Positions 1 through 64,000 of a stretch of DNA of 64,000 nt are shown in pieces. The position numbers and the translations under genes are program-made. Every line of letters begins with the position of its first letter. Within the stretch, counting starts at the first letter, position 1. The notes below the pieces were generated by a model. The model ran no database searches, was not told the DNA's origin, and saw only the letters and a list, made by a program, of their open reading frames with translations. Source of the DNA: Leptospiraceae bacterium (GTDB lineage: Bacteria; Spirochaetota; Leptospiria; Leptospirales; Leptonemataceae). The stretch covers positions 160,001 through 224,000 of the forward strand of contig JAVJNR010000003.1 of assembly GCA_040217195.1 (NCBI GenBank), written 5' to 3'.

Positions 1-447
1 TGCCGTGATTGGTAGCGAAAGAAAGAATGTAATTTGCACTCTGCGCCATCCATCTTCTTTGAAGGTCTCTGAATAGGAATAGCGATAATCATAAGAATCC
101 AGGCCGTATTGCTGCAGGTATCTATCTTCCAGGTACTTTCTATCACCATCCATTTCCAGACGATTCATGGTGCGAATCTCTTCTCTTCGCCTTTCTTCCA
201 CGTCAGGATAGCTTTCAGACCTTTCCTGAACGGCTTCCGGGTTTAGTAACAGTTCAGTGGCACCATCCGTTTCAAGATCGCGCAGATACGGAGGAACTAG
301 AGGTGCCGTGTATCGTGGATCTCTGGGCGTGGGCTTTTTTTCTTCCAGGGAATCCGGACTGCCCACGGTCTGCGCCATAGTTGGCGTGGAAATCAAGCAT
401 ACGGCCACCAGGGCCGTTGCCAGAGCTCTGGTCTGGCAACAATGCAT
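1..447 (-). CDS. hypothetical exported protein, partial (runs off left edge; absent from ORF track)
   Basis: Hand translation from ATG at 447 gives MHCCQTRALATALVAVCLISTPTMAQ... open to position 1. Signal-peptide-like N-terminus; ATG immediately follows the mtnP stop at 448-450. Confidence 0.7.
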   Translation of the reverse strand, partial: MHCCQTRALATALVAVCLISTPTMAQTVGSPDSLEEKKPTPRDPRYTAPLVPPYLRDLETDGATELLLNPEAVQERSESYPDVEERRREEIRTMNRLEMDGDRKYLEDRYLQQYGLDSYDYRYSYSETFKEDGWRRVQITFFLSLPITA

Positions 448-1314
448 CTACTTCAATCCCGGAAATAAATATTGGAGACGTTTCATGGATTCCTGACCAC
501 GCTTAACTGGCGCGGTGATGATTCCATGCTGCATTGTACCTTTCACTGGATTTTCTAACTTTGCCAGATCTGGAATGCAGGCCCGGGCCAGCTTCTTGGC
601 TCTATCTGCATTTGATTTGAGATAGCCCAGTATCTCCTCTACAGTGACGCTTTCCTCCTCCTCTCTCCAGGAATCATAGTCCGTGGACATACAGACCATC
701 TGATAATTGATCTCTGCTTCGCGAGCCAGCTTCGATTCTGGAAGAACGCTCATATTGATAATATCTGCGCCCCAGGATCTATACATGACGGATTCAGCCC
801 GGGTGGAAAATGCAGGCCCCTCCATACATACCAGAGTCTTATTCTTATGCAGCGGAACATCCAACGATGCAGAGGCATGTTTTTCAACAATCGATGATAT
901 GCTTTCGCTGAATGGATCACCGAACATTGCATGAGCCACCGCGCCATTTTCAAAGAAAGTGGATGGGCGAATCCCTTTCGTTCGATCGATAATCTGAGAA
1001 GGAAGAACAAAGTGCTCCGGAGCAATCTCTTCGCGCAAAGATCCCACGGCAGAGAAGCTTAATATATGTTCCACTCCCATGGATTTCAATGCAGCAATGT
1101 TTGCCCTTACCGGTATTTCTGATGGATTGAGGAAATGACCTTTTCCATGTCTGGCCAAAAAGGCTACCAGGATTCCATCCAGGTTTCCAATAATAATACT
1201 ATCCGAAGGTTTTCCCCAGGGTGTTTCGGGGTGAACTTCCCTTTCCACCTTCATGTCTTCCATTTCATAAAGACCGGATCCACCGATCACCGCTAGCTTA
1301 ACTTCTTCTGCCAT
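448..1314 (-). CDS. mtnP: S-methyl-5'-thioadenosine phosphorylase
   Basis: PNP/MTAP motifs IGGSG, LARHG, EGPAFSTRAES, INMS, STDYD. Start set at MAEEVK (1314); track extends to 1350. Confidence 0.93.
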   Translation of the reverse strand: MAEEVKLAVIGGSGLYEMEDMKVEREVHPETPWGKPSDSIIIGNLDGILVAFLARHGKGHFLNPSEIPVRANIAALKSMGVEHILSFSAVGSLREEIAPEHFVLPSQIIDRTKGIRPSTFFENGAVAHAMFGDPFSESISSIVEKHASASLDVPLHKNKTLVCMEGPAFSTRAESVMYRSWGADIINMSVLPESKLAREAEINYQMVCMSTDYDSWREEEESVTVEEILGYLKSNADRAKKLARACIPDLAKLENPVKGTMQHGIITAPVKRGQESMKRLQYLFPGLK

Positions 1315-1393
1315 GATGTTCCAGAGGACGGGCACCCTGGACTGTGTCATTTATTTTTCTTTACCTGTTCTGCCACGGGCAATCTACTGTAGA

Positions 1394-3058
1394 ATGGCTG
1401 CAGAGGCTGAAAATCACCGCCAGTTGATTAATTCTCTGGAAGAAGCATCTGTTCTGCTAGATCGAAGCGGAGTGGTTCTGCACAGTAATGCGCAATTCAA
1501 GGCATTGCTAGGCGAAGATAAGCCAGAACAGAAGGCAATGCTGGACTTAATCCCGGACCTGCCCCGCCAATGGCTGGAAACCTCGCTGGAAGCCGATGAA
1601 GTATCCGCCTTTATATTTGATTCCTCGGTAACGAACTCTGCACTGCTGGTAAGTATCCTTCCTTCGGAAGAATATATGATCATGATGCTATGGGAAAAGG
1701 AGCAGGAACTGCCCACCATGGTACAGCTACAAAACCTGGTACCTTTTGGCATTCTTTTGCTGGATTCCCGGGGAGAAATACTTAAGAGCAACCCATCCGG
1801 CGGCAGATTGCTGGGCCTACTTTCGACAAAAAACGTTAATCTAAACAGTATCTGGGTAATGTCCAGGGACCGAGCCAATCGTCGCAGGCCAGAAGAGAGA
1901 GCTCCCTGGAATCGTGCCCTGGAACAGGAACGCAGTGTACATATGGGCCCCGTAAGCCTGGGACAATGTGTACTGGACATACACTGTATTCCCATTCAGA
2001 GCAAATCGAGACAGGTTCTGGTAGTACTTCAGGATATGTACAGGGAACATAGGAACCAGAACCGACTCAGAAACGCTCTGGAAATCAATCGTAGCATCAA
2101 TGCATTGCTCATGGATTTGCTGCGTGTTCCTGGCCCGGAAGAAACCATCCATCGAGCATTGAGGGGAGCACTGGAATTAATTGATGCCGATGAATGCTTC
2201 CTGATTACAGAAGAGGAAGTGGGCTCTCGCATTGCCTTTGTAGAAGGAAGTAGAAAAGACTTGATGGGACGGGAAAACCCGGTGGATCCCTGGCAAGTAG
2301 ATCCGGCTCTGAGAAAAGAAGGGGCGCTGCTCATCCGTAGGATGGAAACCGTACAGAGCCTGGTGCCAGATCTTGCACACCATGAATATCAGGGTTGCCT
2401 GGCCGCCTCCGTACTCTACGAAAAGGACCGCCGGGGACTGGTATTAATTCTACGCAAACATCATCGATTCAAATCCAGGGAAAGAAGGATTCTACAATTA
2501 TTGGTACCGGCGCTGTCCGCGGCCATCTTCAAGTTTCGCTACGAAGCAAGACTGAATCTATTGGCTACCACGGATCCATTAACCGGCCTGTACAATCGGC
2601 GTCGCTTCTTCGCTGTTCTGGAAAGTGCAGTAAGGGATGAAGAGTCACCGGCTCTACTGCAGATGGATCTGGATTTATTCAAGCAGATTAATGATAGCCT
2701 GGGTCATCAGGCTGGAGATCGGGTTCTGGAAGTTCTGGCAGCGGAACTAAAACGGCGGCAAACAAAGGGAATTACTGCAGCCAGGACCGGAGGCGAAGAA
2801 TTCATGATTCTGTTACGCAAGGGGCAGGCAGAGAATTACCGATCCGTGGCAGAAAATTTGCGTCAGGCTGTGGAATCACTGATCATTGACTGGGAACCGG
2901 AACCAATTCGCGTTACACTTTCTATCGGAGGCACACGGTATAATCCAGGTGAGAAACTGGCCGATTTCTACGCCAGAGCAGATAAGCTACTGTATCAGGC
3001 CAAAGAATCGGGACGAAATCGCTGCTGCTTTGAGCCACTCAGTGTTAGCCGATCCTGA
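1394..3058 (+). CDS. PAS/GAF sensor diguanylate cyclase
   Basis: C-terminal DPLTGLYNRR, DLDLFKQINDSLGHQAGD, RTGGEEF. N-terminal PAS-like and GAF-like segments; no RxxD I-site visible. Start set at MAAEAEN. Confidence 0.9.
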   Translation: MAAEAENHRQLINSLEEASVLLDRSGVVLHSNAQFKALLGEDKPEQKAMLDLIPDLPRQWLETSLEADEVSAFIFDSSVTNSALLVSILPSEEYMIMMLWEKEQELPTMVQLQNLVPFGILLLDSRGEILKSNPSGGRLLGLLSTKNVNLNSIWVMSRDRANRRRPEERAPWNRALEQERSVHMGPVSLGQCVLDIHCIPIQSKSRQVLVVLQDMYREHRNQNRLRNALEINRSINALLMDLLRVPGPEETIHRALRGALELIDADECFLITEEEVGSRIAFVEGSRKDLMGRENPVDPWQVDPALRKEGALLIRRMETVQSLVPDLAHHEYQGCLAASVLYEKDRRGLVLILRKHHRFKSRERRILQLLVPALSAAIFKFRYEARLNLLATTDPLTGLYNRRRFFAVLESAVRDEESPALLQMDLDLFKQINDSLGHQAGDRVLEVLAAELKRRQTKGITAARTGGEEFMILLRKGQAENYRSVAENLRQAVESLIIDWEPEPIRVTLSIGGTRYNPGEKLADFYARADKLLYQAKESGRNRCCFEPLSVSRS

Positions 3059-3148
3059 CAGACCAGGTCCCGTCTCCAGGTCCCGCCGATTATTGCAATG
3101 AAAGTAAGATATGCTATTTGCAATGGATATTAAACTTGGAAAGCTGTA

Positions 3149-4033
3149 TTAGTCGTCCTTTACTGTCTCGCCCGGCGGCATCTCTTCTGCAGAAAGTAAC
3201 TTAAATTGAATTCTCTTTAGCTGGCGAACTACCCGAGTAAAATAGTCTTTGGACCAGATAATCTCTTCCAGTTCTGGATCAAGAATGGAAATCATTTCCC
3301 CTGGAACCCATCGCACGGACTCACCGTTTCCGTCACGCACCCGACCCTCGGAAAGGGCTCTGGATATTTCCCGGGCCCCATGTTTTCTCAAATCCCGAAT
3401 CAGACCGCGAAAGAAAGCTTCTGTGGCAGGATCATAAAAACGAAACTCTCGATGAAACAGTAATGCATCGTGAAAATATTCTGGAATGTTGAAAGCTCCT
3501 CTAGCGCCCACACCCAGAGCAAGATTTGTAATAAAATCGCTTATCTGCGAAAAGATTCCCAGACCAGGAGCATTCTGGCCTGGAAAAAGTCGATCCGGCC
3601 GAATATTCTTACTTCTGGGATGCTGAGTCAATAACCAGTCAATGTACAGCAGCTTTTTTTGAGGAGCCCCTGGATGAAGACGAAAGCGAAAATAAGAAAC
3701 CTTCAGACGAATATGGATAAGCACCATGTCCGATTCAGGATCTTTAATAAAAATTCGCTGATCCAGATCGGATAAATAATGCAGTTCAAGAAGCGGCTCT
3801 GCATAACCTTTTTCCTTTAGCTCGGCGAATATACCGGACCAGTCCATCAATTCTCGAATTTCAGTTTCTGAGAACTTTCCAAAGATTCGCACTTCGCCGT
3901 CCGGATTCTTAATTAGCGGACCGCCATGCAAATCTTCTTCAATATCCAGTGGCTCCAGATTAGGAAGCTGAATTTCCTTATCGGAACCGCCTTCCCGGCG
4001 GCTGGCTTTATCTGAGTCGCCAAACAATCCCAT
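3149..4033 (-). CDS. HDAC-associated conserved protein, possible divergent GNAT fold
   Basis: Long ORF whose ATG (4033) overlaps the HDAC stop (TAATG). Motif LYIDWL...PGLGIF...LALGVGARG. Confidence 0.65.
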   Translation of the reverse strand: MGLFGDSDKASRREGGSDKEIQLPNLEPLDIEEDLHGGPLIKNPDGEVRIFGKFSETEIRELMDWSGIFAELKEKGYAEPLLELHYLSDLDQRIFIKDPESDMVLIHIRLKVSYFRFRLHPGAPQKKLLYIDWLLTQHPRSKNIRPDRLFPGQNAPGLGIFSQISDFITNLALGVGARGAFNIPEYFHDALLFHREFRFYDPATEAFFRGLIRDLRKHGAREISRALSEGRVRDGNGESVRWVPGEMISILDPELEEIIWSKDYFTRVVRQLKRIQFKLLSAEEMPPGETVKDD

Positions 4034-4926
4034 TAACGCAGACCTGCCAGAACTTCGCATGTTTGTACGTGTAAATCTACAGTGTCCTGGGTATTGATTG
4101 CATAGCCTCCGGCAAGTACTGCGAACATGGGAATCTCTTGAAAGGCATCTCGCACCAATGTATCGCGGGCAGCCAGACCTTCTTTGCTGATAGAAAGTCC
4201 ACCCAGACGATCATTCTCATAGGGATCTACGCCTGCAACGTAGGCAACCAGGTCTGGCTTGAATCTAGATTTAATCTGCTTCAGGCTGTCTGACAAAACT
4301 TCCAGATATTTTTCATCCGAAGTACCGCTTTCCAGTCCAATGTTCAAGGATCCCTTTTCCTTGGGCGGATAGTTTTTCTCTTCATGGATGGAAAAAGTAA
4401 ACACGGTTCTTGAGTTGCGAAATATACGGGCCGTACCATTCCCCTGATGTACATCCAGATCTATGACCAGAGCTTTACGAATCCTTTTCTGTTTCTGCAA
4501 AACTCTTACAGCAATGGCAACATCGTTCAGATAGCAGAATCCCTCTGCATGGTCCGCAAATGCATGGTGAAACCCACCGGCAAGATTCATGGTAAGTCTG
4601 TGCTGAAGAGCCAGTTCTGCAGCAAGTAATGTGCCCCCGGACCCCAGGAAAAATGCATCTACGATGGTACGGTTTAACGGCAGCTCGCTTCGGTACACCC
4701 GCTTGGAGAAATTAAGTTGCTTTAGATCTTCCAGGTAGGGCTTTTTGTGCACCGTGCCAGCTTCCTCATAGCTCAGCATCATGGGCTCCAGGAATTTATG
4801 CTCCTGGAATCGTTCATTCTGGCGCAAAGCCTCGCGGATAAAGCGGTATTTCACAGATGGGAACACATGTTCCCCTAAATCCATGTTATAATTTTCTGAG
4901 TAGATGAAGATGGGCAATGTAGACAT
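4033..4926 (-). CDS. histone deacetylase family Zn-dependent deacetylase
   Basis: GGFHHA, GFCYLND, DLDVHQGNGT, AGVDP, GGY motifs. Start set at MSTLPIF. Confidence 0.93.
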   Translation of the reverse strand: MSTLPIFIYSENYNMDLGEHVFPSVKYRFIREALRQNERFQEHKFLEPMMLSYEEAGTVHKKPYLEDLKQLNFSKRVYRSELPLNRTIVDAFFLGSGGTLLAAELALQHRLTMNLAGGFHHAFADHAEGFCYLNDVAIAVRVLQKQKRIRKALVIDLDVHQGNGTARIFRNSRTVFTFSIHEEKNYPPKEKGSLNIGLESGTSDEKYLEVLSDSLKQIKSRFKPDLVAYVAGVDPYENDRLGGLSISKEGLAARDTLVRDAFQEIPMFAVLAGGYAINTQDTVDLHVQTCEVLAGLR

Positions 4927-5007
4927 GATTCTTACTTTTTTGAATGACAGAGTACAGGCTGTCGGAAGCATTAAGGATTCACCGCTCAATAGTTCAAGTA
5001 TTTCACG

Positions 5008-6588
5008 ATGGCAGAACAATACAAACAACCCTCCGTTCCCGGCATAGACCGGAAGAGAATTGCCCTGGTAAATGGATATATCGGCTCGGGTAGAAGAATT
5101 CGAGCCGAAGGCCAGGTCGTGGATGTTTCAATCCTGACAGACCACAATGAAGAGGCCTGGGATCCATTTATAGGGCTCCCTGTATCGCAACTTAGAAGGA
5201 TTCGGGCTGTTCAGGATATGGGCATGAGTGCAGTAAGGAAGCCCAGAATCTCCGTTCAAATGGTCCCCTGGCCCGAGCAGTGGGATTCCAATCCTCCGGA
5301 TAGGCTGGAACCCCTGGCAGAGCCAGAAGCTGTACTGGAAAGCGAAGAATTTCACGGAGAAGATGATGGCTTTTTCTCTGTGGAAATGAACGGTGATCTG
5401 CCGGCCGGAAAGTATATGATCCGGGTAATACTCAGGGGTAGCGACTCCATTCGTCAAAGCTTCACAGACATTGCCCGAATCGGGGCAGGAATTCAGCAGA
5501 CAAACCAGAATGATTCTGCCATTGGATTCGGACGGGCCATTATCCTGGCAGAGGATTTTGAAGGTACACTGATAACATCGGACATTGATCAGACATTCCT
5601 GGATACCAAAATCGAATCCAGACAGGGATTGCTGGATACTCTAATGGAGCTTCCAGATATGAAGAAACCGCTGGCGGGCATGGAAGAGTTCTATCGAGTG
5701 CTTGCAGGTCACGGATATTCGCTGAGCTTCATTTCCGCATCTCCGCACTTTTTCCGGCGCACTCTAATGTCGGTTTTTTCCAGGCATGAAATACCTGTGG
5801 ATTCCCTTCAATTGAAGTATCTCATGGGAACCCTTAATCAAATGGTTCGCAAAACAGTGCAAACCGTTCTAAATATGGATGACTATCTGTCCAAAGGCTT
5901 CACGGAAGCCCTGGACCGCTCCATGAAGTACATGGGCTCCAGTCTTCAGTCCTTGTTCGATCAGGTCGGTTACAAGCTGGAAACCCTGCTTCGCATGCGG
6001 GTCTACAGACCCACAAATGCAAAAGAAGTTCTCCTGGGAGATGACACAGAAAGTGACTATTTCATTTTTACTTTCTATCAATGTATTCTTTCCGGATGGA
6101 TCCATGGAGAAAGATTACAGCAATTCCTTTACAGATTGCAGTTCAAAGATAGAGAAGCACTGACCAGAGATGCGGCCAGATCCATTGTTGCCCTGGCGGA
6201 GCGAAACCTTCAAGTCCATGGCGCTGTGAACCCTGTTACTGCAGTATGGATCAACCGGGCTGCTTCCAATGATACTTCCAATATGCGAAAGGAAATCGAG
6301 GAAAGCCTGCCCTCTGAATGGGATCAGAAACCGGACTTTTCAACCATTCAATTCCCGGTGGCCTGCGAGGGTGCAGCTGGATTTGCCATGCATGCCCTGG
6401 AAACAGGATTCCTGAACTCGGAGGAAGCCGTTCGATTCCTGCATGCACTGGAAGGAAAGATACTAAAGGAAAAGGTTCTGGATGCGCAGCGTATTGATGA
6501 AATCATCACCGAGTGCAAAGTTTCCGAGGACCAGAAGAGCAGACTTCATGCAGCCCTGAGAGAACATCGAAGTACTCATCAAAAATAA
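5008..6588 (+). CDS. App1/DUF2183-like HAD phosphatase (putative phosphatidate phosphatase)
   Basis: HAD motifs SDIDQT, ISASP, LKY, LGDDTESD. Confidence 0.7.
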   Translation: MAEQYKQPSVPGIDRKRIALVNGYIGSGRRIRAEGQVVDVSILTDHNEEAWDPFIGLPVSQLRRIRAVQDMGMSAVRKPRISVQMVPWPEQWDSNPPDRLEPLAEPEAVLESEEFHGEDDGFFSVEMNGDLPAGKYMIRVILRGSDSIRQSFTDIARIGAGIQQTNQNDSAIGFGRAIILAEDFEGTLITSDIDQTFLDTKIESRQGLLDTLMELPDMKKPLAGMEEFYRVLAGHGYSLSFISASPHFFRRTLMSVFSRHEIPVDSLQLKYLMGTLNQMVRKTVQTVLNMDDYLSKGFTEALDRSMKYMGSSLQSLFDQVGYKLETLLRMRVYRPTNAKEVLLGDDTESDYFIFTFYQCILSGWIHGERLQQFLYRLQFKDREALTRDAARSIVALAERNLQVHGAVNPVTAVWINRAASNDTSNMRKEIEESLPSEWDQKPDFSTIQFPVACEGAAGFAMHALETGFLNSEEAVRFLHALEGKILKEKVLDAQRIDEIITECKVSEDQKSRLHAALREHRSTHQK

Positions 6589-6738
6589 CCTGGGTCCAAA
6601 GACCAGGCAGGGCTTCCAGTAATCCAGACCCGGCTTATCCAGGCCCGAATTAAATAGAGTTTAATTCCAACCAATGGTGGTAGTAACCGCAGACTCGACC
6701 TATTGCGATTTACTGCAACGCTAGATCTATCTTATCTG

Positions 6739-7776
6739 CTAACCTCGATCGGAGGACCGACGTCTGGGCGAAGATTCGGGCATCTCTTTTTTTAATCCTC
6801 GTCCCATTAGCTCTCGAGCCACACCGGCTGGATCCTGGTCCTTGTAGAGCATGGCAAAGACTGCATCGGTAATGGCCAGTTCCAGGTTCAGCTTTTTGGC
6901 CAGATCATGGGCCGAAGCTGTAGTATCCACTCCCTCCGCTACCTGATTCATTTCTGCAATGATGTCCTTTAGCTTCATTCCCTGGCCCAGCTTCTTACCC
7001 ACAGTGCGATTTCTACTCAAATCTCCGGTGCAGGTCAATACCAGATCTCCCATTCCAGCCAATCCCAGAAAGGTCATTGGATCGGCCCCTTTGGCCACAC
7101 CCAGGCGAGTGATTTCAGCAAGTCCTCTGGTAATAATGGCTGCACGGGTATTATGGCCCAGCTCCAGCCCATCCGAAACTCCGGCCGCAATTGCGATTAC
7201 ATTCTTGAGAGCTCCCCCTACTTCCACTCCAATGACATCCTGGGTTCGATAGGTTCTAAAGTATTTATGGAAGAAACAGTGCTGCACATGATGGCCCACC
7301 TCATCGTCTTTCGCTGCAATACTTACTACCGTAGGAATCTTCTTAATAATCTCTTTTGCAAAACTGGGTCCGGAAAGATAGGTCAGTTGTTTATGGAACT
7401 TTCCAGGTAGCTCCTCCTCAAATATTTCGGATACCAGGCGCAGGGTACCTTTCTCAATACCTTTAGCTGCGCTGACCAGCGGGACTCCGGCAGGGATATC
7501 GGCTGCAATGTCCCGCAAAACACCGCCAAGAGCCTGGGACGGAATGGCCACCACAATAAGCTCCGCTCCAGAAAGGGACTGCTGTATGTCGGATGTTGCT
7601 TTTAGCTTTTCCGGCAACTTCATGCCTGGAAGATAGCGGGTGTTCTCATGAGCCTGGTTGACGGACTCAACAATCTCAGGGTTTCTGGCCCATAGAAGGA
7701 CATCCTCCCCTTTATCGGCCAGCACGGAGGCCAGGGCCGTTCCAAAGGATCCACTACCGAGCACTGATACTTTCAT
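6739..7776 (-). CDS. gpsA: NAD(P)H-dependent glycerol-3-phosphate dehydrogenase
   Basis: [38 protein letters not shown]. True start MKVSVL at 7776, not 7995. Confidence 0.96.
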
Positions 7777-7831
7777 AAGCTTTATATGTAGACATGGAGC
7801 CGGGGATTTTCTTTTGTAAAGGTTTTTGCTG

Positions 7832-8440
7832 ATGGAAATAGAGAATCCTCTGGAGGAAAAAGTATATAGGATCCAGCTCAAGCTGGATGCCCTGAACCCG
7901 GTTCTCCAGACCCAGGCAAGGATGCGCAATCCCTCCTTGCTGGAATTCTCTCTGCAAGCCACGGATAAGGAAATTCGAGTGCAGGGTAAGACCACTCGAA
8001 CCGGTCGCTTGCGGGGAGCCTCTTTTCAGGTCAGTTTTCGCCCCACTCAGGTAGAACATCATGGAATCTTTTTCAAATGCCGCCGATTTAAGTTTAGAAC
8101 CTACCCATTCAAAACCTTTGACCTCTACCGGTTGCTAAGCCCCTTTCCTTTTGCTCAGAGAATTGCAATGAATCGGTTTACCAGGAACATGCCGCCTGCC
8201 TTCGAACATCATGGGAAGTTCATCTATTTTCGTCCGGCCTACTATGTTCGTATGGTTCCAACCTTTGTGGGCGATTTTCACATGCTCTATATACGGTTGA
8301 GCCAGGGTAGCATCGAATTCTTTGTGAAAAGCAATCGATTGTTCCAGGCCCTGGTGGATTTTTTTGGCCCTCAGTACATCCGTATGGAATCCATCAACGA
8401 ATCGGAGGAAGCTCTTCGGCTACTATTACAGAAGTCCTGA
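7832..8440 (+). CDS. hypothetical protein
   Basis: ~200-aa ORF divergent from gpsA filling the gap; no recognised motif. Confidence 0.6.
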
Positions 8441-8596
8441 ATCCCGGACGATCTAGCTGAATACCGTTTCCAGCCTACTCAGTCCGTTTCGGTTTCTCCA
8501 GGATGGTACGTCCTACTATGTCACCGGCCCCATGGACCGGGTCCATCTTCAGAGCAGCAGAATTGCATTCTATGCGAGATTTTTTTATCGACGCTT

Positions 8597-8614
8597 TATT
8601 GCAATATTGCAATA
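8597..8614. promoter_or_regulatory. putative ArsR operator (perfect 18-bp palindrome TATTGCAATATTGCAATA)
   Basis: Perfect palindrome 11 bp upstream of the arsR ATG at 8626. Confidence 0.75.
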
Positions 8615-8625
8615 CTACTATCACA

Positions 8626-8952
8626 ATGGGCGCCACAAGAACCGACCTTCATCCGGAAAAATTCAATGAATTGGGAACCGCTCTTCAGGCGCTGGGGCAT
8701 CCAGCGCGACTGAGGATCATCGACATTCTGATCAAGAAAAAGGAATGCATGGGTCATTTGCTGGTTGATGAGCTGGGATTGGCCCAGCCCACGGTGCACC
8801 AGCATCTGAAGCGACTTAAAGAAGCAGGATTGATTCAGGGTAACATCGATGGAAATCGAGTGTGCTACTGCATCGATGCCGATGCGCTCAATGAACTGAG
8901 AGAATCTCTGAAAGTTTTCTTGGATCGACCCATTGCTCAAAACTGTTGTTAA
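8626..8952 (+). CDS. arsR: ArsR/SmtB family repressor
   Basis: ALGHPARL...LAQPTVHQHLKRLKEAGLI, CYC and C-terminal CC; heads an ars cluster. Confidence 0.88.
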   Translation: MGATRTDLHPEKFNELGTALQALGHPARLRIIDILIKKKECMGHLLVDELGLAQPTVHQHLKRLKEAGLIQGNIDGNRVCYCIDADALNELRESLKVFLDRPIAQNCC

Positions 8953-8962
8953 GGAGGTAGCC

Positions 8963-9529
8963 ATGTTTCCCAGGATGCATGCTTCCCTATATGTTTCTAA
9001 TCTGGATCGCTCTGTAGATTTCTATAGCCGATTCTTTCAAGTCTCCCCGGAGAAAGTCCGGCCGGGCTATGCCAAGTATCAACTGGAATCACCGGGTCTG
9101 GTATTTTCCCTGGTTGAAAACCCGGAACGAGTGGCCGGAAACTTTGGTCATATGGGCATTCAGGTAGAAAGCCTGGAGGAGCTGGATCGCCTGAAATCCC
9201 GGGCCCAGGCCAATGAGGTACTGAGTTTCGAAGAAAAGGATGTGGCCTGTTGCTACGCGAAGCAGGACAAATTCTGGGCTGTGGATCCGGATGGAATTCA
9301 GTGGGAAGTATATTACTTCCATGAAGATGTGGAGTTCAATGATCCGGCCTTCGCAAACGATTCCGGTGAAAAAGAGGCATGCTGTTCCACATCATTCTCC
9401 GTAGATCAGCTACCGGAAGCACAATCTGTCAAGGTCGGGAACAGTAGTCCAGGCGAAACTCAAGCAGTCCAAACAGAGGTTCTGGCCCAGGCGGATGCTT
9501 GCTGTGAACCTGGATGTTGCGGTAAATAG
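8963..9529 (+). CDS. ArsI/CadI-like VOC (glyoxalase-fold) metalloprotein
   Basis: RMHASLYV, RPGYAKY, HMGIQV, ACCYAKQDKFW, DPDGIQWEVY. AGGAGG RBS before the ATG at 8963. Confidence 0.85.
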   Translation: MFPRMHASLYVSNLDRSVDFYSRFFQVSPEKVRPGYAKYQLESPGLVFSLVENPERVAGNFGHMGIQVESLEELDRLKSRAQANEVLSFEEKDVACCYAKQDKFWAVDPDGIQWEVYYFHEDVEFNDPAFANDSGEKEACCSTSFSVDQLPEAQSVKVGNSSPGETQAVQTEVLAQADACCEPGCCGK

Positions 9530-9541
9530 TAGATCCTGAAT

Positions 9542-10597
9542 ATGAGAAATCTATCTTTCGTAGATCGATATCTAACTCTCTGGATATTTCTGGCAATGGC
9601 CCTGGGCGTAAGTCTGGGGGCCGCCTTTCCCGTAATATCCGAGTCCATACATAAGCTATCTATAGGTCAGACCAACATCCCCCTGGCCATTGGACTTATA
9701 TTGATGATGTATCCCCCTCTTGCGCGAGTCGACTATTCCCAATTACATCTAGTGTTTACGAACGGCAAAATACTTACACTTTCCATTGTAATGAACTGGA
9801 TCATTGGTCCACTCCTGATGTTTTCACTGGCTGTGCTTTTTCTATGGGATAGGCCGGAACTAATGTCCGGGCTCATATTGATTGGCCTGGCTCGCTGCAT
9901 TGCTATGGTGCTTGTATGGAATCAACTGGCACATGGTAGTCCGGAGTACGGGGCTGGACTGGTAGCACTGAATAGTCTGTTTCAGGTATTTGCGTACGCT
10001 CCTCTGGCATTGATATTTTTGAGTGTACTACCTGATATGCTGGGTCTGGAGTCCTATGAGGTGAATATTTCCACATTGGATGTGGCCATAAGTGTAGGAA
10101 TCTATCTGGGAATTCCCTTTCTGGCTGGTTTTCTCAGTCGCTTGATTCTAGTTCGCATCCGGGGGCACCAATGGTATGAAAAGAAATTCATTCCAGCCAT
10201 TTCGCCTCTTACTCTGGTAGCGCTTCTGTTTACCATTGTATTGATGTTTTCTCTTAAAGGTGATCAGATACTCACTTTGCCCATGGATGTGCTTCGAGTG
10301 TCACTTCCGTTGCTTCTCTACTTCCTTATTATGTTCTTTGTTGCCTTTCTGGCCGGACGATTGCTAAAAGCGAAATACCCGGAGAATGCGGCGCTGTCTT
10401 TTACGGCTGCCGGGAACAACTTTGAACTGGCCATTGCTGTGGCCATTTCTGTGTTTGGATTAAATTCCGGTCAGGCCTTTGCCGCTGTACTGGGACCTTT
10501 GATTGAAGTACCGGCTCTGGTACTTCTTGTGCAAGCTTCTCTGTGGCTGCAAAATCGGCTCTATAAATCTCAGAAATCCAACGAGGCAAGATCATGA
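9542..10597 (+). CDS. acr3: ACR3 family arsenite efflux transporter
   Basis: [46 protein letters not shown]; about 10 TM helices. Confidence 0.95.
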
Positions 10598-11301
10598 ACT
10601 GGAAAGAATTACGTTCCAGGTACCAGGAGATGCAAAGGCTGGCCCGGTACGTTGCAAAACGTTCTGCAGCCGCCGAAACAGTACGCCTTCTATTCGTTTG
10701 CACTCACAATGCCAGAAGAAGTCAGCTGGCCTGCGCCATGGCTCCCTATATCTGGCATCAGCTTGTAACAGAGATGGATTCTGACAAAGAGGCTCAGCGT
10801 ATAGAGTCCTACAGCGGCGGAAGCGAAGTAACAAGAGTTCACCCCAATACGATTCGAGCTTTGATTCGCTCCGGGTATTCATTAATAGAAGGCAGTCCTG
10901 ATGTGCCCTCCAGCGAAGCGGGTTCCAGTCCAACAATTTCAGGATCTGGGTCGGTAACCGTTTCGAAGCATACAGACTTTCAGGATACAGACTCCGACGT
11001 TGTTGGAAATTCCATTTACCGGCTGCAGGATCCCCGGGGACATGAAATGGAGCTATTTTCCAAGCTCCTGGATCATCCGCAAAATCCTGGAAGCCACTTT
11101 GCTGCAATAATGGTTTGCTCCAATGCAGATGAGGCCTGTCCTTTTGTACCCGGCGCCGATGTGCGAATCTCTTTGCCTTTTGAAGACCCGGGCAAATTTG
11201 ATAACACGGAAAGAAGCGCAGAAGCCTATGACAGCGCCATGGAGGCGATCGCCAGAGACCTCTATAGTACGTTTGCTATGGCTCTGGGGAATATAGATTA
11301 A
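10594..11301 (+). CDS. arsC: LMW-PTP family arsenate reductase
   Basis: [12 protein letters not shown]-loop, MVCS..ADEACP, FEDP. ATGA overlap with acr3. Confidence 0.8.
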
Positions 11302-11312
11302 AGGGATGCAAA

Positions 11313-12497
11313 TCAGTACATATCGAATCTACGAAAGCTGCATTCCAGCGGTCCATTGAACAGGGTAACCTTTTTCGAGGGCTTGAGCCCGATTCGTTTA
11401 AAGGCTTCCAGGTTAGCGCTCAATACCCAGACAGTCCATCCCTTGAATGAGGCTTTCATGATGTCTCCCAGATCCTTATAAAATGCGGCCGCATCTTCCA
11501 GGGACAATCTTTCTCCGTACGGAGGATTTATTATGGCTGTACCTGATTCAGAAAGATCCTGGATAGTCTCCGCCTTTCTGGTCTCGAAGAAAATATCCTG
11601 AGATCCCAGGCCCAGAATCTTTCGGTTGGATTTGGCTATTTCAATGGCCTTTGCAGACCGATCACTTCCACGAATCAAGGCAGTATCAGTCTGTTCTGTG
11701 GCACTATCTGCTCTTGATTTCTGAGCCTCCGTCCATTGTCCTTTCTCCTGAGCCAGAATACTGCGATGGCTTTTTTCAAAATATGTCTTCCAATTTTCAA
11801 AAGCCATCTTTTTGCGAAACACACCTGGCGCCAGGTTTTTTCGGATCATGTAGGCCTCCATGGGAATGGTGCCTGAACCACACATGAAGTCCAGAAAAGG
11901 GTTCTCCCAGTTCGGAGAGGCCAGCTGAACCATTCCAGCCGCCAGCACCTCTGAAATCGGCGCCAGGTCAGATTGAGCCCTGTAGCCCCGACGATGGAGG
12001 GAACCACCAGCCCCATCCAGGGAAATGGTGCAATCCTGTTCATGGATATGTAGATGAATTCGAATGTCCGCTTCCCGGATAGAAACATCCGGTCTCTTTC
12101 CCTGGCCGGATCTAAACTCATCGCACACTGCATCTTTCAGTTTTAATGCAGCATAATGACTGTTGGAAAAGATTCTAGAATGCACCGCAGCGTCCACAGC
12201 GATGCTATTAGAGACAGAAAACCAATCATTCCATGAAATGGACCTACCAAGATCATATAGATCCTGCTGATCTGCAATTCTGGTTGTTGAGAGAATCATC
12301 AGGACTCGAACTGCACTCCTTAATCGAATACAACATCGATAAAGCAGCTCAAAATCACCGGAAAACAATACAGCGCCATGTTGCCGATCCAGATTAGAAG
12401 CTCCCAGATTCTTGAGCTCTTCCATAAGAACTTCTTCCAGACCACGCAAAGTGGTGGCTTTCAAAGAGAGCTTTTGCTTTGGATTTCTGTCTTTCAT
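11313..12497 (-). CDS. THUMP-domain SAM-dependent RNA methyltransferase (RlmL/K N-terminal-like)
   Basis: SLHRRGYR, APISEVLAAG, DFMCGSGT, NPPYGER. Confidence 0.9.
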   Translation of the reverse strand: MKDRNPKQKLSLKATTLRGLEEVLMEELKNLGASNLDRQHGAVLFSGDFELLYRCCIRLRSAVRVLMILSTTRIADQQDLYDLGRSISWNDWFSVSNSIAVDAAVHSRIFSNSHYAALKLKDAVCDEFRSGQGKRPDVSIREADIRIHLHIHEQDCTISLDGAGGSLHRRGYRAQSDLAPISEVLAAGMVQLASPNWENPFLDFMCGSGTIPMEAYMIRKNLAPGVFRKKMAFENWKTYFEKSHRSILAQEKGQWTEAQKSRADSATEQTDTALIRGSDRSAKAIEIAKSNRKILGLGSQDIFFETRKAETIQDLSESGTAIINPPYGERLSLEDAAAFYKDLGDIMKASFKGWTVWVLSANLEAFKRIGLKPSKKVTLFNGPLECSFRRFDMY

Positions 12498-12549
12498 GGA
12501 CCTGGCCGGTGCGGACTTAAATTTAGATTGAACGGTAGCCTGGCCAGCT

Positions 12550-12580
12550 AAAAAGAAAAGGCAGACCTATCAGGTCTGCC
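12550..12580 (-). terminator. Rho-independent terminator of fcpA
   Basis: 9-bp stem GGCAGACCT/AGGTCTGCC (12560-12580) followed on the minus strand by TTTTCTTTTT. Confidence 0.8.
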
Positions 12581-12681
12581 CCATTGCTGTAAGGCCTTTC
12601 GCAGTCGCCTTTGACAGGGAAGAAGCCGGAGGCCATAGCCGACTTCTTCCTACATGTGCAGTCAGGTGCGATACCGCCGAA

Positions 12682-13566
12682 TTAAGGCATTACAGAGATA
12701 ATCTCATCACGGTTTACAAGGTTTACAACATGCTTGTATTCCGCACTGGTCTTACCATACTTCAATTCAGCTGCACGCAGCAGGTGCACATTCTTCTTGT
12801 ATCGGAATCGGAACATCTGGTCTTCTGTGCCCATTCCATACTTCTTGATCATGTTTTCCTGAAAGGCATAGCACTGCGACAGATACTTATGCGCAGGATA
12901 CTCTTTTTCGTTCTCATCAATCTCAAGATAAAGCTCGAGAATTGGGATCGACTGAGGCATGTTGCCCAGGTCATACTGATACATTACCCAGTTACGATAT
13001 ACAGCTGAGATCAATCGTTTGAACGCTTGCTGCTCTCGAAGATTGGGATTGCGAATCTCATCCATGTGGTTGATGGCTCGCGTAAAATAAGTCACCGCTT
13101 CCAGTTTGGCCTTACGCTTCATGCGGTTTATCTTGCGCTCTTCTTGCGCCTTTCGGTCAATTACCTGCCAGTACCATTTTTCGTTCAGGTGCTTGGCTTC
13201 TTCCTGTTGCTTGCGGAATAGCTCCACCTCATCACGCATTTTGATGATGGTATTTACACCAGACTGATACATGGACAGAGCCAGTCTGTATTTATTGTTT
13301 GCAAATGCTTTTGAAAGCTGATGCAACTCGGAGAAAGCTGGATCATAGTCGCGGTAATCCGCATTTTTCCATAATTCTTCCGCTCTCAGATTTCGATCTC
13401 GGATGACTTTTTGCTCATCGGTGAGCTCAGTTTCGTCAACTTCCTCGGATACCAGCTCACCTGGAGTCGGTTCCAGAGGAGTTGGGTTGGCCGGATTTGT
13501 AGGCTCCTCACCATAAACTGAGCTTACTACAAATACCAGGGATAAAAGCAATGCTGCTTTCTTCAT
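12682..13566 (-). CDS. fcpA: flagellar coiling protein A (endoflagellar sheath)
   Basis: Signal peptide, then [40 protein letters not shown] and a C-terminal VNRDEIISV, matching Leptospira FcpA as recalled. Confidence 0.9.
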
Positions 13567-13756
13567 ATCTCGCACCTTACCTGTCATTGTTTTTGGATTA
13601 TCTCCTGCCATTGACCTTCTTCCCTTTCCGGGAAATGCCGTACGACCGGATTTTCCTCCGTTCACGGTATTCTATCGGGAGAAAAGGGATTCAAATCAAC
13701 GGTGGCAGATAATTATTTCCAGGGAATTCATTTTTTTCTTTTGCTCATAGGAGGCC

Positions 13757-14686
13757 ATGAAAATCCCCTTTATGTCAGATATGACGGCTTCCAATTCCAG
13801 AAAAAAGCAAGAAAATGGACCAGGCAGTCTGCGCAACCGACTGCAGGCCAATGCTCCCAGGTACGGTGTGGAGGGATGCCCTCAATGCCAGGGACTGGGC
13901 ATTGTTTTTGATGCCCAGGCAGGCAAAACCGGTGCCTATGAACTCTGCAAGTGTAACAAAGACCGATGCCGCTGCGGCGGTGAGGCTCCTTACATGTTTT
14001 TTGATGACACTCAAAATGCCATGGTTCCCTGCCCGGTGCGACCTGCCTATATGGCACTTCAGCGCATAGTGCGACTGACCCGGCGCTCCGGAGTGCCCGC
14101 CAGGTTCCAGAATCGCTTCCTGGACACCCTGGATACCCAGGACCCGGGAATTAGTCTGCTTATAGCTATGGACCATGCTGTGGAGATTATCTATCAGTAC
14201 GGTAAGAGAAATGAGCCCGATGCTCCGGAAATCCAGGGTCTTTATCTCTACGGCTCCACCGGTACAGGCAAAACCCACATTGCCTGCACGATTGTAAATG
14301 AGCTGATCCGTCTGTATCAGGTGGAGGCCCATTATGCCAAGATCAGTCGGGACATTCTAAACAGGATTCGCGAATCCTTCAATACTTCCAGCGAATCCTA
14401 TGGAATGGGAGGTAGAATTGAAAAGGAGCTGGCTTCCTTTGAGGCTCTGGTAATCGACGATTTTGGGGTCCACAGAGAAAGCCCCTGGGTAAACTCTACA
14501 CTCTATGATTTAATCGATAGCCGGTATGAAAAGAATCTGCTCACCATTCTGACATCCAATGAGCCCATGGACTCCTGGAAGGAATTGTTCGGAGGAAGAG
14601 TGTATTCCAGGCTTAAACAGGTATGCATTGAGATCCATCTGGATGGTGAGGATTACCGTCTGAGGGAGAGTCGATCCATTTCATGA
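13757..14686 (+). CDS. DnaC/IstB-like AAA+ ATPase with Cys-rich N-terminus
   Basis: CPQC...CKC...CRC, SGVPARF, GSTGTGKT (Walker A), LVIDDFG (Walker B), LTSN, RVYSRL, GEDYR. Confidence 0.85.
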   Translation: MKIPFMSDMTASNSRKKQENGPGSLRNRLQANAPRYGVEGCPQCQGLGIVFDAQAGKTGAYELCKCNKDRCRCGGEAPYMFFDDTQNAMVPCPVRPAYMALQRIVRLTRRSGVPARFQNRFLDTLDTQDPGISLLIAMDHAVEIIYQYGKRNEPDAPEIQGLYLYGSTGTGKTHIACTIVNELIRLYQVEAHYAKISRDILNRIRESFNTSSESYGMGGRIEKELASFEALVIDDFGVHRESPWVNSTLYDLIDSRYEKNLLTILTSNEPMDSWKELFGGRVYSRLKQVCIEIHLDGEDYRLRESRSIS

Positions 14687-15144
14687 CCGAACACAGACAA
14701 TGGATTCCTTCTTATTTATCCCTGGGGAGTAATATCGAGAATCGTCAGGCCCACATGGCCCATGCTGAATATTTGATTAATCGAAACCCCAAAATCAATA
14801 TCCAGAAGAAAAGCCAGATCCTGGACAATCCTCCCCTGCTCGTGGAGAATCAACCTCCCTTTCTTAACCAGGTCTTTCTGACCGAAACCCAGCTGGGCCC
14901 CTATGAGCTACTGGATACTCTGAAAGATTACGAAAACCAGATAGGTCGCATCAAACGGATTCGCTTTGGTCCCAGAGAAATAGACCTGGATATTCTGAGC
15001 TATGGCCAGCTTCGTCTGGATTCGGACCGATTAACAATTCCCCATCCAGCTCTCAGGGACCGAGAATACCTGCGGATTCTACTTGCGGAATTTGATACAA
15101 CACCGGAGGATCTGCTGAATCAGGCAACAAGGAGCGAGATTTGA
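14683..15144 (+). CDS. folK: 2-amino-4-hydroxy-6-hydroxymethyldihydropteridine diphosphokinase
   Basis: YLSLGSN, FLNQV, RFGPREIDLDIL, LTIPHP. Confidence 0.95.
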   Translation: MTEHRQWIPSYLSLGSNIENRQAHMAHAEYLINRNPKINIQKKSQILDNPPLLVENQPPFLNQVFLTETQLGPYELLDTLKDYENQIGRIKRIRFGPREIDLDILSYGQLRLDSDRLTIPHPALRDREYLRILLAEFDTTPEDLLNQATRSEI

Positions 15145-16751
15145 GAATTCCGGTGCTGGGTAAATTGTTCGGTCGTAAGAAGGAAGGCTATTCTTACAGA
15201 GTCTATAGAAGTATTCATTCTCAGCGCAGAAAGGCCGGGATATTCTATTTTCCTTTTCGCTGGCTTTTCAGGACTGCTGCCAGCATCCAGCACTCAGAAA
15301 TCGATGTCATAGGTCTGGAAAACATTCCGCCAGACGGATCCGTATTACTGGTAGGAAACCATCCCAACTCCTTTCTGGACTATTTCAATCTTCTCACCGT
15401 AGTCAGACATCCCATAGCCACGGCCGCCAAAGATACTCTAACCAGAGTACCGGTGGTCGGCCCTTTGATGAGAGACCATGCTCTATTTATTCCAATTGCC
15501 AGAAAACAGGACCAATCGCTGACGAAAGTCTCCGAAGAAGAACGGAAACAATCCAATGATCAATCCATACAGGTACTTGTGGATCATCTTGTAGATGGTA
15601 GATTGTTCAATATCTACGCTGAGGGACGATCGACGGACTCAAGAAAACTGAATAAGATCAAACTGGGATTCATGTTTGCAGTAATCCAGGCAGAAAAGCA
15701 GTTCAACTTTCGCCTGAACTTGAAGATTGTTCCTTACGGCTACTATTACGATCGAATCAATAAATTCCAGAGCTCAGTTTGTTTGATTTTCGGAAAACCA
15801 TTTCGCATTCGAGACCTGGTAGAATTACCGGAAGATTACATGTCCCAGAGCGATTCCAGAAGAAACGATCTGGAAAAGCGAATTATGGTGGAAGGCAAAC
15901 GTCGCCTGGAAGCGGAAATTAATGATCTGATTATTTCCATTAATGATCTGAGCCTGATAGATATCATAGATGAAGCCACCGCACTTCTAATTCTCACTCC
16001 TGTGAAGTACATGAATTCATTCGGAAATATCAAAGAGAAGTACCGATTGAGCAAGAACCTATCGGACGGATTTCAGAAGGCCGCAAAGACCGATGATGGA
16101 CGAAGCAGACTGGAAACTCTAAAGGATACTATCCGTGCATACCGAAAGAAATTGCAGTCCTCCGGCTTGAGGGATGCGGTAGTGCGAAGAGAAAGATCTA
16201 AATCAGCTCTGGGATTTGGAATTTTGAGTTTGATTCAGGGTATTATTCTTTTGCCTTTGCTAATACCCGGCTACATCACCAGCTTTCTTCCCAGGCGTGT
16301 AGCAGGACTGGCAAGGAAATATATAATCGATATTAAGAAGATGCCCAGAGTGGACGGAGATGAAAAGGCCGTTCTCGGTGCATTCTTCACGTCGATAGTT
16401 AACTATCCAGTGCTTGCCGGGCTTACCTACTGGGCCCTTACACGCTTTGCCTGGCCTCCCCTGGAAAAATGGGCCTCTCAGTGGCCGGAACAAACCTTTC
16501 CAGCAGGAACAATTAGCTATCTACTGAATCAGCATCCTTCGCTGGTAGCCGGTATACTGGCTGTAATTACTTTCTTCTTTTTGATCTGGTTATGGGGATT
16601 TTCCATTCGCCATGGTCGCCGCTTTCGCACGGGTCTTCGATGGTTTGGCGATATGTTAACCTCGGTTATCCGAGAAAAAAAGCTGGAGCCTTTTCGCGAG
16701 ATGAGATACCAGATCATCGATGAGATCGATGGGATTCTGGAAGATTACTGA
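15141..16751 (+). CDS. PlsC-like glycerolipid acyltransferase with C-terminal TM helices
   Basis: GNHPNSFLD (HxxxxD), YAEGRS; hydrophobic C-terminal segments. Confidence 0.85.
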   Translation: MRIPVLGKLFGRKKEGYSYRVYRSIHSQRRKAGIFYFPFRWLFRTAASIQHSEIDVIGLENIPPDGSVLLVGNHPNSFLDYFNLLTVVRHPIATAAKDTLTRVPVVGPLMRDHALFIPIARKQDQSLTKVSEEERKQSNDQSIQVLVDHLVDGRLFNIYAEGRSTDSRKLNKIKLGFMFAVIQAEKQFNFRLNLKIVPYGYYYDRINKFQSSVCLIFGKPFRIRDLVELPEDYMSQSDSRRNDLEKRIMVEGKRRLEAEINDLIISINDLSLIDIIDEATALLILTPVKYMNSFGNIKEKYRLSKNLSDGFQKAAKTDDGRSRLETLKDTIRAYRKKLQSSGLRDAVVRRERSKSALGFGILSLIQGIILLPLLIPGYITSFLPRRVAGLARKYIIDIKKMPRVDGDEKAVLGAFFTSIVNYPVLAGLTYWALTRFAWPPLEKWASQWPEQTFPAGTISYLLNQHPSLVAGILAVITFFFLIWLWGFSIRHGRRFRTGLRWFGDMLTSVIREKKLEPFREMRYQIIDEIDGILEDY

Positions 16752-17092
16752 AAAAAGAAAGGCAGGATACCATTATCCTGCCCGAGGAGTGCTTCGATTC
16801 AATTTTCTGAGAATAAGCGCATTCTATTGTCTGCCTTCGGCTCCACGGACCGGTCCAGGTCACTGTTCCAGGCCTTTCGTATTCCTGCCTAAAGCAAAGC
16901 ATTCGTTTCCGTCGAAGACCGTGGCAACAGCATCCGGAACGCTGAAGTGCAAAGACCTCCCTTCCCGGTCAGGCCTAAAGCCGTCCATCGCAGATAGTCT
17001 GCATAAGAACAGGAACCAAAGTCCTACCTCTATTCCGGGCCATACTCTTTTCTCCCTGCATTGCTGCAGGTGTGGCTGTCCCTCCCCCGAGC

Positions 17093-19777
17093 CTAGGGAA
17101 TCGTAAAGGTCCCTGCATCCGCCGGGCTGAACGGACTGTCCGTCACCCCTCCCGTCCCAGTACTATCGCAATAAAGCCAGCTCTGTCCCCCATCGCCGGA
17201 CACTCGTACCAGAACGGAATAAGTTCCCGAGGGCAGACCATCCAGAGTGTAGAACCATTCATCGTCATTACCTCCGCCCGAATAGGAAGGATTAGGTGCT
17301 CCATCGGCCCAGGTCCATGTAGAATTCCTGGGGTCAGATCCGTCCGCCCCGTAGCCCACCTGAAACTTGAAGTGCGAAGGCATGGTATCGTTGCTGCCAC
17401 TCTGATCGGTGTAAAATTGAACATAGAACTGTCCGTAGACAGCCACCGGAAGAGCACCGTTATGTGTGGTTGGATACTGTAATATGCACCATAAACCATC
17501 TTCAGAAGGCGTAAGAGCATCCAGTACGTCTGCACTCACCTCGCTGGAAAGGTTGCCTTCAACGCTTCCTTCTACCGTGGAAACCGCAAAGTAATAGGTC
17601 GTTCCATTGCTCAATCCGGTTACTGTGTAGGAGCTAGTAGCTGATCCTACCTGAACCTTTGTGCCACTGGACGTCTGACCCGAAGTCGTAGTGTAGTATA
17701 CATAATAGTCTGTGGCACCGCTTACATCCGGCCAGTCCAGGGTAACCTCCCCGCTGTCCACAGAAACTTCAATGGAAGATGGTGCATCCGGTTTGCCCAC
17801 AACTACAGCCTGCGAAGCAAGAGTGGATACGTTACCCACTCCATCCACTGCCCGGACCCTCACTGTATAATCTCCGTCCGGCAAAGCCACGGATCCGGTA
17901 TATTCGGTACCGGTGGTAATTGCAGTACCAGAAAAGGCCGGGGTGCTTCCATCTGTGGTATAGGCGATCTTACTGCATCCGGTGGCTCCAGTACCGGTGT
18001 CGGAGCAGCTTACTGTCAGGTTCACTCCATCGGGAAATGGACCGGCATTGGAAGGGGAAGTAAGAGATACTGAAGGTGAAGTGGCATCCTTTGATACAGA
18101 CCTGGTTGTAGAGCCGTAGTTGCCCAGTAGATTGCTAACACAGATTCGCACAGTGTTACTTCCTTCGCTTAAGTTCGATACTGAGATCTGTGAGGTAGTG
18201 TCCGGGCCGCCTGCAGTGACCGAACCGGTAACATTGCTATTTCCTCCGCCATTGGTGAGGGCTGTTCCAGTACTGCAATCACTGCCACCGATTCGAATCT
18301 GATAGCTACCGTCACGACTACTCTGCCATTCAATCTGAGCCGTTCCAGATCCATTTACCTGACTGTCATGGCTGTTCACCGTAATCGTAGCCAGAGCTGT
18401 ATCCACTGTGTAGGTCTCTGAAGTCACGGTTCCTACATTTCCGGCATTGTCTCTTGCTCTGGCACGGACATAGGTTACTGCATTGTCCGAGGGAGATAAA
18501 GCCGTGGAATACTGACTGCCAGAGGTAACGGTACCGTTGCTGCCATTGATGGCAGGATTGGCCGGTGCACTTCCTTCATTGGTAGCATAGGCAATCTTAT
18601 CGCATCCGGCCGAACCAGTATCCGAACAGGAAAGAGTGACGGATGGAATACTACCATAGGAGCCTCCCCCCGGAGCGGCTGTAACGGATGGAGCCGTATC
18701 ATCTCTCACGATTGTCGCAGTTTGAAAGCCAGTGAGTCCATTTCCAGAATCTACAACGCAGATTCTAAGTGTATGGCTGCCTTCTCCGGACAGGGCACTT
18801 GCATTGACTGTAGTATTTACATTTACCGTCGCTGTAGCTGTGCCAGTATCGATTGTGGTGCCATCTGTACAGTTTGTTGAGTTGATTCGAACCGAATAGC
18901 TTCCGTCTCGATCGGATTGCCAGGCCAGAATAGTGGAATTAATTGCACCGCTGCCTGTGCTCACATAATCGCTTCCAGCACTACCAGAAATGGCCGGTAC
19001 GTTATCATCGATTACGAAGGTTTCGGTTTGTACTACAGAACTATTGCCAGCAGCATCTCTGCACATCGCCCTGAGAGGGTAAGTTCCATTGCCGGCCCCC
19101 CCTACGGTTAAATTCACCGTGGCCGGAGAATTGACGGTGCCATTGGAGGTGGTCGGCATGCTTCCGTCCGTGGTATAAATAATCAGTCCTGGTGCAACAT
19201 CGTCGGTGCAGGTAAGGGTTACGGATTGAGCGGCTCCGTAGGTTCCACCGGAAGGACTAACTCCCATTGTTGGAGCGGTCACATCTGATTGAATATCAGA
19301 TAGAATGGTATCGTTGCTGCTTCCATCTCCATCTGTGTCGATTCCATCGATTGTTCCATCGGAATCTCCATCCAGAAAATCCACTTCGCTACCGGAGCAA
19401 CCCATTCCGGTTGTGACGCTAACTCCGCCCACCAGACAAATATAGTAATCCGGATTTCCATCCCCGTCCATATCGATGGCATCGGCCACGCCATCTCCGT
19501 TTTCATCGATGAGCCATACATCCGGCTCTCCGTCGCCATCCAGATCCAGGGAATCGGGCTGCCCGTTTCCGTCCCGGTCCAGAACTGTGCCATCGGTGGT
19601 ACCATTGCCATCCAGATCCACGGATTGGCCGACCACCAAACTTCCGTTCCCGTCGCCCAGAAGGGCCAGTAGTTCCAGAAGGGTTTCATCTGGCTCTCCA
19701 AAGATCAATGAGCAATGGCTAAATGAGAACAAACTGATAATAATAAAAATCCGGGTTATCTTCCTGGTAGATCTCAT
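17093..19777 (-). CDS. large modular surface lipoprotein (DxDGDG repeats, Ig/Fn3-associated repeats, Fn3, C-terminal domain)
   Basis: Lipobox-like FSFSHC; many DxDGD/NG repeats; three D.TAP...VTL.C.D...Y.TxGS.P modules; Fn3 YTVTGLSNGTTYYF. Confidence 0.85.
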   Translation of the reverse strand: MRSTRKITRIFIIISLFSFSHCSLIFGEPDETLLELLALLGDGNGSLVVGQSVDLDGNGTTDGTVLDRDGNGQPDSLDLDGDGEPDVWLIDENGDGVADAIDMDGDGNPDYYICLVGGVSVTTGMGCSGSEVDFLDGDSDGTIDGIDTDGDGSSNDTILSDIQSDVTAPTMGVSPSGGTYGAAQSVTLTCTDDVAPGLIIYTTDGSMPTTSNGTVNSPATVNLTVGGAGNGTYPLRAMCRDAAGNSSVVQTETFVIDDNVPAISGSAGSDYVSTGSGAINSTILAWQSDRDGSYSVRINSTNCTDGTTIDTGTATATVNVNTTVNASALSGEGSHTLRICVVDSGNGLTGFQTATIVRDDTAPSVTAAPGGGSYGSIPSVTLSCSDTGSAGCDKIAYATNEGSAPANPAINGSNGTVTSGSQYSTALSPSDNAVTYVRARARDNAGNVGTVTSETYTVDTALATITVNSHDSQVNGSGTAQIEWQSSRDGSYQIRIGGSDCSTGTALTNGGGNSNVTGSVTAGGPDTTSQISVSNLSEGSNTVRICVSNLLGNYGSTTRSVSKDATSPSVSLTSPSNAGPFPDGVNLTVSCSDTGTGATGCSKIAYTTDGSTPAFSGTAITTGTEYTGSVALPDGDYTVRVRAVDGVGNVSTLASQAVVVGKPDAPSSIEVSVDSGEVTLDWPDVSGATDYYVYYTTTSGQTSSGTKVQVGSATSSYTVTGLSNGTTYYFAVSTVEGSVEGNLSSEVSADVLDALTPSEDGLWCILQYPTTHNGALPVAVYGQFYVQFYTDQSGSNDTMPSHFKFQVGYGADGSDPRNSTWTWADGAPNPSYSGGGNDDEWFYTLDGLPSGTYSVLVRVSGDGGQSWLYCDSTGTGGVTDSPFSPADAGTFTIP

Positions 19778-20005
19778 GAAACGTTACCTGTATCCGCGGA
19801 GGAAATCCGCTTACTGAATACTACATGGCAGGGAGTACTCCCCAGGACGTACTTTTTTTGCCTTCTACTTTTTTCTGGGAATTTTCAATATGAGCCCGGG
19901 TAAAGGGCCCGAAGGATGGTTTCGTCCGTCCATAGTCGAAAAAAGCATCTATAAAGAAGACAAAATTGAGTTTTCCGGTCTTCCAAATCCGGGAATTATG
20001 GTGGC

Positions 20006-20464
20006 ATGCCCCGTTTTCGAGTTTTTCTGGCTGCCTTTTGTCTGATAATCTGCCAGTCCTTATTTGCAGAATCCCAATCCATTCTATATCTGAAGGATGG
20101 GAGCCGTCTGGTTGGTCTGGTGGAGGCCTGGACCGGGCAGTATTACCTGGTCCGAAGTCCTGCCGGCCATCTTTCCAGGATTGAGTCTCGAAGAATTCAA
20201 TCGGTGGAAAATAAGGCCTTCCCTCGCCTCTGCAACGTTGCACTATCTTCGGATCGGACGATTGAAGTGGAGGTTATGGAGATTACCGAGAAAGGAATTC
20301 TGATCAAGGTACCGCAAGAGGATAAGGCCCGAAAATCACTGTTCCAGTCACTGGAAAAAGAAGAAATGCAGACCAGTACCCTGGAATTGAATTACGATGA
20401 ATTTGACTCTCTGAACCTGTTCGGCGAAAAAAAAGAGTCCGAAAAACCAAACCCGGCCATGTAA
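20006..20464 (+). CDS. exported hypothetical protein
   Basis: Signal peptide ending SLFA; ILYLKDGSRLVG beta-motif; first gene of the ECF operon. Confidence 0.7.
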   Translation: MPRFRVFLAAFCLIICQSLFAESQSILYLKDGSRLVGLVEAWTGQYYLVRSPAGHLSRIESRRIQSVENKAFPRLCNVALSSDRTIEVEVMEITEKGILIKVPQEDKARKSLFQSLEKEEMQTSTLELNYDEFDSLNLFGEKKESEKPNPAM

Positions 20465-20467
20465 TAT

Positions 20468-20986
20468 ATGGAAGGACGGAAGATGCTGCATGAGATCTTT
20501 CAGCGCGAAGCGCCCGCTATGATTCGATTCTTGCAGTTTCGCAGAGGCCACAGCATGGAAGAAGCAGAAGATCTGGTTCAGGAAGCATTTGTTGCTCTCC
20601 ATGCCTATACTCAGAAGAAGAGGCTCGATTCTTTTCATGGCGGGCTTGCCTGGAAGTTTGTTCTGGGAAAAAGCCGGGATGAAAGAAAGAAGAAAAAGCT
20701 GGCTGTTCTGTCCACTCCTCCATCCGAGCAACTAAGTGCTGCATCGAATTCAACGGAAAATGAAATGGAGGAACTGAGAGAAGCTATTGATAGAGCTCTG
20801 CAATCTCTAAAGCCTCCGGCCAGCATCATTCTGGAAATGCGAATTTTTGAAAACCTGGATACCGAAACCATAGCCAGTGCTGTGGATCTGTCTGTGCGAC
20901 AGGTGAATCGAAATCTTGAAAAGGCCAGAAAGATAGTAGCTCAAGAAATGGAGCGATCAGGTCTGAACATGGAGGGATGGAAATGA
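20468..20986 (+). CDS. ECF (FecI-like) RNA polymerase sigma factor
   Basis: EAEDLVQEAF (region 2); region 4 HTH ETIASAVDLSVRQVNRNLEKAR. Confidence 0.88.
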   Translation: MEGRKMLHEIFQREAPAMIRFLQFRRGHSMEEAEDLVQEAFVALHAYTQKKRLDSFHGGLAWKFVLGKSRDERKKKKLAVLSTPPSEQLSAASNSTENEMEELREAIDRALQSLKPPASIILEMRIFENLDTETIASAVDLSVRQVNRNLEKARKIVAQEMERSGLNMEGWK

Positions 20987-21984
20987 AAGAAGATCTATCC
21001 TTTCTGCATGAGGACCGTAGTCGCTGGCCCAGGGTATTTTCTGAATTATCCGAGCATCAACCCTATCCGGAACAACGCCTCCAAAGGCTCTGGGATCGCA
21101 TCGAAAGCGATATTGAAGAAAGTACACCGGTCAAAGCGCCCGCTACCAACTGGAGTGCATTGCAGCAACCCTATCTGGCAGCCGCCGGACTACTTGTAGC
21201 AGTAAGCGCGGCCTGGTTCTTCTGGCAGGGAAATACAGGATCCAGCACCCTGGCCATAGACTCTGCCCGGGGACTGACCATTCAAAGATCCGGAAATCTA
21301 ATCGCTGCTCCAGATTCCATCCAGAGCGGAGATAGTGCACTGTTAACCCGGGAAGGCTACCTGGACCTTTCCCTTTCTGAAAAGACTAGACTAACCTTTG
21401 AGGGATCCAGAATGGATTTTGAAGAAATATCGAGTAGCAAACGAAAGTTAAGGATTCATCTGCGAGAAGGATCTGTGACCATCTCTTCTGCGGACCCGGA
21501 CAAGGATGTAGTGGTAACAACTCCAAATGGAAGTTACCAGATCGTTGGCACTATCGCACGACTACAGAGCAGCAAAGCTACAGATCGAGTGGATGTACTG
21601 GAAGGTCAGGTGATGGCCACAGTTACCGATTCAACAGGCAAAGAAACCGTGCTGCCCGTTGTGGCCCAGAAATCCCTGCGAATAACGGAAGGAAAGACTA
21701 TAAACAGCGACATAGCCCAAGAGGCCAGAGAGGCATTGATTCAAAGAGACCGTCGCTTGAATGAATCCAGAGAGATACAATCCCCGCCCACGCCCTCGGC
21801 TACCATCAGTGGAACAGAAGAATTCCACGGTTCAAAAGTGAAGATTACTCTTTCGGACGGTCAGACTCTTGAAGGAATACTGGCCCCCCGGCTGCGGGGT
21901 ATGCCCTATACAATCCGCACCCGGGATGGCACAATGTCTCTGGATCCCAGGATGGTAGAAACGGTCAGGCATGTGGCACAATAA
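20983..21984 (+). CDS. FecR-domain anti-sigma/sensor
   Basis: Single TM, then LREGSV...VTTPNG...IVGT...VDVLEGQV; ATGA overlap with the sigma gene. Confidence 0.85.
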   Translation: MKEDLSFLHEDRSRWPRVFSELSEHQPYPEQRLQRLWDRIESDIEESTPVKAPATNWSALQQPYLAAAGLLVAVSAAWFFWQGNTGSSTLAIDSARGLTIQRSGNLIAAPDSIQSGDSALLTREGYLDLSLSEKTRLTFEGSRMDFEEISSSKRKLRIHLREGSVTISSADPDKDVVVTTPNGSYQIVGTIARLQSSKATDRVDVLEGQVMATVTDSTGKETVLPVVAQKSLRITEGKTINSDIAQEAREALIQRDRRLNESREIQSPPTPSATISGTEEFHGSKVKITLSDGQTLEGILAPRLRGMPYTIRTRDGTMSLDPRMVETVRHVAQ

Positions 21985-22744
21985 TTATCGATTCGTTTGC
22001 ATGAGGATTGTTAGATCCATACCTGGAATGGCAATTGGACTGACCATACTTGTGCAGGTTAAGCCTGCCCTGGCCGAAGAGCCCCCGGGAACGCTGGATG
22101 AGCTCCGAAATCTTCGACTGGAGCTATCCAGAACCGAGATGGAAAAGAAAGTCCTGGAGATGAAAAAGGAAATTCTTGAACTGGAACAGGAAGCCAGCAT
22201 TTCCCAGGCAGAACTGGAAAATGAACTTTCAAGGATTCGCAAGATGGATCTGAGGTCAGAAGAGGCGGCCCGACGCAAAGCAGAGGCCAGCTTATCTGCT
22301 TACCAGAAGAACCTTATATTGCCGGGATGGGGTCATTATTCCCGGGGCAATAAAAACAAGGCCTATCTTTACGGAGGGCTCTTTCTCACCAGTCTCACAT
22401 ACACTGCCTATTCGATTCATCGCACGGAGGGTCTGGGCCAGAGAGTTAGCGAATTTGATGCTCTGGATCCGCTGTCCATCAAGTCCAGGAATCGTTTTGA
22501 AAACTCCAGACAGGAAAGTGCAGTCTTGATCGGAATTACTGTATTAATCTACGGGTTGGTGCTCACAGATCCCCTGGAGTGGTCTGGATTTGCAGATCCC
22601 TGGACTAACGAATCCATGAAATCGGATACCACAGGATCCGCGCCTTCGATTTTGCAATCACAGAGTCTTAAAGCAGGGTTCAGGAATGTAATCGGTCTAC
22701 AGGAAGATTACCAAACCTTGTTTTACTATTCTTTCTATCTCTAG
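21971..22744 (+). CDS. hypothetical protein (coiled coil plus DUF5683-like LILPGWGH motif)
   Basis: Signal-like N-terminus, coiled coil, LILPGWGHY motif; aromatic C-terminus. Confidence 0.65.
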   Translation: MWHNNYRFVCMRIVRSIPGMAIGLTILVQVKPALAEEPPGTLDELRNLRLELSRTEMEKKVLEMKKEILELEQEASISQAELENELSRIRKMDLRSEEAARRKAEASLSAYQKNLILPGWGHYSRGNKNKAYLYGGLFLTSLTYTAYSIHRTEGLGQRVSEFDALDPLSIKSRNRFENSRQESAVLIGITVLIYGLVLTDPLEWSGFADPWTNESMKSDTTGSAPSILQSQSLKAGFRNVIGLQEDYQTLFYYSFYL

Positions 22745-22896
22745 TTGCGAAGATTGCAAAAAAAAAACTAACGGCCCGGCTTCCGCAGAAGGATTGGAAT
22801 CCACGACTCGCTTCCTTAACCGGGATTCCAATAGAGGAAATAGTCTCTTATCTGAGTCGCGGTTTAGGGTGTATCATCCTACAAAGAATTCGATGT

Positions 22897-24186
22897 CTAC
22901 TGAATGGAACCCAGTAACCTAGAATCCAGATCGTCCACATTCAAGTCCTGCTGAGCACCTGTTTTCAGATTCTTGATTCTTAACTGTCCCTTTTCCAGTT
23001 CTTCTGGACCCATAACCCCTGCATGGCTATGACCTTTTTTCTCGGCCAGGTCAAATTGTTTACCTAGCTTTCGCTTTCCATCCAGAGCCAGCTCTACCTG
23101 AACACCTGCATCTCTGAGCCTGGCCGCCACCTTTTCCGTATCTGCGGTCAGCTCTTCAGAAAACAGAGTCATAAACAGGCTGGATCGATTGCTCAGGTCG
23201 GGCTTCAATTTATGAACTTCCAGAAAATCCTGCAAAGTCACATCACCCATACCAAATCCAACGGCAGGAATGGACTCTTTTCCGAATTGAGAAAGAAGCT
23301 TATCGTATCTTCCTCCGCCAAACAGTGCTCTTGCATTATCCGGATGAGTATCATTCATTTCGAAAACAAGTCCGGTATAGTAATCGAAGCCGCGAACAAT
23401 ACCTGGATCAAACCGAAAGGACTCCGGAGAAACGTATTCAGAAAGCCGATCCTGAATCTTTTTTAGATGCTGTAAGATTGGATTGTCTTTCGCAGAATCC
23501 AGGGAAAGCTCGTAGAACTCCTCTACTCTATTTACAAGATCCTTTTTTTGCCACTGACCTCCCAGGTCATCGACGGTCTTGCGGAAGTCTTCCAGGTTTA
23601 GCTTATCTTTCTTATCCAGGATTCTGCCCAGGGCTCTCAGTTGATCTCCATTTAGCTCCGGAAAACTGTGATCCAGCAAACGCCGATCACTGAAACGCAG
23701 TACATAGTCAGAGGCTACGGCGCCGTAGGATTTCATTACATCTGCTGCAAGAGCCAGCACTTCCACCTCTGCAGCAATGCTTTCAGAACCAAGAAGATCC
23801 ACGTTTAGCTGATAGAACTCCCTGAGCCGTCCTCGACCCGGCCGTTCATATCGCATGAAATTGGCAATAGAGAACCATCGCAATGGTAATAGATAATTCT
23901 GGGGGCGACTACTGACCATACGGGCCAGGGTAGGCGTCATTTCCGGACGAATGGCTACCTTTCTCTCCCCTCGATCAGTGAAAATATAGAGCTGTTCACT
24001 TACAATTTCTTCCGAGGACTTTCGCAAATAGAGGTCCAGATATTCCAGGACCGGTGCACCGTATTCTCGATATCCGTATAATTCACAGACCTGTCTTTGT
24101 TTTTCTGCCATCCAGTTGCGAAATTCCATATCGTCCGGATAGAAATCTCTAGTTCCTGGATAGGGCTTGAGCCCTTGATTTGCCAT
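22897..24186 (-). CDS. hisS: histidine--tRNA ligase
   Basis: GTRDF, RPEMT, RYERPGRGRLREFYQ, RGFDYYTG, GGGRYD. Confidence 0.97.
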   Translation of the reverse strand: MANQGLKPYPGTRDFYPDDMEFRNWMAEKQRQVCELYGYREYGAPVLEYLDLYLRKSSEEIVSEQLYIFTDRGERKVAIRPEMTPTLARMVSSRPQNYLLPLRWFSIANFMRYERPGRGRLREFYQLNVDLLGSESIAAEVEVLALAADVMKSYGAVASDYVLRFSDRRLLDHSFPELNGDQLRALGRILDKKDKLNLEDFRKTVDDLGGQWQKKDLVNRVEEFYELSLDSAKDNPILQHLKKIQDRLSEYVSPESFRFDPGIVRGFDYYTGLVFEMNDTHPDNARALFGGGRYDKLLSQFGKESIPAVGFGMGDVTLQDFLEVHKLKPDLSNRSSLFMTLFSEELTADTEKVAARLRDAGVQVELALDGKRKLGKQFDLAEKKGHSHAGVMGPEELEKGQLRIKNLKTGAQQDLNVDDLDSRLLGSIQ

Positions 24187-24294
24187 GGATGCCTCTTGTT
24201 CTGGAAACTTTGAAATTCAGAATGCGGCAGTCCATGAAGCCCGAAGCTCGCCGACCATAATAGAAATGAATCAGTTTATGGTCGGTTCGAAGGC

Positions 24295-25389
24295 TCAGCC
24301 TGCCAGGGATTGAAGCAGAGATTTCAGACGGTCCTTGCTTCCTTTACGAAAGTCCGTATGTCCCAATCCCTGAAAATCCAGTCCTGCCAGCACCTTTTCA
24401 GCATCATCGCCAGTGGCGGCGGGCAGTTCTTCCATGTGGCGAATTGCACCATGTAGCCTGAGAGGGGCCTGCATTTTGAAAATCAAATCAAACGTGATCC
24501 ATTTCCTCAGAGGTGCATATTTTTTCAAGTCCTCATTTGTGAGCATTATTGCAATGCCGCCTTCAGAAATGTTAATTACTTTTTGCTTATCTTTGATTAG
24601 AAATGTATTGGCATCGATAATACGCTTCACCATTTCATCCGCCGCAGCGGCCAGGTCCTGTTGTCCCACAGGATCCAGATCCCCCTGAACTACCATATAT
24701 GCCAGGTTGGCCTGTCCACCGGCCTCGGACTCATAGACCACGGGCTGCGCAAAACCAGGACCCATCTGGGTAACAACTTCTGCTCCTTCATGACCTTCGA
24801 ACTGCTTTAAATAATCAGGGAACTTTGCATCATAGGGGGCATGGATCTTAAGACCCGAAAATCGACTACCCAGTCTCTTTTCGAATTCTGTAAAGATCAC
24901 CTGATTTGTAATCTGCAGTTTGGTGTTGTTGGGAGCTATCTCATTCTTACTAACGCGAAAGTTGGTAACAATTACAGTTCCATCACCCACTGGTATTCGA
25001 GGGAAGGCACGCATGGCTTTTCCGATTCGAACTTCCACCGGTCGGGCCTTTAAATGACCGGCCTCAACGATTTCATCAACTTGAAAATCCAGCTCAATCT
25101 GACGATTCAAGGTCAGAAACAATGTAAAGTTCCCCTCAATAGGAATGTTGGGCGCATAATGAAAGGTGACCACTCCATTCTCGGAGGGTTCACGACTGAA
25201 CTCCGCAGGCGGAACGGAATGCTTCAAAAACAGTGCCCGTCCCTCCAGTTTATTATCGATTAGATAGGTTAGCTTGGTGGGATCGCGAAGCACTTCCCAA
25301 TCTCTCTTACCATTTACTATTACTCTCATAGCTCCCATACCCGGTACTACAATATTGCCTTCCGGGGGGCTGATGTTTTCTGTGTTCAT
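24295..25389 (-). CDS. DUF1577/PilZ-domain putative c-di-GMP effector
   Basis: RAFPR (RxxxR) and NISEGG (D/NxSxxG) motifs separated by an insert; FDLIFKMQAP. Confidence 0.7.
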   Translation of the reverse strand: MNTENISPPEGNIVVPGMGAMRVIVNGKRDWEVLRDPTKLTYLIDNKLEGRALFLKHSVPPAEFSREPSENGVVTFHYAPNIPIEGNFTLFLTLNRQIELDFQVDEIVEAGHLKARPVEVRIGKAMRAFPRIPVGDGTVIVTNFRVSKNEIAPNNTKLQITNQVIFTEFEKRLGSRFSGLKIHAPYDAKFPDYLKQFEGHEGAEVVTQMGPGFAQPVVYESEAGGQANLAYMVVQGDLDPVGQQDLAAAADEMVKRIIDANTFLIKDKQKVINISEGGIAIMLTNEDLKKYAPLRKWITFDLIFKMQAPLRLHGAIRHMEELPAATGDDAEKVLAGLDFQGLGHTDFRKGSKDRLKSLLQSLAG

Positions 25390-25405
25390 AGAAGCTCCCG
25401 GACAT

Positions 25406-27535
25406 TTACTCCCTTGATCTTCGGAACTCAACCCTGCGATTTATAGCTCCGGTCACAGCATCCTGTGCTGGTACTATTGGACGTAAATAACTGTATCCTT
25501 TTATGAACAATCTATTGGCCGGAATTCCCATATCCATAAGTGCATTCTTTACGGCACGAGCTCTTTCTCTGGAAAGCATAAGGTTGTACTCATATGCACG
25601 ATCCTCTGGACCGCGATAGGTACGATCTGCATGGCCCTGTACCTCGATACGCATTTCGGGATTGCGTTTCATTACCTCAGCAATATTTCGGATTTTCTTT
25701 AATTCAGAAGGCCGGATGCTGGAATCATTAAGAGCAAACAGTACCCGAACGTTATCTACACAGGCGGGCTGAAAGTCATCACAGGGATCACTGCCATCTG
25801 ATTTAAGCTCTATACGGATCTTTTCCAATCCATTCTCTTCAAAGCGCACCCTCTTCATGGTGTATCCCGGGGAACGAGCTTCCAGCTCAAAGTTCTCCCC
25901 GGGCTGAACGGAAATGCTAAACTCACCCTTCTGATCTACTTCGGGTACCTGAGCCACATCGTTACCCACAAACTTTCTTATGGTGGATGCAGGCAATGGC
26001 AGACCGGTCTGTGCATCAACCACGATGCCCGGAACAATGCGGCCTTCCTTCTGGTTATCCGGACCATCCGGTCGAACTGGCTCAAGGAAGATGATTCTTT
26101 CATCGGTACGACCGGCAGGGATGGCCCCCCGGTAATCCAGAGTGATCTCTGCCGGTTCATATCCGGGAGCACTTACCTCCGCTCGATAGATTCTGCCCGA
26201 ATAGAGTTCCACTTCAAACTGATTGCTAATAGTGATTCCATCTGTCTTTACGGTTTTACGAGAGCTCAATACGATGGTTTGCTCTTCGAACCGTATTTTG
26301 ATTGTTGCATCCAGGCCCAGAGGAAGCTTGCTGGAAGCATCCATGATTTTCCCGGTGAGCAGTATCTTAACTGAATCCAGGAGACGATCTGGAGTTGCAA
26401 AGCGATAAAGATCAAATCCACCCATAGCGAGGGGATGCATTCGATCACTGGAAAAATAAAGCCATAGCCCATCTCTGGTTAAGACAAGAGCCTCATCGTC
26501 TCTTTCGCTGTTGATTGGTCGGCCAAGGTTTTCCGGCTTTTGCCAATCATATCCACTGAAACGGCTGAAATATAGGTCAAAATGCCCCAGACCTCCCGGT
26601 CGATTGGAAGCGAAAATAAGTCTGGATCCGCCATAACTTACATGAGGGGTGATTTCATCAAACCTGGTATTTATGTCCGGTCCTAGATTGACCGGTGCAG
26701 ACCATACTCCTGTCTGTAAGTCTCTTTGCGAATAGTAGATGTCATTTCCGCCGTATCCGCCCGGACGGTCGGAAACAAAGTACATCCGGCTTCCGTCCTG
26801 AGTCACATAGGCCATGCGATCGTAAAAATCGCTATTGATTTCGTTTATATGCCTGATTTCTGACCAGCGACCATTACGAAATCGGGCATAATAGATATTG
26901 GTCCCTGCGAATCCTTCGCGGCTGAGACTTCCACTGGCATCCAATTGCCTGGATGATGTGAAATATAGCTCCACTGGTCTGCCATTTCTATAGAGAATAC
27001 ATGGATGCCCATCGAACCCATCGCTGCCCGGAACGAAGAAACCATCGGTATCAGCAAACAGGATTTTCATCGTATCACTGGGATCTAGTCCCTGATACGG
27101 AAACCGTAGCTCCAGAGGTACGGAATACTCAGCAGGTCCTGCTCGATCGGCAAAGTTTCGATTGAAGCTATACCAGAGACCGTGGCCTTCCCTGGTGCCC
27201 GGACGCTCGGACTGGAAGATGATGTACTTTCCATCCTCTACCACGAACGGTGCATAATCTGCACCGGGAGCGTTCAATGTGTTTAGATTTTCTGGCTCAT
27301 CGTCCGGAGGCAATTCCTGGTCCGATGGTCTATCTGTTCTGGCATCTCTGGTATTGGTCCGATCCAGAGAGTCCACAGAATTCAATCCAGGACCCTGGTT
27401 TACCAGACGATCGGAGCTTGTTTCATTGCCTGGCTGTCTGGATGTCCCCGGTGGGTTTTCCGCCAGGGACGGAGTCAACAAAGTGACGACGCTCATCAAA
27501 CATAGCGTCCAGATTACGGGCCGAATCCGGAACAA
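25406..27535 (-). CDS. OmpA-family protein with PD40 (WD40-like) repeats
   Basis: Repeated FxSDRPGGxGxxDIY and NLGxxINT; C-terminal IEVQGHAD...NLMLSRERA...NRRVEF. Start uncertain (TTG 27535 gives a good signal peptide). Confidence 0.9.
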   Translation of the reverse strand: MFRIRPVIWTLCLMSVVTLLTPSLAENPPGTSRQPGNETSSDRLVNQGPGLNSVDSLDRTNTRDARTDRPSDQELPPDDEPENLNTLNAPGADYAPFVVEDGKYIIFQSERPGTREGHGLWYSFNRNFADRAGPAEYSVPLELRFPYQGLDPSDTMKILFADTDGFFVPGSDGFDGHPCILYRNGRPVELYFTSSRQLDASGSLSREGFAGTNIYYARFRNGRWSEIRHINEINSDFYDRMAYVTQDGSRMYFVSDRPGGYGGNDIYYSQRDLQTGVWSAPVNLGPDINTRFDEITPHVSYGGSRLIFASNRPGGLGHFDLYFSRFSGYDWQKPENLGRPINSERDDEALVLTRDGLWLYFSSDRMHPLAMGGFDLYRFATPDRLLDSVKILLTGKIMDASSKLPLGLDATIKIRFEEQTIVLSSRKTVKTDGITISNQFEVELYSGRIYRAEVSAPGYEPAEITLDYRGAIPAGRTDERIIFLEPVRPDGPDNQKEGRIVPGIVVDAQTGLPLPASTIRKFVGNDVAQVPEVDQKGEFSISVQPGENFELEARSPGYTMKRVRFEENGLEKIRIELKSDGSDPCDDFQPACVDNVRVLFALNDSSIRPSELKKIRNIAEVMKRNPEMRIEVQGHADRTYRGPEDRAYEYNLMLSRERARAVKNALMDMGIPANRLFIKGYSYLRPIVPAQDAVTGAINRRVEFRRSRE

Positions 27536-28574
27536 AGCCGTATACGTTCTGCCAGGAAGACCTGGTTTCCATACAAAGATAGTGGAATAATCGCGGATCA
27601 CGCGATACGATTTTTTCCCGGACGGACCCATACATTTTCTGCCTTATCGTCTTAAAGTAACGGTACTTACCGTCCGGTCCTTGAATCATTTCTTCCTTAG
27701 TAAGATTATCTTCTGCAAACCTGGATTGCATGACTTCTTTTTGTCCGGGAGAATACCTAAAACTTCCAATGGAAATCCAGGCTATTCGATCGGTATTCAC
27801 TGTGTCACAGATCCTATCGATCAATTCATGATATTCCGCTTCCCAGTTTTCATAATAAATGAGCGGATCCAGATGAAAAGCTAACTTGTAACCAGCTTCC
27901 TGAACCTTTACGGCAGCTTCCAATCTCTCATCCAGACTGGCTGTATCATCCTCTACCGAATTGATAATGGAGGGCGGATTCACAGACCAGGCCATCACCG
28001 TATGTCCATTATGGCGAGCATCAAGCAAAGAATCTACGTTACATGATTTGGTTTTCAATTCCAGCGTTGCATTATCAATATCTGCAAAGTGTTCCACCAG
28101 GATTCTGGACAGCCCTGTTATGGGCTCCAGGGCCAGAGAATCGGTATATTCACCGGTTCCGATTCGAAAATGGAATTTCTTGCCTTTGATTTTTCGATCC
28201 ACTTCAGCAAACATATCCTCCAGATTTCCAAACAGAGTCATAAGAGGATGATTCATGAAGTTCTGAAGATAGCAATAATGGCAATCGTACAGACAACCAA
28301 CTCCAAAATTTATTACGAAGTACTGGCAACAAACCATTCCGTCTGAGCCTGGACAGGAAGATACGAATCGACCGGGAAATGGATAAATGAGCAGCGAATC
28401 CTTTTCCAGAATCTGCCCTTTCTTTTGATACTGATCAAGCACCTCGCGGTAATTGTCCACCACCTCAATTGTAACTGGCCTGCCCTCCAATCTCTGGCGA
28501 ATACTTTGAGCCAGCAGACTATCTTTCAGGGAATGGTCGATGTAGACGTGTCGGACGTCGTCCGGGCTGCGCAT
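27423..28574 (-). CDS. spore-photoproduct-lyase-like radical SAM protein
   Basis: GCLYDCHYC (CxxxCxxC), GTGEYTDSL, LELKTK, YLCME. Confidence 0.85.
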   Translation of the reverse strand: MRSPDDVRHVYIDHSLKDSLLAQSIRQRLEGRPVTIEVVDNYREVLDQYQKKGQILEKDSLLIYPFPGRFVSSCPGSDGMVCCQYFVINFGVGCLYDCHYCYLQNFMNHPLMTLFGNLEDMFAEVDRKIKGKKFHFRIGTGEYTDSLALEPITGLSRILVEHFADIDNATLELKTKSCNVDSLLDARHNGHTVMAWSVNPPSIINSVEDDTASLDERLEAAVKVQEAGYKLAFHLDPLIYYENWEAEYHELIDRICDTVNTDRIAWISIGSFRYSPGQKEVMQSRFAEDNLTKEEMIQGPDGKYRYFKTIRQKMYGSVREKIVSRDPRLFHYLCMETRSSWQNVYGFVPDSARNLDAMFDERRHFVDSVPGGKPTGDIQTARQ

Positions 28575-28739
28575 ACTGCAACAAAATCCATGGGCTTTGT
28601 CGGGGCAAACATTAATACCCTCAATCCATCATTCGAATCCCGATGGCTTATTCCGGGAAGGCTCTGCAGATGATCCCTGATCCAGATTTCGAATATTCAC
28701 CGCAGGATTTAAATTGCGGCCTGAGCAAGCCCGGGAGCT

Positions 28740-29207
28740 CTACTTCAGTCCAAAGGCTTCCAGAAAATGTTCCGGAAAGTTTAGCGGCCGACCTCGATTA
28801 AAATCCATGAAGATTCCCTGAAAGCTAGCGTCGCATGCCAGTTGATCATCCGAGTTTCGGAACATCTGCTGCCTTATCACTCCCCTGGATCGATTTGTGG
28901 AATCCAACCAGGTCAGAATGGTCAACGATTCCGGATGTTCCACAGGAATGCGATACCTGAGATTTGCTTCATAGATTACCGGGCCCTGGTTTTTAGCTCG
29001 CATGATGGCCACTCCCAGCCCTGCACCATCGAATGCCTGCATTCTGGCCTCATCCAGATAGCTCTGAAAGCGACCATTATTCAAATGACCGTTTGAGTCC
29101 ATATCAGACCAGAGCACAGGTAACTCACACTGAAAGACACCTGGCATTCCTGCCTTTTCCAGCCCAGCCGGAAGAGTTCTATTCGGATTTCCCTTTAGTA
29201 CTGCCAT
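28740..29207 (-). CDS. acyl-CoA thioesterase (4HBT hot-dog fold)
   Basis: WSDMDSNGHLNNGRFQSYLDEAR. Confidence 0.88.
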   Translation of the reverse strand: MAVLKGNPNRTLPAGLEKAGMPGVFQCELPVLWSDMDSNGHLNNGRFQSYLDEARMQAFDGAGLGVAIMRAKNQGPVIYEANLRYRIPVEHPESLTILTWLDSTNRSRGVIRQQMFRNSDDQLACDASFQGIFMDFNRGRPLNFPEHFLEAFGLK

Positions 29208-29314
29208 TTCATTCTCCTTACGTTTCTATTGTTCCAGGGCCCCGGATCCTGGATCCAGAACCCAATCGTATAACTAGCCAAAAATATCGCTTCTAACCGA
29301 TTCTGCAGAAACGT

Positions 29315-29670
29315 TCAGACAGACTTGTCTGTCTGACATCCCCTGTAAGGATCCTTAAATCAGACAGAATCGCCTGTCCTCCAACACTACAGGATCCGCA
29401 TAAGATCCCTGCCCCCGCCTGCTCCGAAACCAGATGCATATTCTAAGACCTGGCCAGGGTATCTAAAGAGCTATTCTGTTATCTCTTTACCTCCCCCATC
29501 TTTCGAACAGACAAGTCTGTTTGATCATTATTAGAGTCCGACAGACCAGTCTGTTGGATCGCTAATTGCCCTCAGACTGATTTCCAACCCCGGAAGCCGA
29601 AACCAGCCTGGAACGGTTCCAGAGTCGTATTTCAACCGAATCGGCCTTGACCAGACAGACTGGTCTGTTT
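29315..29670. promoter_or_regulatory. array of five ACAGAC-NN-GTCTGT operator palindromes
   Basis: 29315-29336 (perfect 10-2-10), 29363-29378 (degenerate), 29503-29524, 29537-29558, 29653-29670. Confidence 0.85.
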
Positions 29671-29675
29671 ACGAT
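29647..29675 (+). promoter_or_regulatory. sigma70-type promoter of the TetR gene with operator in the spacer
   Basis: TTGACC (29647-52), 17 bp, TACGAT (29670-75); the spacer is the fifth palindrome. Confidence 0.7.
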
Positions 29676-29698
29676 AACTCCAAAAAGGGAGACTCCTC

Positions 29699-30304
29699 AT
29701 GCCAGGCAAGAAAAAAAAACAGGCTACCGGCGAAAACAATGTGCACCGGCGTATTCTGGAACGTGCCGTGGATTTGTTCTATGTTCAGGGGGTTCATGCC
29801 ACTGGAATCAATCAAATCATTCAGGAGGCGGATGTGGCCAAAGATACACTGTACCGTCAATTTGCCTCCAAGGATGTATTGATCCAGGCAGCCCTGGAGC
29901 TCTGGGGTCGAAAGCTTGCGGTTCTCTGGGAGCGAAAACTACGTAACTGCGAAAGGCCGAAGGAACTATTTCAGAAATGGATTCGTCTGGAGAAGGAAAG
30001 CCTTCGAAAAGAAGCGAATTACAATGGATGCCCGGTAGCTACAATAATGATGGAAATGGGCCGAAGCAAAGACACGAGTATCATTCGAACCGCGCGTAAA
30101 ATTGAACAGCAGTGGATTGAATTCCTTGCATCAGAGTTCATCCGCTTTCAAAAAAGCGGTTCTCTGTCCGCCAGGCATGAGGCGAATTCTCTGGCCCGTG
30201 AGATTTTGACCATTTACCAGGGGGGCCTGGCCATGTGGAGAATCTCCAGCGATGTAAAGTATCTCGATCAACTGAATTCGATTTTTCTGAAGGCAATTCA
30301 CTAG
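29699..30304 (+). CDS. TetR/AcrR family regulator (NemR/ComR-like subgroup)
   Basis: LFYVQGVHATGINQII...VAKDTLYRQFASK; NGCP motif. Confidence 0.92.
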   Translation: MPGKKKKQATGENNVHRRILERAVDLFYVQGVHATGINQIIQEADVAKDTLYRQFASKDVLIQAALELWGRKLAVLWERKLRNCERPKELFQKWIRLEKESLRKEANYNGCPVATIMMEMGRSKDTSIIRTARKIEQQWIEFLASEFIRFQKSGSLSARHEANSLAREILTIYQGGLAMWRISSDVKYLDQLNSIFLKAIH

Positions 30305-31335
30305 GTTCTGGAGTTCAATTCTTCCGGGTATTTAGCGTTCATAGATTGCAAATCAAACTCTTTGGCCAGTAATTCGTAGGATCTTATTCGGTCCTGGAAA
30401 TCATGGGCCATCATCATGGCAATGATTTCATCCAGATCAAATTGACTGGCATACTCCATTAGACGCTGCCGGACCTGATCAGGCGTTCCCGTAACATATT
30501 TGGAGGCCTGACTCTCCAGGAAAGCCGATTCTTGCATGGTAAACTCATGTCGCCTCGCCTCCTCCAGGGAAGGCACGGATTGAAATCTTCCATAAAGAGC
30601 CATACTCACAAAGACCATTTGAATCGCTCGAGCAAGCAAAGCCGCTTTCTGCTCATTTTCTGCGCAAATCACAAACAATCCCATGGAAACCCTGGACTCA
30701 GGGAAGGAGCCGGACGGAGAGAACTCCTGGCGATACCGATGTATTGCGTCCACGTCTTTTACTTCTTGAATAAAATGAGGTAAAGAAAGTCCCAGCCCCC
30801 ACCGCGCAGCCAGAGATGCATTGGCTCCTCCGGTAAGAATCCACTGCTGCGGTATTGTATCAATCTGGGGACAGGCGATTATGGAACCCCTCTGGGTAAT
30901 GGCCGCATCCGCCAGAAATGCCTGCAACTGCTCAACCTTCTTCGGAAAGTCTTCCGCTTTAAACTCATTGGAAGGATTCAAGATCTTCGCAGTATAGGGA
31001 TCGGTACCCGCAGCCCTCCCCAGTCCCAGGTCAATGCGCCCCGGATAGAGAGCTTCCAGCAAACGAAAACATTCGGCCACTTTAAGAGGACTATGATTTG
31101 GCAGCATAATTCCGCCAGCCCCAACTCTAATTCGCTTCGTAGACTGAGCCACCCGCGAAATTAAAATTTCAGGCGTGGAACTGCCGATCACAGGCATATT
31201 ATGGTGCTCTGTGAGCCAGAATCTCTGGTAGCCCAGATCATCGGCAAGAATTGCCAGCTCTACGGTATCTGCCAGAGCCTGGGAAGCGGATTGACCGGTG
31301 CGAAGCATGGTTTGATCTGCAATACTGAGTTTCAT
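30301..31335 (-). CDS. LLM-class (luciferase-like) flavin-dependent oxidoreductase
   Basis: RFWLTEHHN, RVGAGGIMLPNHSPLKVAE, GRIDLGLGRA. Confidence 0.92.
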   Translation of the reverse strand: MKLSIADQTMLRTGQSASQALADTVELAILADDLGYQRFWLTEHHNMPVIGSSTPEILISRVAQSTKRIRVGAGGIMLPNHSPLKVAECFRLLEALYPGRIDLGLGRAAGTDPYTAKILNPSNEFKAEDFPKKVEQLQAFLADAAITQRGSIIACPQIDTIPQQWILTGGANASLAARWGLGLSLPHFIQEVKDVDAIHRYRQEFSPSGSFPESRVSMGLFVICAENEQKAALLARAIQMVFVSMALYGRFQSVPSLEEARRHEFTMQESAFLESQASKYVTGTPDQVRQRLMEYASQFDLDEIIAMMMAHDFQDRIRSYELLAKEFDLQSMNAKYPEELNSRT

Positions 31336-31461
31336 CTTAACCTTCTTGTCATTCTATCAGAGAACAACGGGTGATGGGAATCGGCTGTTAGAAAAAAGCA
31401 TCAGTCACGATTCATGCAACGCGATACGAATTCCAGACCATCGCAGCATAGGTTTAGCACA

Positions 31462-32079
31462 TCAGAGACGAACATAGGGCATCCTGCGAATGGTGGCTGG
31501 AAGACTGTAGGTATCCGCTCCGCTGATGGTAACTACTTTGGCCTTTTCCAGGTCCAGGGTGCCATCTGGCTGCTGGATTTCCTGCGGGAAGCGAATTTCT
31601 AGAATTCGGCCAACAATTAGACGAGTTCGATTCACTTCTATTAAATGCTCCTCTTCGAACCGAAGTCCAACCTGGATACGGCTTTCTGCAACGAAAGGTG
31701 CCTGCTGTCCTTCCCAGGTCTCTGGCGTAAGCCCGGTAGCTTCAAATTCCGAGCGGTTGGCGGGGTATTTGCCTGAAGTTTGATGTGCCGGTTCAATCAT
31801 ATCTTCATGAATATGATTAATTGTGTAATGTCCGGTTTCTCTAATATTATCATAGGTATGCCGCGACACAGTGGCGGGTCTGAGAATATATCCAAGAAGA
31901 GCTGGATCACTTCCAAGATGAATTACAGAACTGAAGATAGCTAGATTGGTCTGCCCCTGATTGTTGGCCGTAGCGATTAGATTGGCACTTTTGTATCCCG
32001 ACAATGAATTCACAAGATTCAACCGCGGCACTTTTCCCAGACGAGCCAGCTCCGATTCTGTGAGCCTCAGTCTTCCCAT
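31462..32079 (-). CDS. flavin reductase family protein
   Basis: NLAIFSSV, RHTYDNI, AHQTS, PFVAES; upstream of and codirectional with the LLM gene. Confidence 0.85.
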   Translation of the reverse strand: MGRLRLTESELARLGKVPRLNLVNSLSGYKSANLIATANNQGQTNLAIFSSVIHLGSDPALLGYILRPATVSRHTYDNIRETGHYTINHIHEDMIEPAHQTSGKYPANRSEFEATGLTPETWEGQQAPFVAESRIQVGLRFEEEHLIEVNRTRLIVGRILEIRFPQEIQQPDGTLDLEKAKVVTISGADTYSLPATIRRMPYVRL

Positions 32080-32251
32080 ATCAATAAAATATAGAAGAAT
32101 TCTCCTCCAGGCACTCCAAAACCCGGATGCTCTACACGTAAACTGCTCACTTCCGACCTCTGTCTTATTTCAGTTCATTGCTGATTTGATTCCGGAAAGA
32201 AGAATTCTGACTCCTGGATGACAGATGCCCAATGTTATAATTAATGGTTAT

Positions 32252-32728
32252 ATGAGACTTCCATCATTCTTAACGCTAATATTAATATCTACGGCCGGTG
32301 CATGTATGAGCCCTGCAGCTTCTGGCATTGATCTTAATTCCGGCAAAGATCAAGTGACTGCGGAAACTAGCAATGATGACCTTAAACCTCCGTCGGACAT
32401 TAACCAGAGTTATAGTTTTGCTGGTAGTTGCATCTATCCTCAGGGATTTTGCGTGCAGGTCTATGCTTCGGATCCCGCTGCCGCCATCACTCAACTAATT
32501 GTAATGGGTAAAAAGAGCTGTAGAATCTTGCCTCCCGGCAAAGGTAAACCTCAATGCGCGGATCTATTTACGAAAGCCCGATGCATTGGAACTCCGTTTA
32601 CGCCTGAGTATGCTTCTGCAGGAACGGAGATTCAGATGGACCTATATTTTGATTCGGTACCGGATGAAAAAGGAAAGGCAAGCTGCACAGATAATGGGGG
32701 TACTTTTCAGCTACTTTCAAAAGGTTAG
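32252..32728 (+). CDS. Cys-rich hypothetical lipoprotein
   Basis: Lipobox-like TAGAC; paired Cys; SCTDNGGTF terminus. Confidence 0.6.
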   Translation: MRLPSFLTLILISTAGACMSPAASGIDLNSGKDQVTAETSNDDLKPPSDINQSYSFAGSCIYPQGFCVQVYASDPAAAITQLIVMGKKSCRILPPGKGKPQCADLFTKARCIGTPFTPEYASAGTEIQMDLYFDSVPDEKGKASCTDNGGTFQLLSKG

Positions 32729-32758
32729 AGTTTGTATCCTCCAATCAACAACGGATTA

Positions 32759-33697
32759 TCACTTCAGCATTGCAGCATTCTCTTGTGCGACTTTTCGCCC
32801 CAGTTCGAAATTGACTCCACCGCGACGCATTCGATGAGGTCCGAGCCTTGGAGTTTCAGTGCGAAACCAGAGCACTTTTACACCCCGGGCACGTGCCATC
32901 TCCAGTCTTAATCGAATTAATTCATCCGAGATGATTTCATGGGATCGCTCCAGGGCACTCAAGAAACTGAACTTTTCCGGAGCGGATTCAGGACCACTGC
33001 GATACAGTGTTTGATGATCCGGATTCATCCTGGCATCGCCTCGTACGGAAAGGTATTCCTTTCTGGATTTCTTTCTTTCCATTGCTACAGGTATCACTTG
33101 ATGCACTATTATCCGGCGTATTCTATCATTTTCCAGCCAGTGTTCAAACGGGATGGGATCTGCAATCCCCCCATCCCAGTATAGATCGCCATCGATTTCC
33201 TTGGCCTGAAACAAACCAGGCATGGCTGCACTGGCCATTACGTAGTCCCTGATCAAGCCGGACCGGGCGGTTTCCGTTCTGCCAGCAGTAAGGTTGGCTA
33301 CCGACAATGCAAGTGTAGGATTCTTGCAGTCTTCAATCCTACGATCGCCAATAAATTCTTTGAGCAGTGCCTGTACTTTTTTTCCATCAAATGCACCGGT
33401 AATCCCTTTGCGATTTAACATCAATGCTGGCATGCGATAAGCAGCCTTCCATTCCAGGAATACGCGAGATAACCTGGGATTCAGAAATTCACGAGCAATT
33501 TCATCCGGGGCCATACCACCTGCATAGAGACCGGCCACAATAGCACCTGCGGAGGCACCGGCAACATGATCCGGGAAAACTTCCAGTTCATGAAGGCCCT
33601 GTAAGAAGCCCGCATGGGCGTAGAAACCAAAATAAGAGGAATTCAGGCAAAGGGCCGTTTGCCCTTTGCGAAAGAAACGAAGCCAGCGAAGATTCAA
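32759..33697 (-). CDS. patatin-like phospholipase
   Basis: GASAG nucleophile and DGG motifs. Confidence 0.9.
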   Translation of the reverse strand: MNLRWLRFFRKGQTALCLNSSYFGFYAHAGFLQGLHELEVFPDHVAGASAGAIVAGLYAGGMAPDEIAREFLNPRLSRVFLEWKAAYRMPALMLNRKGITGAFDGKKVQALLKEFIGDRRIEDCKNPTLALSVANLTAGRTETARSGLIRDYVMASAAMPGLFQAKEIDGDLYWDGGIADPIPFEHWLENDRIRRIIVHQVIPVAMERKKSRKEYLSVRGDARMNPDHQTLYRSGPESAPEKFSFLSALERSHEIISDELIRLRLEMARARGVKVLWFRTETPRLGPHRMRRGGVNFELGRKVAQENAAMLK

Positions 33698-33734
33698 ACG
33701 AATCTCTCCGGATTACTTTCTATTGAGTCGAAGA

Positions 33735-34115
33735 CTAAAGGGCCCACAGATTTGCTACCACTCGGTCGCCCTGGGCGAATACTTCCATGCCATACTTTTT
33801 CCCGTCCGGGCTTTCAAACGTACCTTCCTTTCCATAGTCTTGCTCTAACACTTTCCACCCTGCTTTCTTCATTGCATCCAGAATCATTGCATAGGGCAGA
33901 CTGATCTTATCCGGCTTAATAAACGGAAATACAAGCTGAAGCTCTGTTCCACTGGATCTTACCACCTGGGCTCCCTCAATCTCAAGATTGAGGGTACTCC
34001 AGGGCTTTGCCAGGCCATCTCGGGATTTCGCGGAATCCGAATCGCTGCCGCAGCCAGCGCTGAGCAGCAACAGGACAGACACCAGGCAAATAGACAGAAC
34101 GGTTCGGTTTCGCAT
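33735..34115 (-). CDS. hypothetical lipoprotein
   Basis: MRNRTVLSICLVSVLLLLSAGC lipoprotein signal. Confidence 0.7.
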   Translation of the reverse strand: MRNRTVLSICLVSVLLLLSAGCGSDSDSAKSRDGLAKPWSTLNLEIEGAQVVRSSGTELQLVFPFIKPDKISLPYAMILDAMKKAGWKVLEQDYGKEGTFESPDGKKYGMEVFAQGDRVVANLWAL

Positions 34116-34207
34116 ATTGAAAGGTTCCTCTGGTCCTGGTCCGGGGCAAGGAGTTTTCCATCTACCAATTCCAGACCGCAGTCAAAAAATGTGTTGCCTC
34201 GACGCAT

Positions 34208-34239
34208 ACATATCGTTTATCTGCGATATAACGATATGT
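34208..34239. promoter_or_regulatory. putative ArsR operator overlapping the start codon
   Basis: ACATATCGTT-N12-AACGATATGT perfect inverted repeat, with nested ATATCG-N8-CGATAT (34210-34229). Confidence 0.65.
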
Positions 34240-34547
34240 CTAAATTGCCTAAAAAGCCTACCCTGCCCGATCAGCAATTACAGGATTTTCTGGATGCTGT
34301 TTCCAGCCGAACCCGCCAGAAACTGCTTCTTGCTTTTCTGGACGGCAAAGGTAGGACCGTTAATGAGCTCGTAGAATACTCCGGACTGGGACAGTCCACC
34401 GTTTCGGCCCATCTTTCGGCCCTTTATCGCGGAGGCCTGTTACACCGAGAAAAGAAAGGTAAAGAGGTATACTATCAGCCGGATCGGCAATCCATTCGCA
34501 GCACCTTGCAGAGGCTTTCCAGTTATCTGGAAAATTGCTGTCCTTGA
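34236..34547 (+). CDS. ArsR/SmtB family regulator
   Basis: TVNELVE..GLGQSTVSAHLSAL..GGLL..EKKGKEVYY; C-terminal NCCP. Confidence 0.88.
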   Translation: MSKLPKKPTLPDQQLQDFLDAVSSRTRQKLLLAFLDGKGRTVNELVEYSGLGQSTVSAHLSALYRGGLLHREKKGKEVYYQPDRQSIRSTLQRLSSYLENCCP

Positions 34548-34698
34548 TTCTGGGAGAATTCACTGAGGCCCTCGGTTTTTCCGAGATGAAATATCGTTAC
34601 ATCTAGATACCTCGTTTTATAGGTCTTCCGGCAATACAGATGTCCGGTGACGAAACCAGGTACCTAAAATGTGATTCAATTCAGGAGGAATACAGAAG

Positions 34699-35622
34699 AT
34701 GAAACATAGGAAACATGAGCAAAGTCCGCGCGACAGGACAGCGCAAGAATCGATCCCGATCAAAATATTAAAATACTCCGGATTTCCGGTCCTTCTGGGA
34801 TCGGTTGCTCTGGCACTGAGCCAGGATTCGCCTGTTCTGGCTTACGTGGCTCTGGCAGTGGTGGTAGCTATCGGATGGCTGTTCGAAAGGACCATTCCTT
34901 ACGAAATGGAAAGACGTATCGAGCCGGGTGCCCTTATACAAGACACGACGTTTAGCATCGTTACGCTTCTTGTAGGACCGGCTCTGGGGGTATTTCTTTC
35001 CTGGACTCTATCTAGAATTGACCTGGCAGTGACGGACCTAACCGCTTTAACGTGGCTACTGCAATTACCGCTGGCTTTGATCGTATCTGGTTTTCTGCCC
35101 TACGTTTTGCACAGATTGGCCCATGAAAAGGACGGCATTCTCTGGAGAGCCCATAGCATTCATCATGCTCCTCGCAGCGTCTATTGGCTTAATGCGCTTC
35201 GACTGCATCCGTTGAACACAGCATGGAATACGACTGCCGGGCTTATCCCACTATTGCTGCTGGGCTTTGACCCGGGCATTATTTTTATGACAGGAGTACT
35301 CAACAACTTCATGTCCATAGCGAACCACTTTAATGCAGACTTAAGACTGGGACCTTTGAATTTAATTTTCAATTCTGGCCAACTTCATCGCTGGCACCAC
35401 AATCGGGATCTAAGCATAGCAAATCATAATTATTCCAGCGGGCTTCTGATCTTCTGGGACCTGATGTTTGGGACCTATCTAATGCCCGAGCGAAAACAAA
35501 CAAACAGCGAAGTAGGACTTATGAATGAATCTAGTTATCCAATGACCTCCATAAAGGAACAATTGATCTTCCCTTTTCGCGGATTCGGCACTTGTTGCCC
35601 AGGACCTGGTCTGGCCGCTTGA
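34699..35622 (+). CDS. sterol desaturase / fatty acid hydroxylase family membrane protein
   Basis: His boxes HRLAH, HSIHH, NH, HRWHH; NYS...WD motif; AGGAGG RBS. Confidence 0.9.
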   Translation: MKHRKHEQSPRDRTAQESIPIKILKYSGFPVLLGSVALALSQDSPVLAYVALAVVVAIGWLFERTIPYEMERRIEPGALIQDTTFSIVTLLVGPALGVFLSWTLSRIDLAVTDLTALTWLLQLPLALIVSGFLPYVLHRLAHEKDGILWRAHSIHHAPRSVYWLNALRLHPLNTAWNTTAGLIPLLLLGFDPGIIFMTGVLNNFMSIANHFNADLRLGPLNLIFNSGQLHRWHHNRDLSIANHNYSSGLLIFWDLMFGTYLMPERKQTNSEVGLMNESSYPMTSIKEQLIFPFRGFGTCCPGPGLAA

Positions 35623-35713
35623 TTCGCAAGTTTAGATTAAATCGAATCGCCCTTTCGATGGAACTCCGGCACTCAGTCATGCCGGGGTTTCACCAATTTC
35701 TAGCAACCTGCTT

Positions 35714-36391
35714 TCATAATAGATCCAGAATCTTTGTTGTAAATGGTGTGTAATCCAGGTCCGACTCACGCTCAAACGAAAGCAATGGCAAAGGAACTAT
35801 CTTGCCATTCAGGTAAATCGTGCCTTTAAGATTGAAATCTACAAATTCATTGTCATAACGATCAAAAAACAATTTAAAGCGAGTCCCACCAGTTTCTGTG
35901 GTCTCTTCATAGGCCGATGCTACTTTTGATTCTATTTGATAGTCGTCCGGAAAGGTTTCTCCAAACTCCTGGGCACGGAGGCTAGCCAACCATTCATCCT
36001 TCTTTAAATCAATTCTGGAACCAGGGCTGGTCTCAAATTCTATCCAGACTTCCAGGGGTCTTGGTAAATCCCTGGTTACAGGCAGAACGGGAATTAAACA
36101 GGGCCCCATGCTGTGCTGCCAGGTTCCAGAGAGAGGAACATTTATCCGAACCTGAAAGTCTTCCGTTCGATAAATCGCTGAGTTTTCGCTCACCTGCCAG
36201 CCAGCTTCCTGAATGGGAACCATGGAATAATGGGATCGCAATGAGCTACAGCTACCCAGCAGAATGAAAGATAGGCCAACCAGTGCCAGGGCAGCTGTCT
36301 TTCGCGGAAGCCTATAATTTGCAGACGAGCGAATCAATTCAGAGAAAGGAATAGAAGAATACAGCCTGTAGAATCGGTCCGGGATATTCAC
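35714..36391 (-). CDS. hypothetical lipoprotein (start uncertain)
   Basis: Lipobox-like ILLGSC after a hydrophobic stretch. Confidence 0.55.
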   Translation of the reverse strand: MNIPDRFYRLYSSIPFSELIRSSANYRLPRKTAALALVGLSFILLGSCSSLRSHYSMVPIQEAGWQVSENSAIYRTEDFQVRINVPLSGTWQHSMGPCLIPVLPVTRDLPRPLEVWIEFETSPGSRIDLKKDEWLASLRAQEFGETFPDDYQIESKVASAYEETTETGGTRFKLFFDRYDNEFVDFNLKGTIYLNGKIVPLPLLSFERESDLDYTPFTTKILDLL

Positions 36392-36641
36392 AGAAAGAAA
36401 CTGTCAGAACCGATAATGATGTCAAACAGGAACCGATAGTCCGGTCGCTCCACAAGTTCTATTTCAGATAATTCTTTCATTCAATCGTCTATCTCCTTTT
36501 TTCAATTGGCCAGCATACAGGAAAAACTGTCAACCCCGGTCCGAAGAATCGCCCGGTTCCTCCGGATTACTGCCCTCCCGAAGGAGCCGAACAATAAAGA
36601 AAAAATCGTGACTTTTATACCATACGCCCGAATCCTATACT

Positions 36642-37976
36642 ATGGATGCACAGTACAAGTATTTGATCATAGGCGCGGATGCAGCGGGCAATTCGGCTGT
36701 TGGGCAGATCCGTAGAAATGACAAAGAAGGTACCATAGGGATTCTGGAAAAAACTGAGATCATTTCCTATGGCGCCTGCGGTCTTCCCTATGCGATCAGC
36801 GGCTCCGTTAAATCCTTTGATGATCTAATACATTTTGATGGCCCCACGTTTGGGCAAAAAACAAAATCAGATGTATTGTTGAACCATGAAGCCATTGCAG
36901 TGGATACGAATTCTAGATCCGTCACCGCCAGAACTCCAGAAGGAGAGAAACAATTTGGCTACGAAAAGCTAATGATAGGGACCGGTGCACCGGCTCTGCG
37001 ATTGCCATTTATTGATTACGCCTCTCAGCGAGTCTTCGAATTGAAAACTGTTCCGGACGGACGGGCCATACATTCCTTTATTGAAAATCAAAAACCGAAG
37101 AAAGTTGCCATCATCGGTGCAGGTTATATTGGACTTGAAGCAGCTGAAAATTTTCAGGAACTGGGTATTCAGGTCACTATATTTGAAGCTCTGGATAGAC
37201 CCGTGCCTCGCCTGCCAGAAAGCCTTTCCAAATCCATAGTGTCTCAGATGAAGGATCATAACATCGAGTTTCATGCGAATACCGGTGTAAAATCGGTGAA
37301 AGAAACAGGCAATGGAATTGAACTGGGAACAGACCAGGGCATTGAAACTTTCGATTTTCTACTTGTAGCAGTAGGAGTGCGGCCGGCCACCTCCTTTCTC
37401 GAAGGTTCAGAAATCCAATTGCAGAAAGGCGCCATTGTAGTTGATCAGTACGGGCTAACCAACGTTGCTGAAGTCTATTCCGGCGGTGATTGCGCTCTGG
37501 TGTATCACAAACTCTTGAAGAAGCCAGTTTATTATCCCCTGGGGCATACTGCGAATAAACAAGGACGCATTGCAGGAATGAATATGAGCGGCGAACATTT
37601 ACCCTTTCCGGGCATCGTCGGTACCCAGGTATTCAAATTCTTTGATCGTGCGTATGCATTGACTGGACTTACAGCTCTCGAGGCGCTGGAGGCAGGATAC
37701 GAATTCGAAGAAACAAGCGCCATGCGACCCTCCAGGGCAGGCTATTATCCAGGCTCGGACAAAGTTAAGATGACCTTGCTTTTGAATAAAAAAGATGGAA
37801 CTCTACTTGGGGCGGCTATGTTCGGTCCTCTTGATAGCTACGGATTGATCGATGCTGCCTCAGCACTGATCAACATGGGGGCTCGAGCCGATGAAATTGC
37901 CTGGATGGACTTTGCCTATGCGCCTCCATTCGCCCCGGTATGGAATGCTTTGATTTCGGCTGCGGGTAAAAGCTAA
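36642..37976 (+). CDS. CoA-disulfide reductase / NADH oxidase family flavoprotein
   Basis: ISYGACG single-Cys redox motif, GAGYIGLE, GGDC, YAPPF. Confidence 0.9.
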   Translation: MDAQYKYLIIGADAAGNSAVGQIRRNDKEGTIGILEKTEIISYGACGLPYAISGSVKSFDDLIHFDGPTFGQKTKSDVLLNHEAIAVDTNSRSVTARTPEGEKQFGYEKLMIGTGAPALRLPFIDYASQRVFELKTVPDGRAIHSFIENQKPKKVAIIGAGYIGLEAAENFQELGIQVTIFEALDRPVPRLPESLSKSIVSQMKDHNIEFHANTGVKSVKETGNGIELGTDQGIETFDFLLVAVGVRPATSFLEGSEIQLQKGAIVVDQYGLTNVAEVYSGGDCALVYHKLLKKPVYYPLGHTANKQGRIAGMNMSGEHLPFPGIVGTQVFKFFDRAYALTGLTALEALEAGYEFEETSAMRPSRAGYYPGSDKVKMTLLLNKKDGTLLGAAMFGPLDSYGLIDAASALINMGARADEIAWMDFAYAPPFAPVWNALISAAGKS

Positions 37977-38043
37977 ATAGCCGTTACTTCGAAATTCCGA
38001 TTCCGCTTGACCTTTTTTCCTCTGGCGGTCTCTGTATTTCCGG

Positions 38044-40175
38044 ATGAAAGCCAAACCCAGTACCGGTAACGCATTTTTAGCCCTTAGTTGGCGACTGGAG
38101 CTGTTCACTCATATAGTTCCTGTACCCATTTCCATTTATTTTTCGGCCACTCTGGTTCCCATGACTGAGGATCAGAGAATGACTGCATTTATTGCAGGTA
38201 CAATCAGCGGAACTCTAATGTTAATTCTGGGTATGGCCTGGCGTTACCTCAGGCTTCGGAAAGTACAGAAATTCCTGGCTCAGGGGGATCTACTAAAGCA
38301 TAAGAAGGGGCTATTGAATCATCCTCTTCAGGAGGCAATCGTAATTGCATTACGCTGGCTAACTGGAGTACCACTTGCGCATTTGATGTTCGCTTACCAC
38401 TATGGAGAGTTTCATTGGGCCCTCCATGCATCCACTCCGTTCTTGCTTTTGATTATTACTCCAGTATCCATGGCAGCCTATTTCTATATTTCTGAAAGCG
38501 TTCTGCGAAAGCCATTAAGTGGCCCGGATCTAAGAAGTCTTCCGGTACCAGGTCTGTTCCGTCTGGGCTATTTTCCAAGGCTTCTATTTACGGTGGTGGC
38601 TCTTATGCTCATGCCACTTACAATGCAGACCTATCTGATCTATCAATTCATCTATGGAAAGCTTCAGATTTCCAACCCTCTGTTTCATATTGGCATCGTA
38701 CTGATTCTATTTCTGATACCCACAGTCATTGCTGCTTTCGCCGTGGCCCGGGCGGTGCGGGCCGGCCTGGGAGATACAAGGGATGTGCTTTCCAGGCTGG
38801 GTGAGGGACACTTTGATATGTCTGCTTCGGCCAGAACTGCAGATGAATTCGGCGAGCAGGCTATCCATCTGAACAATGTAATTGAACGTCTTCGCACAAT
38901 GTACGAAAAGATAGAAGACATGAATCAGAATCTAGAAAAGCAGGTGAAGGATAGAACTTTACAACTGGAGAATACGCTCAAGGATGTAAGAGCGCTTAAA
39001 GCTCAGCAGGACGGGGATTACTATCTGACTTCGCATTTACTTAGACCACTTTCTTCTCAAGAAATAAAAAGCGAAACCGTGCAGATCGAGCAATTTGTAA
39101 AGCAGAAGAAGGAATTTCAGTTCGCGATCAATATGGAGAAATTGGCGGAGACCTGTGCACGGCCCATGAGCTCAGTCTCAGGGACCGATACTATGTAGTA
39201 TTCTTAAACGGTGATGCCATGGGAAAGTCCATCCAGGGAGCCGGCGGCGCAATTGTAATGGGAACCGTATTCAAATCCATTGTGGCCCGGACCGATATGG
39301 TGGCTTCGCAGAGATCCAGATTTCCAGAGCAATGGCTAAGAGATGCCTATACAGAACTGCAGACCGTTTTCGCCGCCTTTGATGGATTTATGCAGGCCTC
39401 TGCAAGCATTGGCTTAATCGATGAAGTCAATGGTTTTCTATATTTCATTAATGCAGATCATCCGGGTCTGGTACTCTATCGTAATGAGAAGGCCAGCTTT
39501 TTACCGGACGAAAGAAGTACAATGCGATTTGGGATTGAAGGGCTGGGAAATGAGTTTCACTTAAATACATTTCAGTTGCAGGCCGGTGATGTGATCTTAG
39601 CAGGTTCGGATGGCAGAGATGACCTGGTCGTAGGCACAGGTCCGGATGGAGTTCGGCAATTCAATGATGATGAAAACGCAATTCTTCAACATGTTGAAAA
39701 GACCGGAGCCGATCTCGCCGCTATGGTAGAATCTCTGGAACAATCCGGCGAGCTGGCGGATGATTTGAGTTTGCTGCGTATTTCCTTTCGAGAAAATGAA
39801 GTGGGCAACAGCGTGAACGGTACTGGAGATTTGCTGGAACGGGCCGCTTCTGCTTACAGAAATCGAGAATTTCTTAAGTCCGCAGGATTATACTCTGAGT
39901 ATGCAGGTCAGGATCCTTCCCGTGTTGATGTTTTTTTTCAGGCATCCTATTGCTATAAACTTGGACGGAGTTATGAGCTTGCTTGCGACTTCGGAGAAAG
40001 ATGCAGGATTCGTGATCCCCATCTGGTAAAGAACCTGATTAATCTTGGAGATGTTTACCGGCTTATGGGCGATCGATTCCGGGCACGAACCCTACTGGAA
40101 CAAGCCCTGTTATTGGAACCCGAGAACTCTTCGGCCAGGCAACTTGCATCTGCACTACAGCATCCAGCCGCCTGA
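38044..40175 (+). pseudogene. membrane HAMP-SpoIIE(PP2C)-TPR phosphatase split by a 1-nt frameshift (pseudogene or sequencing error)
   Basis: ORF 38044-39198 (TMs, HAMP, QQDGDYYLTS) continues in the -1 frame from ~39123 as RDQYGEIGGDLC...NGDAMGKS into ORF 39219-40175 (SDG, DDLS, TPRs). Confidence 0.85.
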
Positions 40176-40307
40176 AAGAAAAAGTGTTTGCTAGAACCGG
40201 GGCCCAGGCTAGGTTCCGGGCTCTGAGATGACTTCCTCTTTGATCTGGACATTGATTGCTGTGTATGCAGGTTTCTTCTATCTACTACACTGGATGGAGA
40301 AGCGACT

Positions 40308-40895
40308 ATGATTCTGGGGCACTATGCGGCCGCCTATATCGCCCGGCCACACAATCGAATGGCTCCTTTCTGGTTATTATTGCTTTGTTCTAACCTGGCC
40401 GAGTTCCTATGGCTTGGGCTGGCCCTGGCCGGTGTGGAATCACCGGAACCATCGTCTTTGCTGGATGCCACCTTTCAAAATTTGAAAGTGCATATGACTT
40501 ACAGTCACAATCTGCTGCCCAATTTAACCCTGGGGATTCTGGCATACATTGTCATCTTTTTCGCTTACCGTTCTCAGAAGCTTGCTCTATGGTGCGGATT
40601 TCTCACCGTTTCGCACGTATGGCTGGATTTTATTGTAGGGTTCGAGCACCAAATTCTTGGACCGGAAAGTCTGAGCATTGGTCTGAATTCCTACGCCAGG
40701 TTCCCTCATCTGGCGGTGATCCTTGAATGGCTTTTCTCTGTGGGCTGTCTGTTGTACTATTTTAGAGCAGAGTCCATGGCCAATCGGACCGTTTCGGCCA
40801 GGAAGAAAGGAGCGCTTCTCATCGCCTTTTCTGTGGGAGTGCTTATCTGGCTGCCGAATGCCACCATTCCCATGCGAGAACTGCTTCCGTTTTGA
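40308..40895 (+). CDS. membrane protein (possible metal-dependent hydrolase family)
   Basis: GH, YSH, SHVWLD motifs; multiple TMs. Confidence 0.6.
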   Translation: MILGHYAAAYIARPHNRMAPFWLLLLCSNLAEFLWLGLALAGVESPEPSSLLDATFQNLKVHMTYSHNLLPNLTLGILAYIVIFFAYRSQKLALWCGFLTVSHVWLDFIVGFEHQILGPESLSIGLNSYARFPHLAVILEWLFSVGCLLYYFRAESMANRTVSARKKGALLIAFSVGVLIWLPNATIPMRELLPF

Positions 40896-41092
40896 TTCTG
40901 GCTAGGATTAACATCGCAATCCTGACGACTCTGTGACGGAATCCAGGTCGTAATCCAGACTGCTCGGTAATTGGACTCAAATTCGCACTCGGACTATTCC
41001 TGGCTCTTGTTTAGTTCGACCTGCCGCAATATTTTTCGCTTTTTAACAGAACTGTAGTTGCTTTTCGGGAAAGTTCTCCCAAAGCTGACACC

Positions 41093-41782
41093 ATGTCATC
41101 GCAACTATTTCTGTACGCTTTCTTCGCACTGAGTGCGGCCCATATCATTGGAGAGCTATTGCAGGACCCTATCCGTAAACGGATTCGCATGAGTACCAAA
41201 CCATTTCTAATGCCAGCTCTGATCGCATACAGTCTCTTGCATACAGATGAGCCAAACTGGTGGATTGTTGGAGGATTGCTATTGGGATGGGTTGGCGATG
41301 TAGTTTTGATGTATCCGAAAGTTGCCATAATGTTTCTCATTGGCCTGGCCTCTTTTCTCGTAGGTCATGGTCTCTATATCTATGCCTTCCTGGAATCCAC
41401 TGGTTTTCTGCAGAGTATGCCGGTATGGTTTATGGCCCTTTCAGCTGTATTCGCACTGGCAGCTGCAGCAATATTTGCCTACTTTAAGCCACATCTAACA
41501 GGCGAAAATGCTGACAAAAAGATTCCGGTGGCGCTTTACTCGGCAATAATCATGGCCATGAGCTACACTTCTCTGGCCATCTGGCTGAATGGCTCTGGCT
41601 CTGGAGTTTTCTTTGTGGCTCTTCCTTTCATCGGATCTCTATTCTTTATTGTTTCCGATGTCATTCTGGCAAAGCTGCTCTTTATCAAACCATTCAAATT
41701 CGATAAGGCCATCAACATGACTACCTACCTGGCCGGTCAATTCTTCATCGCGCAGGCGTATCTGCCCTATCCGTTTGGCTGA
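41093..41782 (+). CDS. YhhN/TMEM86 lysoplasmalogenase family protein, copy 1
   Basis: TKP, GDVVL, SFLVGH, VSD, TY...Q motifs. Confidence 0.88.
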   Translation: MSSQLFLYAFFALSAAHIIGELLQDPIRKRIRMSTKPFLMPALIAYSLLHTDEPNWWIVGGLLLGWVGDVVLMYPKVAIMFLIGLASFLVGHGLYIYAFLESTGFLQSMPVWFMALSAVFALAAAAIFAYFKPHLTGENADKKIPVALYSAIIMAMSYTSLAIWLNGSGSGVFFVALPFIGSLFFIVSDVILAKLLFIKPFKFDKAINMTTYLAGQFFIAQAYLPYPFG

Positions 41783-41927
41783 TCCAGGAGTTGTGCTGGA
41801 ATTCTGGATTGATGGTCGGTAAAGAAAGAGCGGATTCAAACCGAAAAGTTACTGCCCCTTTCCAAATAAATTCCGGTGTAGATAGAACAGTAGTTGGCCT
41901 GCAGAATGCGTCATCCAATCTCATACC

Positions 41928-42617
41928 ATGTCATCCCAACTGTTTCTATATGTCTTTTTTGCTCTCAGTGCAATTCACGTAATAGGAGAGTTCCTGCAGG
42001 ACCCGCTTCGCAAGCGGATTCGCATAAGTACCAAGCCATTGCTTATGCCGGCTTTGATCGCCTATAACCTATTACATACCAGTGATCCAAACTGGTGGAT
42101 TGTGGGCGGATTGCTCCTTGGTTGGGTGGGCGATGTAGTTCTAATGTTTCCCAGGATTGCCATAATGTTTCTCATTGGCCTGGCATCCTTTCTGGTGGGT
42201 CATGCTCTATTCATCTATGCATTTTTAGAATCCACAGCGTATCTGCAAGGAATGCCAATCTGGTTCATGGGGCTGTCAGCCGTATTCGCTTTTGCCGCAG
42301 CCGCTTTCTTTACATACTTCAAACCACATCTTACAGGTGACAATGCAGATAAGAAGATTCCAGTGGCTCTCTATGCATCCATTATCGTGGCCATGAGTTA
42401 TACATCCCTGGCTATCTGGTTAAACGGATCCGGTTCGGGAATTTTCTTTGTAGCTCTGCCCTTCATAGGATCGCTATGCTTCATTGTATCCGATTTCCTG
42501 CTGGCCAATCAGCTTTTTATCAAGCCGTTTAAGTATGACCAGGCAATTATTATGCTAACCTATCTAGCAGCTCAGTATTCTATCGCACAGGGTTATCTGC
42601 CTTATCCATTTGGTTGA
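41928..42617 (+). CDS. YhhN/TMEM86 lysoplasmalogenase family protein, copy 2
   Basis: Same length and motifs as copy 1; about 41 differences in 229 aa by hand count. Confidence 0.88.
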   Translation: MSSQLFLYVFFALSAIHVIGEFLQDPLRKRIRISTKPLLMPALIAYNLLHTSDPNWWIVGGLLLGWVGDVVLMFPRIAIMFLIGLASFLVGHALFIYAFLESTAYLQGMPIWFMGLSAVFAFAAAAFFTYFKPHLTGDNADKKIPVALYASIIVAMSYTSLAIWLNGSGSGIFFVALPFIGSLCFIVSDFLLANQLFIKPFKYDQAIIMLTYLAAQYSIAQGYLPYPFG

Positions 42618-42726
42618 TGGCAGCGCTCCAATTAGCAGATAGAACTCTACAGAAAGGGGCGGACGCGAAGTAGATACCAATCGGAAAGACAGGGTCGCCC
42701 CCTCGTCGCCTGACTAAACTTGCACT

Positions 42727-44301
42727 TTACTCGAGCATCTCGGCGGCCAGATCTCCGAGAACATCCAGGTGCTTCAAGATTGGTTCTGTGGGGGGCAGGC
42801 CGCAGTTTATTCTCAGATAGTTACGGTAACCGGCTGAGGGAGAAAAGAGACTGCCTGGAGATACAGATATCCCTTCAGCCAAAGCCCGTTCCTGTAACTC
42901 CATGCTGTCTATTCCGGGGGGCAGCTCAAGCCAGAGCCAGAATCCACCTTCCGGGTTGGAAACTCGCAAATCCATAGTCCAATGATTCAATATTCGCTGC
43001 CTGAATGCATTCATGCGAATTCTGCTTTCTTTGCGAAGCGTTCGCAGGTGTCTATCAAACTGTCTTCGCCCCAGAAACAGAGAAAGTGTGGCCTCGGTTA
43101 GCTTTGAATTTCCCAGGCTAAGAGTACGAAGTCGTTCCAGAAGTGCATCATGAAAAGCCGATGGGCCTGCCAGCCAACCCAGCCGCATGGATGGGGCAAT
43201 ACTTTTGGCAAACGAAGAAACCAGAAAAACCCTGTCTCGATCCAGTGAAATAAGCGGAGGGCTCCTTCGAGCTCCATGATGAATTCCCCCATAGACATCG
43301 TCTTCGAGGACAAAAAAATCAAATTTATGGGCCAGACTAATTAGCTTATGTCTTCGCTCCTCGGACATCAAGGCACCGGTGGGATTGTGAAAGTTTGGTA
43401 CCGTAATCAGAAGCCTGGGCCGGGCACCTTTCTTCAATCTGTTTTCCAGTAGATCCACATCCAGTCCAGATTCTGGATCCACAGGTACTTCCAGGAATCG
43501 AAGCTTGAATTTTCGCACCTGATGCAAGAATCCGCTATAGCAGGGAGTTTCCAGGGCCACAAGATCGCCCGCAGAAACCAACTCACGAAGTACTATGTAG
43601 GCTGCTTCGGTGGCACTGCCGGTTAGAATCAGCTCCTGCCAGTTAAGCTCAACTCCAGCCTGACGGTACCGATATGAAATCTCCTTTCGCAACTCTGGAA
43701 GCCCCGGCGGAAAACTGTATGTATGGACACCTTCCGAGCGATACGCCTCTCCAAGGCATCGCTTCAGGGAACTCAGCGGTAGCATATCTTCCGATGGAAC
43801 AGCCAGACCAAAGGATGCACGGACAGACCGATTTCCCAGGTTCAGGGATCGGTCCAGGCCAGGATCCAGAGACAGACGTTGCAGTAGTCTACTTTCCTGA
43901 GGGCGAGGTGCCTCATCCGACTCTGCGGGCAAAGCATAGTATCCTCCTCCCGGTACGGATTGTATGCGACCAAGATCCAGTAATATGCGATACGCTTCCA
44001 CCACCGTTCCCTGGCTGAATCCGGATAGGCGAATAGACTGACGAATGGAGGGAAGTCTGGCTCCGGGCTTGAACTCACCGTTTTCCAGTGAATAGATCAT
44101 GCTACGTGCCAGTTGCATGGGCAGACTGTCTTCCTCTGTAACCTGAACAGAACCAGGGAGCTGCCCTGGGAGCGAAGTCATCGACCGGTCTGGCACGGTA
44201 GAAAGCTGCCTCATTCTTTGATTGGGGCCCGCTTTTCTTGTTCCTTGTATTGCCGCTTCTGAAGACACTTTCGTAGCTTTCTTTCCGGTTCTGGACTGCA
44301 T
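42727..44301 (-). CDS. MocR/GntR family PLP-dependent transcriptional regulator (start uncertain)
   Basis: PGARLPSIR wHTH plus aminotransferase domain (NFHNPTG, EDDVY, SSFAK, MRLGW). Confidence 0.9.
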   Translation of the reverse strand: MQSRTGKKATKVSSEAAIQGTRKAGPNQRMRQLSTVPDRSMTSLPGQLPGSVQVTEEDSLPMQLARSMIYSLENGEFKPGARLPSIRQSIRLSGFSQGTVVEAYRILLDLGRIQSVPGGGYYALPAESDEAPRPQESRLLQRLSLDPGLDRSLNLGNRSVRASFGLAVPSEDMLPLSSLKRCLGEAYRSEGVHTYSFPPGLPELRKEISYRYRQAGVELNWQELILTGSATEAAYIVLRELVSAGDLVALETPCYSGFLHQVRKFKLRFLEVPVDPESGLDVDLLENRLKKGARPRLLITVPNFHNPTGALMSEERRHKLISLAHKFDFFVLEDDVYGGIHHGARRSPPLISLDRDRVFLVSSFAKSIAPSMRLGWLAGPSAFHDALLERLRTLSLGNSKLTEATLSLFLGRRQFDRHLRTLRKESRIRMNAFRQRILNHWTMDLRVSNPEGGFWLWLELPPGIDSMELQERALAEGISVSPGSLFSPSAGYRNYLRINCGLPPTEPILKHLDVLGDLAAEMLE

Positions 44302-44302
44302 T

Positions 44303-44342
44303 CAACTGTTATACTGTTTTTTGCCGAATCTGCAACTGTTAT
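44303..44342. promoter_or_regulatory. putative MocR binding site: CAACTGTTAT direct repeat
   Basis: Exact 10-mers at 44303-44312 and 44333-44342 between the divergent MocR and aminotransferase genes. Confidence 0.65.
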
Positions 44343-44371
44343 TTTTTTAGGGATGGATGTATACTTCCACT

Positions 44372-45661
44372 ATGAAACAGAGCAATTACCATCCAGTCCC
44401 TCCTATCAGACGATCTGTGGTACGAGATATTCTGGCTTTTCACAATCGACCGGATATGATTCCTTTCGCAGGCGGATTGCCAGATCCGACCACCCTGCCT
44501 GTGGCCGAGATGGCTCGAGCCGCTCAATATGTGCTTTCAAGGCAGGGAGCCGCAGCATTGCAATACGGCAAAAGCGAAGGGTTTGAACCTCTGCGAAGCT
44601 ACATCGCTGGATACCTCACCGGCCGCGGTTTCCCCAGCAACCCGGACCAGATTCTAATTACCAGCGGATCCCAGCAGGGCATGGATCTTATTTCTCGATG
44701 GTTACTCAGGCCAGGAGATTCCGTATTTACTACGGAACCCCTCTACAATGGGGCCTTGCAAAATTTCGATGCTCATCAGGCCAATATTCATCCTATTCTC
44801 TCAGACGATGAGGGCCCCTGCGAAGCAGCGTTACTGGCGGCCCTGCATCCGACCCGCCCTGCAATTGGAGGAGGATTCTTTTCTCTTTCGCGCAGAGTGA
44901 GCAATGATGGCGGACCGGGATTGCTTTATCTGCAGCCGACTCTGGCAAACCCCACAGGCTCTGTCATTTCGAACCATCGCCGCCAGATCATTGGCAAAGC
45001 TCTGCACCGGTTTCAGGGATGGATGCTGGAGGAAGATCCGTACGGAGAACTTCTGTTCGATTCAGAAAGACCTAATTTCATCTCAAGCTATCACCCGGCC
45101 AGAAGTGTTCTGCTGGGAAGCTTTTCTAAAATCGTTTCCCCTTCTTTGCGAATCGGCTGGGTTAGAGCCCCGGAAACGGCCATACAGAGCCTGCTGCCGC
45201 TCAAGCAGTCCATGGACTTGCATACCAATTTGTTTTCGCAGATGATGCTCCATAGGTTTCTGGAGGATGTGGATTTAACCAGGCATCTGGACTCCGTGCG
45301 AACCATTTATGCCCGGAAGCAACAGATTACCCTGGAGGCATTGCGACGCTACAATTTGCAGGGACGTTTCCAGGGAGAATTTTTGGCACCTGGAGGAGGC
45401 ATGTTTCTATGGCTAAGAACGGAAGTAGACTCGGATGCTCTGGCACGAGTTGCACTGGACAGAGGAGTTGCCGTTGTACCCGGATCAGCCTTCTTTTCCA
45501 ATCCGGAGGACGGAAAGAGCTTCATCCGATTGAACTACACTGCAGTGGATACACAGTCCATCGAACTGGGAGTTCAACGTCTGGCCCAGGCCTACAGGGA
45601 TCTGTCCCAGAAGCAGAATCAGCAGACAAAAAAGGGGCAACTCTCTGTAGCTTCCGTATGA
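44372..45661 (+). CDS. PLP-dependent class I/II aminotransferase (Aro8/LysN-like)
   Basis: FAGGLP, ITSGSQQG, NPTG, EEDPY, GSFSK, LRIGW, GGMF. Confidence 0.9.
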   Translation: MKQSNYHPVPPIRRSVVRDILAFHNRPDMIPFAGGLPDPTTLPVAEMARAAQYVLSRQGAAALQYGKSEGFEPLRSYIAGYLTGRGFPSNPDQILITSGSQQGMDLISRWLLRPGDSVFTTEPLYNGALQNFDAHQANIHPILSDDEGPCEAALLAALHPTRPAIGGGFFSLSRRVSNDGGPGLLYLQPTLANPTGSVISNHRRQIIGKALHRFQGWMLEEDPYGELLFDSERPNFISSYHPARSVLLGSFSKIVSPSLRIGWVRAPETAIQSLLPLKQSMDLHTNLFSQMMLHRFLEDVDLTRHLDSVRTIYARKQQITLEALRRYNLQGRFQGEFLAPGGGMFLWLRTEVDSDALARVALDRGVAVVPGSAFFSNPEDGKSFIRLNYTAVDTQSIELGVQRLAQAYRDLSQKQNQQTKKGQLSVASV

Positions 45662-45705
45662 CTTATGCCGAACTTTCGTTCATGCCAGACGGCTAATACG
45701 CTGGA

Positions 45706-46581
45706 TTGAGAGATGAAATGAAAGTTAAACAAATGATTCAACAGCATGAGGAGTCGGGAAGATATTTTGAAGTAGATGGAATACGCAGCTTTGCCCTGGA
45801 TCGCGGTGAGGGGGAAGCTGTGCTCTGCCTTCATGGTGTACCTGCATCGTCCTACTTATATAGAAAGGTAGTTCCGGCAATTGCTCACAATGGTATGCGC
45901 GGTATTGCAATTGATTTCCCCGGCCTGGGTCTGGCCGATCGACCGAAGGAATTCGATTATTCCTGGTCCGGATTGAGTACCTTTTGTGAAAAAGCAGCGG
46001 AGTCTCTGGAGCTCAAGAAATTTCATCTGGTAGTGCACGATATTGGAGGGCCCATCGGACTAATGCTGGCCGCCCGGGCTCCAGAAAAGATTCTCTCAGT
46101 TACGATTCTGAACACTCTGGTTGATGCAGATGAATTTCACAGACCATGGATGATGGCTCCTTTCGCATGGCCGATCGTAGATCGACTCTGGCTTGCATCC
46201 ATCAATCACTGGGTCCTTTACCTTCTATTTGTTTACACGGGCATCTACGAATTCTCAGACACCACGCGTCAGGAAATCTACGCCTATGTGGACTTACTGA
46301 AGCGTCAGGATCAAGGAAGGGCCTTTCTGAAGATCATGAAAGGCTTTGAATTAACGAAGGAAGTTCGAAATCAGTGCCATGCTGCAGTAAGCAACAAAGA
46401 TTACCCGGTGCAGCTACTCTGGGGAATGCAGGACCGGGCTCTGAAATTTAAGAAGTTTGGCCGAAGGATTATGGAAGTTGCTGACCTGGCCGCAGTAACC
46501 AAACTGAATGGAAAACACTTTTTACAGGAAGACAATGCCGGAGCTATTGCGGACAGGATTGCGCAGATTGCTGCAACTTAA
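45706..46581 (+). CDS. alpha/beta hydrolase (epoxide hydrolase/dehalogenase-like)
   Basis: HGVP, VHDIGG (Asp nucleophile), WGxxD, HFLQED. Confidence 0.88.
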   Translation: MRDEMKVKQMIQQHEESGRYFEVDGIRSFALDRGEGEAVLCLHGVPASSYLYRKVVPAIAHNGMRGIAIDFPGLGLADRPKEFDYSWSGLSTFCEKAAESLELKKFHLVVHDIGGPIGLMLAARAPEKILSVTILNTLVDADEFHRPWMMAPFAWPIVDRLWLASINHWVLYLLFVYTGIYEFSDTTRQEIYAYVDLLKRQDQGRAFLKIMKGFELTKEVRNQCHAAVSNKDYPVQLLWGMQDRALKFKKFGRRIMEVADLAAVTKLNGKHFLQEDNAGAIADRIAQIAAT

Positions 46582-46651
46582 CGCTTATGGACCGAACCTT
46601 GAACTTGAGAAATAACCTTTACTACATGCGCCAGAGGCTTCACTTTGATTC

Positions 46652-47452
46652 ATGTCATCAAAACATTTTGAATTTATCACGTATGAAGTGAAAGACCGAA
46701 TTTGCTACATTGGACTGAACCGCCCGAAAGCACGAAATGCAATGAACACAAAGATGCTGCGGGAATTCGCCCATGCACTTACAGCCTACGAGGATGAAGC
46801 AGAAGCCCGGTGTGCAGTGATTTTTGCCCATGGAAAAGCCTTCACTCTTGGATTGGAACTGGATGATGTAGCCCAAACCATGCGCAGCGGCAAAGGAATG
46901 CTTCCCGAAGGAGCAATAGATCCCTGGGAGGCCGGTAACGGGGCCAACCGGCTCCGCACCAAGCCCACCGTAGTTGCTGTTCATGGATTTTGCCTAACTC
47001 TTGGAATCGAATTCTTGCTCGCCAGCGATGTTCGCATTGCAGCTCCCTCCTCCCGATTTGGTCAGGTTGAAGTTCAGCGAGGGATCATGCCATTTGGAGG
47101 AGCCACCTTTCGTTTCGTTCAAACAGCCGGCTGGGGTAATGCCATGCGATATATGCTGACCGGCGATGATTTCAATGCCGAAGAAGCACTTCGCATTGGT
47201 CTCATTCAGGAAGTTGTAGAAAAAGACCGACTGATGGAACGAGCCACGGAACTGGCAACCCGTATTGCAGATCAAGCCCCGCTGGCAGTCCAGGCTACCA
47301 TCGCATCCTCTCGCAAAGCGCAACTGGAAGGAGTGGAAGCCTGCAAAAATGAATTATTACCGGTTACTTTACGATTGATGGACACTGAAGATGCAGCGGA
47401 AGGCGTCCAATCCTTTATAGAGAAACGAAAGGCAAACTATAAAGGGAAATAA
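46652..47452 (+). CDS. crotonase / enoyl-CoA hydratase family protein
   Basis: LNRPKARNA, EVQRGI, AEEALRIGL, EGVQSFIEKR. Confidence 0.92.
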   Translation: MSSKHFEFITYEVKDRICYIGLNRPKARNAMNTKMLREFAHALTAYEDEAEARCAVIFAHGKAFTLGLELDDVAQTMRSGKGMLPEGAIDPWEAGNGANRLRTKPTVVAVHGFCLTLGIEFLLASDVRIAAPSSRFGQVEVQRGIMPFGGATFRFVQTAGWGNAMRYMLTGDDFNAEEALRIGLIQEVVEKDRLMERATELATRIADQAPLAVQATIASSRKAQLEGVEACKNELLPVTLRLMDTEDAAEGVQSFIEKRKANYKGK

Positions 47453-47923
47453 TTCCGGAGCAGTTCCTGGCGGGCTATTCGCCATACGACAATAAATTGC
47501 TACCCGGCGAATAGGACTGCGTAAGATAGAGTCTGCCCGGCCCTGACTTTAATTCGAAGATCTCCACAGATTCTGACCAAAAGGTGGGATGGGCGCACCT
47601 CCTGATATTGAAAAGCCCCCCGCCAATAGTACCACATCTGGAATGGCTATCCAGAACTTTTCATCGAATCGGAAGGTTCGCCTAAAATCCAAGCAGCCGT
47701 GCAAAGGCGAACTTTGCCGAAGGCAACGCAGGTCGGAGGGGCGATGCTCTCCCCTCTCCCCGTGGACCAATTGTCAATCCAATCCCCGGGTTCGACTTAA
47801 AACACCATTGGGGGCAAAGGCGAACCCGACATTGTCATCTTTCTCTTGACATCATCTGGAAATCTGATACCCGCGGGCCCGCTTCCAACACAGGGAACTA
47901 GCTTCCATATTTTCAGAAATGAA

Positions 47924-48535
47924 CTACTGAGGCGATCCTCTGTAATAGTGCCATAGAAATATACTTCCGGCTGTGCGATAGGGAGCCCAGTGCTCCACTG
48001 CCTTGCGAGCCTGAGAAACAGACAGCGGTTTTCTTTTTCGCTTCAAGCGAGTGAGAGCATGACGCAAAGCCAGATCGTCGGCCGCAAAAACATCCTTTCG
48101 ATTCAACGAGAACATAAGAAATATCTCGGCTGACCATCGACCCAAACCTCTCTGGGCCTGTATCAATTCAATTATCTCTTTATCGGATAGATACTTCATT
48201 CGCTCAAAATCTAGTTCACCCTGAAGACAGGCTTCCGCAATTCCTTTCACATACTCCACCTTTCGCGTGGAAAGACCAGCGTTGCGTAATTCCTGGGAGT
48301 CCACGGACTGTACTGTTTCTGCCTCAATAGTCTGCAAAAGTGCTTGCGCTTTCTGAAAAACCGAAGTTGCCGCTTCTTTACTGATCTGCTGACTTATGAC
48401 TATTCGAAACAGAGCCTCAAACCCCTGCCGCATCGGTCTAGTCGCCGGATACCCGTATTCTTCCAGAGCCTGGGCAATATCTGAGTCAATTCTACCAAGT
48501 AGATTGATGTGCTTTCTCAACGTTGATCGCTGCAT
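47924..48535 (-). CDS. DNA-3-methyladenine glycosylase II (AlkA/HhH-GPD)
   Basis: ISQQIS, GLSTRK, RGLGRWSAE, DDL, WAPYRT. Confidence 0.9.
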   Translation of the reverse strand: MQRSTLRKHINLLGRIDSDIAQALEEYGYPATRPMRQGFEALFRIVISQQISKEAATSVFQKAQALLQTIEAETVQSVDSQELRNAGLSTRKVEYVKGIAEACLQGELDFERMKYLSDKEIIELIQAQRGLGRWSAEIFLMFSLNRKDVFAADDLALRHALTRLKRKRKPLSVSQARKAVEHWAPYRTAGSIFLWHYYRGSPQ

Positions 48536-48641
48536 GTTGCTTTGTTCGTAAAAAGGAATCAGTCTGAGTCGCTGGCTCTGGCCACATGGATGAGTTCCAG
48601 GTCCGGTGGCCTGTCCCCCCTCCCGCGATTATCTTTCCAGG

Positions 48642-49403
48642 TTATATTTGATCCTGGACTCCATCCAGGTGCTCATCGGGTAGGCTAAGTGTCATTGTAT
48701 CCGCTGCAGGAGCGGAGCATGAGATAAGACTTTGCAGAGTATTCGCGAATCGGATTCTGTCTGCTGTTTTCCAGAATTGTCGATTCAGCTCTATGAAGCC
48801 TTCAGCCGATACATCCAGCACCTGTTCAATCTCATAGGAAGCAAGGATATGGGCCGCCCATTCATCTACGATGCGATGGGAGGCATAAAAATAAGAAAAT
48901 CTTGAATGTACATATTCCCGGCGCCCTTCCGGAACATCGTTCCACAGTTCATGGATGAAGCTCCGATACTCCCTGTTCAGATAATACATTGCATGAGAAA
49001 TCTCATGCTTCAAAGTCAGTGCGCACTGGTAATTCCATTCCGACCCGGCGATTGTGGGCGATCTTAGCAAGGCAAAGTACAGATAAGGAAGACTGGATGC
49101 AGACTCACGGACCAACCAGGATTCGTATTCGTTTCGGTCCGACTCGGGATAGGTTGCAGAAAATTTTACAACATCGGCGCCACTGAAATTACTTCCGAAG
49201 AAGATTTCCTGATACTGCTGACTTTGCTCCGATTTCCAGTGATCCTGTACATCGCCAATACTGAACCGGTCTGATTGAAATACAGGATTCTCCAGGAAAT
49301 GAGAAATTCGAGCCGTGGCATATAGAAATTGTTTCGGTGGCAAAAGCATGATGCGAACCGTACCTTCACATAGCTCCCAGTCCTCGATATAGAGTGGTTT
49401 CAT
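48642..49403 (-). CDS. hypothetical protein with HExxH zincin motif
   Basis: LKHEISHAMYY plus a downstream DEWAA. Confidence 0.6.
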   Translation of the reverse strand: MKPLYIEDWELCEGTVRIMLLPPKQFLYATARISHFLENPVFQSDRFSIGDVQDHWKSEQSQQYQEIFFGSNFSGADVVKFSATYPESDRNEYESWLVRESASSLPYLYFALLRSPTIAGSEWNYQCALTLKHEISHAMYYLNREYRSFIHELWNDVPEGRREYVHSRFSYFYASHRIVDEWAAHILASYEIEQVLDVSAEGFIELNRQFWKTADRIRFANTLQSLISCSAPAADTMTLSLPDEHLDGVQDQI

Positions 49404-49666
49404 GGCTGCTCATTAACTTTATCGAACCAGACTCTGAATATCAAGCCTAAATCTGCGGCAAAGCGACGCCCCGGATGCAAATTCGGCGCAAGGCAACATT
49501 GCTCCCATCCGCATTATTGCCGTTGAATTATTGAACATCTCACTTTGTGGCACAGTCCAGGCCCATTGCCCCATTCGCAGGATTCGCAGAATCATTCCAG
49601 TGACCAGCGATCTATTTTCTACCGCGGTTTCGTTGACCGGAAAAACCTTCAATTGGCAATAGACTC

Positions 49667-50323
49667 ATGCTAATGCAAATTGTGGCCTGGACGGCCTCTC
49701 TGTTCGTATTCCTCTCATTCTTTATGAAAACCATGGTCCCGCTTAGAATCATGGCTATCGTCAGTAATCTGACCTTTATCGCCTATGCATTGCTTGGAAT
49801 TCAAGAGGGCGTCTTTGACAAAGTGGCGGCCATTTTCGTTCTACACGTGGTGCTGTTACCCTTGAATATCACTCGTCTTTACCAGATGACATCTTTGATT
49901 AACAAGGTGCACCGGGCTTCCAACCATGAATCAGGAGTAGATTACTTAATTCCTCATATGTCAAAGAAAGAATATGAGAAGGGTCATGTACTCTTTCGCC
50001 AGGGCGATCCAGCAGATGGGATTTTTTTCATTCAAAAGGGCACCGTCCAGCTTCCGGAATTCGGCAAGACCATGGAGGCAGGGGCAGTATTCGGGGAAGT
50101 GGGAATTTTTTCTCCGGACAATGTGCGAGCCGGTACGGTAATCTGCGATGATGCCTGCACGGTTTACCAGATTTCGCGCGAAAAGGTATTGCAGCTTTAC
50201 TATCAGACTCCGGAATTTGCCTTCTATATGATGCGCTCGGTGGCCCAGATCGTTCAAGATAATACTGAAATATTAACAAGCATGGCCGGAAAGAAAGAAG
50301 CCGCTCAATTGAAGGCAGGCTGA
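49667..50323 (+). CDS. membrane protein with cyclic-nucleotide-binding domain
   Basis: Three N-terminal TMs; LFRQGD...FGEVG...RAGTV. Confidence 0.85.
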   Translation: MLMQIVAWTASLFVFLSFFMKTMVPLRIMAIVSNLTFIAYALLGIQEGVFDKVAAIFVLHVVLLPLNITRLYQMTSLINKVHRASNHESGVDYLIPHMSKKEYEKGHVLFRQGDPADGIFFIQKGTVQLPEFGKTMEAGAVFGEVGIFSPDNVRAGTVICDDACTVYQISREKVLQLYYQTPEFAFYMMRSVAQIVQDNTEILTSMAGKKEAAQLKAG

Positions 50324-50447
50324 GTCATCCGCTGAGTCATCCATTGATGCCCTGGTTGCGCATGGCCCGGAAAAGATTCCGTGCCAGAACCAGCCCTCGG
50401 GAACCATTGTCACGGACTCTTCTTTTCGACCATTAATGAACGATTGA

Positions 50448-52301
50448 TCAGGCGGCCACTGCCTTCGGGCTTTCTACTTCCGTGGCTTCCCTTTCTTCCT
50501 TTCGCGCAAAGTTCCTGGTTCCGGCTTCCGCCGAAGTTCTGGCTCTCAGGAATTGCCCCAGCTTCTTTTTGCCAACTACAGGAGTGAATTGACCCATTTC
50601 GAATGCTATGGCACCTCCTACAACAACGAAGGGCACGGTGGCATCGTTTCTACGCACAAGACGTTCATGACCCTTGAATCGTTCCATGGGTTCTTCATGA
50701 ATCTCCTCCAGGGAAAAATCCAGATGTTCCGGATCAATCAATACCAGGTCTGCTCGGGCCCCTTCATATAAATGACCGGCTTCTATACCGTGCCAATCCG
50801 CCAGTTCTTTGGTTACTCGCCAGACAGCTTTCTCCAGAGACATGATAGGCTTACCCTCCTTGTGCGAATCCTGCACCAACTTTAGCAATCTGAGCGGGAA
50901 ATTATAATGAGCCATATTACGAAGATGAGCTCCGGCATCCGAGAATCCAATCAACACCTGACTCGAAGAAACGATTTTCTGAAGTGGCTTTAATCGATCA
51001 TTTCCCACCTTTGTATGCCAGCGGATGGCCTTATCATATTGATAGACCAGATCAAGAAAAGCATCCTCGGAGCTTTTGTTTTGTTCCTTTGCAACATCTG
51101 CAAATGTCTTTCCAATTAGAGAATCATCCGGGCACTCGACAATACGTGCAAGACCAAAGTTACGATGGAATACCCTGGGTGAGAATGGATTTCTCCATTG
51201 TCTCTTGAACCATTTCCTGTATTCTTTGCTGTCTAATAGTTTGCGCCGCTGTTCTACCTGATCTTCATAGTCAAGAGCCCTTGAGCCGGCTCCAAACTCT
51301 TCGAATACCACCAGATCAATGCCATCGGACCATACATCGAACAATTCAGGCAGTGCCTGGTAGCGAAACTTACCTCTGAAGAAATTGGCCATCCTGGAAA
51401 AGATGGGAAGCATGCGATAGATTGATCGATTGGATCGAATGTCCATTAGAGAAACAAGGGACACTCTAAGTTTTCGAAACATGGATAGGCCCAGATAAAC
51501 AAAGACCTCATATTTTGTTGAAATGTTTGGAATACACTGCAAAGAAGAGTCTTTCCTGGCAACCAGGCGAATGCAATGAAATAGCTCGGACCAGCTGGCA
51601 TAACTGGAAGGAAGCAATTGGCTGCGAAATCGATTACCTCCTACTTTATCCCAGAAGTTAGTATTTATGGAAAGCCCCAGATACCCCAGATCAATTCCCT
51701 CTTCGATCAATTGCAGGATCTGATTCATCTCATCGGTTGTGGGTTTTTGCTTTGTCAATGATCGCTCAAATCCCATTACGTGGCTTCTTACAGCGGAATA
51801 GCCGACGTAGGAAGCTACGTTTACACCCAGGGGCAACGTCTCAAAGTGATCTCTATATTGCTCCAGGGTTTCCCAGGTTTTCTTTTCTTTCATCAAAGGA
51901 AGTAAAGAATCATAGGGGATGGCCTCCACCCGGGTAAACATATCGGTCACATCTTCGGCGCTTCCAAGAGCTGCAGAAAGAGAACAGCTACCCATGAATA
52001 TGGTTGTAACTCCGTGTCGCAGAGACTCAGGTAGCTCCGGCATAACTTCTACTTCTGCATCGTAATGTGTATGAATATCAATAAATCCAGGAGTAATCCA
52101 TTTACCTGTAGCATCAATGATACGGGCCCCGGCAACGCCCTCTATAGGCTGGTCAGATATGCGACTTACCTTTCCATTTTCTATAAGCAAGTGCCGCAGG
52201 CGAGCTTTGCTCTGTGTTCCATCAAACAATAGTCCGTTATTAATTATCAGCGTTGGCTGGTCTGCACTTGAAATACTGGCGCTCATAGTCCCCCCTTGCA
52301 A
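50448..52301 (-). CDS. N-acyl-D-amino-acid deacylase family amidohydrolase
   Basis: PGFIDIHTHYD, HGVTT..GSC, SDAGAH, GARADLV. Confidence 0.88.
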   Translation of the reverse strand: MQGGTMSASISSADQPTLIINNGLLFDGTQSKARLRHLLIENGKVSRISDQPIEGVAGARIIDATGKWITPGFIDIHTHYDAEVEVMPELPESLRHGVTTIFMGSCSLSAALGSAEDVTDMFTRVEAIPYDSLLPLMKEKKTWETLEQYRDHFETLPLGVNVASYVGYSAVRSHVMGFERSLTKQKPTTDEMNQILQLIEEGIDLGYLGLSINTNFWDKVGGNRFRSQLLPSSYASWSELFHCIRLVARKDSSLQCIPNISTKYEVFVYLGLSMFRKLRVSLVSLMDIRSNRSIYRMLPIFSRMANFFRGKFRYQALPELFDVWSDGIDLVVFEEFGAGSRALDYEDQVEQRRKLLDSKEYRKWFKRQWRNPFSPRVFHRNFGLARIVECPDDSLIGKTFADVAKEQNKSSEDAFLDLVYQYDKAIRWHTKVGNDRLKPLQKIVSSSQVLIGFSDAGAHLRNMAHYNFPLRLLKLVQDSHKEGKPIMSLEKAVWRVTKELADWHGIEAGHLYEGARADLVLIDPEHLDFSLEEIHEEPMERFKGHERLVRRNDATVPFVVVGGAIAFEMGQFTPVVGKKKLGQFLRARTSAEAGTRNFARKEEREATEVESPKAVAA

Positions 52302-52659
52302 TCCATAGAAACTTCAATTCGAAAATCTATTCTATTTAATTCTTTTTGGATTTTCGATTTTTCGCGTTCACCTATGAACTAGATTGTCTTTTTGGATTCG
52401 CATTGCTAGTCACCGGACTGTGTCCCGGAACTTCACTCTATGATCTTTTATTTGCCCTATTGAATATTGACTCCAGAATCAATGTCAACGGGTTTTTTTG
52501 TAACTCACGATACGATCAACCCAGACCTGCCGTGGCCGCGTTATTTCCCAAAACCGGCAGAGAGCCAGGATTTCCGGTCTTTAGCCCGGAGCGCATCATA
52601 CCGGGCGCGAAAACTCGGTTATTGTGGACAGATATTAAGAATGGTTAAGTTTATGCCCT

Positions 52660-53658
52660 ATGTCCAGGAATCAAATTCTTATCATCGCCCTGACAGGCAT
52701 TGTATTTCTAGCTGCCATTCTCTGTTTCTATCTGTTTCGTCCCTTAAGCCATGCTCCTTCGCCGGCCACCTTTTCCTGCGCCGAGCTGAATGAAGGCAGG
52801 TTTCAGGCCTTTAAACCAAACCCGAACTATATCTATGGAATCGCCCTGGCCTATAGCCAGCACATTGAAGAAACTGCATCCGGATTCGATCCTGATGAAC
52901 CGCCACCTATTTTTGAAAAGAACTCCAGAGCCCTGACCAGAAATACTGAAATCATTGCAATGCCCAAAAGACAGGATTTGATCCAGGCCATGGAGGACTT
53001 CGAACCAGGGCTGGGCAAGACTGTGGATCAGGATTTCGAAGATCTTCCCGTGCTTCTGGACTATGAAGTGGAGTTAGCTTTTGTTCTTCTGGAGGATTTT
53101 TCCGCATCGGATCTTCAGAGTGATGATTTTTCTCCTGCACTGGGCTTTTTTCTGGCCAACGATGTTTCGGCCCGTACCATCGCGGTGATGGGCGAAGGAC
53201 AGAAAAATCGATACGAATACTGGGGACTGTCCAAGAGCTTTCCAGGATTTCTTCCCGTTTCGGACAAATTGTGGATTCCCGACAATCCAGGTCCCACAAC
53301 TCTGCCCTGCATCACAATCGAGACCTATGTGAACGAGGAATTGCGACAGAGCACTTCCACGGAAGATATGATTTATACTCCGGCCGAGCTAATTCGTCAG
53401 ATTCAAAAGAATTATCCGGACCGAAAGTTAAGCAAAGGAGACCTGGTTCTTATGGGAACTCCCGGTGGCGTAGCTTTCCAGACTCCACGCTGGCTGGCCC
53501 GTCTGGGAACTCTTGTGGGCATGGACCGGTTTGCCAAATTGAAGGCAGTTCTTCGACGGGATCGTTCTCGATTTCTAGAAGTAGGCGATACCATGCGAAT
53601 CCAGGCCCGAGAATTTGCAACTGTAAGCAATGAAATTGCAGCACCCAACGGGGATTAA
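52660..53658 (+). CDS. fumarylacetoacetate hydrolase family protein with N-terminal membrane anchor
   Basis: DYEVEL, ANDVSAR, SKSF, GDLVLMGTPGGV. Confidence 0.85.
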   Translation: MSRNQILIIALTGIVFLAAILCFYLFRPLSHAPSPATFSCAELNEGRFQAFKPNPNYIYGIALAYSQHIEETASGFDPDEPPPIFEKNSRALTRNTEIIAMPKRQDLIQAMEDFEPGLGKTVDQDFEDLPVLLDYEVELAFVLLEDFSASDLQSDDFSPALGFFLANDVSARTIAVMGEGQKNRYEYWGLSKSFPGFLPVSDKLWIPDNPGPTTLPCITIETYVNEELRQSTSTEDMIYTPAELIRQIQKNYPDRKLSKGDLVLMGTPGGVAFQTPRWLARLGTLVGMDRFAKLKAVLRRDRSRFLEVGDTMRIQAREFATVSNEIAAPNGD

Positions 53659-53747
53659 CATCTGATTCGCTACAAATGGAGCTAACTATCCTGAACTTTA
53701 AATCTTTTAGTTGACATATACTTCTTTTTACCCCGCTCTGATGCTCC

Positions 53748-54059
53748 ATGGGCTTGCGAACCCACCGTGATAAATACTACTTGCTGTTTTGTCTTTTGAT
53801 CCTTCTGGGACTCTACAGATATTATTTCCCGAATCACTCGGAAGAATCCCACATTCCACCTTCCGCAGAGTATAGCATAAACTTTCATAGAGAGGCAGAG
53901 TTCATTGTACCGCCAGGCCCTGCCCGATCGGTGAATGCCACGGGTCAGATGCGTGCACTATTAAGCGAAGAATTGAATCGCCAGGATTTGTACAATCGTT
54001 TCCCGGACAACAAATCTGCATCCGATTCCAGGAGTACGGAGTTTTTTGGATGCAATTAG
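53748..54059 (+). CDS. small hypothetical protein with one TM
   Basis: 103-aa ORF with YYLLFCLLILLGLY; overlaps the vWA start by 10 bp. Confidence 0.4.
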   Translation: MGLRTHRDKYYLLFCLLILLGLYRYYFPNHSEESHIPPSAEYSINFHREAEFIVPPGPARSVNATGQMRALLSEELNRQDLYNRFPDNKSASDSRSTEFFGCN

Positions 54060-56137
54060 TCAGTTGCCGAATCTTTAACCGGCTAATCTTATTAAAGCTC
54101 GTTCCAGTTGTTCTACTGCTACTCTCCAGTGCAATTCTGGCCAAACCGGACAAATCTAGAAGTAAAGGTCATTTCGTATCGGTTGTGCTTGTTCTGGACA
54201 TTTCCGGCTCCATGTCTGTAAACGATCCTGATCGACTGAGCTGGGACGCAGCAAATCTAATGGCGAATCTTCTGAGCCAGGGGGATGAAATTGGCCTGGT
54301 GCTTTTTAATCATGAAGTAGTAAGCACTCTTGGTCCTCTGCGAATTGGCCAGGATAATATCAGTAGAGATACAATCAAAGAAAGGCTTTCCGGGCGATAC
54401 AATGGCGGTACGGATATTCTTGGTGCCGTAAACAAAGGCATGGATATGCTGGGAAATGTACAATCGTCGCCCAGACGAAAGAAGGCAATACTGGTTCTCA
54501 CGGACGGCGCAGATCAGAGCTCACTGGACTCCTATAGAGCTGCCCATCTAAGATCTCTGAACCAGGGAATTACGATTTTTCCTGTTGCAATGGGAACCGA
54601 GCCCAGCAAAGAAAAATTGCTGGCACTTACCGACGAATCAGAACTATTGCAGGCCAATCAGCCCCAGGAATTACCGGATACATTTTCTATTATCTACGCT
54701 CGCCTATTCGACTCCATGATTTCGCGACCGCAGGGCACTGGAACAGGCTTTGTTTTTCAGGCCCATCCGCTTACCGCTGAAATGAACCTCATCCTTTCGG
54801 ACGATGATCCAGGCAGCTTGAACTTTACCGTTTATGATCCAGCTGGAAAGGCCCTGTCGAGCAACGAGGCCAGACACGGAAAGAAGTTCATTTCGCTTCA
54901 GATCGTTTCACCCACTCCGGGAGAGTGGAAAGTTCAAACCACAAGAATCCCGGACAATATGAGTTTGCTCCAGATTGCAGACCTGAAGCTAGAAGTGAAA
55001 TGGGGAGATGTTAGCCCACTGAAGAAAACAATAACCGTGGACCAGGCCAGATTGCTTACAGAAAACGGCACTCGGATCCTGGACGAAGAGCGGTACTATC
55101 GAGGCACAAGGTTCGAACTGGTGGTGCGGGGCCCTGGTGGAGAGAAAACATATGAACTAAGAGACGATGGTCAGGGAGCGGATCGCCAGGCCAACGATCG
55201 GATTTTTGCAGGCACTGGAAAGATCGATGGAATTGGCCAGTACAGCTATTATGTAAGAGTTCACTTTCCTGTCTTTAAACCCACCTCCGAAAGGTACTTT
55301 CTGGCCCTCCAGGAGAAGGTCTGGTTCAGGCTAAAATGGCAAACCAATGCAGCCCCGGCGGTACAGCAGGGACAGATCCTGGGTCTGCCCATTCAAATAA
55401 CAGAAAACAAACCGGCCGATCCAGAGGGAGAAAACATCCATGTTCGACTACATCCAAAATCTGGGCCCGACTGGAACTCTATTGAGCTATTAAATACGGA
55501 ACTAAATGTTAAAGAACGTTCTCCGGGAACCGTGCGAATTCGTCCGGATTATTACCGCGGCATAGATCTTGGATTGTTTAGCGCAACACCCGGTACCTAC
55601 GAAGGCGAACTGGAGTTTTTCTATCCGGGTCAGGATAGCGTTCGCCTGCCAGTCAAATTCGAAGTAAGATCGGCCCCTTTTCTTGATAAATTGCTGGGAG
55701 CCCTTATATTCTGGTCTTGCATTGCGCTGGTGATCGCAATTCTAATGGGACTGCGAAAGGCTGTGTGGTTTCCAAGAAAAATGAGAATCTTCCTTTGGGA
55801 TGAACATGGACAGAGAAAGCGCAGCAGCGATATCCTGCCCCGAAGCAAGTGGCTCTATGGAAAAAGCAGCCTTCAAATTGGCTCAGCCACTCTGTTCTCC
55901 CGAGGACATAAAAGCACCAATCATGATCTATATTACGAGGAAGACGGTATCCGGCAGAGAGAGCCGGTAGGAAAGCACCAAATCATACTCACACCCGCCG
56001 GCGGTTATGTGGTGGTGAGCGATGGTTACTTGAGCTTTGATCAGGAAATGAATCTGGGAGATCAAATCGGCCGGACTTATCGGCGAAGCCCCCTATCCCC
56101 GGAAGAAGAAGTCAGAATAATAGAAAGCGAATTCTAA
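54050..56137 (+). CDS. exported vWA (MIDAS) protein with C-terminal TM and cytoplasmic tail
   Basis: Signal peptide; DISGSMS, GGTD, LTDG MIDAS residues; LRDDG...D...ND.IF (choice-of-anchor X-like); TM LLGALIFWSCIALVIAILMGL. Confidence 0.85.
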   Translation: MQLVSCRIFNRLILLKLVPVVLLLLSSAILAKPDKSRSKGHFVSVVLVLDISGSMSVNDPDRLSWDAANLMANLLSQGDEIGLVLFNHEVVSTLGPLRIGQDNISRDTIKERLSGRYNGGTDILGAVNKGMDMLGNVQSSPRRKKAILVLTDGADQSSLDSYRAAHLRSLNQGITIFPVAMGTEPSKEKLLALTDESELLQANQPQELPDTFSIIYARLFDSMISRPQGTGTGFVFQAHPLTAEMNLILSDDDPGSLNFTVYDPAGKALSSNEARHGKKFISLQIVSPTPGEWKVQTTRIPDNMSLLQIADLKLEVKWGDVSPLKKTITVDQARLLTENGTRILDEERYYRGTRFELVVRGPGGEKTYELRDDGQGADRQANDRIFAGTGKIDGIGQYSYYVRVHFPVFKPTSERYFLALQEKVWFRLKWQTNAAPAVQQGQILGLPIQITENKPADPEGENIHVRLHPKSGPDWNSIELLNTELNVKERSPGTVRIRPDYYRGIDLGLFSATPGTYEGELEFFYPGQDSVRLPVKFEVRSAPFLDKLLGALIFWSCIALVIAILMGLRKAVWFPRKMRIFLWDEHGQRKRSSDILPRSKWLYGKSSLQIGSATLFSRGHKSTNHDLYYEEDGIRQREPVGKHQIILTPAGGYVVVSDGYLSFDQEMNLGDQIGRTYRRSPLSPEEEVRIIESEF

Positions 56138-56214
56138 GAAGCTTTCCATTCAGGACCTTGCTCGCATGGAAACACTGGATGCAATAATTGGATTCGCATA
56201 ACATTGAGGAAGAA

Positions 56215-59200
56215 ATGGCAAAAGAAATCGAAAGTTTTACACCACATTTAGTACTGGGAATTGGAGGAACCGGAAGTCGAGTGCTGCAGCGACTTATGGA
56301 GCTCACCTCAGCGCAGAAAGACCGAGTCAAGGCACTGCAAAAAAACAGGCTTCTAAATTTTGTTGCTATTGATACGGACGTAAACGATCTTCAGAAGCTT
56401 GGATTGCCGCGGCAGAATCAAATTCTCATCTCTGAAGGTGTGAATATGCCGGTCTACGCTGGCACCCGAAAAAGAGAAGATGAGTTAAGACCACTGGATG
56501 AACGTACTTTTCGCTGGTTTCCTCCCAGAGATGAGGTGGGCACATCGTTTGAAACACATAACCTGGGAAACGGGGCTGGCCAAATTCGATTCTACTCCAG
56601 GATCGGATGGGAATATACATGCCAGAATATGAATCTGGAAAGCCAGTTTGAAAACCTGCTGGGTAGCCTGATCAGTATCGACGTGAACAAGACTGTTCTT
56701 TCCGAAAGTCCAACCATTATTGCAACCATAGTTGGATCCATTGCAGGAGGAACCGGCTCAGGGGTCTTCTTACAGGTCGCCGCCATGCTGAAAGATATCG
56801 CGGCCAGGAAATTGAAAAGACAGCTTCTGGTCAAAGGCTACTTCTTTACTGCTGATATCTATACGCGGGGAGGCCTACTGCCAGAAGAGCAGCATGATGA
56901 CATAAAGGCCAATACCTATGCCTGCCTGAAAGATCTAAATGCTTTTAATCGATTACTAACTCGCATCAATCGACCAATTCTGTTCGATGAAGGGGACCTG
57001 GATTTTATCTGGAACCCAAGGGATGGTCGCCGGGATCTGAGCACAATTATGTACCGTCCATACGATATGGTGTATATTGTAGATGCTACAAATAGCACCG
57101 GCACATTACCGGTGGGACCCGGCATAGAGTTTCGCGCCTATGAGTCCATGCTTGCTGATGCACTTTACTGCTCCATATTCACTCCAATTTCATCCAAAGC
57201 GCTGAGCATAGAGAACAATGAAATAATAAACAAGATTGCTGCAGAACAATCCGGAGATGACTTCCCCGGGTATGGAGCGGTAGGTGCTGCAAGAGTCGTA
57301 TTTCCGGTGGATGATGTTTCAGATTTCCTTAGCTACAAGTATTGTCAGAGTATTCTGAGTTCCCAGTGGGCACGACTGGATCGAAGCCATCAGGAAAACC
57401 TGGTGGAATTCAATCGAGCCCAGGACCAGGGACGGTATAACGTCAAGATGCCTGAAAGACATCAGGACTTTATTCGAGACTTTGAATCCGAAGTGGCCCG
57501 GGGCGATGAAGCGGATCCCTCAATCGTAGCCGCATCCAACCATTACAAATATCTCACAGGTACGGAGCATTCCGGAGGTATACCTCATGGCGCTGATCTA
57601 AAATCCGTTCTGGAGCAATCCGCATTTGTTCGCGCCCTGGACGAAGAAATAGAACATCGAATCCTGGGGCATTTCCATACGGACAGTCATAACGTAATTT
57701 CTGAAAAGGGATTCTCCAGAACCATGATTCGAGATTACAATACTGTGGGTATCCTGCAACAGGACCGAAATCATCAGGTAGAATATTTGCGAGGACTGTT
57801 GCACAACAATGATCGCCACCTAAATGCAATCAAGCAGACGATACGCGACCTTGAAGCCACCCTGGCCCGCCAAATAGTGAGAGACTGTCTAGATGATGAT
57901 GCCTCCGCGAGAACTTCTGAGCGAATGGATCAGCTCAAAGATTATCAGCTTATTCGATGGCTAACTCTCGACCCCACAAAGAAGGGGCATAACATATTCT
58001 TTATACGATACTTCCTTTCCAGAGAACTGGAAAGTCTGCGAGCGGCACTGGAATCCCTGAAGAAAGAACGACATTCCCTGGAAAGAAAGTTTCAACGAAA
58101 TTCTAGAGCCTTTGATGATCCATCGACCGAAGACATTGTAGAAACTCCACTCCAGTTGCTGGAACAGAACATGGCCGGCTCCGGCATCAATGGAGTGATG
58201 CAGAAATTTCATGATGTGGTTACTTTTCGAAATAACTTTGTTCATGGTATGGTTTCGGGTACCGGAGAATGGAGTCAGGATCTGGACACCTGGATGAAGG
58301 ATAGATTGCGTCTGGAGCTAGAAGCGTTTGCCGTTGATATAAAAATGCAGGTTTATGAAGCTCTGTTCAAGCGCCTGGGGTTTGATCAACTGGGAAGTCA
58401 GGGTGGATTGCTGGATGTAGTCCACAGGCTGGCAGATACAATCATTTCAATCAGCGAATTATTCGAACGAAATGTTGAAAACAAAAGACAACGAAATTTA
58501 CAGGGCGGTAAGCTTGCAGGCGCTGTTCTTGTACATTGTCAGCCAGAGTCCAAAGATTACATATGGAAATCTGTGGGCGGAGAATTGAGAAGTGCCAATT
58601 CCGTTCTCGTGGATACTTACCAGGGATTGATCAACTTCTGCGAGACTACCTGGAGAGATATTCAAAGCATTTCCGCACCCAGCCCGGAAGTTGAAAAGCA
58701 AAGGATTTCTTCTATCTATCAGAGATCTTTCCGATTGAATGCATATGACGAAACTGATCCGGGACCAGTATTTGAAAAGTTAATCCAGCCATCCAGGAAA
58801 TTTCTGGAGGCAGCCTTGCGAAAGAAATACAATGTATTGAGCGCCATGCTGGAAGAGGCAGAATATGTGAGGGGAGTTTCCTTTGCAGACACCGATGAGA
58901 AAATGCAGTACCTGGCCGAGCAACTGGGCATAGCGTTTTCCAATGCTGCACCGTTTACGAATGTGTTCAAGGATGCAACTCCCATAAATGTTATCGCATA
59001 CAATCATGGGCTAATTGATAGCGGAATGCATGAAATTCTGGAGAAGTTTGGTGGAGATCGCAGTGTTTCGCAGGGAGGAAGTATCGATGATCCCAATGTG
59101 GTCATCTTCTACCGTACAATGGTAGGCCAGAAGATGTCTGAATTCAGAAATGTATTGGAGTTCCGACGATACTATGTGGATTCAGTGATCAATCGACATA

Positions 59201-59739
59201 TCCATCGTGAATGGCCGGATCTCTTGCCAGAGCTTTCCGATGAAATTGAGCTGGAGCATTTTAAAACCTTCGCTTTCTGCGAAGCGGCCGGTATCATTCA
59301 ATGTGCAGATGCGGATCGCGGAGAATATCAGTATGATCTTGCATTCAGGGACCCGTCCCATCAGGAATGGCGGCCTCTGGGCTCAAGCTACCGTAATTCA
59401 CTCGTTGGTCTGAGGCACATGATTCGAAAGCACTCCGAATTTCGTAATGCTATCTCAGACCAGGAAAGCAAAGAACGATCCAGGTATGATCGCCGTTCCA
59501 GTTTTGACTTCGCAGATAAACTATTCCATCTAATGGATAGCTTTCAGTCCAGAGCCAGCAGCATCAAAGATGGTCTGGATGATAAGAGCATTACGCCGCA
59601 TATCCTGGAGAGACTGGCCGAGGCCTGTTCGGAAATTGTGGTTGAGATGGTTTCTGGCACTGAAGTCGAATTCCAGGAGGCCAGAAAGGGAGCCAGAGAG
59701 CGAAAACCTGGAAATGGATCTCAAGTAGTCGGACGATAG
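56215..59739 (+). CDS. large FtsZ/tubulin-like GTPase (Tubulin_2 / FtsZl1 type)
   Basis: LGIGGTG, AIDTD, GAGQIR, GSIAGGTGSG, ANTYACLKDL; long helical/coiled-coil C-terminus. GAGGA RBS before the ATG at 56215. Confidence 0.9.
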   Translation: MAKEIESFTPHLVLGIGGTGSRVLQRLMELTSAQKDRVKALQKNRLLNFVAIDTDVNDLQKLGLPRQNQILISEGVNMPVYAGTRKREDELRPLDERTFRWFPPRDEVGTSFETHNLGNGAGQIRFYSRIGWEYTCQNMNLESQFENLLGSLISIDVNKTVLSESPTIIATIVGSIAGGTGSGVFLQVAAMLKDIAARKLKRQLLVKGYFFTADIYTRGGLLPEEQHDDIKANTYACLKDLNAFNRLLTRINRPILFDEGDLDFIWNPRDGRRDLSTIMYRPYDMVYIVDATNSTGTLPVGPGIEFRAYESMLADALYCSIFTPISSKALSIENNEIINKIAAEQSGDDFPGYGAVGAARVVFPVDDVSDFLSYKYCQSILSSQWARLDRSHQENLVEFNRAQDQGRYNVKMPERHQDFIRDFESEVARGDEADPSIVAASNHYKYLTGTEHSGGIPHGADLKSVLEQSAFVRALDEEIEHRILGHFHTDSHNVISEKGFSRTMIRDYNTVGILQQDRNHQVEYLRGLLHNNDRHLNAIKQTIRDLEATLARQIVRDCLDDDASARTSERMDQLKDYQLIRWLTLDPTKKGHNIFFIRYFLSRELESLRAALESLKKERHSLERKFQRNSRAFDDPSTEDIVETPLQLLEQNMAGSGINGVMQKFHDVVTFRNNFVHGMVSGTGEWSQDLDTWMKDRLRLELEAFAVDIKMQVYEALFKRLGFDQLGSQGGLLDVVHRLADTIISISELFERNVENKRQRNLQGGKLAGAVLVHCQPESKDYIWKSVGGELRSANSVLVDTYQGLINFCETTWRDIQSISAPSPEVEKQRISSIYQRSFRLNAYDETDPGPVFEKLIQPSRKFLEAALRKKYNVLSAMLEEAEYVRGVSFADTDEKMQYLAEQLGIAFSNAAPFTNVFKDATPINVIAYNHGLIDSGMHEILEKFGGDRSVSQGGSIDDPNVVIFYRTMVGQKMSEFRNVLEFRRYYVDSVINRHIHREWPDLLPELSDEIELEHFKTFAFCEAAGIIQCADADRGEYQYDLAFRDPSHQEWRPLGSSYRNSLVGLRHMIRKHSEFRNAISDQESKERSRYDRRSSFDFADKLFHLMDSFQSRASSIKDGLDDKSITPHILERLAEACSEIVVEMVSGTEVEFQEARKGARERKPGNGSQVVGR

Positions 59740-59740
59740 G

Positions 59741-62404
59741 ATGGCTTCCAAGGTTTCCAGCCTGGTACTTCAGATTGGCCATCAAATCCAGCGGTTGAAC
59801 GAAGACCTGCAGGATGAATTGTCAACCGAAGACCGAATTCGATTTCTGCGAGCAGAATTAAGGTCTTTGAATAAGGGGCAGACAATCCTGCGCCTGTCCG
59901 GTAATAGTGATTCCGGAGTTCATGAGGTGGACCCTGCAAACCAGGCTGGGATTTATCAGGAGCAACCGCTCTTAGATCCTATCTATACATGCCTACTGGA
60001 TGAGATTCAGGCATTGCTGCAATTCGAGCCAGGCGATCATATGAATCGTCAGGTCCGAATCATTGTGCATGGCTCATTAACGGCTGCAGAAGACCGTAGC
60101 TGTTTTCTGAAGATTCTGCAATACCTGGCAGTGGTTCTCAAGAGCTTTTCTGCAAATGTCATTCGTCTGGTTCCGGTCATTCCATTCGCCAGCCGAAACG
60201 ATGCACAATTTTTCGCAAACCTGAGAGCCCTGGATGAAAGGTTCCGGGAAATGGAGCAAATCTACAGGTATGGCTCTGCGACTCCACCGGAGCTCCATGG
60301 TAGCCATTATCCACCCTATTTAAAGAGAGTAATTCTGATCTCGGATGACCTGGGGGGTCAGATCATGAACTCTGATGAACAGTCTTCGCTCTTATTCTTA
60401 ACTCTGCGACTTCTATGCGAACCGGGTGGATTCGTAAACAGATATAGAATCTATAGAGATGATGATACCCAATCAGATAGTCTGGAGAAATGGCTTCAGG
60501 TGGACGATCTTCTGAGTCCTGTGGGTGAAGTAGTTGATCCCTGGTCCGGTCCATATAGCTCTATTGGTTTTATTCACTATGGCATAGATGTAAAAAGAAT
60601 TAATCGAGTGATGAAGCTCTACCTGTATCATCTACTTATTGAAAAGCTGGCCCAGCCCGAGCTCATAGAAGGAGAATACGTTTTTCAGAATGCGGACAAT
60701 GAACTAGAACAATTAATACTGCGCCAAATGCAGGGTCAGGTCCATCCGGGTAGCCTGGAAATCATGAACCAGGAGGAATGTAGCGAAGCCTGGAACGAGC
60801 TGGTCCGAATTCAGAGCGTTAGCAAAGAATCGAAAAAGCTTTCCCTGGACCAGCCTGCATTGAAAGAGCTTGCCCGAAGCCTGCGAAAAGCCGGCCAGAA
60901 TGAACAAAAAGGATCCACACAATCAGATGTTATTGCTGTAATCGATGACCTCCAATCCACACTGGACCGACAGCTACCAGACTATGAGGATCTGGGTGCC
61001 CAGTTCTCAGATCTTTATCGGCGTGTGGCCCGGATTGTAGATCAGAAGGCTGTGCATTTTGCCAGTCAGATCAAAAGAAGATTCAGCCTGGTTGTGGAAT
61101 CTATTGCAAATTATTCTGAAGTGAATGAATCCGATTCTACATTGCATCAGGCAAGGCAGCTTAGCGAATATTTCAAGGAAAGCAGTGAAAAATCCATTCT
61201 CTCTCGTTGGCGCGGTCTGTCTTATGTATTGCAAAGAGCTTACAGAGAGCTTGTGACCCATCGCCAGAACATTCATCATCTTAGACTGACTCGCAGCAGA
61301 CTGGCCCCGGTGGAACACCTGCAGGAATCCGAGAATGGATTTCGCAGTAAATTGCAGGAAATTCGAAAAAGAGCCCTGAAACTCGGAAATGCCAGGTTCA
61401 GCCTGCTAATACCAGCTCTTCTGGGAACAATACTTGGTCTGACTGGATTAATTATACATTCCTCCCCTTTCGCTCCAGTAAGCGTTAGACTACCTTTTCA
61501 TCTACTTCATACAGCCATTGATCTAATTCTTCCAGATTCCATGCGAAATGCCACATTCTTCGCAGGACAGGCATCCCTCACTCTACCTGGAGCAATCTTC
61601 TGGGGCATTTTCATAGGAGCTGGTTTTCTATCCGCATACCTGCTTCGTCGCCATCAGTCCAGCAAGGCAACCCATCTCCAGGAGGAAGTAAATGAAGCCC
61701 TGAATTCCTATCTACAATCTCTGAAGATTCGGCCGGACCAGATCTTAGAGTCTCAGGCCTATTTCCGAGAAGGAAGATTTCTGCAGGAATATGCCAACCT
61801 CATTCGCCGCACACTTTTTCATTTTCATTCCTATGATCATGCATCCGGACAGGTGGCTCGCAGAATTCGACATGAATTGTTAATTCGTGGAGCCAGGCTA
61901 GAAGGAAAGAAGCTTCGCTTTGATGCAAACCATTTGCGACAGACCACAATAGAGTCCGACATGGTGGATCGATTCGAAATCAGTCTGCTCAAATCCCGGG
62001 AACTGGAAAGAATGGCAGACCGAATTCTGGAAAGGGATTTAACCGGAGAACTTCTGGCCGCACTTCAGGTCTTTTCCTGCGAAGAAAACCAGGAAGATAT
62101 AATGGATCGCAAATTGGATGAGTTGCTGCTACGCGATCTACCGCTCCATGAAGTTGAACGGATAATTTCACAACATGTAGAAGATTCAGCTTCCGAGAGC
62201 CTAAAGCAGGCAGCCACAGGCAAGAGACCCTTCTGGGCTCTATCTCTGAATCCAGAAAACTACACTGGCGGCGCTTTTGTGCGCAAAACCTTTCAGGGGG
62301 ACCGCAATTTCGGTGAAATGTTTCATCTGTTCTATGTTCGGCGAGGATTCTCCCTGGAAGAACTGGAACGGACCATCCGCTCCGCAAGTCAGGAGGCGCT
62401 TTGA
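59741..62404 (+). CDS. membrane protein with probable degenerate tubulin-like N-terminal domain, coiled coils and 2 TMs
   Basis: Motif order parallels the upstream GTPase; TMs FSLLIPALLGTILGLTGLII and LPGAIFWGIFIGAGFLSAYLL. Confidence 0.7.
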   Translation: MASKVSSLVLQIGHQIQRLNEDLQDELSTEDRIRFLRAELRSLNKGQTILRLSGNSDSGVHEVDPANQAGIYQEQPLLDPIYTCLLDEIQALLQFEPGDHMNRQVRIIVHGSLTAAEDRSCFLKILQYLAVVLKSFSANVIRLVPVIPFASRNDAQFFANLRALDERFREMEQIYRYGSATPPELHGSHYPPYLKRVILISDDLGGQIMNSDEQSSLLFLTLRLLCEPGGFVNRYRIYRDDDTQSDSLEKWLQVDDLLSPVGEVVDPWSGPYSSIGFIHYGIDVKRINRVMKLYLYHLLIEKLAQPELIEGEYVFQNADNELEQLILRQMQGQVHPGSLEIMNQEECSEAWNELVRIQSVSKESKKLSLDQPALKELARSLRKAGQNEQKGSTQSDVIAVIDDLQSTLDRQLPDYEDLGAQFSDLYRRVARIVDQKAVHFASQIKRRFSLVVESIANYSEVNESDSTLHQARQLSEYFKESSEKSILSRWRGLSYVLQRAYRELVTHRQNIHHLRLTRSRLAPVEHLQESENGFRSKLQEIRKRALKLGNARFSLLIPALLGTILGLTGLIIHSSPFAPVSVRLPFHLLHTAIDLILPDSMRNATFFAGQASLTLPGAIFWGIFIGAGFLSAYLLRRHQSSKATHLQEEVNEALNSYLQSLKIRPDQILESQAYFREGRFLQEYANLIRRTLFHFHSYDHASGQVARRIRHELLIRGARLEGKKLRFDANHLRQTTIESDMVDRFEISLLKSRELERMADRILERDLTGELLAALQVFSCEENQEDIMDRKLDELLLRDLPLHEVERIISQHVEDSASESLKQAATGKRPFWALSLNPENYTGGAFVRKTFQGDRNFGEMFHLFYVRRGFSLEELERTIRSASQEAL

Positions 62405-64000
62405 TGGGTTTTCTGGACGGCATCCTTTCGCTTGCCTATTTCTTTTTTGTATTGTTTCTACTGATGCATGGTATTCAGAATCTCAAAGAGTGCTATGCCG
62501 CTCTTAAGAGATATCGCTCGGGCAAGAAAGTACAATATGAAAAATCCCTCCAGCACCTGGCTCCCGGTGCGGGCGCTGTATTTGCTGGAATCCTTACTTT
62601 CTTTATTCTCTCTGTACCTGCACTGATAGAAACATTGTTCTATGCAGACAGCAATTCCATTCTATTTCGCACGGCAACTGCTCTGGCCTTTGAATATGAA
62701 TTACTGGGAAGCATTTTCTCGGCTGCAGGCGCTCCGGCCACTCCCGATGCCGTAGCTCAGATCATTCTGGACATTATTCCTGTCCATTTCTGGCAGCTAA
62801 TTCTCTTTCTCATCGGATATTTCGCATATCGAATTCTAACCTCCCAATTCTCTCGCATGTTTCAAGAGCCATCCGCTTTGATGCGATCAAGGCTGCCCGT
62901 AGATTTTGAGAATTCAGATCCAGAAACTCCACCCGTACTTTCGCCCTATACTTCCTTTGTATCCGGATCCATTTTTTTCTTTATTGGTGCAGGTATGCTG
63001 CTATTCCCATCTGCAGAGATGCAGTATGAGATTATTAGCGGCCGCGACATGGGTGGCTTCCTCTCTGTAATTCACGATCTCCAGGCTTTCATTCTACTCA
63101 GCAGTCAGTCCAATCATCATGTATTTCAGAATTCACATATTGCCGATTTTTTGCCCTGCATTCTGGCGCTGGTAGGTATGGGTATTCTGGAATTCACCGC
63201 CAGAGGATTATCAGAAAAATCCCGGCCGCCCTATACCGGAAATCAATCTGGAATTCATCTGGCTTTTAAGCGAAATCAGTTCGATTTCCTGGAAGATTTG
63301 CAGAAGAAAATTGGTCAGGTGCAGCCGCTGTTCGAAAATAATCCAACGTCCGGCGGTCGTAGCCCGCGAATAGAAGAAATAGATAGGGGGGCGCTGAAAA
63401 GGACTGTAGCAGAAACTCATGAGGAGTATCGCTTTGAAACTCTGGAAACCGAAAATCCGTTCTGGAGCGATATTCTGGAAAGACTGAACGTTGATCGTCT
63501 GTACACAACTCAATGGGAAGTAATCCAGAAAACAGCCACCGGTCAGAAAGTAGTCCTTTCAATGGAACCTGGTTCGGGCAAAATGCTTTCTGTTTTTCTG
63601 TCTGCCATGTACCAGGTAGTGCAAAAATTTCAGTCCGTACTGATCCTGGTTCCAGATGATAGCATTGCCGATGAAATCAAAGCCAGGTATTATGCGAAAA
63701 TCCAGGATTTACACTGGATGCAGGGATTATCCTTGCAGATTCTTACAAGCGATGAGGACAGAAGAGACACCGGCCATGTAACTGCCCTGGCCATGCAGGA
63801 ACTGCCCAGCGAAAGGCAGCCAGACATTATTCTTGCAACTCCCGATAGGCTTCATGGACTATTGAAAACCAGAGCCAGAGCACGGGATTTTATTCAGAAT
63901 CTGGGATTTGTAGCCATTGTTGAGGGTTCTTTGCATGGACATGTTCAGTCTCTACATACAGCTATGGTGCTGCGAAGATTCTTCACCATGGTTCGTCTGG
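62404..64000 (+). CDS. multi-TM protein fused to a degenerate SF2 (Hrq1/MrfA-like) helicase domain, partial; absent from ORF track
   Basis: Hand translation from ATG 62404 (TGATG overlap) is open to the window end: about 5 TMs, then LYTTQ, EPGSGKM, LILVP, IILATPDRL, VAIVEGS, SLHTAMVLRRF. Confidence 0.8.
   Translation, partial: MGFLDGILSLAYFFFVLFLLMHGIQNLKECYAALKRYRSGKKVQYEKSLQHLAPGAGAVFAGILTFFILSVPALIETLFYADSNSILFRTATALAFEYELLGSIFSAAGAPATPDAVAQIILDIIPVHFWQLILFLIGYFAYRILTSQFSRMFQEPSALMRSRLPVDFENSDPETPPVLSPYTSFVSGSIFFFIGAGMLLFPSAEMQYEIISGRDMGGFLSVIHDLQAFILLSSQSNHHVFQNSHIADFLPCILALVGMGILEFTARGLSEKSRPPYTGNQSGIHLAFKRNQFDFLEDLQKKIGQVQPLFENNPTSGGRSPRIEEIDRGALKRTVAETHEEYRFETLETENPFWSDILERLNVDRLYTTQWEVIQKTATGQKVVLSMEPGSGKMLSVFLSAMYQVVQKFQSVLILVPDDSIADEIKARYYAKIQDLHWMQGLSLQILTSDEDRRDTGHVTALAMQELPSERQPDIILATPDRLHGLLKTRARARDFIQNLGFVAIVEGSLHGHVQSLHTAMVLRRFFTMVRL

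Follow-up and report, generated by a model that had tools for sequence, protein, structure and literature searches.

A membrane-anchored MrfA/YprA-like pseudo-helicase encoded in a vWA-FtsZl1 operon of a Leptospiraceae bacterium

Introduction

The last open reading frame of the window analysed here (a 64,000-nt stretch from a Leptospiraceae bacterium, GCA_040217195.1, JAVJNR010000003.1:160001-224000) raises the question of what a helicase-like protein may do when it is built into the membrane, lacks catalytic residues and is encoded beside a tubulin-like GTPase. The original prediction, made from the window sequence, had described it as a membrane-anchored pseudo-helicase that may bind nucleotide or incoming nucleic acid.

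Gene 4 is the fourth gene of a five-gene operon

The frame had been predicted to run for over 530 aa from 62404, and translation showed it to be free of stops from 62401/62404 to the end of the window (533 aa). Its true start is the ATG at 62404, which shares one base with the TGA stop of the preceding gene. As had been proposed as a check, the whole gene was retrieved from the genome to which the window belongs (G000:C10:222404-225962); it encodes 1185 aa from the ATG and ends beyond the window, at G000:C10:225962 (L002 10962). It is the fourth gene of an operon encoding, in order, a vWA receptor, an FtsZl1, an 887-aa membrane protein, the pseudo-helicase and a Zn-ribbon protein, a setting that the original prediction had not noted.

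54050..56137, + strand: gene 1, 695-aa secreted vWA receptor (Pfam VWA, E 2.6e-11; choice-of-anchor X domain)
56188..59739, + strand: gene 2, 1183-aa FtsZl1-type tubulin-like GTPase (Pfam Tubulin_2 PF13809, E 3.2e-47; 161.9 bits, cut-off 27)
59741..62404, + strand: gene 3, 887-aa protein of no known family (predicted TM hairpin, residues 554-572 and 612-635)
62391..62396, + strand: Shine-Dalgarno sequence AGGAGG, 7 nt ahead of the gene 4 ATG at 62404
62404..64000, + strand: gene 4, membrane-anchored MrfA/YprA-like pseudo-helicase (first 532 of 1185 aa inside the window)

Gene 1 has a signal-peptide-like N-terminus, an intact MIDAS motif (DISGS) and, by hydropathy, one TM segment at residues 548-566 followed by a 129-aa predicted cytoplasmic tail. 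Gene 2 carries the signatures GGTGS (T1) and GGTGSG (T4). The fifth gene, p349, is separate from and follows gene 4, and encodes a 349-aa protein with a CxxC...CxxC ribbon. Genes 2 to 5 are joined by 1-nt and 4-nt overlaps or 1-nt gaps, and the five-gene operon is, as judged from these sequences, translationally coupled. The related genome G005 carries the same five genes, and a metagenomic locus, L015, encodes in the same order an FtsZl1 C-terminus (E 8e-13), a membrane protein of ~880 aa that is the collinear homologue of gene 3 (E 6e-5) and a pseudo-helicase with 23% identity. The genomic context covers only two lineages that are independent of each other, a single Leptonemataceae genus and L015. 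Two further assignments were considered for the neighbours. The 887-aa protein could be suspected of being a degenerate tubulin from its ...IIVHGS.../...DDLGGQ... stretches, but the searches lent this no support: hhalign against FtsZl1 gave 0.1% and a PDB profile search nothing below E 1.7. That p349 might be a DA1-like peptidase or an MZB module that had split off was rejected: Pfam returned nothing at E <= 1, and the DA1-like peptidase profile PF12315 found nothing in the genome at E <= 10.

A membrane domain is fused to a body with the predicted fold of MrfA

The N-terminal part of gene 4 contains five strong hydrophobic segments within residues 1-270 (19-mers with a Kyte-Doolittle mean of at least 1.8, at residues 4-22, 58-76, 121-139, 184-202 and 247-265), in agreement with the roughly five segments predicted for the first ~265 aa.

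62410..63195, + strand: membrane domain, five predicted TM helices (hydropathy; relatives aligned)

A D-x7-D-[IF]-[FIV]-P motif at the start of TM3 is invariant across the 4 group A sequences. An Atlas search with the membrane domain gave no usable match, its AF2 model was poor (mean pLDDT 41.5), and no internal repeat was detected despite the ~63-aa helix spacing (all z < 1). According to the positive-inside rule, the helicase-like body would face the cytoplasm.

Several independent comparisons place this body in the MrfA/YprA family. Pfam DEAD matches residues 370-506 with 37.1 bits (curated cut-off 26; E 3e-9), the top NCBIfam row is TIGR03817 DECH_helic, and the closest PDB sequence is YprA/MrfA (6znp, E 3.4e-5); these matches put the helicase likeness above chance. 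In the AlphaFold model, which reaches pLDDT 60-87 only for residues about 345-830, MrfA 6znp was the first Foldseek match (E 1.7e-18), and VIA aligned 432 residues to 6znp_A with Z 27.6 and an rmsd of 3.4 A, as compared to Z 22-23 for Brr2, Pol-theta, Lhr and Hel308. A profile of the gene 4 family matched the canonical MrfA profile by hhalign with 99.6% and E 9e-25 over 491 columns (MrfA residues 38-566), a span that includes RecA1, RecA2, WH and OB. The body was thus found, by profile and model, to have the predicted RecA1-RecA2-WH-OB fold of MrfA/YprA-family SF2 helicases, which bears out the SF2 likeness that had been suggested. A weak profile match on contig C106 of genome G012 was discarded as a relative; it is an ordinary DEAD-box RNA helicase.

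The last ~350 residues were modelled poorly, with pLDDT below 50 in the C-terminal part, and a language-model lead for residues 540-1186 pointed to Helicase_C, WHD_HRQ1 and MZB clusters (0.93). The DUF1998 zinc domain that had been proposed as a check was not detectable in the complete gene: Pfam gave no MZB match, only P0007 and P0008 still have the Cys4 residues of MZB, which gene 4, P0004, P0005, P0006 and P0015 lack, and residues 931-1186 had no detectable CON/MZB similarity to MrfA by hhalign (0.2%). A kinship of the C-terminal 255 residues with group B was likewise rejected, at 0.2%.

Catalytic residues are lost throughout the membrane-anchored family

The helicase motifs inside the window are as follows.

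63499..63513, + strand: Q motif LYTTQ (Gln kept in 7/7 membrane forms and both canonical rows)
63565..63585, + strand: motif I EPGSGKM (P-loop Lys kept; Met instead of the Mg-binding Thr/Ser)
63640..63675, + strand: motif Ia position, LILVPDDSIADE (acidic residues stand for the DNA-contacting PTKAL)
63826..63852, + strand: motif Ic IILATPDRL (largely conserved)
63919..63930, + strand: motif II position, VEGS for DELH (Asp lost, Glu kept)
63949..63981, + strand: MrfA-type post-motif-II helix SLHTAMVLRRF (first Arg of RR invariant, 9/9 aligned rows)

The starts that had been assigned to LYTTQ (63499), EPGSGKM (63565), LILVP (63640), IILATPDRL (63826), VEGS (63919) and SLHTAMVLRRF (63949) were all correct; IILATPDRL, also right in sequence and place, had been named Ib and is motif Ic.

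Conservation was counted in an alignment of 7 membrane forms and 2 canonical MrfA-type rows. All seven membrane-anchored relatives have another residue in place of the first Asp of motif II, and none has DExH, whereas DELH is kept in 2/2 canonical rows; the loss seen in gene 4 is therefore conserved, a point for which an alignment of homologues had been suggested. The residue after the lost Asp is acidic (E or D) in 7/7. Every membrane form has also lost motifs Ia, Ib and V, together with the GRxGR of motif VI, the alignment of RecA2 being of low confidence. While the motif I Gly and the Q-motif Gln are invariant, GK[T/S] is intact in only 2/7 membrane forms (P0005 and P0006, which keep SGKT), and the P-loop Lys, present throughout group A, is replaced by Arg in group B. 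RecA1 and RecA2 carry net charges of -1 and -4 in gene 4, compared to +3 and +7 in the same genome's own MrfA.

In the published description of MrfA (PMC7797055), the Q-motif Tyr and Gln contact adenine and the motif VI arginines touch the gamma-phosphate. The substitutions suggest that gene 4 has lost ATP hydrolysis and DNA translocation. Binding of an adenine nucleotide, as a latch, may have been retained and is plausible because the Q-motif Tyr/Gln and the P-loop Lys are kept. Of the two ligands that the original prediction had offered, nucleotide therefore stands as plausible, and incoming nucleic acid is not supported by the sequence, given the loss of motifs Ia, Ib and V in 7/7 and the acidic RecA lobes. 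Some residual or unusual NTPase activity may persist, as SGKT is intact in P0005 and P0006 and the position after the lost Asp is acidic in 7/7.

A rare but conserved family under purifying selection

The family is very rare, with 13 matches at E <= 0.001 among 1.84 billion protein representatives, and 7 membrane-anchored relatives were found among these 1.84 billion proteins. A full-length relative is present in 3/41 related genomes and in 1/401 genomes of the phylum sample. Word-based searches, including a profile word search over 496-2242 aa, returned nothing beyond close relatives, and a scan of genome contigs found no genomic context for group B. In every relative the membrane part is joined to the helicase part, i.e., in G005, P0005, group B and the P0006 cluster (6 members, 5/6 of them 1281 aa, from JGI, ENA and Logan), and the same fusion is present, in pieces, in G001. 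The fusion is therefore not an assembly error, and the worry that two separate genes had been joined by one can be set aside.

In an unrooted tree with long branches, uneven composition and few canonical helicases sampled, 8 membrane rows split from 11 canonical MrfA rows with 100/100 support. The genome also keeps a canonical mrfB-mrfA pair separately, on contig C2. Comparison of gene 4 with G005 gave dN 0.15 and dS about 2.5, and a dN/dS of about 0.06 that is rough due to saturation of dS; RecA1, the dead lobe, is the best-conserved region (92% identity). The substitution pattern shows gene 4 to be under purifying selection and not decaying.

Comparison with known systems

MrfA/YprA of Bacillus subtilis (PDB 6ZNP, 6ZNQ and 6ZNS; Roske et al., PMC7797055) shares with gene 4 the predicted RecA1-RecA2-WH-OB arrangement, the Q-motif Tyr/Gln, the P-loop Lys, motif Ic and the post-motif-II ...LRR helix. 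Unlike MrfA, gene 4 has a five-helix membrane anchor and an acidic body, is without an MrfB partner, and has lost motifs I (Thr/Ser), Ia, Ib, II (Asp), V and VI as well as the Cys4 zinc cluster.

The neighbourhood resembles the vWA-FtsZl1 operons of Makarova and Koonin 2010 (PMC2875224), in which, as here, one operon holds a Tubulin_2 gene and a vWA gene whose MIDAS motif is intact. Clostridial vWA-FtsZl1-B5-B12 cassettes (PMC2875224, Additional files 5 and 6) have the same order, with membrane-associated accessory proteins, and sizes of 732-861, 1136-1183, 658-678 and 1418-1435 aa (Additional file 5) as compared to 695, 1183, 887 and 1185 aa here, the likeness of genes 3 and 4 to B5 and B12 being one of gene order and size only. 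B12 (1418-1435 aa) was annotated as a fusion of a zincin protease with a Zn finger (PMC2875224), whereas gene 4 has neither peptidase nor Zn finger by Pfam, and a separate 349-aa Zn-ribbon gene comes after it; p349 likewise gave no peptidase match. The word "helicase" is absent from the text and six supplements of that study.

The tubulin + vWA + GAP1-N2 systems of Kaur, Burroughs, Iyer and Aravind 2020 (PMC7159879), as described there, also combine a tubulin with a C-terminal helical extension and a membrane protein with an extracellular vWA domain. They differ in that Pfam and NCBIfam profiles picked out no GAP1-type GTPase, FNIII-repeat or HRDC protein in the present operon; a diverged GTPase in the 887-aa or the 349-aa protein is conceivable. 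In that paper, helicases are effectors of MoxR-vWA systems only, not of tubulin systems. The YprA helicases of DISARM (DrmA), Druantia (DruE), Dpd and ARMADA (10.1101/2025.09.15.676423) belong to the same family as gene 4 by fold and sequence; as presented in that source they occur with nucleases and without a membrane anchor, unlike gene 4, and ARMADA was shown to protect against phage. We read these defence-system helicases as active motors. The terms tubulin, FtsZ, vWA and transmembrane have 0 occurrences in the main text of 10.1101/2025.09.15.676423.

Possible function of gene 4

Taking into consideration the fusion in all relatives, the MrfA-like fold and the loss of motif II, the view of gene 4 as a membrane-anchored pseudo-helicase is supported. 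With moderate confidence, this protein with five predicted TM helices and a catalytically degenerate MrfA/YprA-fold body can be regarded as a non-motor scaffold or adaptor at the membrane for an FtsZl1-vWA machine. A membrane platform would be built from three proteins, namely the five-TM gene 4 protein, the 887-aa hairpin protein and the vWA/MIDAS receptor of the periplasm. On it the dead helicase body may recruit or organise FtsZl1 polymers, and the platform could couple an outside signal to GTP-dependent FtsZl1 assembly at the membrane. As a non-catalytic membrane scaffold, gene 4 would serve FtsZl1. A bolder and tentative version is that an old clade of membrane-embedded dead MrfA/YprA helicases serves as membrane receptor or nucleator of FtsZl1 and forms, with the vWA/MIDAS receptor, a trans-envelope switch in which an outside ligand leads to polymerisation inside, the helicase fold having been exapted as a nucleotide-binding, non-hydrolysing latch.

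An unlikely alternative is that gene 4 is an immune-type conflict sensor, which binds invading DNA/RNA or a phage protein without translocating and triggers FtsZl1 polymerisation or its own five-TM effector activity. Kaur et al. 2020 (PMC7159879) interpret gene neighbourhoods with tubulin + vWA + GTPase as conflict systems, and the cassette represents an accessory element that was inserted or deleted, with its flanking genes ~0.9 kb apart in G002 versus ~15 kb here; its patchy distribution would also fit. However, no PADLOC model matched any of the 5 operon proteins, and among 16 flanking proteins, whose Pfam matches are to metabolic or housekeeping families, the sole PADLOC match was a generic cNMP-binding domain. 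Moreover, no nuclease or other recognised effector domain was found in the operon with Pfam and NCBIfam, the plasmid and phage collections gave no match, and the lobes are acidic and in 7/7 lack motifs Ia, Ib and V, which would contact DNA.

It is quite improbable that gene 4 is an NTP-driven motor with a non-canonical active site, built from the motif I Lys and the kept Glu/Asp, e.g., a membrane-tethered translocase working with FtsZl1. The pairing of FtsK with FtsZ is a loose analogue of such an arrangement. The invariant Q-motif Gln and motif I Gly, the Lys kept in group A, the acidic residue at the second motif II position in 7/7 and the fact that RecA1 is the most conserved region all point in this direction, but gene 4 has Met for the Mg-binding Thr/Ser, group B has Arg for the Lys, and motifs Ia, Ib and V are lost in 7/7, as are the arginines of motif VI, for which the MrfA description (PMC7797055) gives contacts to the gamma-phosphate. 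That gene 4 is a decaying pseudogene, or an assembly or sequencing chimera of a membrane gene and a helicase fragment, is scarcely credible; the missing catalytic motifs and the rarity of the family would agree with it, but the 1185-aa frame is uninterrupted and has its own Shine-Dalgarno site, the fusion recurs in G005, G001 (in pieces), P0005, group B and the P0006 cluster, with its three sources, and dN is far below dS.

Significance for FtsZl1 and the YprA helicases

Within the tubulin/FtsZ superfamily, no branch has diverged further than FtsZl1 (Tubulin_2). For its function, a question that dates from 2010, there are two published readings, membrane remodelling and an immune-like conflict system. 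In the literature searched, no paper was found that describes a membrane-anchored dead MrfA/YprA helicase beside FtsZl1. For the scaffold reading, a conserved and selected dead helicase partner anchored in the membrane represents a candidate membrane tether for FtsZl1, and would offer a concrete handle on its function. Gene 4 would also illustrate clearly how the fold of a DNA motor can be put to non-enzymatic use, adding a membrane-bound, inactivated branch to the YprA helicases, which are otherwise discussed as soluble motors of repair and defence.

Extent and membrane part of the gene

The open frame reported in the original prediction begins at 62401 and continues for 533 aa without a stop up to the end of the window. 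The window occupies G000:C10:160001-224000, and adjoining DNA of that contig completes the gene, with 1186 codons if TTG is counted as the first and 1185 aa if the ATG is. This start, ATG 62404 on the plus strand, is preceded by AGGAGG ending 7 nt upstream and shares one base with the TGA of the preceding gene. The roughly five hydrophobic segments noticed earlier were recovered as exactly five by a Kyte-Doolittle scan (19 residues, mean >= 1.8), at residues 4-22, 58-76, 121-139, 184-202 and 247-265 (TM1 to TM5). Because the loops after TM1, TM3 and TM5 are rich in Lys and Arg, the positive-inside rule would place the remainder of the protein in the cytoplasm. A low-complexity stretch at residues about 1030-1065 (about 10490-10600 of L002, the DNA stretch covering the window end and beyond), acidic and dominated by Ser and Glu, differs in length between the genome of the window (G000) and the related genome G005, where it has about 30 more residues.

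Relationship to MrfA

All helicase motif sequences quoted in the original prediction, from the Q-motif-like LYTTQ (~63499) to VEGS (~63919) and the SLHTAMVLRRF after it, are present at the positions given, and the SF2 assignment was borne out by a Pfam DEAD match at residues 370-506 (37.1 bits, cut-off 26). Helicase_C and MZB/DUF1998, which the original prediction named as domains to look for, both lacked a Pfam match on the complete protein; the top NCBIfam row was TIGR03817. The closest solved structure by sequence was B. subtilis YprA/MrfA (6znp, E 3.4e-5), over RecA1 only. The AlphaFold2 model for residues 301-1186, made from a 19-row alignment, had a mean pLDDT of 54.9, with values of 60-87 for residues about 345-830 and below 50 for the last ~350. 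Foldseek with this model placed MrfA at the top (6znp_A, E 1.7e-18, 723 columns), and VIA-align gave Z 27.6 for 6znp_A (rmsd 3.4 A, 432 residues), compared with Z 22-23 for Brr2, Pol-theta helicase, Lhr and Hel308. Moreover, hhalign of a profile built from the four nearest members of the family against one of nine canonical MrfA-type helicases yielded 99.6% probability (E 9e-25, 491 columns). The match spans MrfA residues 38-566, which Roske et al. (PMC7797055) divide into RecA1, RecA2, WH and OB. For the last 255 residues, similarity to MrfA or to group B (defined below) was not detected by hhalign (0.2% each).

The genome also encodes a canonical MrfA of 772 aa with DELH and a C-terminal Cys cluster, so the membrane protein is a diverged additional paralogue, distinct from the repair helicase of this bacterium. 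The canonical gene lies in the following pair:

L013 374-4209 (G000:C2:137373-141208): mrfB-like exonuclease (506 aa), then canonical MrfA, with a 4-nt overlap

The exonuclease carries a FIDTETTGL motif, from which its gene is presumably mrfB. The bacterium thus keeps its normal repair pair alongside a dead membrane paralogue.

Catalytic motifs

When 1.84 billion representatives were searched exhaustively with HMMER, 13 proteins reached E <= 0.001; five of these, beyond the query's own cluster, carry an N-terminal hydrophobic region ahead of the helicase lobe. The membrane forms were divided into group A (the window protein, P0004, which is 75% identical to it, P0005 and P0006) and group B (P0007, P0008 and P0015). 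The loss of the motif II Asp read from the window alone extends to all seven membrane forms.

Motifs in the seven membrane forms, aligned with two canonical helicases
Q-motif Gln: retained in 7/7
Motif I GK[T/S]: intact in 2/7 (P0005, P0006); GKM in the window protein and P0004; GR[K/A/T] in group B
Motifs Ia (PTKAL) and Ib (DGDT): absent in 7/7
Motif II: first Asp absent in 7/7 (V, V, P, L, P, P, P in its place), next residue E or D in 7/7
Motif V and GRxGR of motif VI: absent in 7/7
Cys4 cluster: retained in 2/7 (P0007, P0008)

In MrfA, adenine is bound by Tyr56 and Gln59, and the gamma-phosphate is contacted by Lys82 and Arg384 (PMC7797055). The window protein retains equivalents of the nucleotide-site Tyr, Gln and Lys and lacks those of Thr83, Asp185 and Arg384. 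Its RecA lobes have net charges of -1 and -4, where the lobes of the genome's canonical MrfA have +3 and +7, and its C-terminal 255 residues have a net charge of -29. ATP hydrolysis and canonical DNA translocation have probably been lost, and nucleotide binding is possible.

Separately, a D-x7-D-[IF]-[FIV]-P motif at the entry of TM3 (window 62743-62779, residues 115-127) shows no variation among the four group A sequences, while its Asp residues are absent at those positions in group B. It may form a polar site at the membrane boundary.

Selection and recurrence

Comparison with the G005 orthologue gave dN 0.15 and dS about 2.5, a ratio of about 0.06 that is rough since dS is saturated; identity was highest in RecA1 (92%) and lowest in the C-terminal part (53%). 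The fusion of membrane and helicase parts recurs in G005, in the P0006 cluster, whose 6 members derive from JGI, ENA and Logan, in P0005, in group B and, in pieces, in the related genome G001. Decay or artefact is thus a very unlikely account of the gene. A maximum-likelihood tree of the helicase core, with all 19 rows of the alignment, separated 8 membrane rows from 11 canonical rows across one branch with 100/100 support, in an unrooted tree with long branches and uneven composition, in which two pairs of membrane rows are near-copies and a single bacterial family supplies 8 of the 11 canonical rows. Groups A and B matched each other by hhalign at 99.2% over 479 columns.

A five-gene operon with a tubulin-like GTPase

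The pseudo-helicase gene is the fourth in a set of five tightly coupled genes:

Gene 1: 695 aa, signal-peptide-like start, vWA with intact MIDAS (DISGS), one TM, 129-aa tail
Gene 2: 1183 aa, Tubulin_2/FtsZl1, E 3e-47
Gene 3: 887 aa, TM hairpin
Gene 4: plus strand from 62404, the pseudo-helicase
Gene 5 (p349): L002 10959-12008 (would-be window 65958-67007), 349 aa, invariant CxxC-x16-CxxC ribbon

The start of p349 overlaps the stop of the pseudo-helicase by 4 nt. No family match was obtained for p349; its C-terminal domain is strongly conserved relative to G005, and it has YEFML at the place where a zincin would carry HExxH. The vWA protein ends in a predicted cytoplasmic tail of 129 aa (residues 567-695, window 55748-56137) that is beta-rich, has no family match and is a candidate contact for cytoplasmic partners.

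The five genes and their flanks are identical in make-up in G005. On L015, a metagenomic contig encoding a P0006-type protein with 23% identity to the window protein, the order is an FtsZl1 C-terminus (E 8e-13), a membrane protein of ~880 aa (E 6e-5, collinear), the pseudo-helicase and, with a 4-nt overlap, one more gene. The counterpart of the 887-aa gene there (L015 722-4046) consists of ORFs 722-1645 and 1410-4046, which overlap and are read in different frames, representing either a frameshift in the contig or a longer or split form.

Makarova and Koonin (PMC2875224) described vWA/FtsZl1 operons with many membrane proteins, and the clostridial cassettes vWA, FtsZl1, B5, B12 in their Additional files 5 and 6 follow the same gene order, with proteins of similar size. 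They annotate B12 as a zincin protease that is membrane-associated and carries a Zn finger; the word "helicase" is absent from text and supplements. The window protein itself lacks a peptidase or transglutaminase tail and a Zn cluster, the Zn ribbon being encoded by the separate p349 gene, and p349 might conceivably be a degenerate offshoot of the B12 peptidase tail. In a full-text literature search, the term FtsZl1 was found only in that 2010 paper, and no paper joined an inactive transmembrane helicase with a tubulin-like and von Willebrand operon. The main text of a 2025 YprA survey (10.1101/2025.09.15.676423) contains none of the words tubulin, FtsZ, vWA and transmembrane, and a 2023 FtsZ/tubulin phylogeny names Tubulin_2 proteins and neither helicases nor vWA.

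Distribution and neighbourhood

Of 41 related genomes, 3 yielded a full-length orthologue (G000, G005 and G001, the last fragmented); the 13 other matching genomes showed only RecA1-level matches to their own MrfA of ~770 aa. In a 401-genome phylum sample the full-length protein was found in G000 only, with canonical MrfA-type matches alone in ten others. PF13809 matched in 11/41 genomes. FtsZl1 of the window type occurs in G000, G005 and a short contig of G012; a second type of ~1280 aa is commoner and has no helicase-like neighbour in G000:

L033 7923-11750 (G000:C5): second FtsZl1 paralogue, 1275 aa, Tubulin_2 E 9e-41

Upstream of this paralogue lie genes for a patatin-like phospholipase and a 300-aa protein. 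Among the matches listed, 8 other relatives show this split ~1280-aa type.

Since the FAA-hydrolase and transglutaminase-like flanks are ~0.9 kb apart in G002, with one DUF1554 gene between, and ~15 kb apart here, the operon counts as accessory, either inserted or deleted. It is followed downstream by two DUF1554-like secreted paralogues in tandem (L002 12203-13748), and the empty site of G002 has a single copy (47% identity).

Possible function

The protein may well be a non-catalytic scaffold or adaptor, a reading to which we give about even chances. The main rival, an immune-type sensor, is a tentative second choice: it is in line with Kaur et al. 2020 (PMC7159879) and with the defence roles described for YprA helicases (10.1101/2025.09.15.676423), but the DNA-contact motifs are lost, the surface is acidic and the neighbourhood is of a non-defence kind. 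Flanking genes with a Pfam match belong to metabolic or housekeeping families, PADLOC matched none of the five operon proteins and, in the 16 flanking proteins, nothing beyond a generic cNMP-binding domain, and plasmid and phage collections gave zero matches. The 218-aa cNMP-binding protein (window 49667-50323) matched Pycsar/TIR effector models solely via the cyclic-nucleotide-binding domain they share, and showed neither a cyclase nor an effector domain. A residual motor is improbable, and decay or artefact, given the recurrence of the fusion, deserves hardly any weight.

As a scaffold, the pseudo-helicase with its five TM segments would form a platform together with the vWA receptor and the hairpin protein. 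All functional steps of this model are inferred: its dead helicase body would recruit FtsZl1 to that platform or organise it there, with bound nucleotide possibly serving as a latch.

Follow-up and report, generated by a model that had tools for sequence, protein, structure and literature searches.

A membrane-hairpin protein encoded beside an FtsZl1 GTPase in Leptospiraceae likely carries a degenerate Tubulin_2-type domain

The FtsZl1 proteins form the most diverged branch of the tubulin/FtsZ proteins and are present in many phyla; bench studies of them were not found in the literature searched. The family (Tubulin_2, PF13809) and its vWA/FtsZl1 operons were catalogued by Makarova and Koonin in 2010 (PMC2875224), and the operon type was catalogued again in 2020 by Kaur, Burroughs, Iyer and Aravind (PMC7159879). 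In the operons as the 2010 paper describes them, adjacent vWA and FtsZl1 genes are followed by genes for membrane proteins without recognisable domains, and the ensemble was predicted to be a membrane-associated system. Among the loci that it names are those of Corynebacterium glutamicum R and Clostridium kluyveri. The locus described here shares this arrangement. In the parts of the 2010 paper that bear on them, the partner families B1-B9 are labelled only “membrane-associated” or “low-complexity”, and none is called tubulin-like, whereas the third gene of the present locus likely encodes a Tubulin_2-type domain that is blind to GTP. A second difference from the operons as described there is that the sequence family of this third gene is restricted to one genus. 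Our main reading, with a probability of about 0.6, is that the N-terminal ~340 residues of the third protein are a much-diverged Tubulin_2-type domain without GTP loops, which would dock on FtsZl1 at the membrane.

The window analysed is a stretch of 64,000 nucleotides from the genome of a Leptospiraceae bacterium, and the module lies on its forward strand. The first gene (54050..56137) encodes a 695-aa vWA membrane protein (Pfam VWA 2.6e-11, aa 45-197) with N-terminal and C-terminal hydrophobic segments, which in the L005 ortholog lie at aa 9-32 and 543-576. The second gene (56188..59739) encodes an FtsZl1-type tubulin-like GTPase of 1183 aa (Pfam Tubulin_2 PF13809 3.2e-47, aa 21-389), in which the T1 and T4 loops are intact and all invariant G-loop columns of the Tubulin_2 alignment are present. 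These two genes are consecutive on the same strand, 50 nt apart, and form a predicted vWA/FtsZl1 operon. The gene for the membrane-hairpin partner (59741..62404), an ATG-started ORF of 887 aa, begins 1 nt past the FtsZl1 stop and is the third gene, in a fixed position, of a module (vWA, FtsZl1, hairpin protein) seen repeatedly across many phyla. A fourth forward-strand reading frame (62401..64000, the window end; Pfam DEAD 1e-09) encodes a fusion of a membrane N-terminus with a DEAD-like helicase core; in the genome the full ORF continues to window-equivalent position 65961 and spans 1186 aa. Its true start is likely the ATG at 62404, which overlaps the partner TGA: the sequence AGGAGG is followed by seven bases and then by this ATG, the A of which also ends the TGA.

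Orthologs of the partner were found in the same genus only, at 87% and 70% identity, in a word-indexed search and in a search of 1.84 billion representatives. Two further matches, to a TIR-NB-ARC-LRR protein and an Ig-repeat protein, proved to be repeat artefacts. In comparison with the L005 ortholog, pN is 0.071 and pS 0.716 for the whole gene, and 0.087 and 0.726 for the N-terminal domain; purifying selection thus acts on it in two species. Raw proportions are reported because synonymous sites are saturated, and a distance-corrected dN/dS calculation failed.

The partner can be divided into an N-terminal domain (aa 1-340, 59741..60760, + strand), a polar middle region (aa 341-551, 60761..61393, +), a pair of hydrophobic segments, and a C-terminal domain (aa 636-887, 61646..62401, +). 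The last is the best conserved part, with 94.8% identity to the L005 ortholog and a pN of 0.033; it has no Pfam or NCBIfam match. An earlier note on this sequence had placed a two-helix transmembrane hairpin at about 61400-61645, in good agreement with the segments at aa 552-574 (61394..61462, +; Kyte-Doolittle 19-residue mean up to 2.18) and aa 612-635 (61574..61645, +; up to 1.79). The 15 residues before the first segment contain five Lys and Arg, the 15 after the second contain three, and the intervening 37-aa loop contains two. By the positive-inside rule, the segments are predicted to form a hairpin that leaves both ends of the protein, and both soluble domains, in the cytoplasm. The coiled coils that had also been proposed did not emerge from a crude heptad scan, which gave five windows as against 3.4 +/- 4.7 in shuffled sequences (58 of 200 shuffles reach five); in the middle region, where the scan gave no excess over shuffles, only aa 524-552 stand out.

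The Gly-rich GTP-binding loops are lost from the partner, as the earlier note had stated. In pattern searches, the T1-type glycine loop (G.GG.G near the N-terminus) and the T4-type loop (GGTGSG type) each occur in 121 of 121 Tubulin_2 domains and in none of the three partner-family members; in place of T1 the partner has LVLQIGHQIQ. Moderate similarity to Tubulin_2 nevertheless appears at the level of profiles. When a profile of the three N-terminal domains was aligned with one of 121 Tubulin_2 sequences, hhalign returned a score of 33.5 (P 4.9e-4, Prob 32%) over 88 columns, pairing aa 88-176 (60002..60268, + strand) with Tubulin_2 columns 123-217 and placing GSLTAAEDRS opposite the T4 sequence SLAGGTGSG. 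This stretch corresponds to helix H3, strand S4, the former T4 loop, H4, S5 and H5. The score was reached by none of 120 column shuffles and one of 120 block shuffles, and the reversed profile scored 15.8. Each of the three orthologs taken singly gives the identical register (P 0.003-0.008). Three unrelated control profiles, built from vWA partners, the FtsZl1 C-terminal part and a downstream family, scored 16.0-19.7 (P 0.08-0.33). The profile similarity implied by the earlier proposal is thus present, of moderate strength and specific with respect to these three controls.

Other comparisons point to the same family. Smith-Waterman alignments with the FtsZl1 proteins P0015 and P0014 score 91, against 48-49 +/- 7 for shuffled sequences (z 5.7-6.2; 0 of 300 shuffles), again over aa 88-176. 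An HMM of the N-terminal domain was searched against the 121 Tubulin_2 domains together with 2416 length-matched decoys; Tubulin_2 domains took the top two ranks and 11 of the top 20 (0.95 expected), these matches being mutually related and not independent. The top 30 include 13 Tubulin_2 matches, of which 12 cover the T4 position. This length-matched test replaced a full-length enrichment test, in which several FtsZl1 matches fell outside the GTPase domain and which was dropped because length and composition confounded the result. Among the nearest ESM Atlas clusters, PF13809 is carried by 25 of 30 for aa 1-340 and by 22 of 30 for ortholog P0003 (70% identity), with scores of 0.93 and about 200 of 256 features shared.

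The limits of this similarity are equally clear. Neither aa 1-340 nor ortholog P0003 has a Pfam match at E<=10; the whole partner has none in Pfam at E<=1, PADLOC or NCBIfam; it is absent from the matches when the genome is scanned with PF13809 at E<=10; a custom Tubulin_2 HMM gives -3.4 bits on the N-terminal domain; and the partner profile finds no PDB sequence at E<=10. The hhalign P-value is too weak to survive a whole-library search. Statistical support spans about 90 of the 340 N-terminal residues, or about a quarter, aa 88-176 being the sole stretch so supported; the next-best local alignment has P 0.16. AlphaFold, run on aa 1-340 with the three-sequence alignment, gave a low-confidence model (pLDDT 43.5, pTM 0.45), so fold searches with it carry no weight (best Foldseek match E 0.0098, TM 0.15). 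The N-terminal domain is likely, on its sequence profile, to be a degenerate Tubulin_2-type domain, and we infer that the tubulin fold extends over the whole of it.

The earlier note had based its case on four motif pairs shared with the upstream FtsZl1 protein. All eight strings are present and collinear, starting at aa 107, 155, 194 and 272 of the partner and at aa 180, 241, 292 and 362 of its neighbour. As evidence of similarity to this particular neighbour they do not rise above chance: BLASTP gives 16.5 bits and an E of 12 for the T4 pair, and Smith-Waterman and semi-global alignments of the two proteins give z 0.04-0.23, with 115-139 of 300 shuffles reaching the scores. Only the first region stands, and only at the level of the family. 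The remaining three pairings emerge solely when the hhalign alignment is extended greedily, at low confidence, and there the second is displaced by about four residues.

The same slot is occupied in other FtsZl1 loci. Where there is room downstream, FtsZl1 is immediately followed in 61 of 63 other loci by an ORF of 560 aa or more, and in 59 of these it encodes a hairpin. In this shared layout the next gene downstream of FtsZl1, on the same strand, encodes a protein whose two-helix hairpin lies some two thirds of the way along, as is seen here (aa 552-635 of 887). A partner from Myxococcota (L008 with P0129) aligns with Tubulin_2 over two collinear segments (Prob 91%, P 1e-6; Prob 41%, P 2.8e-4), scoring 37.0 against 14.5 +/- 2.7 for shuffles, and on this profile match it clearly appears to be a degenerate Tubulin_2 domain. 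The fourth genes of that locus and of the present one show no pairwise similarity. For the main partner family, with 54 members, a domain fold is predicted with confidence, and all ten of its best matches in the PDB are tubulin/FtsZ proteins, with modest Z values of 6.7-7.6; profile comparisons link this family neither to Tubulin_2 nor to the Myxococcota partner, nor to the protein described here. Between the latter and the 54-member family, hmmsearch gives -2.6 bits, and the hhalign P is 0.046 with the whole protein as query and 0.25 with its N-terminal domain; with the Myxococcota partner included, hhalign P values range over 0.046-0.44. Because profile similarity is absent, the equivalence of these partners rests on position and architecture. 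A second Tubulin_2-HMM match was found in none of 79 related loci.

It might be argued that the N-terminal domain is an unrelated alpha/beta (Rossmann-like) domain, matching Tubulin_2 by chance or through convergence of strand-loop-helix units, and that the partner is a lineage-specific operon membrane protein. We consider this unlikely. Two differing methods, hhalign and the ESM Atlas, agree on one family that had been named beforehand, many Tubulin_2 members match in one register while the three control profiles give no signal, and the Myxococcota locus has a clear degenerate Tubulin_2 domain in the same slot.

A different role is conceivable even if the domain derives from tubulin. The partner could serve a conflict (defence) system as its two-helix membrane effector, its hairpin damaging or gating the membrane and its tubulin-derived domain sensing, or being released by, FtsZl1 assembly, in which case it would be neither anchor nor cap. 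Several observations lend this some force. In the sections concerned, Kaur et al. place tubulin-plus-vWA neighbourhoods among GTPase-centred conflict systems, in which two-helix pore-forming effectors and inactive enzyme domains are noted (PMC7159879). The GAP1-N2 neighbourhoods described there resemble the present locus in that tubulin-domain proteins stand alongside vWA membrane proteins, and inactive enzyme domains are frequent in them. Moreover, the N-terminal domain is evolving at about eight times the rate of the FtsZl1 GTPase domain (pN 0.087 vs 0.011), the partner has diverged beyond recognition between lineages, and a helicase-like gene directly follows it. On the other hand, the GAP1-N2 conflict systems, as presented in that paper, carry DO-GTPase and GAP1 genes; among the proteins scanned here, namely the vWA protein, FtsZl1, the partner, the helicase-like protein and one of 349 aa, Pfam matched no GTPase family. 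The same paper, in the part concerned, speaks of a second tubulin gene in Firmicutes and of only one in Actinobacteria, yet in this analysis the hairpin-partner family occurs in Actinobacteria too. PADLOC models match none of the first three genes, and no toxin-like domain was found. The near-universal occurrence of the hairpin protein beside FtsZl1, with the slot filled in 61 of 63 loci, fits a core structural subunit better than a variable effector, and we regard the effector role as distinctly unlikely.

That the N-terminal domain arose by recent tandem duplication of the adjacent FtsZl1 gene and is decaying within the genus is suggested by adjacency and the motif parallels and is very improbable, given chance-level similarity to the neighbour (z about 0.2), best scores with distant family members, purifying selection in two species and a filled slot in those 61 of 63 other loci. 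An ancient paralogue, as the earlier note proposed, fits better, because the domain resembles the product of the neighbouring gene no more than it does other members of the family and because degenerate or tubulin-fold partners fill the same slot in other phyla; the idea as a whole holds moderately at the level of the family and not in pairwise comparison.

If the N-terminal domain is a degenerate Tubulin_2-type domain, a mechanism may be sketched. The domain would bind FtsZl1 through a tubulin-type interface, and the docked partner would tether, cap or seed FtsZl1 assemblies at the inner membrane, so that FtsZl1 and the partner would be the active and the inactive member of a tubulin pair. 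The functions of membrane anchor, nucleator or cap suggested in the earlier note are at this stage purely conjectural. It is conceivable that the outward-facing vWA protein, together with the partner, would link an external ligand or the state of the envelope to FtsZl1 assembly.

In alpha/beta-tubulin, BtubA/B and gamma-tubulin, a hydrolysing subunit has as its companion a paralogue, non-hydrolysing or specialised, by which the polymer is capped or seeded. Those paralogues bind GTP and are soluble, whereas the partner described here lacks both glycine loops and is fixed by its hairpin, and its pairing is predicted. The membrane tethers of FtsZ, namely FtsA, ZipA and SepF, are unrelated to FtsZ in fold. 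The predicted role of the partner resembles theirs, in holding a tubulin-family polymer at the inner membrane, but this tether would itself derive from tubulin.

Should the constant membrane partner of FtsZl1 be a GTP-blind tubulin relative, it would supply a concrete mechanism, based on heterotypic contact between tubulins at the membrane; it would define a domain pair for co-expression; it would add a new case in which a pseudo-enzyme paralogue controls a cytoskeletal polymer; and it would account for the listing of the partners in 2010 as having “no recognisable domain”. A broader and decidedly more tentative proposal is that all vWA-FtsZl1 modules, in at least seven phyla, might consist of an obligate FtsZl1 GTPase and a membrane-hairpin pseudo-tubulin descended from one ancient duplicate. 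The gene at 59741..62404, the Myxococcota type and the 54-member family would then represent three decay states of that duplicate. If this is true, bacteria would have in these modules a membrane-fixed equivalent of the alpha/beta-tubulin pair or of the seeding logic of gamma-tubulin, wired to an extracellular vWA receptor.

The N-terminal domain of the hairpin partner (residues 1-340 of 887) is likely to be a decayed Tubulin_2-type domain; for homology alone we put the probability at about 0.7. The gene that encodes it, an open reading frame with an ATG start at 59741-62404 (+), is one of four + strand genes arranged almost without gaps. The first (54050-56137, +, 695 aa) encodes a vWA protein (Pfam VWA, 2.6e-11). 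The second (56188-59739, +, 1183 aa) encodes a tubulin-like GTPase of the FtsZl1 family with a full Tubulin_2 domain at residues 21-389 (PF13809, 3.2e-47). The partner follows one base past the TAG of this gene, and its own TGA overlaps an ATG at 62404, seven bases downstream of an AGGAGG, that is likely the start of the fourth gene. The latter (+, 1186 aa) runs from 62401 to 64000 and on to the window-equivalent of 65961 (L084:1-3558), and combines a multi-helix membrane N-terminus with a DEAD-like helicase core (Pfam DEAD, 1e-09 and 3.3e-09). A 349-aa reading frame overlapping its end by 4 nt has no Pfam match. Upstream, a 103-aa reading frame with a hydrophobic N-terminus (53748-54059) ends 10 nt into the start region of the vWA gene and may encode a small membrane protein of the operon.

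The partner bears out several features ascribed to it in the earlier note. Two hydrophobic segments (residues 552-574 and 612-635, nt 61394-61645) form the two-TM hairpin at the position claimed. Lysine and arginine number 5 in the 15 residues preceding the hairpin, 2 in its 37-residue loop and 3 in the 15 that follow it, a distribution that by the positive-inside rule would put both soluble parts in the cytoplasm. The glycine-rich GTP loops are indeed lost, T1- and T4-type patterns being found in 0 of 3 partner-family members versus 121 of 121 Tubulin_2 domains. The coiled coils fared less well, since a crude heptad scan gave no excess (5 windows versus 3.4 ± 4.7, with 58 of 200 shuffles as high). 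The gene is under purifying selection (pN 0.087 and pS 0.726 for the N-terminal domain, pN 0.033 for the C-terminal domain), and its N-terminal domain evolves faster than the FtsZl1 GTPase domain (pN 0.011).

Relatives of the partner are confined to its own genus: P0002 at 87% identity, the fragment P0003 at 70% and a C-terminal fragment at 78%. The gene was found in 3 of 41 related genomes searched, the window's own counted, and a search of 1.84 billion representatives added just two repeat-protein artefacts beyond the genus. All profiles of the family are therefore shallow.

It had been proposed that the N-terminal domain is a degenerate copy of the tubulin fold because its motifs run parallel to those of the upstream GTPase. 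The eight motif strings quoted are all present and collinear, but the likeness to the upstream protein itself is at chance level: the T4 pair scores 16.5 bits in BLASTP (E 12), and local and semi-global alignments give z of 0.04-0.23, equalled by 115-139 of 300 shuffles. What stands is a match to the Tubulin_2 family as a whole. A profile of the N-terminal domain aligned to Tubulin_2 with hhalign scores 33.5 (P 4.9e-4, Prob 32%), pairing residues 88-176 with columns 123-217 (helix H3, strand S4, the T4 loop, H4, S5 and H5). Of 120 shuffles by column none reached this score, and of 120 by block one did; the reversed profile gave 15.8, and three unrelated control profiles, also taken from these operons, gave 16.0-19.7 (P 0.08-0.33). 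Each ortholog taken singly aligns in the identical register (P 0.003-0.008). Greedy extension of the alignment is collinear with the remaining three motif pairings, with an offset of about four residues in one. Outside residues 88-176 there is no significant Tubulin_2 similarity, the next local alignment having P 0.16.

Pfam returns nothing for the partner, even at E ≤ 10, and our own HMM of 121 Tubulin_2 domains scores it at -3.4 bits, with a sole local alignment placing residues 87-113 on the strand entering the T4 loop. Pairwise, 4 of the 121 family members exceed z of 3 (median 0.18; 40 shuffles each). The best two, the FtsZl1 proteins P0015 and P0014, score 91 against 48-49 ± 7 over residues 86-161, with 0 of 300 shuffles equal. 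Ranked together with 2416 length-matched decoys from the same genome, the 121 domains take the top two places and 11 of the top 20 (0.95 expected), and of the 13 that fall within the top 30, 12 cover the T4 position; because these matches are mutually related, the ranking restates the profile result and adds no independent events. A feature search of the ESM Atlas is a kind of method independent of profile alignment. With residues 1-340, 25 of 30 matched clusters carry PF13809 (best 0.93, 200 of 256 features), as do 22 of 30 when the query is the full record of the ortholog at 70% identity; the others are all unnamed or tubulin-like clusters. The AlphaFold model of the domain, from a three-sequence alignment, reached pLDDT 43.5 and pTM 0.45, so fold searches with it carry no weight.

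The partner's position in the operon is widely shared. Scanning one genome per species gave 79 loci with an FtsZl1 gene and flanks of up to 10 kb, and in 0 of 79 did a second reading frame match our Tubulin_2 HMM at E ≤ 10. Sequence extends 2.2 kb or more past the FtsZl1 stop in 63 loci, not counting the near-identical L005. In 61 of them a reading frame of at least 560 aa on the same strand begins -60 to +400 nt from that stop, and in 59 of these 61 its product has two hydrophobic segments resembling a hairpin, located past residue 350. The protein encoded upstream is typically 700-790 aa long and has a single hydrophobic segment towards each end. Records labelled as Actinomycetota, Bacillota, Myxococcota, Pseudomonadota, Bacteroidota and Fusobacteriota contain this arrangement of three genes, as does the present spirochaete family. 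In a Microbacterium locus (L011:13590-18806) the reading frame after FtsZl1 has 1738 aa and five hydrophobic segments, and may be a partner fused to the next gene or a read-through. With this frame and L005 set aside, the downstream proteins (560-900 aa, n = 60) comprise one sequence family of 54 and 6 singletons. HMM and profile comparisons show no resemblance between the window's partner and the 54-member family; the window's partner is one more singleton, a version of the constant FtsZl1 hairpin partner specific to its lineage.

For the 54-member family, sequence comparison gives no link to Tubulin_2 (P 0.15-0.42), and glycine loops are found in 0 of 54. Its N-terminal domain folds confidently from a 50-sequence alignment (pLDDT 89.4, pTM 0.74). 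Foldseek found no clear match to this model in the PDB. In an all-against-all structural search of 48,161 PDB chains, ranks 1-10 all belong to the tubulin/FtsZ superfamily: CetZ (Z 7.6), OdinTubulin (7.4), Asgard tubulin (7.4), BtubA (7.4), alpha/beta-tubulin (7.2), FtsZ (7.0), PhuZ (6.9), gamma-tubulin (6.8), tubulin (6.8) and CetZ2 (6.7), aligning 146-166 residues at 3.5-5.0 Å. The superfamily makes up 14 of the 50 matches listed. MFTVII at the start, WNESG, NPFDF and LQAYRLY are strongly conserved in this family (loci within L009-L083, alignment A4).

A Myxococcota partner (locus L008, 770 aa) and its one relative, P0129 (34% identity), match the Tubulin_2 profile as two collinear pieces. 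In the former, residues 7-53 fall on columns 3-50 (S1, T1, H1 and S2; Prob 91%, P 1e-6), with GYGEMG in place of GLGGTG at the T1 loop, and residues 48-243 on columns 116-342 (Prob 41%, P 2.8e-4); shuffles gave 14.5 ± 2.7 versus 37.0 (n = 63). Thus a degenerate Tubulin_2 domain exists elsewhere in exactly the same gene slot. The operon there (L008:2580-18000) encodes a vWA-FHA protein, a PP2C phosphatase, two proteins without Pfam matches, FtsZl1, the partner and an 899-aa protein with an MrfA-type Zn-binding domain (1.1e-4), which has no pairwise similarity to the window's helicase-like gene. The genome of the window holds a second Tubulin_2 gene outside the window (contig C5:311922-315749, 1275 aa; PF13809, 9.5e-26 and 4.9e-14), preceded by a 300-aa membrane protein and followed by no hairpin partner.

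The operon is of the type described by Makarova and Koonin (2010, PMC2875224), where, in the part of the text available, the list of partner families mentions no relationship to tubulin. Kaur et al. (2020, PMC7159879), as far as the accessible text goes, count two tubulin-domain genes in Firmicutes versions and one in Actinobacteria, so part of the general idea may already be in print. In the available sections of Santana-Molina et al. (2023), Tubulin_2 proteins serve as an outgroup only. Full-text literature searches found no bench study of the vWA/FtsZl1/hairpin module.

As to function, the main alternative is a conflict system, a reading drawn from the accessible portion of Kaur et al. (2020, PMC7159879), in which the hairpin protein would be an effector. 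We propose instead that the partner tethers, caps or seeds an FtsZl1 assembly. The vWA protein would place its vWA domain outside the membrane and its tail inside, FtsZl1 would assemble in the cytoplasm, and the partner would be held in the membrane by its hairpin with both domains inside. Its GTP-blind tubulin-type domain would make a contact of the tubulin kind with the GTPase domain of FtsZl1, by which the assembly would be tethered, capped or seeded.
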